Below are positions 1 through 32,000 of a DNA stretch of 32,000 bases, one piece after another. Every line of letters starts with the position of its first letter. Positions within the stretch are counted from its first letter, which is position 1. The notes beneath the pieces were generated by a model. That model made no database searches and was not told where the DNA came from. It saw nothing but the letters and a program-made list of their open reading frames with translations. A program made the position numbers and the translations under genes. Source of the stretch: an archaeon (GTDB lineage: Archaea > Asgardarchaeota > Thorarchaeia > Thorarchaeales > Thorarchaeaceae); NCBI GenBank assembly GCA_024275415.1, contig JAJRZD010000077.1, forward strand, positions 1 through 32,000, in the 5' to 3' direction.

Positions 1-1427
1 AACCCTCGTGAAGGCATCGACTCTTTCAGTCTGGCAGGAGACCCAAAGGCTACAAGGCTTTTTCCTCGCATGAACACGGCAACCTTGTCACAGAATTCTG
101 CTTCTATTGGGTAATGTGTGATGACGACCATCGAAGTGCCATATTCTTGATTGATATAGTTGAGGAACTGCCAGAGTTCGTTCCTGTTATCGGGATCAAG
201 TCCAGATGTAGGCTCGTCCATTAGTAGTACCTTGGGCCTATGGACAAGGGCGATGGCAATGGACACACGGCGTTGCTGTCCGCCGCTGAGTTCACTAGTT
301 AAGTTATTGCCTTTCTCAAGAATATTGAAATCGCGAAGGAGAGTCTTTCCTTCTTGTGTCAGCTGCCACTCAGGGATATCATACTGCTTTCCAAAAGCTA
401 TAATATTCTCAAGAGGTGTGAAGGTTTCGTACATGTAGCTGAGGTCCTGAGGGCAATAGCCAAAGAAATAGCGAACCTTTTGGGCATTCCTCGAGTCAAT
501 CCCCGCAATCCGCGCAACTCCAGTACTTGGGATATCGCCGATTAGCGCTTTGATAGTCGTTGACTTCCCAGCACCCGACTCTCCGATGATTGCCAGCATC
601 TCACCCTCTCTAATGGCAAACGACACGTTTTCAATGAGCTTCTTACCGTCCTTGAGTGTGACCGTCAAATTCCTGCATTCCAAGACATTCCGATACACTG
701 GAGCATCGAACCATGAGGATGGCTGGACGTAGACTTTCTCTGCGAATACTGTAAGATTTGGATCCGCTCTGAATTTGATTGGCCCAACAAAGAGCTGGGG
801 CTGTGCAATAGTGAAAATCTTCGGATCACCAACGTCCTCCTCAGGTTCAACTCTCACTTCAAGATACCCTTCAGGAAGGATAGGTTCGAAGACACTGATT
901 GAAGAGCCTACAATGGTTCCAGATATCACGATATGAAGCTTGTCGGACGCTCGTTTTCCCCAGATCGTACATTTGATTTGCTTATTGGCCTTTATCTTGG
1001 CGATGTCTTTTACTGCCTGTTGCAGCTCTTTCCCGTCATAGAACATATCATCGTACATATTGCGTTTGAGGTAGTTCTGCACCGTAATCTGATGTGCTGC
1101 AACGTCCTCAGTAGTCGAACTCCTACCTCCCACAGTGAGGACTTTGTCGAGTTCGCCCTTCTTCCGTTTTCGCAAATCCTCTTCCACTACTACCTCAATC
1201 CTTCTGACAAGGACTCCCTTCTTTACGCCAATGATACGCCCTCTAAACCTGACTAGTTCATTATTTCCGCGAAGAGTTCCTTCTACTTCACAATGTAACT
1301 CTCGATCCTTGCGCAGAAGGCACCAGTCAATGGTCTCGCTGATCCTTACTCCAGAGAAATATCCTTCTTCAATGAATGATGGTGCGATTTCCGTCTTGTC
1401 TGATGAATCGTGAGTTCGTGATGTCAT
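1..1427 (-). CDS. ABC-2-type ATP-binding protein with about 240 aa of N-terminal extension (two TrmB C-terminal-like beta-barrels); runs off the window edge
   Basis: Translated by hand from ATG 1427; it is missing from the ORF track because it has no stop in the window. Walker A GESGAGKS, Q-loop PQD, signature LSGGQ, Walker B LLMDE and H-loop VITH are present. It starts 10 bp downstream of the permease stop. Confidence 0.92.
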   Translation of the reverse strand, partial: MTSRTHDSSDKTEIAPSFIEEGYFSGVRISETIDWCLLRKDRELHCEVEGTLRGNNELVRFRGRIIGVKKGVLVRRIEVVVEEDLRKRKKGELDKVLTVGGRSSTTEDVAAHQITVQNYLKRNMYDDMFYDGKELQQAVKDIAKIKANKQIKCTIWGKRASDKLHIVISGTIVGSSISVFEPILPEGYLEVRVEPEEDVGDPKIFTIAQPQLFVGPIKFRADPNLTVFAEKVYVQPSSWFDAPVYRNVLECRNLTVTLKDGKKLIENVSFAIREGEMLAIIGESGAGKSTTIKALIGDIPSTGVARIAGIDSRNAQKVRYFFGYCPQDLSYMYETFTPLENIIAFGKQYDIPEWQLTQEGKTLLRDFNILEKGNNLTSELSGGQQRRVSIAIALVHRPKVLLMDEPTSGLDPDNRNELWQFLNYINQEYGTSMVVITHYPIEAEFCDKVAVFMRGKSLVAFGSPARLKESMPSRG

Positions 1428-1437
1428 TGTTGTCCCC

Positions 1438-2655
1438 TTACCCTAACGTTGGTTTCTTGCCGAATATGTATGCTGCCACAAAGACAGCTCCCACTGAAAA
1501 TGCAAGTAGTTTTGCAATGGGCAACCATACGTCAAGAAGTGAAAGCCCCTTGAATGCAGTGTCAACTAACAACCTCATACCCTGGTTCAGAGGTAGAATC
1601 TCGTCCAAAACCCCGACATCGATAAAGAACCCAGCAAGTATCACTGACCCAAACAGGACAAAGAGGAATATCTGATTCGCCTGCAATCTGGTTCCAGATA
1701 TCGATGAGATCAGAAGTCCAGTAGTCGAGCCTGTAAGTGCTATCAGGCTCATTATCGCAACTAATGTCAGGAAGCTGGTATTCAGGTTGAGTCCAAACAC
1801 TATCACCCAGAGGGCAATCAGCAATAACGATTGGAAGAAACCTATTATCACATATCCGATGACTTTTGCCACAATGACTTCTAATCTATTGGTCGGTGTA
1901 AGAAGCATCCTTCTTAGAGGGATATCGCCAACGATGGATTGGGATGCAGTCATTGCTATCCCGAGGTACGCTGAGAAGACGATGATAAAGCTCCCGAATA
2001 TGCTTTCAAGGAACCCCCCTTTTGGAGCGAATTCGATAATCATATTCGGGAATACCTCCGAACGAATCCAGAGCTTGCTAACTCTGAACAGGATTGCAGC
2101 ACCAGAAACCACTCCTTGCACGGAGGACTCTTTGATGAAGTCTGAGGCATCCACATGAACCTCGACGTACGTGGGTTCGTTCAAAGTCAGATTCCGTTCG
2201 AATCCATCAGGGATGACGACGTATCCATCTATCTTCTTCTGGTACAAGTCTCGATAGGCGAGTTCTTCGTCCTCGTAGATGATGAGTTCGTCCACAAGAC
2301 GCTCCAACGTTTTGGTGAAGTTTTCAGACAGATCCTCGCCATCATACATCCGTGTCGTATCTAAATCTATGAGACCCACAACAACCCCTGTTGACTCCTC
2401 CTCCGGAAGGGTCGTGTTCGTGGGTTCTGGGACTGTCGCATTCTGAAGTCCTCCCCCAAATCCTCCACCAGAGTCGCCACCTATCTCGACATCACCCATC
2501 TCGCTAGAATCTGTCGCCCACCACAGCATACCAATAAGGGCAGCTGGGAGCATGAAGATGAGCAGGAGGGCGACTTTATCCTTCACAATAAGCCGTAGCT
2601 CCTTGGCTACCATATTCCTGATACGTCTGGACGGCTTGGTGAAGACCTCTGCCAT
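1438..2655 (-). CDS. ABC-2 type transporter permease
   Basis: One N-terminal TM helix, a large extracellular domain with a Gly-rich and Pro/Thr-rich linker and N-x-T sequons, then about 5 TM helices with the motif RRMLLTPTNRLEVIVAKVIGY. The ORF is open to 2694; ATG 2655 (MAEVF) is preferred. Confidence 0.9.
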   Translation of the reverse strand: MAEVFTKPSRRIRNMVAKELRLIVKDKVALLLIFMLPAALIGMLWWATDSSEMGDVEIGGDSGGGFGGGLQNATVPEPTNTTLPEEESTGVVVGLIDLDTTRMYDGEDLSENFTKTLERLVDELIIYEDEELAYRDLYQKKIDGYVVIPDGFERNLTLNEPTYVEVHVDASDFIKESSVQGVVSGAAILFRVSKLWIRSEVFPNMIIEFAPKGGFLESIFGSFIIVFSAYLGIAMTASQSIVGDIPLRRMLLTPTNRLEVIVAKVIGYVIIGFFQSLLLIALWVIVFGLNLNTSFLTLVAIMSLIALTGSTTGLLISSISGTRLQANQIFLFVLFGSVILAGFFIDVGVLDEILPLNQGMRLLVDTAFKGLSLLDVWLPIAKLLAFSVGAVFVAAYIFGKKPTLG

Positions 2656-2858
2656 GGGAATCCCTCTAATGTGACGCGGTGAGAACTTGGACATCTGACT
2701 ACTACAAGTTTTCGCTTGTGTACTCCTTCGCTTTTGATATGCTATTAAGGTTTAGCAATCGGCTCCAGTGGCTGCAAATAGGGTCTCATTTTCAAGACAT
2801 GCGGATGAAACATAAATACAATCAAGACATGTGGACAATACAACTAGGAGGCTCCTGT

Positions 2859-5183
2859 TTGATTCTAGATGAGGTTTCTGTCCTGGAACGCCTGAAGGAA
2901 ATCGCGATTCGGAATAGGATAGAGGTCACTCCAAGTGACGATATGTCAGTCAGAGATAAGATAGAGGTACTTCGAGCTGGCTTGAATGGAGTCGCCTTTG
3001 CAAATGCGGAGAAACACATGCTCCCACACTGGGCTATCCGGAAGATTTGGCAAGGTGGAAGAAAAAACCCTGTTCCCGCGAGCCTCTTCAACGATTCGTA
3101 TCGCAACTGGACATTAATTGGCACCCCTGGAGGTCGAAATTTTGCCATTGCAGACTCACATGGGTTGACCACTGGTTTAGAGGTATGTGGCTCGATTGAG
3201 TTCTGGCCAAAGGATTCGGAAATCATCTTTCCCGCCCTATTATCGCCGACAGAATCTCCTTTCAACCTGATTTCTATCGAGGACCAGCTTTATGAATGGA
3301 ATCTTACTATTGGGCCGATTGGCTTTCAAAGACTCGTTTATTATGCGGTCAAAGACGGTCAAGAATACTTGGTCAATGAAATCAATTTACAAAACCTGTC
3401 ACTTGACCCTCAGTCATTCTCATTCTTTGTCGCATTGAGGCCCTTCGCTGCGAGTGGGATGCTTCCGATTTCAGACCTATACTACGACACTTCAACACAA
3501 TGCCTCTATTCCAATGGCTTTCTTGCCCTAAAACTGGATCGTGAACCTGCAAATCTCATCATGACCAAATTCGATGACCCTCAGCTACTGGATATCATTG
3601 AGCAAGAAGACCGCATTGATACTGAATACCGTTCTGTAAGGGGGTTCGGCACAGCTATTGCCAGATATGACTTCAATCTTAGACCTGCTGGAAAAGACAT
3701 CTTGATTTTTGTTTCCCCTCTTGATTATGTGCCTCGCGACAACCCACTTACCGACTCCTGCAAGTCATTTGATCTTCGTGATGAGGCTGTCGCCACATGG
3801 TTTGACTTCAGTTTTGATAATCCCTATGCTGAATTTCCTGATGCAGAACTCAGTAGAGTCGCAGCACAAGCAAGTGTTTCCTTGGTGGTTCAACTTCGCA
3901 GGACGATCAGCAGTCTAAGCATTGATGACATTGTGAGCCACTCTGGAAGTCTGACACGAAGCATCTCCGCAATCGCTCAGAGCGGATACAAAGATATCGC
4001 AGCTATTGCTATTGCGGAACTCGCATCCAAGCTCAATGAGGTCGCAAGAGTTCAGGATCATGTTTCGGCCCTTTCTCCCTTTCTATGGGTCATCCATCAG
4101 ATAGAGAGCCTATTTCCTGAAATCGAGTTTGGTGATTCCGTCACCCAGTTCAGAATTGCGGTTTCACGGGCCATTGAAGACACAATCAGTTCCACTGTGT
4201 CTAGCATAGCAGGTTCTGAGAACCAGAGTGACTCGGTATTTCATCCAGATTTTGCAAGCGTTCCATCAATTGAATCAATAACGCAAGGGGTGACCACCTA
4301 TGTTCCACCTATTCCCCCTAGGAATATCACACTCGATAAGATTCTAGAGAGCTATTGGATTCTCTTAGCGTCAAATGCGATAAAGGCTAAAGGCGAGGAT
4401 TTTGACAAGGCACTTGAGCGATTTCGTTCAATGCTAGATGATGATTGCAAGCGCATCTTGAAGAAGAAACCTTGGGACTATGACTCCATTGATGACCTTG
4501 AAGTAATCTTGGGTTTCATCAGTGCTTTCACACTTTCAAAGGACTTTGACATCGGCCGGGATCTGTTCGAGGATCTTGTTAGTGGGATGCGTGCGAAGAG
4601 GTTCTACAGAGGGCTCATCCGGTACCCCGACGAGAAGAAAAGAATCTCAAGTCATCATGCACTCTGGATTGCGCACGCGTTCGTCTTACTGGGAATACGT
4701 CATGAGGCAGAGCTTATTCTGTCCCGTGCATCTGCCTATTTCTCTGACTTTCATTATCTGCCTGAATGGATCGACCCGCAGACAAAAGGGGGAACCGATG
4801 GAAACGGTTGTAGCATCAATGCAGCAGCAGCCCTGAAGATACTTCTTCGTGACATGATGGTCTATGAGATTGGTAAAGACCTCTATATTTTCTCTGGAAT
4901 CCCAGAGGACTGGTTCACGTCAGAAAAGCCTCTCAATGTTTCGAATATTCCCACCAAGTTAGGTATGGTTTCGCTTTCTACTGGCGTATCTGCGAATCAG
5001 CACCAGATTGAGATAGAGATGGAAAATCTGCCCGACGAGATAGAGGTCTATCTCCCTGCCCATGTGCCTCTACACATGGTGAAGGTCTTTGGTGCAACTG
5101 TGATAGCCCGACTGGAAACACCCAACAATAGGCTTCGAATGATCCCACTGAACGAGCAGATTGCCATCACTTTCCACAGGTAG
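2859..5183 (+). CDS. Six-hairpin glycosidase-like protein, possibly catalytically degenerate
   Basis: TTG 2859 follows GGAGG; the ORF is open from 2679. Motifs RNWTLIG and LPEWIDPQTKGG...AAA..LLRDM.V.E....L.IFSGIPEDWF resemble an uncharacterised (alpha/alpha)6 glycosidase-like family (recalled, not searched). Confidence 0.55.
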   Translation: MILDEVSVLERLKEIAIRNRIEVTPSDDMSVRDKIEVLRAGLNGVAFANAEKHMLPHWAIRKIWQGGRKNPVPASLFNDSYRNWTLIGTPGGRNFAIADSHGLTTGLEVCGSIEFWPKDSEIIFPALLSPTESPFNLISIEDQLYEWNLTIGPIGFQRLVYYAVKDGQEYLVNEINLQNLSLDPQSFSFFVALRPFAASGMLPISDLYYDTSTQCLYSNGFLALKLDREPANLIMTKFDDPQLLDIIEQEDRIDTEYRSVRGFGTAIARYDFNLRPAGKDILIFVSPLDYVPRDNPLTDSCKSFDLRDEAVATWFDFSFDNPYAEFPDAELSRVAAQASVSLVVQLRRTISSLSIDDIVSHSGSLTRSISAIAQSGYKDIAAIAIAELASKLNEVARVQDHVSALSPFLWVIHQIESLFPEIEFGDSVTQFRIAVSRAIEDTISSTVSSIAGSENQSDSVFHPDFASVPSIESITQGVTTYVPPIPPRNITLDKILESYWILLASNAIKAKGEDFDKALERFRSMLDDDCKRILKKKPWDYDSIDDLEVILGFISAFTLSKDFDIGRDLFEDLVSGMRAKRFYRGLIRYPDEKKRISSHHALWIAHAFVLLGIRHEAELILSRASAYFSDFHYLPEWIDPQTKGGTDGNGCSINAAAALKILLRDMMVYEIGKDLYIFSGIPEDWFTSEKPLNVSNIPTKLGMVSLSTGVSANQHQIEIEMENLPDEIEVYLPAHVPLHMVKVFGATVIARLETPNNRLRMIPLNEQIAITFHR

Positions 5184-5226
5184 TATCATAATCCCTAAGA
5201 GGGAGTTGGTTCCGGTGGCCCTTGCA

Positions 5227-6138
5227 ATGCGATCAAAGCCGTATCTATTTCTAACTCTCGTCATACTCCTCTGGGGAATGAACTATGTCATCGCACGAGT
5301 CCTCTCTGGACTGAACCCACTCAGAGTGTCTGGGATTCTCTACGCCTTTTTCAGATATGCGTTGGGAGCACTCACGATGGTTCTTGTCTTGGCATATCAG
5401 AAAAGTACCTTTTCCCGTATCCGTGCCCACATACGTCCTTATCAGCTCCCATTACTATTGAGCGCGTTCTTCTCTGCAATCTTTGTACTCGCTACTCATA
5501 TGAGCCTTGAATACATCTCATCAGGGACAACTTCAATTATCATTAATCTATTCCCGATCATTGTCCTACTCTTCGGAGTCCTGTACATGGACGAGGATTT
5601 GACTCTCCTTAAGATCGTAGGTTTTGCAATCGGTTCTCTTGCAGGTATCGTGTTCCTGTCGACTGTCTGGACGCAGTCCGCAAGCCTTGAGATAGGCATT
5701 CTGTTCGCAGTCATAGGAATGTTGGCGTGGGCCGCATACACTATTACTCTCTACTATCTGGATGGTGCTGACAAATATGTGGTGATGACCATCAAGCACA
5801 TAATCTCCTCTGTAATGGTAATCCCTTTCATCCTGTTGTTCATCATTGAGGGTGGCACTCTGATATTTGTCGTAGATGCTCTCTCAATAGCGGGACTCCT
5901 TTTTGCGGGAGTCTTGGCATCTGGTCTTGCATATGTCCTATATTTTGCGTCCATCGAAATAATCGGTGCGTCCAAGGCTTCATCGTTCCTTTTCTTGGCG
6001 CCGTTCGTTAGCCTAGCAGGTGATTTCTTTCTTGGAGAGCCGCCAGAGGTTTTAGCACTCCTAGCTGGAATCCTTGCAATTGTAGGAGTTGCACTAGTGA
6101 AGTCATCCGATATGTTAGAAAAGACTGAGGAGTCCTAG
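5227..6138 (+). CDS. DMT/EamA family transporter
   Basis: About 10 TM helices in two EamA repeats (LWGMNYV, F.RY; GVLASGLAYVLYF..IE.IGASKAS). The start is uncertain (ORF open from 5161). Confidence 0.92.
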   Translation: MRSKPYLFLTLVILLWGMNYVIARVLSGLNPLRVSGILYAFFRYALGALTMVLVLAYQKSTFSRIRAHIRPYQLPLLLSAFFSAIFVLATHMSLEYISSGTTSIIINLFPIIVLLFGVLYMDEDLTLLKIVGFAIGSLAGIVFLSTVWTQSASLEIGILFAVIGMLAWAAYTITLYYLDGADKYVVMTIKHIISSVMVIPFILLFIIEGGTLIFVVDALSIAGLLFAGVLASGLAYVLYFASIEIIGASKASSFLFLAPFVSLAGDFFLGEPPEVLALLAGILAIVGVALVKSSDMLEKTEES

Positions 6139-6273
6139 TGCACTTCTCCCTTTCTTGTATCGTGTATGATCAAGGGACTGTGCATATGGAAATCTATGCA
6201 GTCACATAGTTTTGAAACCGTTGCTAGTGTTCTTATGGGAATTATTGTTTCGTGGGCTGTCAAATCAATGTGC

Positions 6274-7179
6274 CTAGAACTCGATTTTCTCCGGTTCTTC
6301 ATTCTCATGCCATCTGTAAAGGTCAACCAGACATCTTGTATCCTTTGAAGCATGTTTTATCCTTCGACCTGCGAAAATATGACTTCCATCGACATAGACC
6401 GTGTTTTCCTCGCGTGGTAACTTGGCAAGGTAGTCGAAAACAGGGTCTGTATAGTCCCTAGCCACAATCACTGCTCTTGTTGGGAAATAGGGGATGAACT
6501 CAAGGTTATCCTTTTTCATAGAGCGAACACCGAACCCATCAAGCGAGTCAATGAACTCCATAATCTCTCCACGAGTCATCCGTCCCTCATTTACCTTACA
6601 GAAGATATAGGCATCTGCGTATATGTCCTGTGTGCCTTTCCCGTTCCCTCTTGGGTCGTAATCGTCATCATACCTTATCCCAAGATTCACCAGCATATCC
6701 ACAGTTCCTTCGCTCCCATTGTCTTTCATCAGGCGAGGTTTGATAGCTATGCTCCCTCCATATTTTTCATGGATGAACCTCGCCACATTGCTGATGAATG
6801 GGTTCCTGAGCTTGCGCAGGAACTCGTCTGCCACCGCATTAAAGCTGGAATACTCCTCCGGCTGCAAGCATCCAGGGATGTAGTACTCTTCCTCAAACTG
6901 CTTACCAAGCTCGTTTGCAAAGGCATTTGCCTCTTGGAACTCCTTTCGTGTGGGCGTAATCAATGCGGTTATGGTGTTCGCACGAGTCGCGAGGAAGATT
7001 ATTTTCTCTTCTGTTGTAAACGAAGCCAGAGTTCCAAGCTTGAGATCTCGTGAGAAGTGCCCTATTGCTGCGACAAAACTGGAAAAGAGTGATGAGTCCA
7101 TACTATTGTCCAATCTCGAGTATAACGGAATTCCCGATTTCAAGTCAAAGATTACAATACCTTCGACGTTCATTCCCAT
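6274..7179 (-). CDS. Longin-like domain fused to a restriction-endonuclease-like (Mrr-type) domain
   Basis: The N-terminal ~100 aa (IVIFDLKSGIPLYS...LFSSFVAAIGHF) is typical of Asgard longin-like domains. The C-terminal part has VDMLV...YIFCKV...EIMEFIDSL...RAVIVARDYT. Confidence 0.55.
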   Translation of the reverse strand: MGMNVEGIVIFDLKSGIPLYSRLDNSMDSSLFSSFVAAIGHFSRDLKLGTLASFTTEEKIIFLATRANTITALITPTRKEFQEANAFANELGKQFEEEYYIPGCLQPEEYSSFNAVADEFLRKLRNPFISNVARFIHEKYGGSIAIKPRLMKDNGSEGTVDMLVNLGIRYDDDYDPRGNGKGTQDIYADAYIFCKVNEGRMTRGEIMEFIDSLDGFGVRSMKKDNLEFIPYFPTRAVIVARDYTDPVFDYLAKLPREENTVYVDGSHIFAGRRIKHASKDTRCLVDLYRWHENEEPEKIEF

Positions 7180-7267
7180 TTGGCCCCTTAAAGATGTGAT
7201 TTTGGTTTTTACAGCCTTTTAAACCTTTATTGAAACTGCAATCGAGGCTTAACGCCCCCCAGACCAC

Positions 7268-7945
7268 CTATACCGGACTATCAATCGCTCGCTGGAACTG
7301 TTTTCTATCATGAAATGGCTTGAGCCGGTTGAAACAAGGGACGATTGTACAGTATGAACAGACCAGAGATGCAAAATCCTTAGCATTGAGTGCCTTCTCA
7401 GATTTTCGCATAAATTCCAATCTCGATGGCAAATGGAAGAAAGACTTCTTCGATGCCCTCCCCACTATAGCAAGGTCGTATATGCTCTTTCTGACTGTGT
7501 CTTGGAGTTCACCTTGATTGACTAGATGTGCCACTTCCACCATTGCAGACGCAACCGAACACGAAAGTGCATAGTGCTCCCTTGGCCACCAATGTTCCAC
7601 AGCATGTTCTATGATGCCGACTTCCCAAAACTTGAAGAACTCGAGCTTCCTGTGTTCATCTGCCACAGGCATTACGATCCTTCCTCCCTCCTTGTTTTTT
7701 CCATACCTAACGGACAGTCCCCGAGGCATATGGTTTCCCTTTCCGCAAAACGCGTACCATCCAGAATGTGGTCTGGACTTCAAAGTTTTTTTGATTACCT
7801 TGGCTTCCTTGCTGTGTCCTTCGAGTTCGTGGGCTGGAACCCATACTGTGTGGTCGACACACCTTTTCTCACTACAGAGGGAACACGGGATGATTCCTTC
7901 ATTGGATCTCCTCCCCAAAATAACACACTCGGGGCATTCACTCAT
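7268..7945 (-). CDS. Hypothetical Cys/His-rich zinc-finger protein
   Basis: 225-aa ORF with an N-terminal CxxC-x13-CxxC-x4-CxxH pattern and a C-terminal CxxC-x3-C-x7-H pattern. Confidence 0.7.
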   Translation of the reverse strand: MSECPECVILGRRSNEGIIPCSLCSEKRCVDHTVWVPAHELEGHSKEAKVIKKTLKSRPHSGWYAFCGKGNHMPRGLSVRYGKNKEGGRIVMPVADEHRKLEFFKFWEVGIIEHAVEHWWPREHYALSCSVASAMVEVAHLVNQGELQDTVRKSIYDLAIVGRASKKSFFHLPSRLEFMRKSEKALNAKDFASLVCSYCTIVPCFNRLKPFHDRKQFQRAIDSPV

Positions 7946-8052
7946 TCAAATCCTTCCGTTCTCTTAGACTCACTCATATCGGTTATCTGTTTCGATTCGC
8001 TATTGCATAACCTGTATAAGCTCGAACTAATCATCCCAAACTAGGTGGCATC

Positions 8053-9642
8053 ATGGCAAACAAGGTCTACACCTCGGACTTTCTCGTGATAGGTAGTGGA
8101 CTTTCTGGTCAACTGTTCGCCCTCAAGGTTGCAGGTAATGGGACTGTGAATCTTGTTACAAAGAGAACATTGACAGAATCGGCGACTTACCGTGCGCAAG
8201 GCGGGATTGCTGCAGTTGTTGCTGATGAAGACTCTTTCGAGAAGCATATCGCCGACACGCTACGGGTAGGTGCGGGACTTTGCCATGAGGATGTGGTTCG
8301 TGAGTTCGTTCGAGAAGGGCCCAATGTCATTAAGGATCTTGAGGCTGTTGGGGTTCGCTTCTGTACAGATGATTCTTGCGGAGAATATGACCTTGGTCTT
8401 GAGGGAGGACATAGCGCTCGCCGTGTCTTGCATGTCAAAGACCACACGGGAAAGGACATCGAACTTGCCCTTACTGACAAAGTGAGGAAGTCCAAGAACA
8501 TCACTATCTATGAAAATCATATTGCAGTGAACCTGTATGTGAAGAACAACCAGGTCGAAGGTGCCTATGTGCTTGACATCAATACCGGTGAGGTTGAGCG
8601 GTTTGCAGCCAAGATTACTGTACTTGCGACTGGTGGAGCGGGACGAGTCTTTCTCTACACCTCGAATCCAGATGTCGCCACAGGTGATGGCATCGCAATG
8701 GCATATCGTGCTGGTGCCACGGTCATGAACATGGAACTTTTCCAGTTCCATCCCACGCTACTTTACCACGCAAAGATACGATCTGAGCTCATCTCTGAGG
8801 CACTGAGGGGCGAGGGAGCCGTCCTGCTTGGTCCAGATGGGCTTCGGTTCATGGACAAGTATCATGCTGATGCGGAACTCGCCCCGCGTGATGTTGTCGC
8901 TCGTGCCATTGACCATGAGCTGAAGCGGACGGGTGCGGATCATGTCTGGCTGGACATCTCATTCAAGGATGCTACCTTCATCAAGGATCGATTCCCTGCA
9001 ATCTATGAGACCTGTCTTCAAGCAGGTATCGATATGACCAAGGAGCCTATCCCTGTCGTTCCTGCGGCACACTATATCATGGGTGGAGTAAAGACTGACA
9101 CATGCGGTAGGACTGACATTCATGGTCTCTATGCGATTGGAGAAACCGCCTGTACCGGGTTCCACGGAGCGAACAGAATGGCATCGAACTCGCTGCTTGA
9201 GACCAGTGTCCTCGCTCGGAATGCAGCGAAGGTAGCGATGGTAGAGATTGAGAAGGAACGAACCGTGCATGAAATCCCTCCATGGGATCCTGGCGAGGCG
9301 ACCGACCCCGATGAGCTGGTGATTATATCGCATCTTTGGGATGAGATCCGCCGTCTGATGGCGAATTATGTGGGCATCGTCAGATCACAGAAGCGTCTTA
9401 TCCGGGCATTGAACAGGATCGAGTTCCTTGCCCGCGAAATCAATCAGTTCTATTGGGACTTCAAGATTACAGCCGATTTAGTTGAGCTGAGAAACATCGC
9501 ACTTGTTGCGGAACTTATCATCAAGATGGCTCGGATGCGAAAGGAATGTCGGGGGGCGAACTATAATACAGACTTTCCTACTACTTGGACATATCCTGTA
9601 GACACCGTCCTGAAAAAGGGGTTTGTCCCGATTGATTCTTAG
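8053..9642 (+). CDS. nadB: L-aspartate oxidase
   Basis: FAD motif GSGLSG, AQGGIAAV, LEGGHSARRVLH, QFHPT, LISEALRGEG, PAAHYIMGG and GANRMASNSLLE. Confidence 0.95.
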   Translation: MANKVYTSDFLVIGSGLSGQLFALKVAGNGTVNLVTKRTLTESATYRAQGGIAAVVADEDSFEKHIADTLRVGAGLCHEDVVREFVREGPNVIKDLEAVGVRFCTDDSCGEYDLGLEGGHSARRVLHVKDHTGKDIELALTDKVRKSKNITIYENHIAVNLYVKNNQVEGAYVLDINTGEVERFAAKITVLATGGAGRVFLYTSNPDVATGDGIAMAYRAGATVMNMELFQFHPTLLYHAKIRSELISEALRGEGAVLLGPDGLRFMDKYHADAELAPRDVVARAIDHELKRTGADHVWLDISFKDATFIKDRFPAIYETCLQAGIDMTKEPIPVVPAAHYIMGGVKTDTCGRTDIHGLYAIGETACTGFHGANRMASNSLLETSVLARNAAKVAMVEIEKERTVHEIPPWDPGEATDPDELVIISHLWDEIRRLMANYVGIVRSQKRLIRALNRIEFLAREINQFYWDFKITADLVELRNIALVAELIIKMARMRKECRGANYNTDFPTTWTYPVDTVLKKGFVPIDS

Positions 9643-9791
9643 CTCATATCTGTATGAGTTTATGTTTCAGCGGATTGTATGTCCTTGAGCATGTTTTACA
9701 GGGGCACATATGCCGGGAAGGGGAATAGAATTCCTATCGCCGAATCACGTTTTTATCGGTTTGTTCCATTCCCCGATGCCGTTGTTTTCTG

Positions 9792-11168
9792 TCAAACGTT
9801 TTTTACCTCAACCATGGAGGCCATAGATTCAGGTTGGATCAACATCTGTCCATCCACTAGTGGGACTTCTCCCAATTGTCCGTTCATGAGCGCAGCATAT
9901 GCTTCCATGTCGAAGTGTCCATGTCCTGAAAGACTGAAGACGATGACCTTCTTCTCGTTCGATTCTCTGGCTCTAATCGCTTCATCGACTGCAGCCTTGA
10001 CAGCGTGGGCTGATTCGGGAGCAGGGATTATCCCCTCTGCGCGAGCGAACAGCAGCCCTGCGGCCAATATATCCGTCTGTTCGAAGGATCGTGCGGTGAT
10101 TCGCCCTTGGTTGAGCAATGCGCTGATTATCGGCGCGACCCCGTGATATCGCAGTCCACCAGCATGTATCTTTGGTGGTGTGAAGTCAGCTCCCAGACTA
10201 TGCATCTTCAACTTGGGCGTTAATCCTGCGGTATCGCCAAAGTCGTAACAATACTCGCCTTTGGTAAGTGTAGGACAAGCAGTCGGCTCAGCTGCAATTA
10301 TTTTCGTATTCCTATATTTCTTGTCAGCTATGAATGGGATAGTGATACCTCCAAAGTTGCTTCCGCCACCAACACATCCTATGATAATGTCCGGGAATGT
10401 ATCGATTTTCTCAAGCTGTGCCATCGTTTCCTGGCCGATGATTGACTGGTGCAGGAGCACATGATTCAAGACTGATCCAAGCGTGTATTTCGTGTTGGCG
10501 TGGGCAAAAGTATCCTCCAGTGCCTCGCTTATAGCAATGCCCAACGTCCCGGGATGATTTGGATGCTCAGTATTGATCTTTCTGCCGAACTCGGTGAGCG
10601 TGGATGGGCTCGGGACAACCCTTGCTCCATAGGATCTCATGAGGGCTCCCCGGTACCTCTTCTGCTCATAACTCACTCGGACCATGTAGACCATGGCCTC
10701 GATGTCAAAGTGGGCACAAGAGAGCGCGACAGCACTTCCCCACTGTCCAGCCCCTGTTTCTGTCGCCAGCCGTTCGATACCCTCCTTTTTTGCATAGAAC
10801 GCTTGAGCCAATGCGGTATTTACCTTGTGACTTCCTGTAGGTGTCACATCCTCTCGTTTGTAATATATCTCAGCTGGCGTCTTTAGTAACCTCTCCAATC
10901 CAATCGCTCGTTGCAACGGAGTTGGGCGTCCATACCTTACCAAACCCTCTCGCACTTCAGCAGGGATATCTATTCGCTTTCTGTCTGAAACCTCTTGTCG
11001 CACACATTCCTTCACAAAGATACTTTCCAGTGCTTCTGGTGGAAGAGGCTCTCCCGATGCAGGGTTGACAGGTGGTGGAATTGGTTCCTTGAGGTATGGA
11101 ATGACATTTACATATTGCCGAGGCATGTCTTCGATATCAAGTAGGATTCTAGTTATTGTGTTGTCCAT
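9792..11168 (-). CDS. trpB2: Tryptophan synthase beta chain, type 2 (stand-alone TrpB2)
   Basis: PLP-lysine motif [40 protein letters not shown] and LSGHG. No trpA is adjacent. Confidence 0.95.
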
Positions 11169-11169
11169 T

Positions 11170-11300
11170 GTACAATCTCCTAAGAAGATAATATAGAGTG
11201 CCCACCTTCAAGGCCCCCTCACAACCCGTTGAACGCATACTATGTAAAAACAGCCTAACTGGTAGGGTTCCCCCGTCCGACTGATGGCTGTGAGAGGATA
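11170..11300 (-). promoter_or_regulatory. Putative structured 5' leader of trpB2
   Basis: A 12-bp long-range stem (11286-11297 with 11215-11226) pairs fully only on the minus strand, using two G.U pairs. There is a competing partner at 11250-11255 and an internal GGG-GGAA-CCC hairpin. Confidence 0.35.
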
Positions 11301-11506
11301 GTTCGCTGGTTAATTGTGAGAAATATTTAGGATGAGCTAAACGGGTCCCATCGGACCCTCGTGCCATTGGCCAAATTCACCAGTTCTCACGACTTTTCAT
11401 TCCTTGAAGGTGGTCATCATGCAGAAGGGCATGCCGTTAATAAGGATTACGCATAATCATCCACTAATGTACGTTTTAATACATCGATGATGACATATGT
11501 TGACCA

Positions 11507-12220
11507 TCACCTATGGATCGTTACGGGCTTGATATCGGGTGCATTACGCCAGCGGTTGTTGTATTCATTGGTCGGGCTGCGCGGTGCACGATCATCACCC
11601 CATCGCCCTTTGAAATCGTAGAAATTAGCACTCTTGAGCTCAACGAGGTTGGTTTCGGTCGTCCATATCTCCCCCTCATCTGCAATCTTGTCACAGAGGA
11701 TTTTCCCGACACAATACGGTTTGCTATCAGGTCTTGGATAATGGGCATGTGATCCGAGTGCCACCCATGCATGGATGTGATTTTCATCTAGTATTGGCTC
11801 TTCGGGCTCGAACCCAGGTAGAGTCATGTCAGCAGGGATGGAAGCCTGTCTAGCAGTCAGATGGTTTGAGAGGAGCCAGATGATCCTGTCCTCGGAGTAT
11901 ATTCTGACCTCGATATGTTCCCAATCACCCAAGTGTTCACCGAGACCTAATGGAGCACGAGGGAACCTGTTGTATTTGTACCAGAACCAGTATCGAATCT
12001 GCATCATGTTCTCATCAGTCCAGCTCTCAAAATAGCAGGGCGTTGACTGTACAAGTGTTGACGGAGCCAATTGTTTTTCAAAGGCGTCCCATCTGTTATT
12101 AAAATCAGAGTAGACCTGCTCTGCATCACTTGGGAAACAGCAGTACTCTCCTTCGTGTGGATGAAAGTGTAGGATTGGAGCGAACTGCCTCACTAGTGTC
12201 TTGATGTCATCATTTACCAT
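11507..12220 (-). CDS. Vps62-like protein
   Basis: FAPILHFH, YWFWYKYN, HLGDWEH, ALGSHAHY and FKGRWG motifs, characteristic of the Vps62/NPP1-like family. Confidence 0.8.
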   Translation of the reverse strand: MVNDDIKTLVRQFAPILHFHPHEGEYCCFPSDAEQVYSDFNNRWDAFEKQLAPSTLVQSTPCYFESWTDENMMQIRYWFWYKYNRFPRAPLGLGEHLGDWEHIEVRIYSEDRIIWLLSNHLTARQASIPADMTLPGFEPEEPILDENHIHAWVALGSHAHYPRPDSKPYCVGKILCDKIADEGEIWTTETNLVELKSANFYDFKGRWGDDRAPRSPTNEYNNRWRNAPDIKPVTIHR

Positions 12221-12304
12221 TTTATATCATCACCTCGATTTGAGCGTGTCCTTTCCATCTCTATTCTTGAAGATGCCTGCAATCGGTTATAAGAATCGTT
12301 TGAA

Positions 12305-13468
12305 TCACACCTGTCTTGTTGTGACCCCGCCCGGAATCGAGATCTTAGTGACAGTGGGAATATTTCCCGTCTGGCTTTCGTATTCTCTTGAAATAGTATC
12401 CATGAACGTACGCATGTTCCTCTCCTTGACTAATGCGATGATATTTCCCCCGAGCCCAGCGCCAGACATGCGTGCACCCAATACGCCATCAATTCTACTT
12501 GAAGATTCAACTAGGAGGTCTAGATTCGGATGTGATACCTCGTATAGGTCACGTGAAGACGCATGGGACTCTTTCATGAGTTCACCAAATCGTGCCAAAT
12601 CTCCTTCTTTAATTACTGCAGCTCCCTCCTTGACACGTGCATTTTCCATCACGATATGTCTGACACGATCGCTCTCAGTTTCATCGAGGATGTCATCTAC
12701 CTGAACAAGCTGGGCGTTGCTCACCTCGCTTAGACTGTGGATGTCCCATCCGCTTTCTTGCAAATGGTTCAGGGCCTTGATGCACTCACTTCTTCTTCTG
12801 TTGAGCACATCGCTCGCCTCCCTTGAAACCATCGAATCAATCACAACAAATGACGCTTCAAACTCGAATGGGATGTCGTAGGTGTGCATACTTCTACAAT
12901 CAATCCCTAGCAGGGCGTCTGATTTTCCAAGCTGCGATGAGAACTGGTCCATTACTCCGCACGAGATACCACAGAACACCCTCTCAGCTTCGAATGCTAG
13001 CATTGCTGCTGATTTGGGTCGTATACGCAATCCATTCAATGCAGAGATGAGGTTGAGAAGTGATACTTCCAACGCTGCGGACGAGCTCAATCCTCCTCCA
13101 ATAGGGATATTTCCATGAACCACCGCAGAAACGCTTCTGAAGTCGTATCCTCTTCTAGCGAGTGCCCACAGAACCCCTTTCACATATTTCTGCCATGTGT
13201 CGTCCGGCTCTAAGACTATCTGGATTGGATCCACGGAGAGGCTTTCATCCATATCCAATGCATACAGTGTGGTTCGCTCTGACAGTGTTCCTACCGACCA
13301 GATGTATCTGTCAATTGTGGCTGCAAGCACGAAACCTGCATTGTAATCAGTGTGATTCCCGAGCACCTCGATCCTTCCTGGTGCCCTTGAGCAATACACA
13401 TCCTGCCCTGATACATCCACTAAGTCTGAGAGATAATGAATCATACCCTCAAGCGTAATCGAATTCAT
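12305..13468 (-). CDS. galK: Galactokinase
   Basis: RAPGRIEVLGNHTDYN, GHMP motif PIGGGLSSSAA, CGVMDQ and GARMSGAGLGG. ATGA overlap with the galT stop. Confidence 0.95.
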   Translation of the reverse strand: MNSITLEGMIHYLSDLVDVSGQDVYCSRAPGRIEVLGNHTDYNAGFVLAATIDRYIWSVGTLSERTTLYALDMDESLSVDPIQIVLEPDDTWQKYVKGVLWALARRGYDFRSVSAVVHGNIPIGGGLSSSAALEVSLLNLISALNGLRIRPKSAAMLAFEAERVFCGISCGVMDQFSSQLGKSDALLGIDCRSMHTYDIPFEFEASFVVIDSMVSREASDVLNRRRSECIKALNHLQESGWDIHSLSEVSNAQLVQVDDILDETESDRVRHIVMENARVKEGAAVIKEGDLARFGELMKESHASSRDLYEVSHPNLDLLVESSSRIDGVLGARMSGAGLGGNIIALVKERNMRTFMDTISREYESQTGNIPTVTKISIPGGVTTRQV

Positions 13469-14043
13469 ATAGCGTCCCTCAGCTCTTTTGCCTTCTCTTC
13501 AGGAGAAGAGTCATTTGTGAATGTCCATGCCCCCGATTCGACACCTGCTAAGTATTTCAACCGTGCCCTGTCTCTCCAAGGCGGATAGAACTCCACATGG
13601 AAATGCCAGTAATCGTGATTGCCCCGCGTTGGGCGTGTGTGAAGAACCATCACATATGCCAGCTCGTCAAAAACCGCAGCAAATCGTTTGATCGTATCCG
13701 CAATGATCTCCCCGAACTCTCCGATGGTATTTTCAAGATCGCTGATACTCTGGACATGCTTTTTTGGATAGATATGTACCTCGTAAGGAAGTCTGGCCCC
13801 ATATGGGATTAGGGATATGAAGTGTTCGCTGTCATTGATCACCCGCTCCCTTGTCTTTAGCTCATTCTTAATGGCGTCACAGACAAGACAGAGACCCACT
13901 TCATCAAGGTAGTGCTTGAACTGATCAATCTCGGTTCTGACACGTGGGGGGATGAATGGTAGCGCATATGCCTGAGCATGAGGGTGGTTGAGGCTGACCC
14001 CGATTGCTTTCCCTCTATTCTCGAACTCCAGCACATATTCGAT
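13465..14043 (-). pseudogene. galT: Galactose-1-phosphate uridylyltransferase, 3' fragment (interrupted by insertion)
   Basis: IEYVLEFENRGKAIGVSLNHPHAQ (HPH nucleophile motif) and HFHVEFYPP...KYLAGVESG. It joins the 5' fragment in frame when 2119 bp are removed. Confidence 0.93.
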
Positions 14044-14126
14044 ACCCCCTCGTCCTACTGCTACGAATTGCCAACGGCTTACCCCGTTCGTTGGCAACTT
14101 TGCAGGACGGACGAAAGGGAGGGGGC
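14044..14126 (-). ncRNA. Candidate 83-nt hairpin RNA (or ssDNA hairpin) at the distal end of the insertion
   Basis: Three stacked stems of 7, 8 and 11 bp with three G.U pairs that work only on the minus strand. It starts about 24 nt downstream of a TATA box and ends on the junction T. Confidence 0.5.
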
Positions 14127-14149
14127 GACTCGATAGCACTTTTTTCATC

Positions 14150-14157
14150 TTATATAA
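14150..14157. promoter_or_regulatory. Palindromic TATA box TTATATAA (potentially bidirectional) inside the passenger DNA
   Basis: Self-complementary 8-mer, 24 nt from the hairpin 5' end on one side and 29 nt from ATG 14186 on the other. Confidence 0.5.
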
Positions 14158-14185
14158 TCCTCACGCTGTGCCAGGACAGGTGGAC

Positions 14186-14305
14186 ATGCCTTGGAGAAAC
14201 GACGACTATACTTTCCAGTTCGAGGAGGAAGAGGAGGTCGCGGCTGTCATGGACGACGACGGGGAAGTGCTTGCCGTCGCCTATAGAGACCCTGACTTTA
14301 TCGAC
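14186..14305 (+). pseudogene. 5' fragment (40 codons) of an acidic foreign-looking gene, truncated at the IS607 right end
   Basis: AGGTGG RBS-like site, then MPWRNDDYTFQFEEEEEVAAVMDDDGEVLAVAYRDPDFID. 14 of 40 residues are D/E and 8 of 8 Asp codons are GAC. The coding character stops at the CC core (14305-14306). Confidence 0.55.
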
Positions 14306-14480
14306 CGTTGCCCGAAACTTACCCAAATGGGACAGTATTCCCAATGGTGTTCGGTTCCTGATTCATCGAGGTCTGCTCGGTTGTCAACCCCGAAGGATCG
14401 ACTAGGAGTCTCGTGTCCTCTCCACAGGCGTTTTGTGTCTCCGTCCAACTGGCGGCGACCAGATTATTCGCAGCATTCAA
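14285..14480 (-). ncRNA. Predicted TnpB omega RNA (scaffold overlapping the tnpB 3' end plus about 20 nt of guide); boundaries approximate
   Basis: Inferred from the known IS605/IS607 architecture, where the omega RNA overlaps the tnpB 3' end and the right end and the guide is the flanking DNA. Not directly observed. Confidence 0.55.
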
Positions 14481-15548
14481 GTCACGGTCAATGACCAGTC
14501 CACATTTCTCACAGACATATGTTCTGTCTGACAGTGTGAGATCCGTCTTGATATGACCGCAACCTGAACACATCTTACTCGATGGGAAGAACCTCGGAGC
14601 TATCACCAACTCAGAGCCATACCATAGGCTCTTGTACTCTAGCTGTCTTCTCATCTCCCAAAATCCCACGTCAGCGATGTTTCTCGCAAGTCTATGATTC
14701 TTCATCATCCCAGACACATTCAAGTCCTCAATCACTATCCGGCTGTGGTTCTTGGCCAGTCGTGTTGTCATCTTATGAAGTGTGTCTTGTCTGATATTAC
14801 GGATCTTGAGGTGAAGTCTAGCCAGTTGTCTCTTGGCCTTCTCTCGGTTCTTAGAGCCTTTCTTCTTTCGTGATAGTTGCCGTGATAATCTCCTCAACTT
14901 TCGTAGTCTGCTGTCCAATGCTCTGGGATTAGAGAACGTTTCTTTCTCAGATGTCACAGCCAGACGCTTGATCCCTACGTCAACTCCAATAGCAGGGCCA
15001 TCATTTATCGGGACTTCAATCTCTTCCTCTACAGCCACAGAAACGAACCATCTATCTGCTGTTCTTGAGATTGTGGCCGATAGGATTCTTCCAGAATGAT
15101 ATTGCTCTCGTTTCTCCTTGATGCGTATCCTACCGATTCTTGGAAGTTGTATTGTATGTCCAATAAACCTGATCGTCCCAGTTAGTCGGAAACTATCATG
15201 TACTCCTTTCTTTTTGAACTTCGGAAAACCAGCATTCTTCGCTCCATTTCTAATCCTACGAAAGAAGTTCTTGAACGCCTTATCAAGATCCCTTAGAGCC
15301 TCTTGTGGTGCACATTTGGAACATTGATACATCCATGAGAACTTGGTTTTCTTCAGACTGTTCAAAAGTTTATGTTGTTTCATGGCATCAGTGAATCTGT
15401 TATTCCCTTGGTTATTCTTGTATAGAGTGATACGTTGCTCAAGACCCCAGTTATATGCGAACCTTGCTACACCAGCATGTCGTGAAAACATTGTCCGTTG
15501 TTCATTGTTCGGATCAAGTTCATATTTGTATGCCATGAAGACCATCAA
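14319..15548 (-). CDS. tnpB: TnpB RNA-guided endonuclease (IS607-associated)
   Basis: N-terminal AYKYELDPN...AGVARFAYNWGL. RuvC D (GVDVG), E (IVIEDL) and D (DRDLNAA) are all intact, with a zinc finger CSGC...CEKC. Confidence 0.95.
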   Translation of the reverse strand: MMVFMAYKYELDPNNEQRTMFSRHAGVARFAYNWGLEQRITLYKNNQGNNRFTDAMKQHKLLNSLKKTKFSWMYQCSKCAPQEALRDLDKAFKNFFRRIRNGAKNAGFPKFKKKGVHDSFRLTGTIRFIGHTIQLPRIGRIRIKEKREQYHSGRILSATISRTADRWFVSVAVEEEIEVPINDGPAIGVDVGIKRLAVTSEKETFSNPRALDSRLRKLRRLSRQLSRKKKGSKNREKAKRQLARLHLKIRNIRQDTLHKMTTRLAKNHSRIVIEDLNVSGMMKNHRLARNIADVGFWEMRRQLEYKSLWYGSELVIAPRFFPSSKMCSGCGHIKTDLTLSDRTYVCEKCGLVIDRDLNAANNLVAASWTETQNACGEDTRLLVDPSGLTTEQTSMNQEPNTIGNTVPFG

Positions 15549-16108
15549 CCTTTTTTAGCAGCCTCCAATGCCCGTTTAGCACGATTCCTTGCAGAGCGCT
15601 GTCCATATAATCTTGCACAGAAACTTGTCAGAACATCAATCATATCTTGAACAAGGTCATTAACACATTCTGTTTGGTTTATTACTCTGATCTCTCTACC
15701 ACATGATTCAAGTGCATGAGAAATATATTCAAAACCAAATCTTGTCAGTCTGTCCTTATGCTCTACGATTATGATAGATGCAGACGGGTCCTTCAATATG
15801 TCCAACATCTTCTTTCGTTTCCCGTTCATTCCAGAACCGATCTCTGTTACCTCTTTTATGATTGTTAGACCATTAGAAGCAGCATAATCCCGAAGTCTTT
15901 GTAATTGTCGTATCAGATCTTCCTTTTGAGATGTAGAAGAAACACGGGCATAAAGAACAGCATTATTTGTAATGGTTGGGATCTCATGGACAAGAATAGT
16001 ACCCGTTGCTAGTTGTTCTGTTGGTCTTGGAAGATTTCCAGACCTATACAAACGGTAGGCTGTTTTATAATCAATCCCATGTTTTCTTGCCCAATCAGAT
16101 AGTTTCAT
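15545..16108 (-). CDS. tnpA: IS607-family serine transposase TnpA
   Basis: N-terminal MerR-like HTH (MKLSDWARKHGIDYKTAYRLY), catalytic YARVSS, EIGSGMN, EHKDRLTRFG and DVLTSFCARLYG. Confidence 0.95.
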   Translation of the reverse strand: MKLSDWARKHGIDYKTAYRLYRSGNLPRPTEQLATGTILVHEIPTITNNAVLYARVSSTSQKEDLIRQLQRLRDYAASNGLTIIKEVTEIGSGMNGKRKKMLDILKDPSASIIIVEHKDRLTRFGFEYISHALESCGREIRVINQTECVNDLVQDMIDVLTSFCARLYGQRSARNRAKRALEAAKKG

Positions 16109-16126
16109 GTATATCAATCCATATTA

Positions 16127-16143
16127 GGTATTATTTGGTATTA
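16127..16143 (-). repeat. IS607 left-end direct repeats (TAATACC x2, 10-bp period)
   Basis: GGTATTA occurs at 16127-16133 and 16137-16143 on the + strand. IS607 TnpA is known to bind short direct repeats in the left end. Confidence 0.5.
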
Positions 16144-16162
16144 ATCTTTTCTACTGTTGTTA

Positions 16163-16522
16163 ACCCTCTTTTGCCTCAAGATCATTGAATACTCTGATAT
16201 ACTCCCGAAAGACCTTCTCCAATTGAGCCCTATCCATCATCTCAATCTGTCTGTCGTGTTCACGGGACTCGATGATGACCTTACAGTACCCGTGCGCACT
16301 GGTTCCTATGACCAATTCTGAGTCCAAACGTACAGGGTGATCATCGGGCTGGAGCGCAGCATACCTGTTTTTGAGAGTAAGAACCTCCCAGTCGCCTTTG
16401 GTTTCCGGTTGTCCTGGGCAGAAGGGACAAGGTCTCTTTTCGTCCTGAAACGGTCGTGTCGCTCGGTTAGGTGTCACAATGACCCATTCACCAAGCATGA
16501 TATTCCATCGGAGTTCAGCCAT
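16163..16522 (-). pseudogene. galT: Galactose-1-phosphate uridylyltransferase, 5' fragment (120 codons, then a stop supplied by the IS left end)
   Basis: MAELRWNIMLGEWVIVTPNRATRP, CPFCPG, NRYAAL and GYCKVIIESREH are GalT N-terminal motifs. Confidence 0.93.
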
Positions 16523-16623
16523 TGCCTGCACCAATCTCTTCCTTTTCATTTCGCAAGTAGATTGATTAAGGTGACGCAAGGCACCATTGCTGTGAACATT
16601 CACTGACTCTTTGGTGGTACCTG

Positions 16624-17379
16624 ATGAACCAAGATCTCGTATTGCAGATTGAGCGCATAAATGCCGATATGTGGGTTGCAGAAGAGAACCACACGTTAGG
16701 TGGTTGGGTGTTGCGGTCGAATAGGGATGTGACATGGCGAGCCAACAGCGTTCTGCCCATGTCCTCACCCGGAATTGGACTTGACGAAGCAATCCACTAC
16801 TGTGTCGATTTCTATAAATCAAGGGATATCACCCCAAAATTTCAGCTTACCGAGTTCAGCCAGCCATTGGGACTTGATTCCATCCTTGAGCAGAAAGGAT
16901 GGAGGAAAGGGATTGAAGTGGACGTCCAAACGAAAGACATCAGCAAGTATGAGCCTATGTCATTAGAATATCAGGTGGACATCCTTGAAAGTCCCAGTTC
17001 GGAATGGCTAGATTGCTTTTTTGAGGGCACAGGGCATGATTCTCACGATCTTGAAGTGCGGCGTGAACTCATGCTTCGTTCCAATGTCCACAAGGCGTTT
17101 GCTCAGATTAGGGTCGGTGACGTCGTAGCATGTGTCGGAGTTGGGATGGCATTGGATGGATGGATTGGTCTTTTCCGAATTGGCACAAGACCCCATTTCA
17201 GGAGGCAGGGCCTTGCCCAAAGACTCAGCGAAGGGCTTCTCGAATGGGGATTGAGCAAGGGTGCATTTCGCGCCTTTCTACAGGTCGAGTCTGACAACGA
17301 CCACGCGAAGAAGCTCTACGCCAAGCTAGGTTTTTCCTCGCTCTACATGTACTGGTATCGTTATCTTCCTGATGAATAG
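16624..17379 (+). CDS. GNAT family N-acetyltransferase (tandem GNAT-type)
   Basis: TWRANSV; acetyl-CoA motif IGTRPHFRRQGLA; AFLQVESDNDHAKKLYAKLGF. Confidence 0.92.
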   Translation: MNQDLVLQIERINADMWVAEENHTLGGWVLRSNRDVTWRANSVLPMSSPGIGLDEAIHYCVDFYKSRDITPKFQLTEFSQPLGLDSILEQKGWRKGIEVDVQTKDISKYEPMSLEYQVDILESPSSEWLDCFFEGTGHDSHDLEVRRELMLRSNVHKAFAQIRVGDVVACVGVGMALDGWIGLFRIGTRPHFRRQGLAQRLSEGLLEWGLSKGAFRAFLQVESDNDHAKKLYAKLGFSSLYMYWYRYLPDE

Positions 17380-17414
17380 CAGGTATGGCGGAGGCTGTTT
17401 CTCCACCATTAGAA

Positions 17415-18206
17415 TCATACCCTCTTGAGCCACGACTCGTAAGATCTCTTGATATCTTGTGATTGCTCACTATCACCAAAGTTTGATGGTGTGATAGAAA
17501 CATTGTTTCCTTCAAGCAATGCTTCAATGACCATTATTCCCGGTGCTTCTATCCGATATCCAGGGATGCCATTTCTTTCTATCTTCTCAACATACACGAT
17601 ATCGGTGTTCTTCACTGTGGCATATAGTAGATATGCAGCCTTTTTCTCAGCTGTGATGCTGGGCGTAGTGACCTTTAGGGTTGTCTTGCTTCTAGGAGCT
17701 GGCTCTACATCTTTCGCAACGACCTCAAATTGCCTTTTTGCCGTACTAGTATCTGGAGGGGGAGTTGTTGACGGCCTGGACTCGATGATTTCCACAGGTT
17801 TTGCTTCGTATGAGATTGCCTGCGCTGGGTCATATGCAAGGATGCCATCATCAAAACTCCATTTTCGATTCAACAACTCCTTGAAATTGGTGATGTTCAT
17901 AGCAACATCAGGCTCGCCCTCATCTTTTTCCATAATCTCAATCAAGTGTGTTAATGACATACCAATCGTGGTCGCTCCCACTGAGTATCCCGTCTTTTGC
18001 AGGCTTTTGCTCATCCGCAAGGCATGCATCCGAGTGGGCATGCTTACACTTCTTCCAATCCATACCCAACAAGTGTCGTTATATTCATCAAGAACGATAA
18101 GTGCTGAATCGCTGCTAACAAGCCCTGGATCCAGCTTGATATGTGACAATTCTCCGGCGTCGTCTTGCAGCATCAGAACAAAAGGCTTTCTTGAAAGTGG
18201 CTTCAA
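17415..18206 (-). CDS. Single gelsolin-like domain plus Pro/Thr-rich linker and unknown C-terminal domain (1DGelX-like architecture)
   Basis: LVSSDSALIVLD...CWVWIGRSVSMPTRMHALRMSKSL matches the gelsolin-repeat pattern. TTG 18206 follows GGAGGT; the ORF is open to 18221. Confidence 0.65.
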   Translation of the reverse strand: MKPLSRKPFVLMLQDDAGELSHIKLDPGLVSSDSALIVLDEYNDTCWVWIGRSVSMPTRMHALRMSKSLQKTGYSVGATTIGMSLTHLIEIMEKDEGEPDVAMNITNFKELLNRKWSFDDGILAYDPAQAISYEAKPVEIIESRPSTTPPPDTSTAKRQFEVVAKDVEPAPRSKTTLKVTTPSITAEKKAAYLLYATVKNTDIVYVEKIERNGIPGYRIEAPGIMVIEALLEGNNVSITPSNFGDSEQSQDIKRSYESWLKRV

Positions 18207-18328
18207 ACAATCAACCTCCAAATGAAAATTGGTCTCAGGTTGATTTCTTGTTACTCCTTTTTAACTAAATTTTAGACGAACTCTCTTGAGAGTGATTGTT
18301 CTGATAGAGAATACCTCGATATCTACTA

Positions 18329-18595
18329 TCAGTTTGCGAGACTCGTAGAAGTCATATCGATCTCGATATCTATCGCCATCAACGACTGTGTATCGGTAGT
18401 CCCCGGGATAGTCCTGATCCTTTGTGTGATTATCTCTACTAATGTTTCCATGTCGCGTCCTCTGACCTCCGCAATGATGTCAAAAGGTCCAAACACCTTG
18501 TGGGCCTCCTCTGTATATGAGAGTTCAAGCAATTTTCGAAGCACGTGGTCTTCTTTCCCGCTCTCAGTCTTTATCAGAACATAGGCTTTGACCAT
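18329..18595 (-). CDS. Stand-alone Lrp/AsnC ligand-binding (RAM) domain protein
   Basis: 88 aa: VKAYVLIKTESGKE...EAHKVFGPFDIIAEV...IRTIPGTTDTQSL; no HTH. Confidence 0.88.
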   Translation of the reverse strand: MVKAYVLIKTESGKEDHVLRKLLELSYTEEAHKVFGPFDIIAEVRGRDMETLVEIITQRIRTIPGTTDTQSLMAIDIEIDMTSTSLAN

Positions 18596-18931
18596 GGTTA
18601 TTCACCGGATGCATTGAAGCCCACCAGCATGTTGCTGATAACTCTTACCATTTGAGGGATGGTGCCTTCTTGATAGCAATAAACATCTACACAATATCTC
18701 TATATATTCTATATCCTACTTGCTTACTTGGGATAAAGGCCGACAGATACGAATATCTGTATCCCTTTCTCTCGACATTGGGATCAACTGAATTCCTAAA
18801 CATACCTTTAGGAACAATCAACGAGTCCCATTAACGTAACGCCACTGCCAATCACATCCCCCTCATAGCGGGTGGGATTTAACAGGAAGGGCTTTACAGA
18901 GCCTTTAGAACCACATAGGAACGTGATTGAC

Positions 18932-19465
18932 ATGATACCAGCACCAAGACGACCAGTGTTCAAGACTGTGTTAATCGGAGAAGGTGGCGTTGGCAAGACC
19001 AGTATCACCTTACGCTATACTGAAAACCGTTTTGACGAGGACATGAAAATCACTATTGGCGTAAACCTTGCCACCAAGAAGGTCGAACTCGAAGGTGGAG
19101 GTGCCACGTTGATGCTCTGGGATCTTGGTGGACAACCACGATTCCGTGATGTGGTTTCTGAGTATTTCAAAGGTTCACGGATGGCGTTGGCTGTATATGA
19201 TGTGACACGATACTTCACCCTTGAACGTCTGAAGGACTGGATTGACAAGCTCAAAGAGAATGTATCCGGTTGTGAGCTGATATTCGTAGGCAACAAGATT
19301 GACGAACGCGACCCTGAAACGGGAATATCTCTAGACACGGGCCGCGAGTTCGCATCACGATATAATGCTCCTTGTGTGGAGGTTTCAGCCAAGACCGGCG
19401 AAGGTATCGAGGAACTTTTCCAAGTCGTGACTCGAAGTCTAATCGAGAAGCACATGCAGAAATAA
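18932..19465 (+). CDS. Rab/Ras-like small GTPase
   Basis: G1 GEGGVGKT, G2 TIGV, G3 WDLGGQ, G4 NKID and G5 SAK; no C-terminal prenylation motif. The start is uncertain (ORF open from 18872). Confidence 0.93.
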   Translation: MIPAPRRPVFKTVLIGEGGVGKTSITLRYTENRFDEDMKITIGVNLATKKVELEGGGATLMLWDLGGQPRFRDVVSEYFKGSRMALAVYDVTRYFTLERLKDWIDKLKENVSGCELIFVGNKIDERDPETGISLDTGREFASRYNAPCVEVSAKTGEGIEELFQVVTRSLIEKHMQK

Positions 19466-19820
19466 GACACAGATGTCGAACATCGATTGGTATCGCATAC
19501 TTCTCATTACATTTGGAATGTAGCAACGTATCATAACATGTGGATTTCATACAGCTGCGTAAAGATAAGAAACGGTCGCACATCTCTTAATCAATCCTCT
19601 GTGAAACATCGAAGGTTTCTAGGTACAGACCTCTAGAATGGGGACATGAGGTCGCTTGTATGCACTTCACAGAGTCAATCCGCTGCCGTTGTCTGGGAGC
19701 ACAACATTCTGATGTTAAAACCCGTGCTACTTACAATGAAGGATAAAAGGAAAATCACATAGGGCTGAATGCAGGGATTACCTGATTCGCCCTTGTACAT
19801 TTCGAATAGGATTTGCTGTT

Positions 19821-20471
19821 CTAGATATTCTTGAATTCATCAATCCGTTCCATGTATTCGTCCCTACGGGTTCTTGGGAACATGATGAATCTGCATTCTT
19901 TGTCGCCTGCTGCTTCACACATGATTTCCTCAGCTTCAAGATCGACACCTGCAACAACTGAGCACCAACCAGAGGAGTAACCTCCATTGAAATAGCAGAT
20001 ATTATTCTGTGCACTTCTACCATCCTTCTTCCAGAGTTGCGCTTCAAAATTGTTTGGATGGTCGTACACTAGGAAGAACTCGTCACCCTCTACAGGATTC
20101 GATCCAGGTAGTAGTCGTACTCTGACAAAACCTGAGTATGCCGCCCAAATCGGGCCAGCCGCGATTCTTTCCACAGGTGTTGATAGTCCAAGTTTTGGAA
20201 GCAGACGTTCTGCCTCAGACCTGCCAAACGATTGTCCTAGACGATAGATAAGAAGATCCCTTCCTGCTTCGCCGAGGACGGTGTCCAATTCGTCTTTTAG
20301 CGATAATGCCAATGTTCTAAGTCCTATGAACATCACATTGTCATCAAGAAGTTGGATTCGCCCTTCTTCAGGTATGAATTTTAACTCATTCTTGAAAAAC
20401 TCTTCATATTGGGTTTCGATTCGTTCAATCATCTCGCTCATTTCGGGGGGAGCTTCAACAGTCTTTACCAT
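19821..20471 (-). CDS. Stand-alone V4R (vinyl 4-reductase/XylR-N type) ligand-binding domain protein
   Basis: ERIAAGPIWAAYSGF, YDHPNNFEA, ICYFNGGYSSGWC and EEIMCEAAGDKECRF (conserved V4R Cys/Glu metal ligands). Confidence 0.88.
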   Translation of the reverse strand: MVKTVEAPPEMSEMIERIETQYEEFFKNELKFIPEEGRIQLLDDNVMFIGLRTLALSLKDELDTVLGEAGRDLLIYRLGQSFGRSEAERLLPKLGLSTPVERIAAGPIWAAYSGFVRVRLLPGSNPVEGDEFFLVYDHPNNFEAQLWKKDGRSAQNNICYFNGGYSSGWCSVVAGVDLEAEEIMCEAAGDKECRFIMFPRTRRDEYMERIDEFKNI

Positions 20472-20761
20472 TAATCGCACTTCCAGAATGATATTTTTTA
20501 AATTATCAGAAATATTTAAATATTCTTGCTATTAACAGGATGTTGCCCATTATAATGGCTTTATTTGCTTTTTGTAACACTGGTTAATTCTTACACCGTG
20601 TTGCGGTCTTTTTTCTTGTATCTCCGCTGTTTATAGATTTCAACTGGATACCTGTTTATGTGTCGGTCATTGCACTCATAATTCATATTTTTATGTTCTA
20701 AAATATAGAAAGATTCAAATTATTATGTGGGGCGATTATACCGTAGGATAGAGTGATTGAG

Positions 20762-21295
20762 ATGGCAGAACGAAACCCGGTATCATTTTTCAAATTGGTT
20801 AGCCTGTGTAAGAAACACATTCAATGGGTTGGACTATCTGATGCATCTCTTGATATTCTGGCTTTGCTTCTTGCTGAGAAATATTGGTCAAAGGAGCCGA
20901 TGTCCCCAGAGGAGATTGAAACAATCACTGGCTATTCAAGAGGGACTATCAGTGTCGCACTATCTCAATTGAAGGGTCTAGGATTCATCGATGGGATTCT
21001 TGATACGGCGCAGAAGGGACGAGGGCGGAAGAGAACGAAATATGCCATTAGCGGTGGTCTATCAGGGCTGATTGCGTTCGGTGTGAGAAAGCTGGATATC
21101 GAGTTGGGCTCGATGATCGAAGAACTTCAGGCCCTTATGGAAACAATCGGTGACGATGCTTCAGCAGAAAAGATGATCTCAGCACTTGAAGAAGAAGCAC
21201 GAACGAACATTTCCTTACTCAAAGATGCGTCTATGAAGATCCAAACGAATATAGCAAGGACGAACTCTATTACCAATGATAGTTCTGAGGATTAA
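20762..21295 (+). CDS. GbsR/MarR-like winged-helix regulator
   Basis: GLS.ASLDILALL...PMSPEEIETITGYSRGTISVALSQLKGLGFI...GRKRTKY followed by a coiled-coil C-terminus. Confidence 0.8.
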   Translation: MAERNPVSFFKLVSLCKKHIQWVGLSDASLDILALLLAEKYWSKEPMSPEEIETITGYSRGTISVALSQLKGLGFIDGILDTAQKGRGRKRTKYAISGGLSGLIAFGVRKLDIELGSMIEELQALMETIGDDASAEKMISALEEEARTNISLLKDASMKIQTNIARTNSITNDSSED

Positions 21296-21333
21296 TACGA
21301 TTTTAAAACCACTTCTTTCAGTTCATTCTAAAA

Positions 21334-21353
21334 ATTTTGGATATTTCCAAAAT
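21334..21353. promoter_or_regulatory. Inverted repeat ATTTTGGA-N4-TCCAAAAT abutting a TATA box (TTTATA 21355-21360); candidate operator
   Basis: Perfect 8-bp arms directly upstream of the TATA element of the roadblock-GTPase operon. Confidence 0.45.
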
Positions 21354-21497
21354 ATTTATATGAAAAAAAGATGATGTGAACTTTAGTCATGCATGGTGTT
21401 AATGAATTGGGATCTCTGAAGTTCCACGGGGACATTCACACTTCTTGATTGTTGATACCATTGCTAAACTATGAATGCTAAAGAACTGGTGATTGAC

Positions 21498-21860
21498 ATG
21501 AGTGCCAAAATTAAGAAACTGGTTGATGTGTTGATGCAACTGGAACAAAACAGCGAAGTTGATGGCTGTGCCCTTGTAAGTGAAAGAGGACAGGTGATGG
21601 CTGCTGCACTCCACAAGGGGATTGATGAGAAGGCTGTATCTGCAATGGCTGCTGCTATTGTTTCAATCGGTGGTAGGGTTGGAGCTGCCCTTGACTCGGG
21701 CGAACCCCGAAACATTGTTTTGGAAGGAGAAAGAAAAACAATCATTGTCCGCAAGATCAGCAATGCTGCATTGATTGCTACTGCTCCCGCAGAAGCTAAG
21801 ATTGGTCTCATTGACTTCGAGATGGACAAGACAGCCGGACAAATACAGGAAATCCTGTAG
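21498..21860 (+). CDS. Roadblock/LC7 (MglB-like) protein 1
   Basis: VDGCALVSERGQVMAAAL...VSAMAAAIVSIGGRVG..L...RNIVLEGE...KIGLI. The ORF is open from 21471. Confidence 0.92.
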   Translation: MSAKIKKLVDVLMQLEQNSEVDGCALVSERGQVMAAALHKGIDEKAVSAMAAAIVSIGGRVGAALDSGEPRNIVLEGERKTIIVRKISNAALIATAPAEAKIGLIDFEMDKTAGQIQEIL

Positions 21861-21908
21861 CTTTTAAGATGGCCTTCATCTACTAATTTTCCCTAAGAGG
21901 CAACTGAC

Positions 21909-22571
21909 TTGATGTCTTTGAAGAAACTGAAAACATACGATTACAAGATCTACGTCACAGGTCCTTTTCAAGCTGGGAAAACTACCCTTATCCATACACT
22001 TGACCCTGATGCAATTTCTGTCGAGCGCGATATGAAAGAGGCATACCGTGGTGAAAAAAGCACGACCACAACGGGCTTCGACCTTGGGAGAGTCATCTGG
22101 GTGCGGAAAGAAGCAACCCATACCGGATTGATTGTACCGAAAAAAGAATACAATAGGGAAACGAGTGAATATGACGGATGGATTACACGAGAGATAGAGC
22201 TTCGAGGAGTGCCAGGTCAGCTTCATTTCAAATTTGTCCGTGATACTATGAGGGTGAACACAGATGCCGTGCTGATGATAGTGGATGCATCAGACCCCGG
22301 CATGATTGGAGACGCAAGTGCGATACTCGCTGAAACAACTGCGTCTTTTGGGGACATTCCTATGGTCGCTGTGGCAAACAAGCAGGATCGAGATGACGCT
22401 GCATCCCCCGAAGACATAGGACTCTGGCTTGGACTGCCACATGTCGTTGGTATGTGCGCAAGGAACCACGAATCTGCAAAGGATGCACTGTGCCTTCTCC
22501 TCAGAAAACTGGAGAAAAACATTCCACAGCAAAGGCAAGATACTGATACGATGATGACCCACAATTTTTGA
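21909..22571 (+). CDS. MglA/conservon-type (ATP_bind_1-like) small GTPase
   Basis: G1 GPFQAGKTT, G2 TTTGFDLG, Asp-less G3 GVPGQ, G4 NKQD and G5 CAR. Confidence 0.88.
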   Translation: MMSLKKLKTYDYKIYVTGPFQAGKTTLIHTLDPDAISVERDMKEAYRGEKSTTTTGFDLGRVIWVRKEATHTGLIVPKKEYNRETSEYDGWITREIELRGVPGQLHFKFVRDTMRVNTDAVLMIVDASDPGMIGDASAILAETTASFGDIPMVAVANKQDRDDAASPEDIGLWLGLPHVVGMCARNHESAKDALCLLLRKLEKNIPQQRQDTDTMMTHNF

Positions 22572-22584
22572 GAACGGTGAGAAC

Positions 22585-23037
22585 ATGAGCAACCTTAACG
22601 ATTTACCACCAATCATGGAGATCAGAAAACTGCTGTCCGATTTTGAAGTGAAAATACCCGTCTGGGGCTTGACCGTCTTCACAGTGGATGGCTACATTCT
22701 GGCACATCGATTATTCTCTGACGAAATGCCTGCAAATCTTGAAACCGCCATAAGCAGCATGTCCGCAGGACTGATTACGATCTCTGAGGACTTGATACGA
22801 ATGGTTGATCCAAGTACGAGGTTCAGACAAGTACTTGTAGATGGTGAGGATGAACGAGGTGTTATCAGCTTCACAATACTGCTAAAGCAAGTGGCTGAAA
22901 ATGTGATGCTTTCGTGCATCTTTCCCGTGCATGTGCAGCTTGGTCTGGTATCCTTTGAGATTGAGAATCTCTCGACTAGAATCTCAGACATTGTGGAACT
23001 CTGGGATGTCAAGCTACATGAGGAAACAGTAACATGA
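22585..23037 (+). CDS. Roadblock/LC7-like protein 2 (divergent)
   Basis: GLTVFTVDGYILAH...ISSMSAGLITISEDL...RQVLVDGE...LGLVSFEI follows the roadblock pattern. Confidence 0.78.
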   Translation: MSNLNDLPPIMEIRKLLSDFEVKIPVWGLTVFTVDGYILAHRLFSDEMPANLETAISSMSAGLITISEDLIRMVDPSTRFRQVLVDGEDERGVISFTILLKQVAENVMLSCIFPVHVQLGLVSFEIENLSTRISDIVELWDVKLHEETVT

Positions 23038-23049
23038 TGGTGAATATCC

Positions 23050-23469
23050 ATGACACTTGGGAAACTAGACCAATTGAACGGGATTATCCGGCAATTAATC
23101 AATACTTCAAAGGGTGCCATAACCAACTGCGTTGTAACTAACGAACGTGGTCTTGTGGTCGCAGGCGTATCCACCGACGGCTCATCGCAGCAGGATTTAG
23201 CGGCGATGATATCCCTCCTTTCAGATACTGCTGTTCGCGTTAACGGGAATCTAGGCTTTGGAGCGCCAAAAGGAGTCCAGATTACTGGATTAGGTGTATC
23301 TGTGTCTTTGCATGAATTCCTTGTACAGAACAGGCGATTTAAGATAGGGGCTATAGTGCAGGAAGGCTATCACTGGAGAACACTATTCAGATCCAAGCCT
23401 GCCAGCCAGATTGTTGTCAATAAGCTGGAAAAAGCTGCAGGCATGATACGAAAAGTGCTGGAACAATGA
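23050..23469 (+). CDS. Roadblock/LC7-like protein 3 (divergent)
   Basis: ITNCVVTNERGLVVAG...LAAMISLLSDTAVRVNGNLGFG follows the roadblock pattern. Confidence 0.8.
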   Translation: MTLGKLDQLNGIIRQLINTSKGAITNCVVTNERGLVVAGVSTDGSSQQDLAAMISLLSDTAVRVNGNLGFGAPKGVQITGLGVSVSLHEFLVQNRRFKIGAIVQEGYHWRTLFRSKPASQIVVNKLEKAAGMIRKVLEQ

Positions 23470-23750
23470 GATGCTTCTGTAAATTGGGGCATATGCACAT
23501 GTCACTATTTATTTCCATTCTGTCATCGCAACCGACACTCGGTGTCATTGACAGGGAGTGTTGCGTGGGATACACTCTTCGCATTGAAGAGTTGATTTCA
23601 CACAAAGGTAGGAGAAACATTGCCCTCATAGGAATGAGAACACATTATATCTACATACATGTAGTTGAATCACACAACTACGGAACAGATGCAAAAGTAT
23701 CACCCAATAAGGACTTGGTTTTGTGGTTAGACTAAGGAGGATTGACCTGA

Positions 23751-24224
23751 ATGGATGACGCAACTCGGAGTAGTATGGAAAGTATTACCAAACTATTACA
23801 GATCACAGCTGGAATGCTCGGACTGCAACGGTCAGCAGGTTCGGTTCTTGCGGCTTTGTACTTGAGCGATTTCGAGTCTGGTGGGCGTATGTCATCCAAG
23901 GAAGTTAGCGATGTCACTGGATTATCCAGAAGCATGATTTCTATGGTTCTCTCACAGCTTCAGTCATTGGATATAATCGATACGCATCTGGATGTGACCA
24001 AGAAGCAGGGTGGGCGACGGACAATGCTGTACTCGTTGAGAATGGGTGTCCATGACCTTCTGAAGCTCGTCATCCAAAAGTATCTTGAACAGACACAAAG
24101 GATTTTGAATGACCTAGAACAGGTCAAGAGTGGACTTCCCGAAAGTGATATGGAGTCGCCCCTGATTCTAGACCGTGTGATGAGCGAACTTATTCTGTTT
24201 CTTGCTAATCCATGCGGCCTCTAG
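23751..24224 (+). CDS. GbsR/MarR-like winged-helix regulator (paralogue of 20762-21295)
   Basis: GLQRSAGSVLAALYL...MSSKEVSDVTGLSRSMISMVLSQLQSLDII...GGRRTMLY; preceded by GGAGG. Confidence 0.8.
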   Translation: MDDATRSSMESITKLLQITAGMLGLQRSAGSVLAALYLSDFESGGRMSSKEVSDVTGLSRSMISMVLSQLQSLDIIDTHLDVTKKQGGRRTMLYSLRMGVHDLLKLVIQKYLEQTQRILNDLEQVKSGLPESDMESPLILDRVMSELILFLANPCGL

Positions 24225-24383
24225 GTCTCGGCTTCTTATGCTGGATGGAGATTTGAGCTCGCCTGAAAAAGGTCTATACGTTATACTAAGAGCATTACCG
24301 GGTACGCTATCAAAATTCGAATCACTTGTTTGTCTAAAAATGATTTAAGGGCAAGTGAAACGTATTTGCTCTCAGGTCTTTGT

Positions 24384-25187
24384 ATGAAACTCGTTGGTCT
24401 GACACGTCCCTACATCATGGCACATCGAGGAGACTCCGCTTCAGCTCCCGAGAACACACTACTGTCCATGAAACGAGCAATCGAGATTGGCGTTGATTTT
24501 ATCGAAACAGATGTCAGGCTATCACGCGATGATGAACCGATACTTTTTCATGATGACACTCTAGAGCGAACTACAGGTGAGAAAGGCGCAATCCGTGACA
24601 AATCGCTGGAAGAATTGAAACAGATAGACTTGGGGTACGGGTTCACACCTGACGGAGGCGTGACATATCCCTATCGGGGTAAGGGTATGACAGTAGTGAC
24701 TCTGCGTGAGGCATTCGAAGCATTTCCTGATGTCAACTTCAATTTGGACATGAAAGACCGAGAAACCCATGTGCCAGATGTGTTAGCATCCGTCATCGAA
24801 GAATATGACCGAGCGGATCGTGTGATAGTCGGTTCCTTTCATGACCACCAGACCTATCGTTTTCGAAAAATCATGCCCGCCGTGATGACCAGCGCATATC
24901 CCGCGGAAGTGACACGATTCGTCTTTGCACTAAAGATGAGAGTCATCCGTTTCTATGCGCGAAATTGCAAGTTCGAGGCATTTCAGGTTCCTATTAAATA
25001 CGGTATGATTAGAGTCGTTGACAGCAGATTCGTGAAAGCAGCCCACGAGCGAGGCATTGCCGTACATGTCTGGACCGTGAATGAACCTGATGTGATGCAT
25101 CAATTGATAGACCTAGGTGTGGACGGCATCTTCACTGACCGCCCTGCGCTCCTCAGGGATGTACTGACTAACCGAGGAATGCTTTAA
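24384..25187 (+). CDS. Glycerophosphodiester phosphodiesterase (GDPD)
   Basis: AHRG...PENT, IETDVRLSRD, HDDTLERTT, NLDMK, VHVWTVN and GVDGIFTD. Confidence 0.95.
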   Translation: MKLVGLTRPYIMAHRGDSASAPENTLLSMKRAIEIGVDFIETDVRLSRDDEPILFHDDTLERTTGEKGAIRDKSLEELKQIDLGYGFTPDGGVTYPYRGKGMTVVTLREAFEAFPDVNFNLDMKDRETHVPDVLASVIEEYDRADRVIVGSFHDHQTYRFRKIMPAVMTSAYPAEVTRFVFALKMRVIRFYARNCKFEAFQVPIKYGMIRVVDSRFVKAAHERGIAVHVWTVNEPDVMHQLIDLGVDGIFTDRPALLRDVLTNRGML

Positions 25188-25324
25188 TGACGCTCGTATG
25201 CGTTGTTGTGGGCATCTGCAAGATCCCCCATACAAAATCGGACGTTTCTTAGATGACAGGCTGCACAGACCGAAAATGAACGGTTTATTAGGGGACATGT
25301 ATTTCCACAGGTGGGGGTTTCACA

Positions 25325-25927
25325 ATGGCTGAAATACCTGAGAATCAAGAGATGAGAAATTACAAAGTAGTACAGAAACTGCTGGCTATGAGGCCGGTCT
25401 ACGAGATATACGACGAACAATCCGGTGAGATGGTGGCTATTGCCAAGCAGACGTGGATGAGCTTTCTGAGATCGACAATGCATATCGAAGACCCTCAAGG
25501 GAATCGCTTGTTCACTGCAAAAGGAGGCTTTTTCGATAAGACATTCTGGCTTTTGGATGCGTCTGGAAATAAAGTTGCAAGACTGACGCGGCCATGGATC
25601 GCTCTCAGACAGAATTTCACTATTTACTATCGTGAGGATATTGTGAAGGCACAGGGAGGCTTTTTCGCATGGGGCTTCGAGGCACGCAATAGTCAGGGAA
25701 TCTTTGCATTCAGATTGGACAAGAAGATTCTGGCTATCCGAGATCAGTTCCGAGTGCAGGTCGGAGAGTATATGAATCCTCTCCATGCCGTTGCATCTGC
25801 GCTGGTTGTGGATCGGATATTCTTCAAAGGCAAAGGATGCGGATGCCGAACGCTCCTCTGTATCCTATTACTGATTGGATTTGGGATATTAACGATAATA
25901 TCCATGATATCGTCATTGCTGCCCTAA
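25325..25927 (+). CDS. LURP-one-related/Tubby-C scramblase-family protein with a C-terminal TM helix
   Basis: YKVVQKLL, repeated beta-hairpins (IYDEQSGE, IEDPQGN, LLDASGN), KKILAIRDQF and ASALVVD, then CGC and a hydrophobic tail. Confidence 0.78.
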   Translation: MAEIPENQEMRNYKVVQKLLAMRPVYEIYDEQSGEMVAIAKQTWMSFLRSTMHIEDPQGNRLFTAKGGFFDKTFWLLDASGNKVARLTRPWIALRQNFTIYYREDIVKAQGGFFAWGFEARNSQGIFAFRLDKKILAIRDQFRVQVGEYMNPLHAVASALVVDRIFFKGKGCGCRTLLCILLLIGFGILTIISMISSLLP

Positions 25928-26210
25928 TCCTGATTTGGAGAGGACATCTTTGTTTCTCTCCATTCTCTTGCAGTTTCTATGAACGAAACAAAATGCATAT
26001 CACCAAGTGTGAGTACAGCAATGGTTCACCTGAAATACTTGTACACCAAAAGGATATTTTCCCAGAGTTTGAAGCGTTTTGGTTGTGTAATATTATTGGA
26101 GAGCTAAGCCGAAATAGCTTAATATGCTAGTTCAGGATATTGAGTTCTGTGAGCGTATTTAGTTCTTTGAATGCGAATACGCCTACGGTAGACCAATGCG
26201 GTGTATAAAC

Positions 26211-26345
26211 ATGACATGTCCAGAGTATGACTCCGGTGAAAGCAAATGTGGTGTTGATGGATTCAAATTCTATGAGGGTATGAGCAAGCCTTGTGATACC
26301 CCTGGCATCAATAAGGACAAATGTCCGCGTTTTGCCATGAAATGA
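26211..26345 (+). CDS. Small 44-aa four-Cys protein (below the ORF-track cut-off)
   Basis: MTCPEYDSGESKCGVDGFKFYEGMSKPCDTPGINKDKCPRFAMK, spacing C-x9-C-x14-C-x9-C; followed by a terminator-like hairpin. Confidence 0.6.
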   Translation: MTCPEYDSGESKCGVDGFKFYEGMSKPCDTPGINKDKCPRFAMK

Positions 26346-26379
26346 TTGAATCCGGAAACCCTTGTATTATAGCTCCGAT

Positions 26380-26416
26380 GGTGCAGCTTCTATGCTGCAC
26401 CTCTGCTGTTCTTTTT
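26380..26416 (+). terminator. Hairpin plus T-rich tract
   Basis: GGTGCAGC-TTCTAT-GCTGCACC forms a perfect 8-bp stem, followed by TCTGCTGTTCTTTTT. Confidence 0.45.
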
Positions 26417-26785
26417 GCTCCACATTACTAGATGGGGTAATAACGAAAAAACTCATCATCGAGAGATCCCTTGCTGTTTGCCTAGCCTGATTTTACCCCA
26501 GCATTTCCTGTTATCCAGCCTATTATGTACAACAGGGCAAATCGCCAAATCAAGAGGACGAACGGCACCCGGGAACAATACAGAATGATTGAGAGTGTCC
26601 AGAGTACGATGAACAGCGGGTTGACTGCGGTTCATTATGAATGAGAAAGTCATTCATCCCTCAACTTCGGATCCTATAATTCCCAAACGAGATACCATTG
26701 ATGCCCTTACCGTTTTGAATAGGCGAAGAAATGCATCCCGCTCGGTGGTCTTAAGTACCACCGTCAGGGAACATATGTCGATATA

Positions 26786-27643
26786 ATGTGGATTCTCATC
26801 ATTGTTCTAGCCTCTATCGCGTTCATCCCAATGATCATCACAGTCTATGCATTCAAGAAGAGTGATATCCTTCCAGAGAGTCGACCGGCTACCTACCTGA
26901 GGTTGGTTTCTTCGCAGGAGATAGTTCACCCAGTGGTTCTTTTTGCAGGCGATAGTCTTACACATGGAAAGGTCGGCGTTGGCTATCTTGAACTTCTGGA
27001 GGAGAAACACAACAGACACAATATGACAATCATCAATGCAGGAATCAATGGCGATTTCGTGTGGAACCTGCTTCAGCGAATTGATGAGATTGTCGAGTGT
27101 GCTCCTGACGCCATCTTCATTCTCATCGGAACAAATGATGCCCTAGCAACTCTTCCTATACGGTTCCTAGGAATCGCACAGAGAAGGAAAGGTCTCCCTC
27201 GCCCACCTGCTTTTGAGTGGTATATTGAATCCTTACGCTCTTTGGTCAAGAACTTGATAGAGCGGACGCCATCAAAGGTCGTACTGATGTCAATCCCCCC
27301 TATTGGTGAAACATTGGACTCGAAGGCAAATGTCGTCGCTATGGAATACAGTCGAGCGATTCGCGATATCGCCATGGAGATGAATGTCGGTTTCATTCCG
27401 GTCAATGAAATGATGAATGCATATCTTGCAGAACACCCATCACATCCTGCATTCCCACTCAAAAACGCAATCAAAGGGATGTCTTTCGCATTGATACGTC
27501 ACTACATTTTTGGGAAGGATTGGGACTCGTTATCTCAAGATTCAGGTCAAGTCCTTCACATAGACCATATTCATCTGAACTCAGCAGGTGCTCGGATCAT
27601 CGCAGAACTAGTTTCATCTTATCTGTCAAAGCACTTTTTCTAG
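26786..27643 (+). CDS. SGNH/GDSL hydrolase with an N-terminal membrane anchor
   Basis: GDSLT, NAGING, LIGTND and DHIH blocks. Confidence 0.92.
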   Translation: MWILIIVLASIAFIPMIITVYAFKKSDILPESRPATYLRLVSSQEIVHPVVLFAGDSLTHGKVGVGYLELLEEKHNRHNMTIINAGINGDFVWNLLQRIDEIVECAPDAIFILIGTNDALATLPIRFLGIAQRRKGLPRPPAFEWYIESLRSLVKNLIERTPSKVVLMSIPPIGETLDSKANVVAMEYSRAIRDIAMEMNVGFIPVNEMMNAYLAEHPSHPAFPLKNAIKGMSFALIRHYIFGKDWDSLSQDSGQVLHIDHIHLNSAGARIIAELVSSYLSKHFF

Positions 27644-28198
27644 GTCTTTTCTTGCCCCCTTGAGAATCTTGCCAAGAATGACCGCTATGTTCCAAGCATC
27701 ATCAACACCGCGATGATGTATACCCTCCAATGGAATTTCAAGAATCTTCAATGCCCCACTCATCCCAATTTCTCGCTTTAGTCCATTGGAAACAGCGAAG
27801 AGAGTTTTAATGTTCAGATGCGTGTCGTTCAGCGGATATGGAATCCCCATCTCCTTGCATTGCCTTATGAACATCTTCCTGTCATAATCGCCATAACTTC
27901 CCCATATTCTCCTACCTGATGTGAACCTATTCTTGAGAATGTCACAAGCATCCGAGAAGCTGATTCCCTTGTCCACATCCTCCTGAGTCAATGTGGTAAG
28001 CTCCGTGCAGAACTTGCTAATGCGAGATCTTGTCGGTCTGACAATAATCGAATGTTTCTCCAATGGTTCAAGATTGTTCACATCAAAGGTGCAGATACCA
28101 ATCTCGATTATCTCGCTTACTTGTCCATCTGGTGTCTTACCATTCCAGCATGTGGATTCGATATCAATGACGTTTATGATATCAAGCAGTCTGACCAT
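27626..28198 (-). CDS. DEDDh 3'-5' exonuclease (ERI-1/KapD-like)
   Basis: IDIESTCW, EIIEIG, CTELTTLTQ, YGDYD and HHRGVDDA. Confidence 0.92.
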   Translation of the reverse strand: MVRLLDIINVIDIESTCWNGKTPDGQVSEIIEIGICTFDVNNLEPLEKHSIIVRPTRSRISKFCTELTTLTQEDVDKGISFSDACDILKNRFTSGRRIWGSYGDYDRKMFIRQCKEMGIPYPLNDTHLNIKTLFAVSNGLKREIGMSGALKILEIPLEGIHHRGVDDAWNIAVILGKILKGARKDLEKVL

Positions 28199-28372
28199 AA
28201 TGTTTCATTCCTAGATTATCAACCTTGATTCTTGAACGATTTTAAACATTGGTCAGTCATGACAGGAAATGCCTTTCTTTCTGTTCAAGATCATCACATT
28301 CTTCAACAGCAAAACAAGATGAAAAAAGAGGTGCACTGGAGCAAACGACTGCTCCAGTACTGATTGGTGTTA

Positions 28373-29329
28373 TTATATCCCACATTTCTTCTTCAGCAGT
28401 TCCCATTCGTGGTTGATGTCCACTTGGATCTGCTTTCTGAACTCCTCCCACTCTGGCTTGAACAGATGCTTGAACTGCCCTTGAGTCTTCCAGTATTCCT
28501 CCATTGGGGTTAGTTCTTTCAGGCGCTTGCTTGGACCTGACATGATATACTTCTCTCCATCAATCACCTCGTAGAGCGGATGGATGCCAGTTTGAACTGC
28601 TAGTCTTGAAAGCTCGATGCTTCGACCTGTTTCAGAGCGCCAACCTCGGGGACACGGCGAGTACGCATGTATGAATGCCGGACCCTCAACCTCAAGGGCC
28701 TTGCGGAACTTGGTGATGAAGTCTCTCTGGTATCCTGGTGACACTGTTGCGACATAGGGAATCTTATGGGCAGCCACTATCTCAGTCAGAGGCTTCTTCT
28801 TCTGTCTCTTGCCCGGCTCGACCTTCCCTGCCCACGATGTCGTGGTTTCTTGACCCGGCAATGTCCCTCCAGATCTCTGGATCCCAGTGTTCTGGTATGC
28901 GCCATTGTCATAGACCATGTACACTATATCATGGCCACGTTCAAGCATACCACTAAGGGAGCCGAAACCAATATCGAAGGTTCCACCATCACCGCCAATG
29001 GCGATGACATCCACATGTTCGTGGGCGTAGTTACCCTTTGCATACATGGCTTTGGTCGCCTCGATGACTCCAGAAGCCACCGCAGAAGCGTTCTCGAATG
29101 CTACATGGATCCAAGGTATCTCCCATGCGGTGTAGGGATAGATTGTTGTCGCTACCTCAAGGCATCCCGTCGCCTCACATACGATGGTAGGGCCACGAAG
29201 TGCCATGCCCATGAGCTTGACAACAGTAGGAGCTGCACATCCGGCACACATGCGGTGTCCGGCCGATAGCACTTGGTCACGCTTGAGCATTTCCTTGATA
29301 GCCACAGCTGGCTTGTCATATTCCACCAT
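28373..29329 (-). CDS. porB: Pyruvate/2-oxoisovalerate:ferredoxin oxidoreductase beta subunit
   Basis: GHRMCAGC, TGCLEV, TPP motif GGDGGTFDIG...YDN and SPCP. Confidence 0.95.
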   Translation of the reverse strand: MVEYDKPAVAIKEMLKRDQVLSAGHRMCAGCAAPTVVKLMGMALRGPTIVCEATGCLEVATTIYPYTAWEIPWIHVAFENASAVASGVIEATKAMYAKGNYAHEHVDVIAIGGDGGTFDIGFGSLSGMLERGHDIVYMVYDNGAYQNTGIQRSGGTLPGQETTTSWAGKVEPGKRQKKKPLTEIVAAHKIPYVATVSPGYQRDFITKFRKALEVEGPAFIHAYSPCPRGWRSETGRSIELSRLAVQTGIHPLYEVIDGEKYIMSGPSKRLKELTPMEEYWKTQGQFKHLFKPEWEEFRKQIQVDINHEWELLKKKCGI

Positions 29330-30534
29330 TATTTTCGCACCCCCAGTGTTTCAAAGAAGGGAGCTTTCCCTTTCTTCAAGTACTCCTTGGTCTTCTCATA
29401 CCCCTCGACAATGGTCGTGGGTGGGACATCTCTTCCTCCAAGTCCTATCACGAAGTCAGTCACCATGGGACGCTTCTCCAAGTCATAAAGTGCCGTCCTG
29501 ACTTCCATAGCTAGAGGGTTGGCGGGCGCGCCGAATGAGAGACACTTCTCAAAGACGACTACGGCTTTTGCATGCTTCACGGCTTCTGCAATTTCTTTTG
29601 CGGGGAACGGCCTGAACATGCGGAGCCTCAGGACACCGACCTTCTCCCCCTGTTCGCGCAATGCATCGACAACAGCCTTTGCTGTGCCTCCAGGACTGCT
29701 ATGGGTGAACAAGATGATGTCTGCATCCTCTGTCTTGTACGTTTCAAACATGCCGTACTTGCGCCCGGTCATCTTCTCGAACTCGGCTTCTACTTTCTTG
29801 AAGACATCTGGAACGGCATTTATCGCATCAATTTGCTGTTGTTTGAACTCGAAGTAATAGTCTGTCAAGGCAAGAGGGCCCATGGTTATAGGCTTGGTAG
29901 GATCTAGTGCAATGAATGGCACTCTCTTGCCAAGGAACTTGTGTACCGCTTCAGTAGGTAGCATCTCTACACGTTCGACATTGTGGCTCAAAATGAACCC
30001 ATCAATAGCAACTATGATTGGAAGGAGTACGTCGTGGTCTTCCGCAATCTTGAATGCCATGATAGTCGTATCGTATGCTTCCTGACCGCTCTGGCAATAG
30101 ATTTGGATGAATCCACTGTCGCGGGCACCATAAGTATCGCTCCAATCGTTGTGGATGTTGATGGGTGCTGATAGGGCACGGTTTGCGACAGTAAAGACAA
30201 TTGGCATTCTCATGCCTGAAGCGCAGTATAACACTTCCCACATAAGAGCCAAACCAGCAGATGCAGATGCAGTTGCTACACGGGCTCCCACAGCCGATGC
30301 GCCAACACATGCAGACATTGCGCTGTGCTCTGATTCAACAGGAATGACCTTGGCATCAACTTCCCCATTTGCAGCGAATTTCTGATAATCCTCCACAATG
30401 ATGGTCTGTGGCGTGATTGGGTATGCTGCCAACACATCAAGATCGCATTGTTTGAGGGCATGAGCGATTGCTGCATCGCCGGTAAGGCCTTCCACAACAA
30501 TCTGATCTTCTGGGACTCGTTCAACACTAGTCAT
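29329..30534 (-). CDS. porA: Pyruvate/2-oxoisovalerate:ferredoxin oxidoreductase alpha subunit
   Basis: AYPITPQT, ESEHSAMSAC, NRALSAPINIH and DGFILSH. Confidence 0.95.
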   Translation of the reverse strand: MTSVERVPEDQIVVEGLTGDAAIAHALKQCDLDVLAAYPITPQTIIVEDYQKFAANGEVDAKVIPVESEHSAMSACVGASAVGARVATASASAGLALMWEVLYCASGMRMPIVFTVANRALSAPINIHNDWSDTYGARDSGFIQIYCQSGQEAYDTTIMAFKIAEDHDVLLPIIVAIDGFILSHNVERVEMLPTEAVHKFLGKRVPFIALDPTKPITMGPLALTDYYFEFKQQQIDAINAVPDVFKKVEAEFEKMTGRKYGMFETYKTEDADIILFTHSSPGGTAKAVVDALREQGEKVGVLRLRMFRPFPAKEIAEAVKHAKAVVVFEKCLSFGAPANPLAMEVRTALYDLEKRPMVTDFVIGLGGRDVPPTTIVEGYEKTKEYLKKGKAPFFETLGVRK

Positions 30535-30536
30535 CC

Positions 30537-30833
30537 TTATTCGTCCTCCATGTGAATGCTATTTGTTGGACATTCGTTTGCACAGATACCACATCCCTTG
30601 CAGTAATCGTAGTCGTATTCGTAGGAGTATTTTCCATCCTTCTCTATCAGTTTCACCGAGTTGTCAGGGCAATAGATCCAGCAAAGACCACAAGTACCGT
30701 TCTTGATCCAGAGGCAGGTTTCGTCCTTGTGTATTGGCTTCTTAGCTCGCCAACCGCCAGTCAAGTATCCTTTAGAATTGCCTGGCTCCACAATGTTGCC
30801 TGCAATAGGAATCTCATCGTACTTCTTGCTCAT
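30537..30833 (-). CDS. porD: Oxidoreductase delta subunit (2x 4Fe-4S)
   Basis: TGGWRAKKP, CWIYCPD and YDYCKGCGICANECP. Confidence 0.93.
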   Translation of the reverse strand: MSKKYDEIPIAGNIVEPGNSKGYLTGGWRAKKPIHKDETCLWIKNGTCGLCWIYCPDNSVKLIEKDGKYSYEYDYDYCKGCGICANECPTNSIHMEDE

Positions 30834-31405
30834 CCGACCTTTGCCTCCTTCATTGCCCGTTCCATCGCGGTCTTGTTCAGTTCTCCGACCTTGCCAGGAT
30901 AGCGCCCAAGCACTTCGTTGATCACAGTTTCAGCGTTCACGATTCCTGTGAACTTCACGGCGGCAGCCATTGTAGGCATGTTGTAGAATGGTCTACCCAT
31001 GACCTCCATGGCGATTGTGCTTGCGTCCACAGTGACTACCTTCCCAGTATCAAAACCAAACTTCTTTCTGATATCAGTGGGCTCGTTGACGGTGTTCACA
31101 ACAAGAGTGCCTTCGGGCTTGAGACCCTCGGCAGGGTTCACGACGTCCAGGAGCGTCGGATCGATACAAACGACAACATCTGGCGCATATACCTGAGCAT
31201 AGACCTGGATGGGCTTCTTACTAATTCTTAGGAACGCGCGTACTGGCGCCCCTGTTCGCTCCGGCCCGAATTCGGGGAATGCTTGGATATAGTTACCCTC
31301 AGCGAGAGCAGCCTTTCCTAGCATCTGGTTGGATGTGACGACACCTTGTCCGCCTCTTCCATGCCACCGGAACTCCGTAATGCCTTTACTAAAGTCCAGC
31401 GTCAT
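30830..31405 (-). CDS. porG: Oxidoreductase gamma subunit
   Basis: EFRWHGRGGQG and AFPEFGPERTGAPV. ATG 31405 follows AGGTGA; the ORF is open to 31417. Confidence 0.95.
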   Translation of the reverse strand: MTLDFSKGITEFRWHGRGGQGVVTSNQMLGKAALAEGNYIQAFPEFGPERTGAPVRAFLRISKKPIQVYAQVYAPDVVVCIDPTLLDVVNPAEGLKPEGTLVVNTVNEPTDIRKKFGFDTGKVVTVDASTIAMEVMGRPFYNMPTMAAAVKFTGIVNAETVINEVLGRYPGKVGELNKTAMERAMKEAKVG

Positions 31406-31484
31406 ATCATATCTCACCTATAGGGAGAAGCTTCTGGTAATCGCGCCTTGGGGCTACTTATGAATTTGCTGGCATGGACACGTT

Positions 31485-32000
31485 CTATAGGAACCGCTTG
31501 ATGAACACAAGCACCCCTAAAACGCCGATGATGCTTACGAGCGAGGCATAAAGCACATATTCTGTACCTTCACCTTCAAACAGGTTGACGAGGACTAGAA
31601 CCTGTACCTCATCAGACGCTCTATTCCCTGCGGCATCAAAGAATACGGCAGTGTAATTATGTACTCCGAAGCTCATTTCTCTCATCTTTATCTGTAATGT
31701 ATGCTCGTACCAGTCACCGTACGACACAAACTGACCGTCTATCCACACTTGATAGAATGATAGATACTCGTCTGTCACGTTCCAATGGATGTTTCTTAAT
31801 GGATCATCAGCCTCCATATGGATATCATCGATGCCTGACACGGTCGGAGCAGAAATGTCTTGGAGGGGCATAGGATTAACAACAATAGATTCTAAGCCAA
31901 CATCGTAGTCACCGACCCCAGAATAGTCGCTCCACTGCACCGAATCCCACTTGTTTGCAAACCCATAGTCAATGACATTAAGCTCACTTGTTATGACTCC
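31485..32000 (-). CDS. C-terminal part of a membrane-anchored extracellular protein with an Ig-like domain (5' end outside window)
   Basis: The frame is open to the window edge. DISAPTV...IHWNVTDEY...YQVWIDG...GVHNYTAVFFDAAGN.ASDEV.V.V is followed by a TM helix and a basic tail KRF. Confidence 0.8.
   Translation of the reverse strand, partial: GVITSELNVIDYGFANKWDSVQWSDYSGVGDYDVGLESIVVNPMPLQDISAPTVSGIDDIHMEADDPLRNIHWNVTDEYLSFYQVWIDGQFVSYGDWYEHTLQIKMREMSFGVHNYTAVFFDAAGNRASDEVQVLVLVNLFEGEGTEYVLYASLVSIIGVLGVLVFIKRFL

Follow-up and report, generated by a model that had tools for sequence, protein, structure and literature searches.

In a Thorarchaeota archaeon, galT is interrupted by a single block of 2119 bp (14045-16163), in which a complete IS607 element, with tnpA, tnpB and a RAGATH-18-like guide-RNA scaffold, is followed by 258 bp of additional DNA (hereafter the passenger) beyond its canonical right end. 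The evidence supports the entry of the IS and the 258 bp into galT as a single unit, bounded by GG at both junctions. We propose, with a probability of roughly two in three, that the transposase recombined the left end of the IS with a target-like site lying 258 bp outside the right end, and that the resulting circle of IS plus flank entered galT. The locus is probably a rare natural record of an IS607 element carrying neighbouring DNA when it moves. Coordinates refer to the window, which is the whole 32,000-nt stretch of DNA analysed, and the features are collected in Table 1; every gene of the galK-galT region is on the minus strand.

Table 1. Features of the galT locus and of the composite insertion, in window coordinates
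Feature	Coordinates	Strand	Basis or remark
galK	12305-13468	-	
galT 3ʹ part, residues 120-312	13465-14044	-	PF01087 positions 150-184 and PF02744; overlaps galK start
Outer junction GG core	14045-14046	-	passenger ends GACGAGGG before GG; site reads GAGGGGG
Passenger, 258 bp	14047-14304		GC 54.3%; in no other IS copy, without detectable relative
Imperfect palindrome, base touching the outer junction	14047-14118		MFE -34.7 / -34.0 kcal/mol, z = -2.5 / -2.4
TATA-like palindrome TTATATAA, 28 nt ahead of ATG 14186	14150-14157		sequence; consensus scan flags TATAAT
Acidic 40-codon open frame, cut at the inner core	14186-14305	+	Asp 8/8 GAC; no homologue found
Predicted 20-nt TnpB guide, within the passenger instead of galT	14285-14304	-	predicted from published IS607 reRNA architecture (PMC11061315)
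Inner, canonical right-junction GG core	14305-14306	-	GG in all family copies examined, divergence after
Guide-RNA (omegaRNA/reRNA) scaffold	14307-14459	-	overlaps tnpB 3ʹ end, stops at canonical right end
tnpB, full-length RNA-guided nuclease gene	14319-15548	-	PF12323, PF01385, PF07282
tnpA, serine transposase	15545-16108	-	PF00239 Resolvase, E = 1.1e-18, residues 53-185
IS607 left end to tnpA ATG; begins TTAACAACAGTAGAA, two AATACC repeats	16109-16163	-	similarity to L003, L010, L036
Left-junction GG crossover core	16164-16165	-	host flank GAGGG = target and TAM-like motif
galT 5ʹ part, GalT residues 1-119	16166-16522	-	PF01087 model positions 11-150

When 14045-16163 was removed in silico and base 16164 was joined to 14044, a GalT of 312 aa was obtained, and its residues 1-312 aligned with the intact GalT of six relatives with 0 gaps and 62-72% identity. 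The two galT halves abut at position 150 of the Pfam N-domain model, and codon 120 is composed of two G at 16164-16165 and T 14044. The expectation that galT resumes only beyond the extra DNA was thereby confirmed, with resumption at 14044. The left junction reads ...AAAGAGGG|TTAACAAC, i.e., GAGGG|TTAAC, and the right junction reads ...GGACGAGGGGG|TATCGAA, i.e., ...GGG|GG|TATCG. No galT base was lost or duplicated at the insertion, and GG is found at both junctions; this combination of GG junctions with full conservation of the galT bases is the signature of insertion by an IS607 serine transposase (PMC6188088). The effect on the host is ordinary, being the inactivation of galT by a recent insertion. 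We also observed an ATG at 14148, within the passenger, that shares the reading frame of the galT 3ʹ fragment; the two form a fusion open reading frame of 227 aa (13465-14148, minus strand) retaining the HPH active-site region of GalT. As this frame still overlaps the start of galK, the captured DNA could affect galK expression.

The IS607 proper extends from 16163 to 14307, a length of 1857 bp to which the GG core is added; its two GG cores lie at 16164-5 and 14305-6. TnpA (187-190 aa) has about 50 N-terminal residues before the catalytic domain and the YARVSS catalytic serine motif, and it shares 82% amino acid identity with the TnpA of the related copy L003. The tnpB gene lies downstream on the same strand, its start overlapped by the tnpA stop; its own stop codon at 14319-14321 is followed by GTTTCGGGCAAC and then by GG 14305-14306, as the original prediction had placed them. 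Similarity of the left end to three other tnpA-linked copies (L003, L010, and L036) starts directly after GG. With a serine recombinase whose catalytic domain is C-terminal, the gene order tnpA-tnpB, GG at the junctions, and neither terminal inverted repeats nor a target-site duplication, the IS proper is a member of the IS607 family. The 2119-bp composite, of which the left end abuts galT and the right end lies 258 bp inside, has a family end on its left side only and is no standard member.

This IS is present as a single copy in its own MAG (93% complete) and is probably a recent arrival. The closest relatives found for the IS are 74% identical in DNA (L003), tnpB shares 67-74% DNA identity with the copies in relatives, and the best TnpB matches in the metagenome and genome collections have 69-70% protein identity. 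The nearest full-length relative, L003:1-990 (G006 contig C338), adjoins a cluster of tRNA genes numbering at least 10. When an empty site was sought, this genome contained no match to either flank of L003, so the L003 contig may in its turn belong to a virus or a mobile element.

The position of the canonical right end was determined by comparison with other family members. Homologous elements were detected at the DNA level in 16 of 60 related genomes, in all of which the matches stop at query position 1861-1874, corresponding approximately to window 14305-14292. In the alignment of relatives, ...GGGTAAGTTTCGGRCAAC is common to the copies and is followed by GG, beyond which all sequences diverge. 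Copies ending at ...AAGTTTCGGRCAAC|GG with unrelated downstream DNA numbered 19 from relatives and 12 from metagenomes, and in Thorarchaeota MAGs 45 of the 46 motif matches ended in the same way, also with unrelated DNA downstream; the lone exception was an unrelated chance match. This family-wide end ...AAGTTTCGGRCAAC|GG lies at 14307|14305-6 in the window. The inner end is therefore the real right end of the family, and it lies 258 bp inside the unit. Two nested right ends had been predicted, and the inner of them is the canonical one, with the IS and the 258 bp inserted together. Had the extra segment been a native part of the element, homologous copies would be expected to extend to 14045; 0 of about 75 do so.

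The outer junction is of a different kind. The last 60 nt of the IS, its first 60 nt, and the predicted circle junction were each compared with the passenger, and the Smith-Waterman scores fell within those of 1000 dinucleotide shuffles (p = 0.08-0.96). A likeness of the outer 40 nt to both IS ends, noticed by eye (GGGTAAG..GGCAA for the right one, CAGTAG for the left), was likewise attributable to chance by the shuffles. The insertion-site logo derived from 44 distinct left junctions of the family is (G)AGGG directly before the left end (A in 35/44, G in 39/44, G in 43/44, and G in 42/44). This logo is identical to the GAGGG TAM published for some bacterial IS607 TnpBs (PMC11061315) and to the galT target at this locus. 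Judged from these letters, the outer site (GAGGG followed by GG) is target-like, not end-like, and the idea of a cryptic distal right end has to be given up in favour of a match to the target motif. The crossover register at the outer site (GAGGG+GG) is 2 nt off the usual GAG[GG] register. [quoted passage not shown]

The passenger differs from the IS in composition. Its GC content is 54.3%, in line with the approximately 54% counted originally, compared to 42.7% in the IS core and 47.0% in the genome, and it falls within the top 2.8% of the genome's 258-bp windows, which is high relative to both IS and host, yet not extreme. The acidic open frame of 40 codons, described earlier as the beginning of a gene cut at the GG core, was confirmed as an open frame from ATG 14186. 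All eight of its Asp codons are GAC, as against 44% GAC in the long ORFs of the genome (P = 0.0014), and its GC3 is 0.70 as against 0.50 in the genome. The TATA box postulated in the passenger was also found, as a sequence element. The TATA-like box and the candidate gene start would fit a promoter and gene start from a GC-richer replicon, which is a fit and not a proof. Of the terminal hairpin, the palindrome itself was recovered at the outer junction; its folding is modest (see the z values in Table 1) and about equally stable on both strands, hence not strand-specific. The description of the element as cargo-bearing was an overstatement for a 258-bp fragment that contains no complete gene. 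The 40-codon frame reads through the inner right end to 14494 on the plus strand, giving 102 aa in total with no stop, and this read-through (14186-14494) lies opposite the scaffold of the guide RNA and the 3ʹ end of tnpB, in antisense orientation to both. If active, the TATA-like box would yield an RNA antisense to the guide RNA.

To find where the passenger came from, we searched the host genome, related genomes, and large public collections. The passenger was absent from all of the approximately 75 related IS copies in Thorarchaeota genomes and metagenomes, and neither blastn nor tblastx found it elsewhere in its own genome. Among 85 genomes of the same family, only low-complexity GAG-repeat matches were obtained with the passenger DNA (E > 0.006). 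For the 40-aa frame there was no match in its own genome and a best E of 0.18 in the family genomes; no relative was found within longer proteins in a set of 5.8 billion proteins, nor by peptide-pattern scans of genome contigs and metagenome contigs. The passenger matches no RNA family or intron in Rfam.

Several candidates were considered and rejected. A viral match (L035; 26 aa, 69%, in a phage portal protein) was assigned to chance, as it reached 36 bits and was seeded by an exact 8-mer among 2.9 million contigs; the portal PHROG model gave no match to the passenger. In a phmmer search against 1.8 billion representatives, P0001 and P0002 proved to be long repeat-rich proteins with many summed repeats and were rejected as compositional. 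A pattern of the hairpin stem had 30 matches in viral contigs, none of which was similar beyond the seeded stems. The passenger is also not an IS607 MITE, for it has no similarity beyond chance to the family ends, no other copy was found in any collection searched, and the real MITEs of the family (266-344 bp) are entirely different.

No donor locus, intact acidic gene, or second composite copy was found in any collection searched, and the extra DNA could not be identified as the flank of a donor locus. The collections are incomplete, so this result is no proof that the donor is absent. The original prediction placed the IS formerly inside a foreign gene. The nested ends and the single unit of that prediction are supported; the gene and its locus were found in no search, so the earlier location of the IS is hypothetical and that part stands as a reconstruction of history.

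IS607 is thought to excise as a circle by GG exchange and to integrate at GG in near-random DNA (PMC4058570, PMC6188088, PMC10690162). We propose that, at an earlier site, TnpA would have assembled on the left end and exchanged strands with a target-like GG located 258 bp outward from the right end, in place of the GG that belongs to that end. The two GG sites would have acted as direct repeats, so that a circle of IS plus flank with the joint ...GACGAGGGGG-TTAAC... would have been released, and this circle would then have integrated at galT GAGGG|T by a normal GG exchange. The G counts at both junctions fit a conservative exchange if, as we infer, the circle joint carried five G.

Flank capture of this kind is supported by the insertion of a single unit, the intact inner end, the absence of the passenger from other copies, and the target-like outer site. 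The single-copy state of the IS and the difference in GC between it and the passenger fit a recent arrival carrying DNA from elsewhere, and codon usage in the passenger frame departs from the host norm (P = 0.0014). As in flank transduction generally, the canonical end is kept internally, contiguous extra DNA extends to the new junction, and there was one insertion; unlike that of ISEcp1, the alternative end does not resemble the canonical end. Several points weigh against flank capture: no donor locus turned up in the collections searched, the closest IS relatives found have 74% DNA identity, the crossover register of the outer site is shifted by 2 nt, and the composite was seen once, with no clear second case of transduction among 76 other right junctions. 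In the one ambiguous pair among these junctions, L069:4244 and L167:1166 / L038 had the first 30 nt after the right end in common (97% identity) and diverged completely thereafter. This pair could represent a short flank carried over or a later rearrangement, and the break is not at GG.

Four other explanations were weighed. The first is that two separate events occurred at the same GG, either because a foreign 258-bp piece (e.g., a decayed small element) was first inserted in galT at GAGGG| and the IS later entered at its left boundary, or because the 258 bp were inserted later into the GG at the right junction of the IS. The junctions of each IS607 insertion are themselves good targets (GAGGG+GG), making repeat strikes conceivable, and miniature elements of 266-344 bp, near the size of the passenger, abound in the family. 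However, the passenger has no similarity to the family ends beyond chance and no part resembling a guide RNA. A mobile element would normally leave relatives, but no second copy of the passenger was found in the genome, the 85 family genomes, or the collections, and an unrelated insertion on exactly the same base pair is improbable. We consider the two-event explanation unlikely.

A small probability attaches to repair copying, in which a break in galT was mended with the IS and its flank from another replicon and GAGGG microhomology set both junctions. GAGGG is indeed present at the left host flank and again at the outer end of the passenger, and the double-strand breaks made by TnpB are repaired by recombination (PMC10690162). 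On the other hand, the predicted guide does not match galT, the galT bases are neither duplicated nor lost, and the junctions keep the GG rule with all bases conserved, as expected of an exchange by a serine recombinase.

It is highly improbable that the segment is a native, lineage-specific long right end and not captured DNA. The nearest copy found for comparison has 74% DNA identity, which leaves some room for such an end, and a TATA-like box with an open frame could in principle be a function borne by the IS. Against this, the canonical end and its GG core are intact inside the unit and the guide-RNA scaffold stops there; none of the approximately 75 family copies has anything similar, including L003, the nearest one with tnpA. 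Moreover, GC and codon use are sharply unlike those of the IS, and the frame is cut by the core and continues antisense to tnpB. Finally, an assembly chimera, in which the MAG contig would join reads of different molecules at the IS, is very unlikely indeed given that galT is restored exactly: mis-assembly is common at IS elements and the MAG has an estimated contamination of 4.5%, but a chimera would not return 258 bp later to the exact frame-restoring galT base, and the IS is single-copy in the assembly, leaving no repeat to collapse.

Flank capture, our preferred reading, has a consequence for the guide RNA of the element. The scaffold block, read from 14459 to 14305, is composed of a 5ʹ flank of 31 nt, a RAGATH-18-like core of 74 nt (14355-14428), and a 3ʹ flank of 50 nt, counted to the GG core at 14305-14306. 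The match of the core to Rfam RF03064 covers the full model (1-71) with 27.2 bits, which is below the gathering threshold of 44.9 bits; a RAGATH-18-like match occurs at the same relative position in L003 and L005, and the E-loop/k-turn-like CCUGUGGAG...CGAUGAAUCAGGAA is conserved. In an alignment of 14 sequences (A1), the stems were conserved and the scaffold was kept up to ...CAACGG, with variable sequence downstream in all copies. The terminal TTTCGG pairs with an upstream CCGAA, and one compensatory change was found in this CCGAA/TTCGG helix.

The reRNA of IS607 TnpB consists of a 5ʹ flank, a RAGATH-18 core, a 3ʹ flank of about 60 nt, and a guide of 20 nt, and its TAM is AGGAG or GAGGG, the latter in 4/22 strains (Ren et al. 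2024, PMC11061315). The order of 5ʹ flank, RAGATH-18-like core, 3ʹ flank, and predicted guide in the element described here follows that of these ISFba1-type elements, and their GAGGG TAM equals the left-flank logo. They differ in that the present element is archaeal and its Rfam score is 27 as against 44.9 bits; in addition, its scaffold of about 155 nt overlaps the 3ʹ coding end of tnpB, whereas that of the ISFba1 type lies wholly downstream (PMC11061315). As the scaffold ends at the inner right end, the predicted guide would be 14304-14285, inside the passenger. With its inner right end intact, the IS retains the capacity to excise alone; such excision would leave GAGGG plus the passenger, that is, a TAM plus a match to the predicted guide, and TnpB homing would thus be kept for the IS proper. 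For the composite it would be lost, because galT would be whole again after excision of the composite and would offer the predicted guide no match. If flank capture is general, the guide RNA need not target the site that the element last entered.

Reduced relatives of the element were also observed in Thorarchaeota MAGs. At least 26 miniature elements of 266-344 bp on contigs L156-L204 (e.g., L157:2907-3182, L163, L165, and L197) consist of a left end of the family type that leads directly into a complete guide-RNA scaffold with its right end. Each of these solo scaffolds precedes a different flank and therefore potentially has a different guide. A further seven to eight elements of 1.3-1.4 kb carry tnpB without tnpA, and one MAG has more than 20 such copies. 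In L036:170-445 / L200:707-982, the left end and the first approximately 40 codons of tnpA are fused directly to the guide-RNA scaffold and right end; this miniature is a product of internal deletion of an autonomous element.

IS607 elements and TnpB nucleases are found in all domains of life and are usually treated as minimal units that carry only themselves and leave no scar on excision. A natural composite in which the inner end is intact indicates that a GG outside the ends can, at least now and then, serve the serine transposase as a partner, and if this is general, IS607 gains a way to shuffle promoters and gene fragments. On balance we incline to the broader view that IS607 serine transposases can mobilise DNA adjacent to the right end by recombining the left end with a target-like GG, and that they may occasionally transfer promoters and gene fragments from one replicon to another; the 258 bp would then be a relic of an unsampled donor, possibly an Asgard virus or plasmid. 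Less probably, the captured TATA box may now act as a promoter, either for antisense transcripts of the guide RNA and tnpB or for transcription running outward into galT-3ʹ/galK. The locus offers a concrete substrate for the study of end choice, with the left end, the right end, and GAGGGGG 258 bp downstream.

Flank capture is well known for other transposon classes. The alternative right ends of ISEcp1/IS1380, the one-ended transposition of IS91/ISCR and Helitrons, and the 3ʹ transduction of LINE-1 share with this locus an inner canonical end and the carriage of adjacent DNA on one side. The chemistry differs, since ISEcp1, IS91, Helitrons, and LINE-1 use DDE, rolling-circle HUH, or retrotransposition mechanisms, whereas a conservative serine-recombinase crossover at GG is proposed here; moreover, the alternative end of ISEcp1 resembles an inverted repeat, whereas the outer site at this locus resembles a target. 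In the literature searched there was no report of flank capture or of one-ended or aberrant excision for IS607, and the 'one-ended transposition' of PMC3627910 concerns Helitrons and IS91.

Compared with the described members of its own family (IS607, IS1535, and ISC1926), the element has the same tnpA-tnpB order and the same Resolvase-type domain behind an N-terminal DNA-binding part, and it shares the lack of inverted repeats and target duplication, the GG junctions, and the G-rich target (G)GG (PMC6188088). The described members end at their own left and right ends, whereas the unit at this locus reaches a second GG, 258 bp further out than its right end. [quoted passage not shown] The model treats this reaction as one to be avoided and gives no example of it, and the locus described here would be its natural product.

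Follow-up and report, generated by a model that had tools for sequence, protein, structure and literature searches.

The galT gene of this archaeal contig is interrupted by a mobile element, and exactly at one of the two insertion junctions lies an 83-nt hairpin with a TATA box beside it. The locus therefore raises the question of what such a structure is doing at the outer edge of a transposon. The first-pass annotation of the window (the whole 32,000-nucleotide stretch of DNA analysed here, hereafter the 32-kb window) had offered two answers: a small RNA travelling with the element, or a structured pseudo-end used by its transposase, TnpA. We addressed the question by fixing the boundaries of the insertion, locating the conserved ends of the element family, and asking where the hairpin lies relative to both.

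Insertion boundaries and canonical ends of the element

All genes at the insertion locus lie on the minus strand, and galT is split into two halves:

16163..16522, minus strand: N-terminal half of galT, carried by the ORF 16822..16160; Pfam profile matched up to position 150
13465..14043, minus strand: C-terminal half of galT, carried by the ORF 14148..13465; Pfam profile matched from position 150
16163..16166, minus strand: left GGGT copy, on the galT side of the left junction (flank GAGGG)
14044..14050, minus strand: G-run AGGGGGT (with G14051, GAGGGGG|T), right junction with galT and putative outer (surrogate) crossover site

The sequence is GAGGGT|TAACAACAGTAG across the left junction and GAGGGGGT|ATCGAA across the right one. 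GGGT is present at both, and deleting the 2119 bp between the two copies (16162..14044) yields a galT that is gap-free against five same-genus orthologues; the joint is scarless and shows no target duplication, which is the terminus and target arrangement of IS607 elements. The final GGGT of the hairpin (14047-14044) is the exact junction with galT, bearing out the earlier claim that the 3' GGGU of the hairpin is the junction repeat itself.

The inserted DNA is a single-copy IS607-family element, with a serine-recombinase TnpA, a TnpB and a RAGATH-18-like guide-RNA scaffold:

15545..16117, minus strand: tnpA, IS607-family serine transposase, 190 aa (NF033518, 186.3 bits against a cut-off of 110; Pfam Resolvase)
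14319..15548, minus strand: tnpB, 409 aa
16103..16162, minus strand: left end, TTAACAACAGTAG...TTAATACC-N4-AATACC, conserved in relatives
14305..14459, minus strand: omega/reRNA scaffold and canonical right end ...TAAGTTTCGGGCAACGG (26 relatives aligned; model 77.8 bits; RAGATH-18)

At 16162 the element has the left end seen in its relatives (TTRCARCAGTAG...TTAATACC...AATACC). Left flanks were compared across seven family members (window 16163-16167, L132, L133, L135, L004, L012 and L014) and read GAGGG, TCGGGG, GTGGGG, GTTGGG, ATAGGG, AAAGGG and GTAGGG, all ending in a G-run, while most right flanks in the family start with T. These flanking sequences suggest a GGG|T target and an NNGGG-type TAM for this archaeal IS607 clade.

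At the other end, more than 30 copies from Asgard genomes and metagenome contigs have ...CAGGAACCGAAC...TAAGTTTCGGRCAACGG in common and diverge directly past CAACGG, the next base usually being T, which places the canonical right end at 14305. Alignment of 26 copies delimits a conserved block of about 155 nt (window 14459..14305), with a terminal stem CCGAA/TTCGG around a variable helix. A covariance model built for the right end recovers the true one with 77.8 bits, matching 14305-14366 only, and finds no match in 14044-14304 at E ≤ 10. Within the scaffold, Rfam RAGATH-18 matches 14355-14428 on the minus strand with 27.2 bits (E = 0.0064), below the gathering score of 44.9. The inserted DNA nevertheless ends at 14044 and not at the conserved right end of the family; 14304..14044 (261 bp) is therefore extra, and the hairpin forms the far end of this passenger.

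Other members of the family provided further observations on its ends. Gene-less mini-copies of 217-350 bp retain both ends together with the entire guide-RNA block of ~155 nt (L004, L012 and L014, in Asgard genomes G391, G118 and G396; also L006-L013, L022 and L025-L032), and some carry a TTTTTATAC box just 5' of the guide-RNA block. In the 350-bp mini-copy L004, joining the flanks at the canonical ends restores a 151-aa open frame. One metagenome copy (L058:3726-3760) has CAACGG doubled at its right end (CAACGGCAACGG), and another contig (L060) bears two right ends, at 743 and 3746, 3 kb apart and in the same orientation.

The hairpin and the 261-bp passenger

The following features lie within the extra DNA:

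14044..14304, minus strand: passenger, the DNA separating galT from the canonical right end; specific to this copy (no homologue; occurs once in the genome)
14044..14126, minus strand: hairpin, an 83-nt imperfect palindrome (RNA and DNA folds of both strands, window ranking)
14140..14145, plus strand: T6 tract, 13 nt past the palindrome, a possible archaeal termination signal in the donor context
14150..14157, no strand assigned: palindromic TATA box TTATATAA, at a distance of 24 nt from minus-strand G14126 and of 23 nt from plus-strand G14180
14180..14304, plus strand: open frame of about 41 acidic codons, starting at GTG14180/ATG14186 and running straight into the right end
14285..14304, minus strand: position of the omega RNA guide, here occupied by fixed passenger sequence (divergence among relatives sets in immediately past CAACGG)

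The hairpin is real, unusual and unusually stable, and its sequence and coordinates are as first annotated. The predicted RNA fold comprises three stems, an 11-bp basal, a 4-bp middle and an 11-bp apical one (26 bp in total), with a 12-nt loop, and the centroid structure of the minus-strand RNA is the version with a one-sided bulge, in agreement with the three stems of about 26 bp drawn previously. With three G.U pairs, the minus-strand RNA reaches an MFE of -39.5 kcal/mol (z = -4.0 relative to dinucleotide shuffles), with 1 shuffled sequence in 200 reaching such an energy. Among the 6384 83-nt minus-strand windows of the 32-kb window it ranks first by energy (GC-corrected z = -4.5), and the same scan of the plus strand ranks it second. 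The plus-strand RNA refolds at -37.8 kcal/mol (z = -3.75), and folds with DNA parameters are about equal for the two strands (-20.7 and -21.5 kcal/mol). Both strands fold because the inverted repeat sits in the DNA. The orientation-specific structure previously read from the G.U pairs does not survive this comparison: three G.U pairs and 1.7 kcal/mol are weak grounds, and the hairpin is not clearly strand-specific.

We then asked whether the hairpin belongs to the element family. It lies 178 nt beyond the canonical right end, where the scaffold also ends. A covariance model of the hairpin found nothing in 98 loci encoding TnpB relatives (best E = 1.4) or in 85 genomes of the same family. A pattern keeping the arms and the loop motif gave 13 matches in the genome collection, all of them chance matches with no extended stem, and none in either the metagenome or the viral collection. 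The repeat of GGGTAAG-N5-GGCAA, noted earlier as shared with the right end (14324-14308), is indeed present in the hairpin with identical spacing and 12 of 17 positions matched. Its significance is another matter, since 42 of 300 dinucleotide shuffles of the hairpin (14%) reach 12/17 matches against the final 62 nt of the right end, and the right-end model finds no match there; the GGGT of this motif is moreover not conserved in more distant relatives, which have GCAT or GTAT. The likeness of CAGTAG to the left end amounts to no more than a 6-mer. We also considered the hairpin as a 3' stem of the TnpB guide RNA and rejected this, as the scaffold of relatives ends at 14305. The omega/reRNA scaffold is the block 14305-14459; the hairpin is absent from the 98 loci and unmatched by the right-end model. 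From these comparisons, the hairpin is most likely not part of the element family or of its guide RNA.

The passenger as a whole is equally solitary. It has no second copy in its own genome, where element, hairpin and guide-RNA block occur once each, and no homologue in 400 genomes of the phylum. A blastn search of these 400 genomes with the 301 nt from 14330 to 14030 returned only the right-end block and A-rich chance matches; the matches were many, and confined to the first ~35 nt around the tnpB stop codon. The guide sequence (14304..14285) has no second match in the genome. The GC content of the passenger, 54% (52% without the hairpin), is only mildly unusual for the genome and thus says little on the origin of the DNA; as a sign of foreign origin we set it aside as not decisive.

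The acidic open frame, of 40 aa, had no match below E = 0.18 in 86 family genomes and none among 5.8 billion proteins (longer proteins only). Against 1.84 billion representatives it gave two matches, each falling on 'VDxDGxVLA', a generic motif of large, repetitive proteins resembling surface proteins, and neither is informative; back-translated patterns gave 0 matches in the viral collection. It is probably the 5' fragment of a gene interrupted earlier by the element. Read on the plus strand, where the TATA box, a perfect palindrome, starts 4 nt past the T6 tract, the passenger looks like an ordinary compact intergenic region followed by a gene start.

Two coincidences at this junction were also recorded. 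TATCGA occurs on the minus strand just before the hairpin (14131-14136) and again across the junction into galT (14039-14044); this is probably chance (estimate about 0.1), as conserved galT coding sequence accounts for the second copy. Also on the minus strand, the frame from ATG14148 reads stop-free through the hairpin into the C-terminal half of galT (13465-14148, 227 aa). This too is likely chance, a run of 35 stop-free codons having an estimated likelihood of ~0.19; the ATG follows the TATA box by 2 nt and so precedes the start of any transcript initiated from it.

Origin of the hairpin at the junction

Archaeal TATA boxes lie about 24-27 nt upstream of the transcript start. One reading is that the box drives a minus-strand transcript from near G14126, the hairpin being either a small RNA or the 5' leader of a transcript running from the insertion into the galT remnant and galK, which lies directly downstream. 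The distance holds as first annotated, the last minus-strand base of TTATATAA (14150-14157) being 24 nt from G14126, and a purine-rich flank (GAGGA) upstream of the box on the minus strand fits this direction, as does the 1.7 kcal/mol by which that strand, with its three G.U pairs, folds better. The direction assigned to the box does not follow from its sequence, however: as a perfect palindrome it suits the plus-strand start at GTG14180/ATG14186 equally well, and the fold is symmetric between strands under DNA parameters. No T-run follows 14044 on the minus strand and a scan for bacterial-type terminators returned 0 sites, so that a discrete 83-nt RNA would be left without an evident 3' end. 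The Rfam scan of the hairpin found nothing at the gathering threshold; its E-value scan returned only the ssNA-helicase motif (RF03070), at chance level. ARAGORN found no tRNA or tmRNA, C/D-box or H/ACA features were not present by eye, and with no homologue found in the searches above there is no covariation. An expressed RNA is, on this sequence evidence, unlikely; the small RNA travelling with the element loses its footing with the 98 related loci that do not contain it, and nothing in these mostly negative results supports a new RNA class.

We instead favour a history in which the hairpin is the outer end of 261 bp of flanking DNA, carried into galT by the IS607 element after exchange at a G-run, and put the probability of this reading at roughly 0.55. 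The element would earlier have sat beside the 261-bp stretch at another, donor site. There, TnpA would have exchanged the left end not with the right-end GG but with the G-run GAGGGGG|T, 261 bp past the right end; exchange between the left end and this outer G-run would have produced a 2119-bp circle, which would then have entered galT at GAGGG|T through an ordinary GG exchange. The exchange may also have cut short a longer palindrome, the 5' arm (GCCCCCTCCC) being longer than the surviving 3' arm. That the hairpin ends exactly at the junction would follow from the position of the G-run, which makes up the 3' side of the basal stem, and from a possible truncation of the palindrome there by the exchange. 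On the plus strand the donor order would have been palindrome, T6, TATA box, and an ORF start 23 nt on, the layout of a compact archaeal intergenic region in which the 3' end or regulatory palindrome of one gene precedes the promoter of the next. The TATA box would then have served the plus-strand gene, and the hairpin would have no present function for the element.

What is known of the enzymes accommodates such an exchange. IS607 TnpA has a strict need for GG and prefers (G)GG or TGGG targets, the element is excised as a double-stranded circle, and a second DNA free of TnpA can be captured by a filament of the enzyme assembled on one end (PMC6188088; bioRxiv 10.1101/2023.11.20.567912). Here, the outer junction GAGGGGG|T resembles the G-run left flanks and targets of the seven family members, and not the right end of the family. 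IS607 transposases also bind short phased repeats inside the ends (PMC6188088; bioRxiv 10.1101/2023.11.20.567912), and in the Clostridium botulinum IStron deletion of the right end abolished excision, with 60 bp of that end needed for full activity (bioRxiv 10.1101/2023.11.20.567912). Exchange 261 bp past the right end would therefore be rare. Several further points weigh against flank capture. It is a single case, and we infer the order of events, no donor site having been found. The same strand of the passenger offers further GG and GGGT sites, and nothing explains why the last one was used. The purine-rich GAGGA upstream of the TATA box mildly favours minus-strand transcription, and it is somewhat surprising that a passive passenger should contain the most extreme fold of the window.

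Alternatively, TnpA might recognise the palindrome itself, as duplex or cruciform, and hence possess a second, outer right end. Exchange took place exactly at the base of the palindrome, which contains the GGGTAAG-N5-GGCAA of the right end and the CAGTAG of the left end, and its 11-bp perfect inverted repeat could bind a dimeric helix-turn-helix protein. Such specific recognition appears doubtful all the same: the motif likeness stands at chance (42/300 shuffles), its GGGT gives way to GCAT or GTAT in more distant relatives, the right-end model does not match, AATACC-type left-end repeats are missing from the hairpin, and no other copy among the 98 related loci has a structure of this kind. 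The substrate of IS607-type enzymes is duplex DNA, engaged through a GG core and short subterminal repeats in direct orientation, and not single-strand hairpins of the IS200/IS605 kind (PMC6188088; bioRxiv 10.1101/2023.11.20.567912), and the paper on the end complex, in which TnpA binds direct repeats on duplex DNA, never mentions hairpins (PMC6188088). The structured pseudo-end of the first-pass annotation can therefore be retained in part. The inserted DNA does end at the 3' G-run of the hairpin, 261 bp past the canonical right end, but use of the structure by TnpA, a serine recombinase (NF033518), finds no support, the likeness to the right end being at chance, and the term holds only in the sense of an exchange at the G-run of the hairpin. 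We consider it distinctly doubtful that the palindrome functions as an outer transposon end, with an inverted repeat capped by a G-run enabling IS607 TnpA to exchange beyond the right end of the element.

The remaining explanations place the 261 bp elsewhere in the history of the locus. The element could have inserted with its canonical ends and received the 261 bp later at the right-end GG, for instance from a small TnpA-made circle or another mobile piece; the stretch abuts GG at each end (CAACGG|T, GGGGG|T), and a GG-to-GG exchange could place it there. This would require two events at one dinucleotide, by DNA that has neither left-end-like nor right-end-like sequence of the IS607 family and no second copy in the genome or elsewhere, and we regard it as improbable. 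It is very improbable that the hairpin is what remains of a divergent second right end of IS607/TnpB type, or of a guide-RNA stem-loop, situated downstream in the donor locus: the parallel is a loose one, a stem closing a loop that ends in GGGTAAG and is followed by GCAA, much as in the canonical terminal stem CCGAA/TTCGG, and the right-end model does not match even with local alignment, while the pattern built on these features returned the 13 chance matches and no real relative. A chimeric join in the assembly is hardly credible. The genome is a metagenome-assembled draft of 127 contigs, yet a chimera would not place the same GGGT at both junctions or allow removal of the insert to restore galT exactly.

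Consequences and comparison with known systems

If flank capture is correct, this locus is a natural case of an IS607 element moving adjacent DNA by strand exchange at a target-like GG that lies past its right end. The new insertion site does not supply the TnpB guide of this copy, whose sequence is locked within the passenger. Canonical excision, left end to right end, would consequently leave GAGGG and a perfect 20-nt guide match in galT, whereas precise excision of the 2119 bp would restore galT with a joint that TnpB would not re-cut. Were the palindrome a working outer end, the element could capture and move neighbouring DNA, here with a promoter that may read into galK, and would keep a fixed guide and target pair for TnpB wherever it lands.

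Mobilisation of flanking DNA through a surrogate or missed end is familiar from the alternative right ends of ISEcp1, the one-ended transposition of IS91/ISCR and the 3' transduction of L1. Helitrons likewise move flanking DNA by reading through past their own 3' hairpin (PMC4778049). In all four, as proposed here, element and adjoining DNA move as a unit with the normal end unused; they do so by DDE, HUH rolling-circle or retrotransposition chemistry, whereas here it would be a serine-recombinase GG exchange. Flank capture itself is thus known for other transposon classes, and a literature search returned no report of it for IS607 or serine-recombinase transposons, which would make the present example a modest novelty, a single case of a known behaviour.

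Two other systems resemble the hairpin in form. The subterminal hairpins of IS200/IS605 elements, which come as matching left and right hairpins with a Y1 HUH TnpA, are also stem-loops near a transposon end; in contrast, TnpA is here a serine recombinase, the hairpin sits past the canonical end, and none of the relatives has it. The Rfam ssNA-helicase motif (RF03070) shares a 9-bp stem, a 12-13-nt loop and a GUAGCA-type tandem tail, but at 17.2 bits (gathering score 41.5; E = 1.5) the match is at chance level and there is no helicase context here.

The closest comparison set is that of IS607-family elements with a TnpB and a RAGATH-18-type guide RNA (ISFba1, PMC11061315; CboIStron, bioRxiv 10.1101/2023.11.20.567912; IS607/IS1535/ISC1926, PMC6188088). 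In common with these, the present element combines a serine transposase with TnpB, lacks terminal inverted repeats and target duplication, has GG at either end and in the target, and carries a guide-RNA scaffold ending at the right end; unlike them, this copy extends for 261 bp past the right end and is closed by a palindrome. In bacteria, RAGATH-18 forms the core of the guide RNA of IS607 TnpBs, for which AGGAG or GAGGG serves as TAM (PMC11061315), and the G-rich left flank of this copy, GAGGG, is one of these reported TAMs. The scaffold here overlaps the last ~140 nt of tnpB, whereas bacterial reRNAs are separate from the coding sequence (PMC11061315).

Follow-up and report, generated by a model that had tools for sequence, protein, structure and literature searches.

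An IS607 transposon in an archaeal galT gene is separated at its right end from its host gene by 260 bp of unrelated DNA

Introduction

The galT gene of an Asgard-type archaeon is split by one intact, ordinary-looking IS607 transposon, made up of a recombinase, a TnpB nuclease and a guide-RNA scaffold on the minus strand. Between the right end of this element and galT lie 260 bp of unrelated DNA (14045-14304), and galT resumes only at 14044. The arrangement, found in a 32,000-nucleotide stretch of DNA (hereafter, the window), raises the questions of how the 260 bp came to lie there and of what a TnpB that is programmed from this segment would target. A first-pass annotation took the element and the 260 bp for a composite that moves as a unit with a fixed guide, and saw in it a possible spacer-like memory.

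Results

A single scarless insertion in galT

In silico removal of positions 16163-14045 (2,119 bp) produces a single open galT frame that reads ...EAKEG-IEYVLEFENRG... across the joint (hyphen), and the DNA of relatives' galT genes aligns unbroken across it. The N-terminal galT fragment (16164..16549, minus strand), defined by its match to Pfam GalP_UDP_transf (profile positions 11-150) and by the restored ORF, ends in ...GAG GG, and its last 5 nt, GAGGG, form a TAM-like left flank of the insertion. The C-terminal fragment (13465..14044, minus strand), defined in the same way by GalP_UDP_transf (150-184) and GalP_UDP_tr_C, picks up at T ATC GAA TAT GTG..., such that the restored joint is GAGGG-TATCGAATATG.... 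On the far side of the insertion, homology to relatives' galT DNA begins only at 14046, and intact galT genes lack the 260 bp. The insertion is bounded by GG and is scarless, with no target-site duplication: GAGGG precedes the TTAAC of the left end (LE), CAACGG lies at 14305 and GAGGGGG at 14045. The core element thus spans 1,859 bp (16163-14305) of the 2,119-bp insertion (16163-14045). The host genome is a metagenome-assembled genome (MAG) of 127 contigs, 92.9% complete with 4.5% contamination, in which searches found the IS, tnpB and the 260 bp once each.

The element has an intact IS607 design

The tnpA gene (15545..16117, minus strand) encodes a 190-aa serine recombinase that matches Pfam Resolvase (PF00239, E 1e-18, residues 53-185) and carries the catalytic-serine motif YARVSS at residue 56 of the translation. 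The tnpB gene (14319..15548, minus strand) encodes an RNA-guided nuclease of 409 aa with matches to OrfB_IS605 (PF01385), Cas12f1-like TNB (PF07282) and HTH_OrfB_IS605 (PF12323), which aligns end to end with ISDra2 TnpB (PDB 8H1J/8EXA) at E 1e-71. In this alignment, the RuvC triad residues D190, E274 and D356 correspond to ISDra2 D191, E278 and D361, and both CxxC pairs of the zinc finger (CSGC and CEKC) are present. Judged by its catalytic residues, zinc finger and N-terminal HTH/WED-REC layout, the nuclease is intact, in agreement with the first-pass annotation.

The LE (16118..16163, minus strand) was placed where homology with a full-length element of the same genus (G006:C338) begins. It opens with TTAACAACAGTAGAA and contains AATACC repeats, and LE starts at four family loci read GG-T(T/C)..CAGTAGAA. 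Both the LE and the right end (RE) are common to the two elements, to the base. The flanks of G006:C338 had no match in the genome that contains the window and hence provided no empty-site control. The family LE flanks, GAGGG, GGGGG, TAGGG and AGAGG, agree with the TAMs published for IS607 TnpB, 5'-GAGGG/AGGAG (PMC11061315), and with the TnpA_S target, 5'-TGGG with a strict GG core (10.1101/2023.11.20.567912). With its serine TnpA, a GG core at its borders and a scarless joint, and ends conserved among copies, the element is of the IS607 type.

The guide-RNA scaffold ends at the family right end

Family alignment, consensus folding, CM and nhmmer searches delineated an omega/reRNA scaffold of 155 nt (14305..14459, minus strand), which overlaps the final 47 codons of tnpB and whose 3' end, ...GTAAGTTTCGGGCAACGG, terminates in CAACGG, the family RE. 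This scaffold is common to 11 aligned relatives, with 56 invariant columns, and the consensus fold of the 11-sequence alignment contains 26 pairs, 5 of which show compensatory changes. The CM R1 scored 142.8 bits at the scaffold, its sole match in the window, and nhmmer, at 124 bits, likewise detected a single scaffold there. Twelve aligned family loci put the right end at 14305. Moreover, all 25 distinct related copies, from five sister genomes, stop exactly after CAACGG, and the next 25 nt are shared by no two of them, their flanks being unrelated. As the copies end in CAACGG and then diverge at once, the family right end lies at 14305.

The scaffold harbors a RAGATH-18-like core at 14355-14428 (minus strand), for which the full-length Rfam match (RF03064) reached 27.2 bits, E 0.027, against a cut-off of 44.9. 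A core with ~50 nt of conserved 3' flank, followed by variable sequence, fits the published IS607 reRNA, which consists of RAGATH-18 plus ~60 conserved nt and then the guide (PMC11061315). The scaffold of another published IS607 system ends ...UCGG (10.1101/2023.11.20.567912).

The predicted guide matches the orphan DNA and not galT

The position of the guide and the 20-nt optimum reported for IS607 TnpB (PMC11061315) predict a guide directly 3' of the conserved scaffold, TCGATAAAGTCAGGGTCTCT (14285..14304, minus strand). The first-pass annotation had assigned this same guide on the proviso that the right end was at 14305, which the 25 copies ending in CAACGG bear out. As the guide is whatever comes after the scaffold, the TnpB RNP is predicted to carry UCGAUAAAGUCAGGGUCUCU. 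The predicted guide matches the orphan DNA beside the right end and has no match to the restored galT joint, which differs from it, as had also been proposed.

For the 1,859-bp core this arrangement is simply canonical, the guide being equal to the DNA that adjoins the right end; Cas12-like domestication is therefore not needed to explain the data. Excision of the core alone would join GAGGG, a reported IS607 TAM (PMC11061315) supplied by the left flank, to a perfect match of the guide, which would be the usual homing target of TnpB; the first-pass annotation had likewise expected joints left by removal of the core to be cut. The natural target would then be GAGGG followed by TCGATAAAG..., the joint that core excision by TnpA at the true right end would create. 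TnpB would cut this vacated site and the core would be copied back, its canonical job, while restored galT would be neither guarded nor cuttable. We infer this guide usage and this target.

Searches for other targets were negative. Within its own genome, the guide 20-mer had no second match at up to 3 mismatches, and a set of 2.9 million viral contigs contained none. GG plus the 16-mer matched viral contigs twice, approximately the number estimated by chance, and these matches were preceded by GCGG or TTGG and did not extend. None of the other genomes examined (60 relatives and 400 phylum genomes) or of the 25 family copies carries the guide.

Features of the 260-nt orphan segment

The orphan segment, or tail, between the family RE and galT (14045..14304) is GC-richer than its surroundings (54.6% versus 46.6% for the window), which puts it in the top 3% among 260-nt windows. 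Its outer end is GACGAGGGGG, where GAGGGGG constitutes a target-type site. On the plus strand, one frame stays open over 86 codons (GC3 0.70), and the proximal 120-160 nt are GC-rich, coding-like and unlike any family LE.

At the distal end, an extended hairpin of 85 nt (14045..14129, minus strand) is predicted with an MFE of -41.2 kcal/mol (z -3.98); none of 200 shuffles was equally stable, and the base of the hairpin coincides with the galT junction. A palindromic TATA-like box, TTATATAA (14150..14157), recognized from sequence only, precedes the hairpin by ~21 nt on the minus strand and an ATG at 14186 by 29 nt on the plus strand. DNA searches of 60 relatives and 400 phylum genomes found no relatives of the hairpin. 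ARAGORN found no tRNA in it and an Rfam search of the tail had no match, and the idea of a tRNA or att site was dropped on these two empty results. A TATCGA direct repeat flanks the hairpin (14135-14130 and 14044-14039); its reading as a target duplication was also discarded, as a boundary there would be without a GG crossover.

We also considered whether the tail is a second or decayed scaffold or right end. Neither CM nor nhmmer found a scaffold-like match in it, even at E 10-1000, its local alignment with the scaffold and core was no better than with shuffles, and its alignment with RE-LE junction models was not significant. These results do not support the idea.

No credible source of the orphan segment

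In its own genome, a DNA search with the 260 bp returned only the locus itself, and in 400 phylum genomes only short AT-rich chance matches in unrelated contexts. The tail had no DNA match in 60 relatives, its 40-aa peptide was absent from 85 family genomes, and two peptide-seeded scans of each of the metagenome and genome contig collections yielded no relatives.

Over a stretch of 26 residues, the plus frame of the tail agrees at 18 with a portal protein (phrog_12082) encoded on one viral contig (L024). By our estimate, chance alone would yield a 36-bit pairwise match in a six-frame space of at least 10^10 residues. An HMM built from 120 portal homologues scored the tail at 7.6 bits, and PHROGs and Pfam were silent at E up to 1; the portal match was consequently rejected as a sign of viral origin. 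In an exhaustive search of representatives, the 86-aa frame matched only giant repeat proteins (cadherin-like, MucBP), matches that are spurious, their scores being summed from many weak repeats. An acidic gene captured from a virus or plasmid, as proposed for the 260 nt, is thus not supported: the 85 family genomes, the 400 phylum genomes and the three collections searched (genome, metagenome and viral) yielded no credible homologue.

Discussion

How the 260 bp came to lie in galT

The anatomy of the locus, the family right end, the scarless galT joint and the TAM-like flank are direct observations. The account that we favor, with a probability of roughly 0.55, is that one intact IS607 element of 1,859 bp and 260 bp of co-mobilised old flank make up one scarless 2,119-bp insertion, and that TnpB homes to the core joint. 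Most likely, the 260 bp came along from the element's earlier location in a one-off event. The right-hand crossover of TnpA would have been misplaced at a target-like GG (...GAGGGGG), 260 bp past the real end, and the enlarged circle would then have integrated at GAGGG in galT. Both the co-mobilisation and this order of events are inferred. In L1 3' transduction and in IS91/ISEcp1-type one-ended transposition, DNA past the 3' or right end travels by way of a downstream surrogate end. The chemistry of these systems, retrotransposition or rolling circle/DDE, differs from that of a serine recombinase, and we know of no use of surrogate right ends by the serine-recombinase TnpA of IS607. Against co-mobilisation, both the element and the 260 bp occur once in the 92.9%-complete MAG, so that no second copy attests to movement as a unit, and searches of the phylum genomes and of the genome, metagenome and viral collections found neither a donor locus nor a homologue of the 260 bp.

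Possible, though unlikely, is a two-step history in which a 260-bp fragment, such as a decayed mini-element of the IS607 family, entered galT scarlessly at GAGGG-TATCG and the intact IS later hit the same GAGGG. Any resident element leaves that motif in place at its left border, as TnpA_S insertion retains the NGGG target at the left junction (10.1101/2023.11.20.567912); the 260 bp would then never have been a passenger and the guide would be an ordinary flank-derived one. Relatives do hold mini-elements of ~260-350 bp (LE, TATA and scaffold), and the TATA box of the distal tail is followed ~21 nt on by GTCGCCCCC, to be compared with the invariant scaffold start of the family, GTCGCCGCC. When gaps were permitted, the tail also aligned collinearly with a promoter-scaffold-RE-LE arrangement of one reference (40.6 versus a null of 27.6 ± 4.6; 2 of 300 resampled, p ~0.007). 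However, the same alignment was not significant with two other references (38/300 and 67/300) or with the junction models, and CM and nhmmer detected no scaffold. In addition, the proximal part of the tail does not resemble a family LE, and the piece is single-copy here and was not found in 400 phylum genomes.

Improbable, in our view, is a cointegrate, in which a foreign replicon bearing the IS fused with galT::IS through recombination of the two IS copies and TnpA then deleted most of the replicon and the second IS, pairing the right-end GG of the latter with a target-like GG that lay 260 bp inside the replicon. Such a history could account for the scarless galT joint, the GAGGGGG at the tail end and the foreign-looking DNA without a mobilised surrogate right end, but it takes more steps than the other histories, and the genome contains neither a second IS copy nor a trace of the replicon.

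More doubtful again is a reading in which IS607 TnpA can use a surrogate right end and the IS and the 260 bp form a true mobile unit, with a constant internal guide that at any new site stays aimed at the intact allele of a former carrier, possibly a virus or plasmid. Neither a second copy of the IS with its passenger, nor a donor site that carries the passenger, nor an empty donor site was found in the genomes and collections searched, and the earlier claim that the composite carries a fixed guide as a moving unit is not supported.

The further step taken by the first-pass annotation, that the constant internal guide is a portable spacer against the viral or plasmid source and a move toward Cas12-like domestication, is speculation and, we judge, very improbable. 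In its favor, an intact donor allele that never received the insertion would hold TAM and protospacer by construction, and the chromosomal copy would be homologous to it on one side only, so that cutting would destroy this allele instead of serving homing; the tail is also GC-richer than host DNA and TnpB is intact. Set against this are the lack of a protospacer in its own genome (up to 3 mismatches), of any 20-mer match in the viral contigs and of a credible viral homologue of the tail, the chance-level GG+16-mer matches with the wrong TAMs, and the single copy. No foreign target with a suitable TAM was found, and mobility has not been lost, as tnpA and both ends are intact. Furthermore, canonical core-homing explains the same facts. 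The right end, the guide position and its mismatch to galT proposed in the first-pass annotation stand, and the captured gene, the movement as a unit and the memory are not supported.

A chimeric join in the contig as the source of the 260 bp is highly improbable: a MAG of 127 contigs with 4.5% contamination invites the suspicion, but a misjoin at a repeat would not re-enter galT at the exact frame-restoring base, and the IS, being single-copy, offers no repeat to collapse. Least probable of all is an omega RNA that extends to 14045, or a second scaffold in the tail, with the galT flank as guide, which the hairpin ending exactly at the galT junction below a TATA-like box might suggest, since the conserved RNA stops at CAACGG in 25/25 family copies, the published reRNA passes into guide after RAGATH-18 and ~60 conserved nt, the tail has no scaffold-like match and the hairpin has no relatives.

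Comparison with known systems

The closest parallel in design is the Clostridium botulinum IStron (Zedaveinyte et al., 10.1101/2023.11.20.567912), which shares the serine TnpA, the GG core at both borders, the scarless donor joint, an NGGG target that doubles as TAM, a scaffold ending ...CGG directly before the guide, and cleavage of the vacated joint by TnpB, which here is predicted. Unlike the IStron, the present element has no group I intron and resides in an archaeal (Asgard-type) host, and 260 bp separate its right end from the host gene, such that the full insertion extends past the canonical element. ISFba1 TnpB (Ren et al., Cell Res 2024, PMC11061315; PDB 8IAZ) is likewise an IS607 TnpB of ~390-410 aa with a RAGATH-18-like core, a conserved 3' flank of ~50-60 nt and then a 20-nt guide, and its TAM class, 5'-GAGGG/AGGAG, includes the GAGGG of the left flank here; the RAGATH-18 match of our scaffold, by contrast, reaches only 27.2 bits versus the 44.9 cut-off.

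The best natural structural relative of the TnpB described here is that of ISDra2 (Karvelis et al. 2021, PMC8612924; PDB 8H1J, 8EXA), aligned over residues 6-391, with the D/E/D triad and zinc finger in common; it is nearer (E 1e-71) than 8IAZ (E 5e-49). ISDra2, however, is an IS200/IS605 member with a Y1 TnpA, a single-stranded intermediate and a TTGAT TAM, whereas the present element has a serine recombinase and a G-rich TAM. TldRs (Wiegand et al., 10.1101/2023.11.30.569447) are alike in idea, in that a TnpB guide is uncoupled from transposon insertion and has a constant target. Yet TldRs have a dead nuclease and no transposon ends, and different strains conserve them together with their targets, while here nuclease and transposon are intact, the copy is single and no target was found.

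Implications

The locus stands alone, a structural oddity seen once around an element that is canonical in other respects. It nevertheless documents the IS607 tnpA-tnpB-omegaRNA design cleanly in an archaeon, next to a left flank, GAGGG, that matches a published TAM, and it shows one way in which a TnpB guide can become uncoupled from the gene that the whole insertion breaks. The protection given by the nuclease is predicted to extend to the 1,859-bp core and not to the whole 2,119-bp insertion; were the core alone to leave, galT would still be interrupted by 260 bp and out of frame. A surrogate-end unit, if real, would stand naturally between flank-programmed TnpB on one side and TldR, Cas12 and similar fixed-guide systems on the other. 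Aberrant right-end choice by a serine transposase, if shown, would be a new route by which IS607 elements gain flanking DNA and freeze their guide, and would bear on the origin of the fixed-guide descendants of TnpB.

The element, its right end and its scaffold

The IS607-type element within galT (16163-14305, minus strand) encodes a 190-aa serine recombinase, TnpA (16117-15545, minus; Pfam Resolvase, E 1e-18). The overlapping tnpB gene (15548-14319, minus) encodes a protein of 409 aa with Pfam OrfB_IS605, Cas12f1-like TNB and HTH_OrfB_IS605 matches. TnpB residues 6-391 align to ISDra2 TnpB (8H1J/8EXA; E 1e-71) with both CxxC pairs retained, and D190, E274 and D356 correspond to the catalytic D191, E278 and D361. 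As far as can be judged from sequence, the first-pass annotation was correct in calling this TnpB catalytically intact. The same genome (G000) harbors two more distant TnpB-like genes, at C120:7874-8107 and C82:6449-6592 (PF07282; 58.8 and 46.3 bits), whose open frames span 360 and 563 aa.

A DNA search of 60 relatives with 14000-14420 matched only galT itself (14046-14000) and the stretch 14378-14304, present in multiple copies in several sister genomes. Alignment of 12 loci revealed a conserved RNA-like block that starts with GTCGCCGCCAGTT and ends with GTAAGTTTCGG(G/A)CAACGG, beyond which all 12 are unrelated, even two copies within one genome. Across a broader sample, drawn from five genomes, CAACGG terminates every distinct copy (25/25) and the next 25 nt are common to no two. 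Homology to a full-length element from the same genus (G006:C338; 70-85% identity across tnpA and tnpB) begins at GG/TT..CAGTAGAA and halts at CAACGG. The 155-nt block (14459-14305, minus) contains 56 invariant columns and a consensus fold of 26 pairs, five with compensatory changes; the Rfam RAGATH-18 model matches it full-length at 14355-14428 with 27.2 bits, below the 44.9 cut-off. Both the block and its end fit the published IS607 layout, in which a RAGATH-18 core is followed by a ~60 nt conserved 3' flank and a variable 20-nt guide (PMC11061315), and the scaffold terminates in ...UCGG, with the transposon border marked by the GG core dinucleotide (10.1101/2023.11.20.567912). Within the window, the scaffold covariance model and nhmmer profile each found a single copy, and neither detected anything in 14045-14304, even with filters off at E 10-1000. 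Thus, the family right end lies at 14305, as first proposed, which puts the predicted guide at 14304-14285, directly 3' of it.

Scaffold matches number 21-34 per genome in three relatives (G009, G024 and G033). Relatives of genus g4 carry protein-less mini-elements of ~260-350 bp (L021:1308-1565, L005 on the minus strand, and L004:~700-982) composed of an IS607 left end, a TTTTATA box ~25 nt upstream of GTCGCC and the complete scaffold to CAACGG. A decayed scaffold copy at G000:C24:18753-18900 (L070:1501-1648; CM 18.6 bits, E 0.015), which has no adjoining tnpB, is probably what remains of a previous insertion in this genome.

A 260-bp orphan segment in galT

The source MAG (3.5 Mb, 127 contigs, completeness 92.9%) contributes the first 32 kb of its contig C57 as the window, whose gene content looks Asgard-like, judging by Rab-like GTPase and gelsolin genes. 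The N-terminal part of galT ends at 16164 and the C-terminal part resumes at 14044 (both minus). Joining these positions gives a single open frame (...EAKEG/IEYVLEFENRG...), and galT DNA from five relatives crosses the restored joint gap-free. The insertion is therefore 2,119 bp, with GG at both borders: 1,859 bp belong to the canonical element, and the remaining 260 bp (14304-14045) make up the orphan segment.

This segment is single-copy in its genome and GC-rich (54.6%, compared to a window mean of 46.6% and 42.7% in the IS core), a content reached by only 3% of 260-nt windows. One of its plus-strand frames is open across all 86 codons, the last 40 of which have a GC3 of 0.70. The distal end, within 14045-14157, folds into a strong, 85-nt extended hairpin (z -3.98) with its base at the galT junction; no relatives, Rfam match or tRNA match were found for it. 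Approximately 21 nt above the hairpin is the palindromic TTATATAA, which could also serve a plus-strand ATG at 14186, and the segment terminates in GACGAGGGGG. A TATCGA direct repeat brackets the hairpin on the minus strand, at 14130-14135 in orphan DNA and at 14039-14044, the first galT bases past the junction. At 14148 on the minus strand, an ATG within the orphan segment shares the reading frame of the galT C-terminal fragment and adds 34 foreign codons (14046-14148); the resulting 227-aa ORF could express a truncated GalT C-domain.

Origin of the orphan segment

The first-pass annotation took this DNA for a captured acidic gene, possibly from a virus or plasmid. The segment's peptide had no match in 85 family genomes, and its DNA had no true match in 400 phylum genomes, the few hits being AT-rich chance matches; genome and metagenome collections likewise gave none. 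A viral scan returned one match, to 26 residues of a phage portal protein (69% identity), in a motif conserved in that portal family. In a database of that scale, a 36-bit pairwise match such as this is, by our estimate, chance-level; an HMM built from 120 members of the portal family scored only 7.6 bits, and we rejected the match as a sign of viral origin. PHROGs and Pfam gave no match, and an exhaustive HMMER search returned giant repeat proteins only. On these grounds we treat gene capture and viral origin as unverified.

The segment also contains pieces suggestive of family debris: GTCGCCCCC downstream of a TATA box, GGGTAAG..GGCAA, and next TT..AGCAGTAG as at a right end-left end junction. 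At 14052-14084 (minus), GGGTAAG, 5 nt and GGCAA precede TT..AGCAGTAGGA, resembling an abutted (circle or tandem) junction minus the CGG core; by alignment statistics this likeness is not above chance. One permissive alignment gave p ~0.007; two others were negative, as were junction models, the covariance model and nhmmer, and a debris origin is not supported.

At the left, the junction coincides with the exact left end of the family; at the right, it is a GG within a target-like G-run. From this, both crossovers look TnpA-made. A single aberrant event is the most economical account: TnpA, acting at a previous site, would have placed the right crossover 260 bp past the real end, producing an enlarged circle that would then have inserted into galT at GAGGG. 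Alternatives are a two-step history at a regenerated GAGGG hotspot, or cointegrate formation with subsequent aberrant resolution. We consider an assembly artefact unlikely: the IS has no second copy, and the contig re-enters galT at the very base needed to restore the frame.

Predicted guide target and consequences of excision

The element's left flank is ...AAAGAGGG, and three other family loci have GGGGG, TAGGG and AGAGG. Reported IS607 TnpB TAMs are 5'-GAGGG or 5'-AGGAG (PMC11061315) and 5'-TGGG, the latter identical to the TnpA_S target motif (10.1101/2023.11.20.567912). Excision of the core at its true ends would leave GAGGG + TCGATAAAGTCAGGGTCTCT, in which a perfect protospacer follows a TAM. 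The predicted joint is the exact substrate of the homing and maintenance role demonstrated for IS607 TnpB (10.1101/2023.11.20.567912). The guide's own DNA has AACGG just upstream, which is not a TAM. The restored galT joint (GAGGG + TATCGAATATG...) differs from the guide at most positions, and sensitivity to single mismatches has been described for the characterised IS607 TnpB (PMC11061315). Hence the arrangement is not unusual for the core; the oddity lies in the neighbour of the right end, which is DNA other than the interrupted host gene.

The guide had also been read as a portable, spacer-like memory against the passenger's source. The logic is sound, as an intact donor allele would carry TAM and protospacer, but we found no evidence for it. 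The 20-mer has no second match in its genome at up to 3 mismatches and none among 2.9 million viral contigs; GG plus the 16-mer gave two viral matches, approximately the number we estimate by chance, with other motifs at the TAM position and no extension. Against memory, too, the element looks mobile in full and is single-copy, and its guide is present in no other genome; a mobile unit with a frozen guide has low probability. The original observation (right end, guide and galT mismatch) holds, and its interpretation is partly supported, the unsupported parts being memory, the captured gene and movement as a unit.

The element adds a new archaeal member to the known IS607/TnpB/RAGATH-18 kind and carries a one-off orphan of 260 bp at its right end; excision of its core would leave galT disrupted by those 260 bp.
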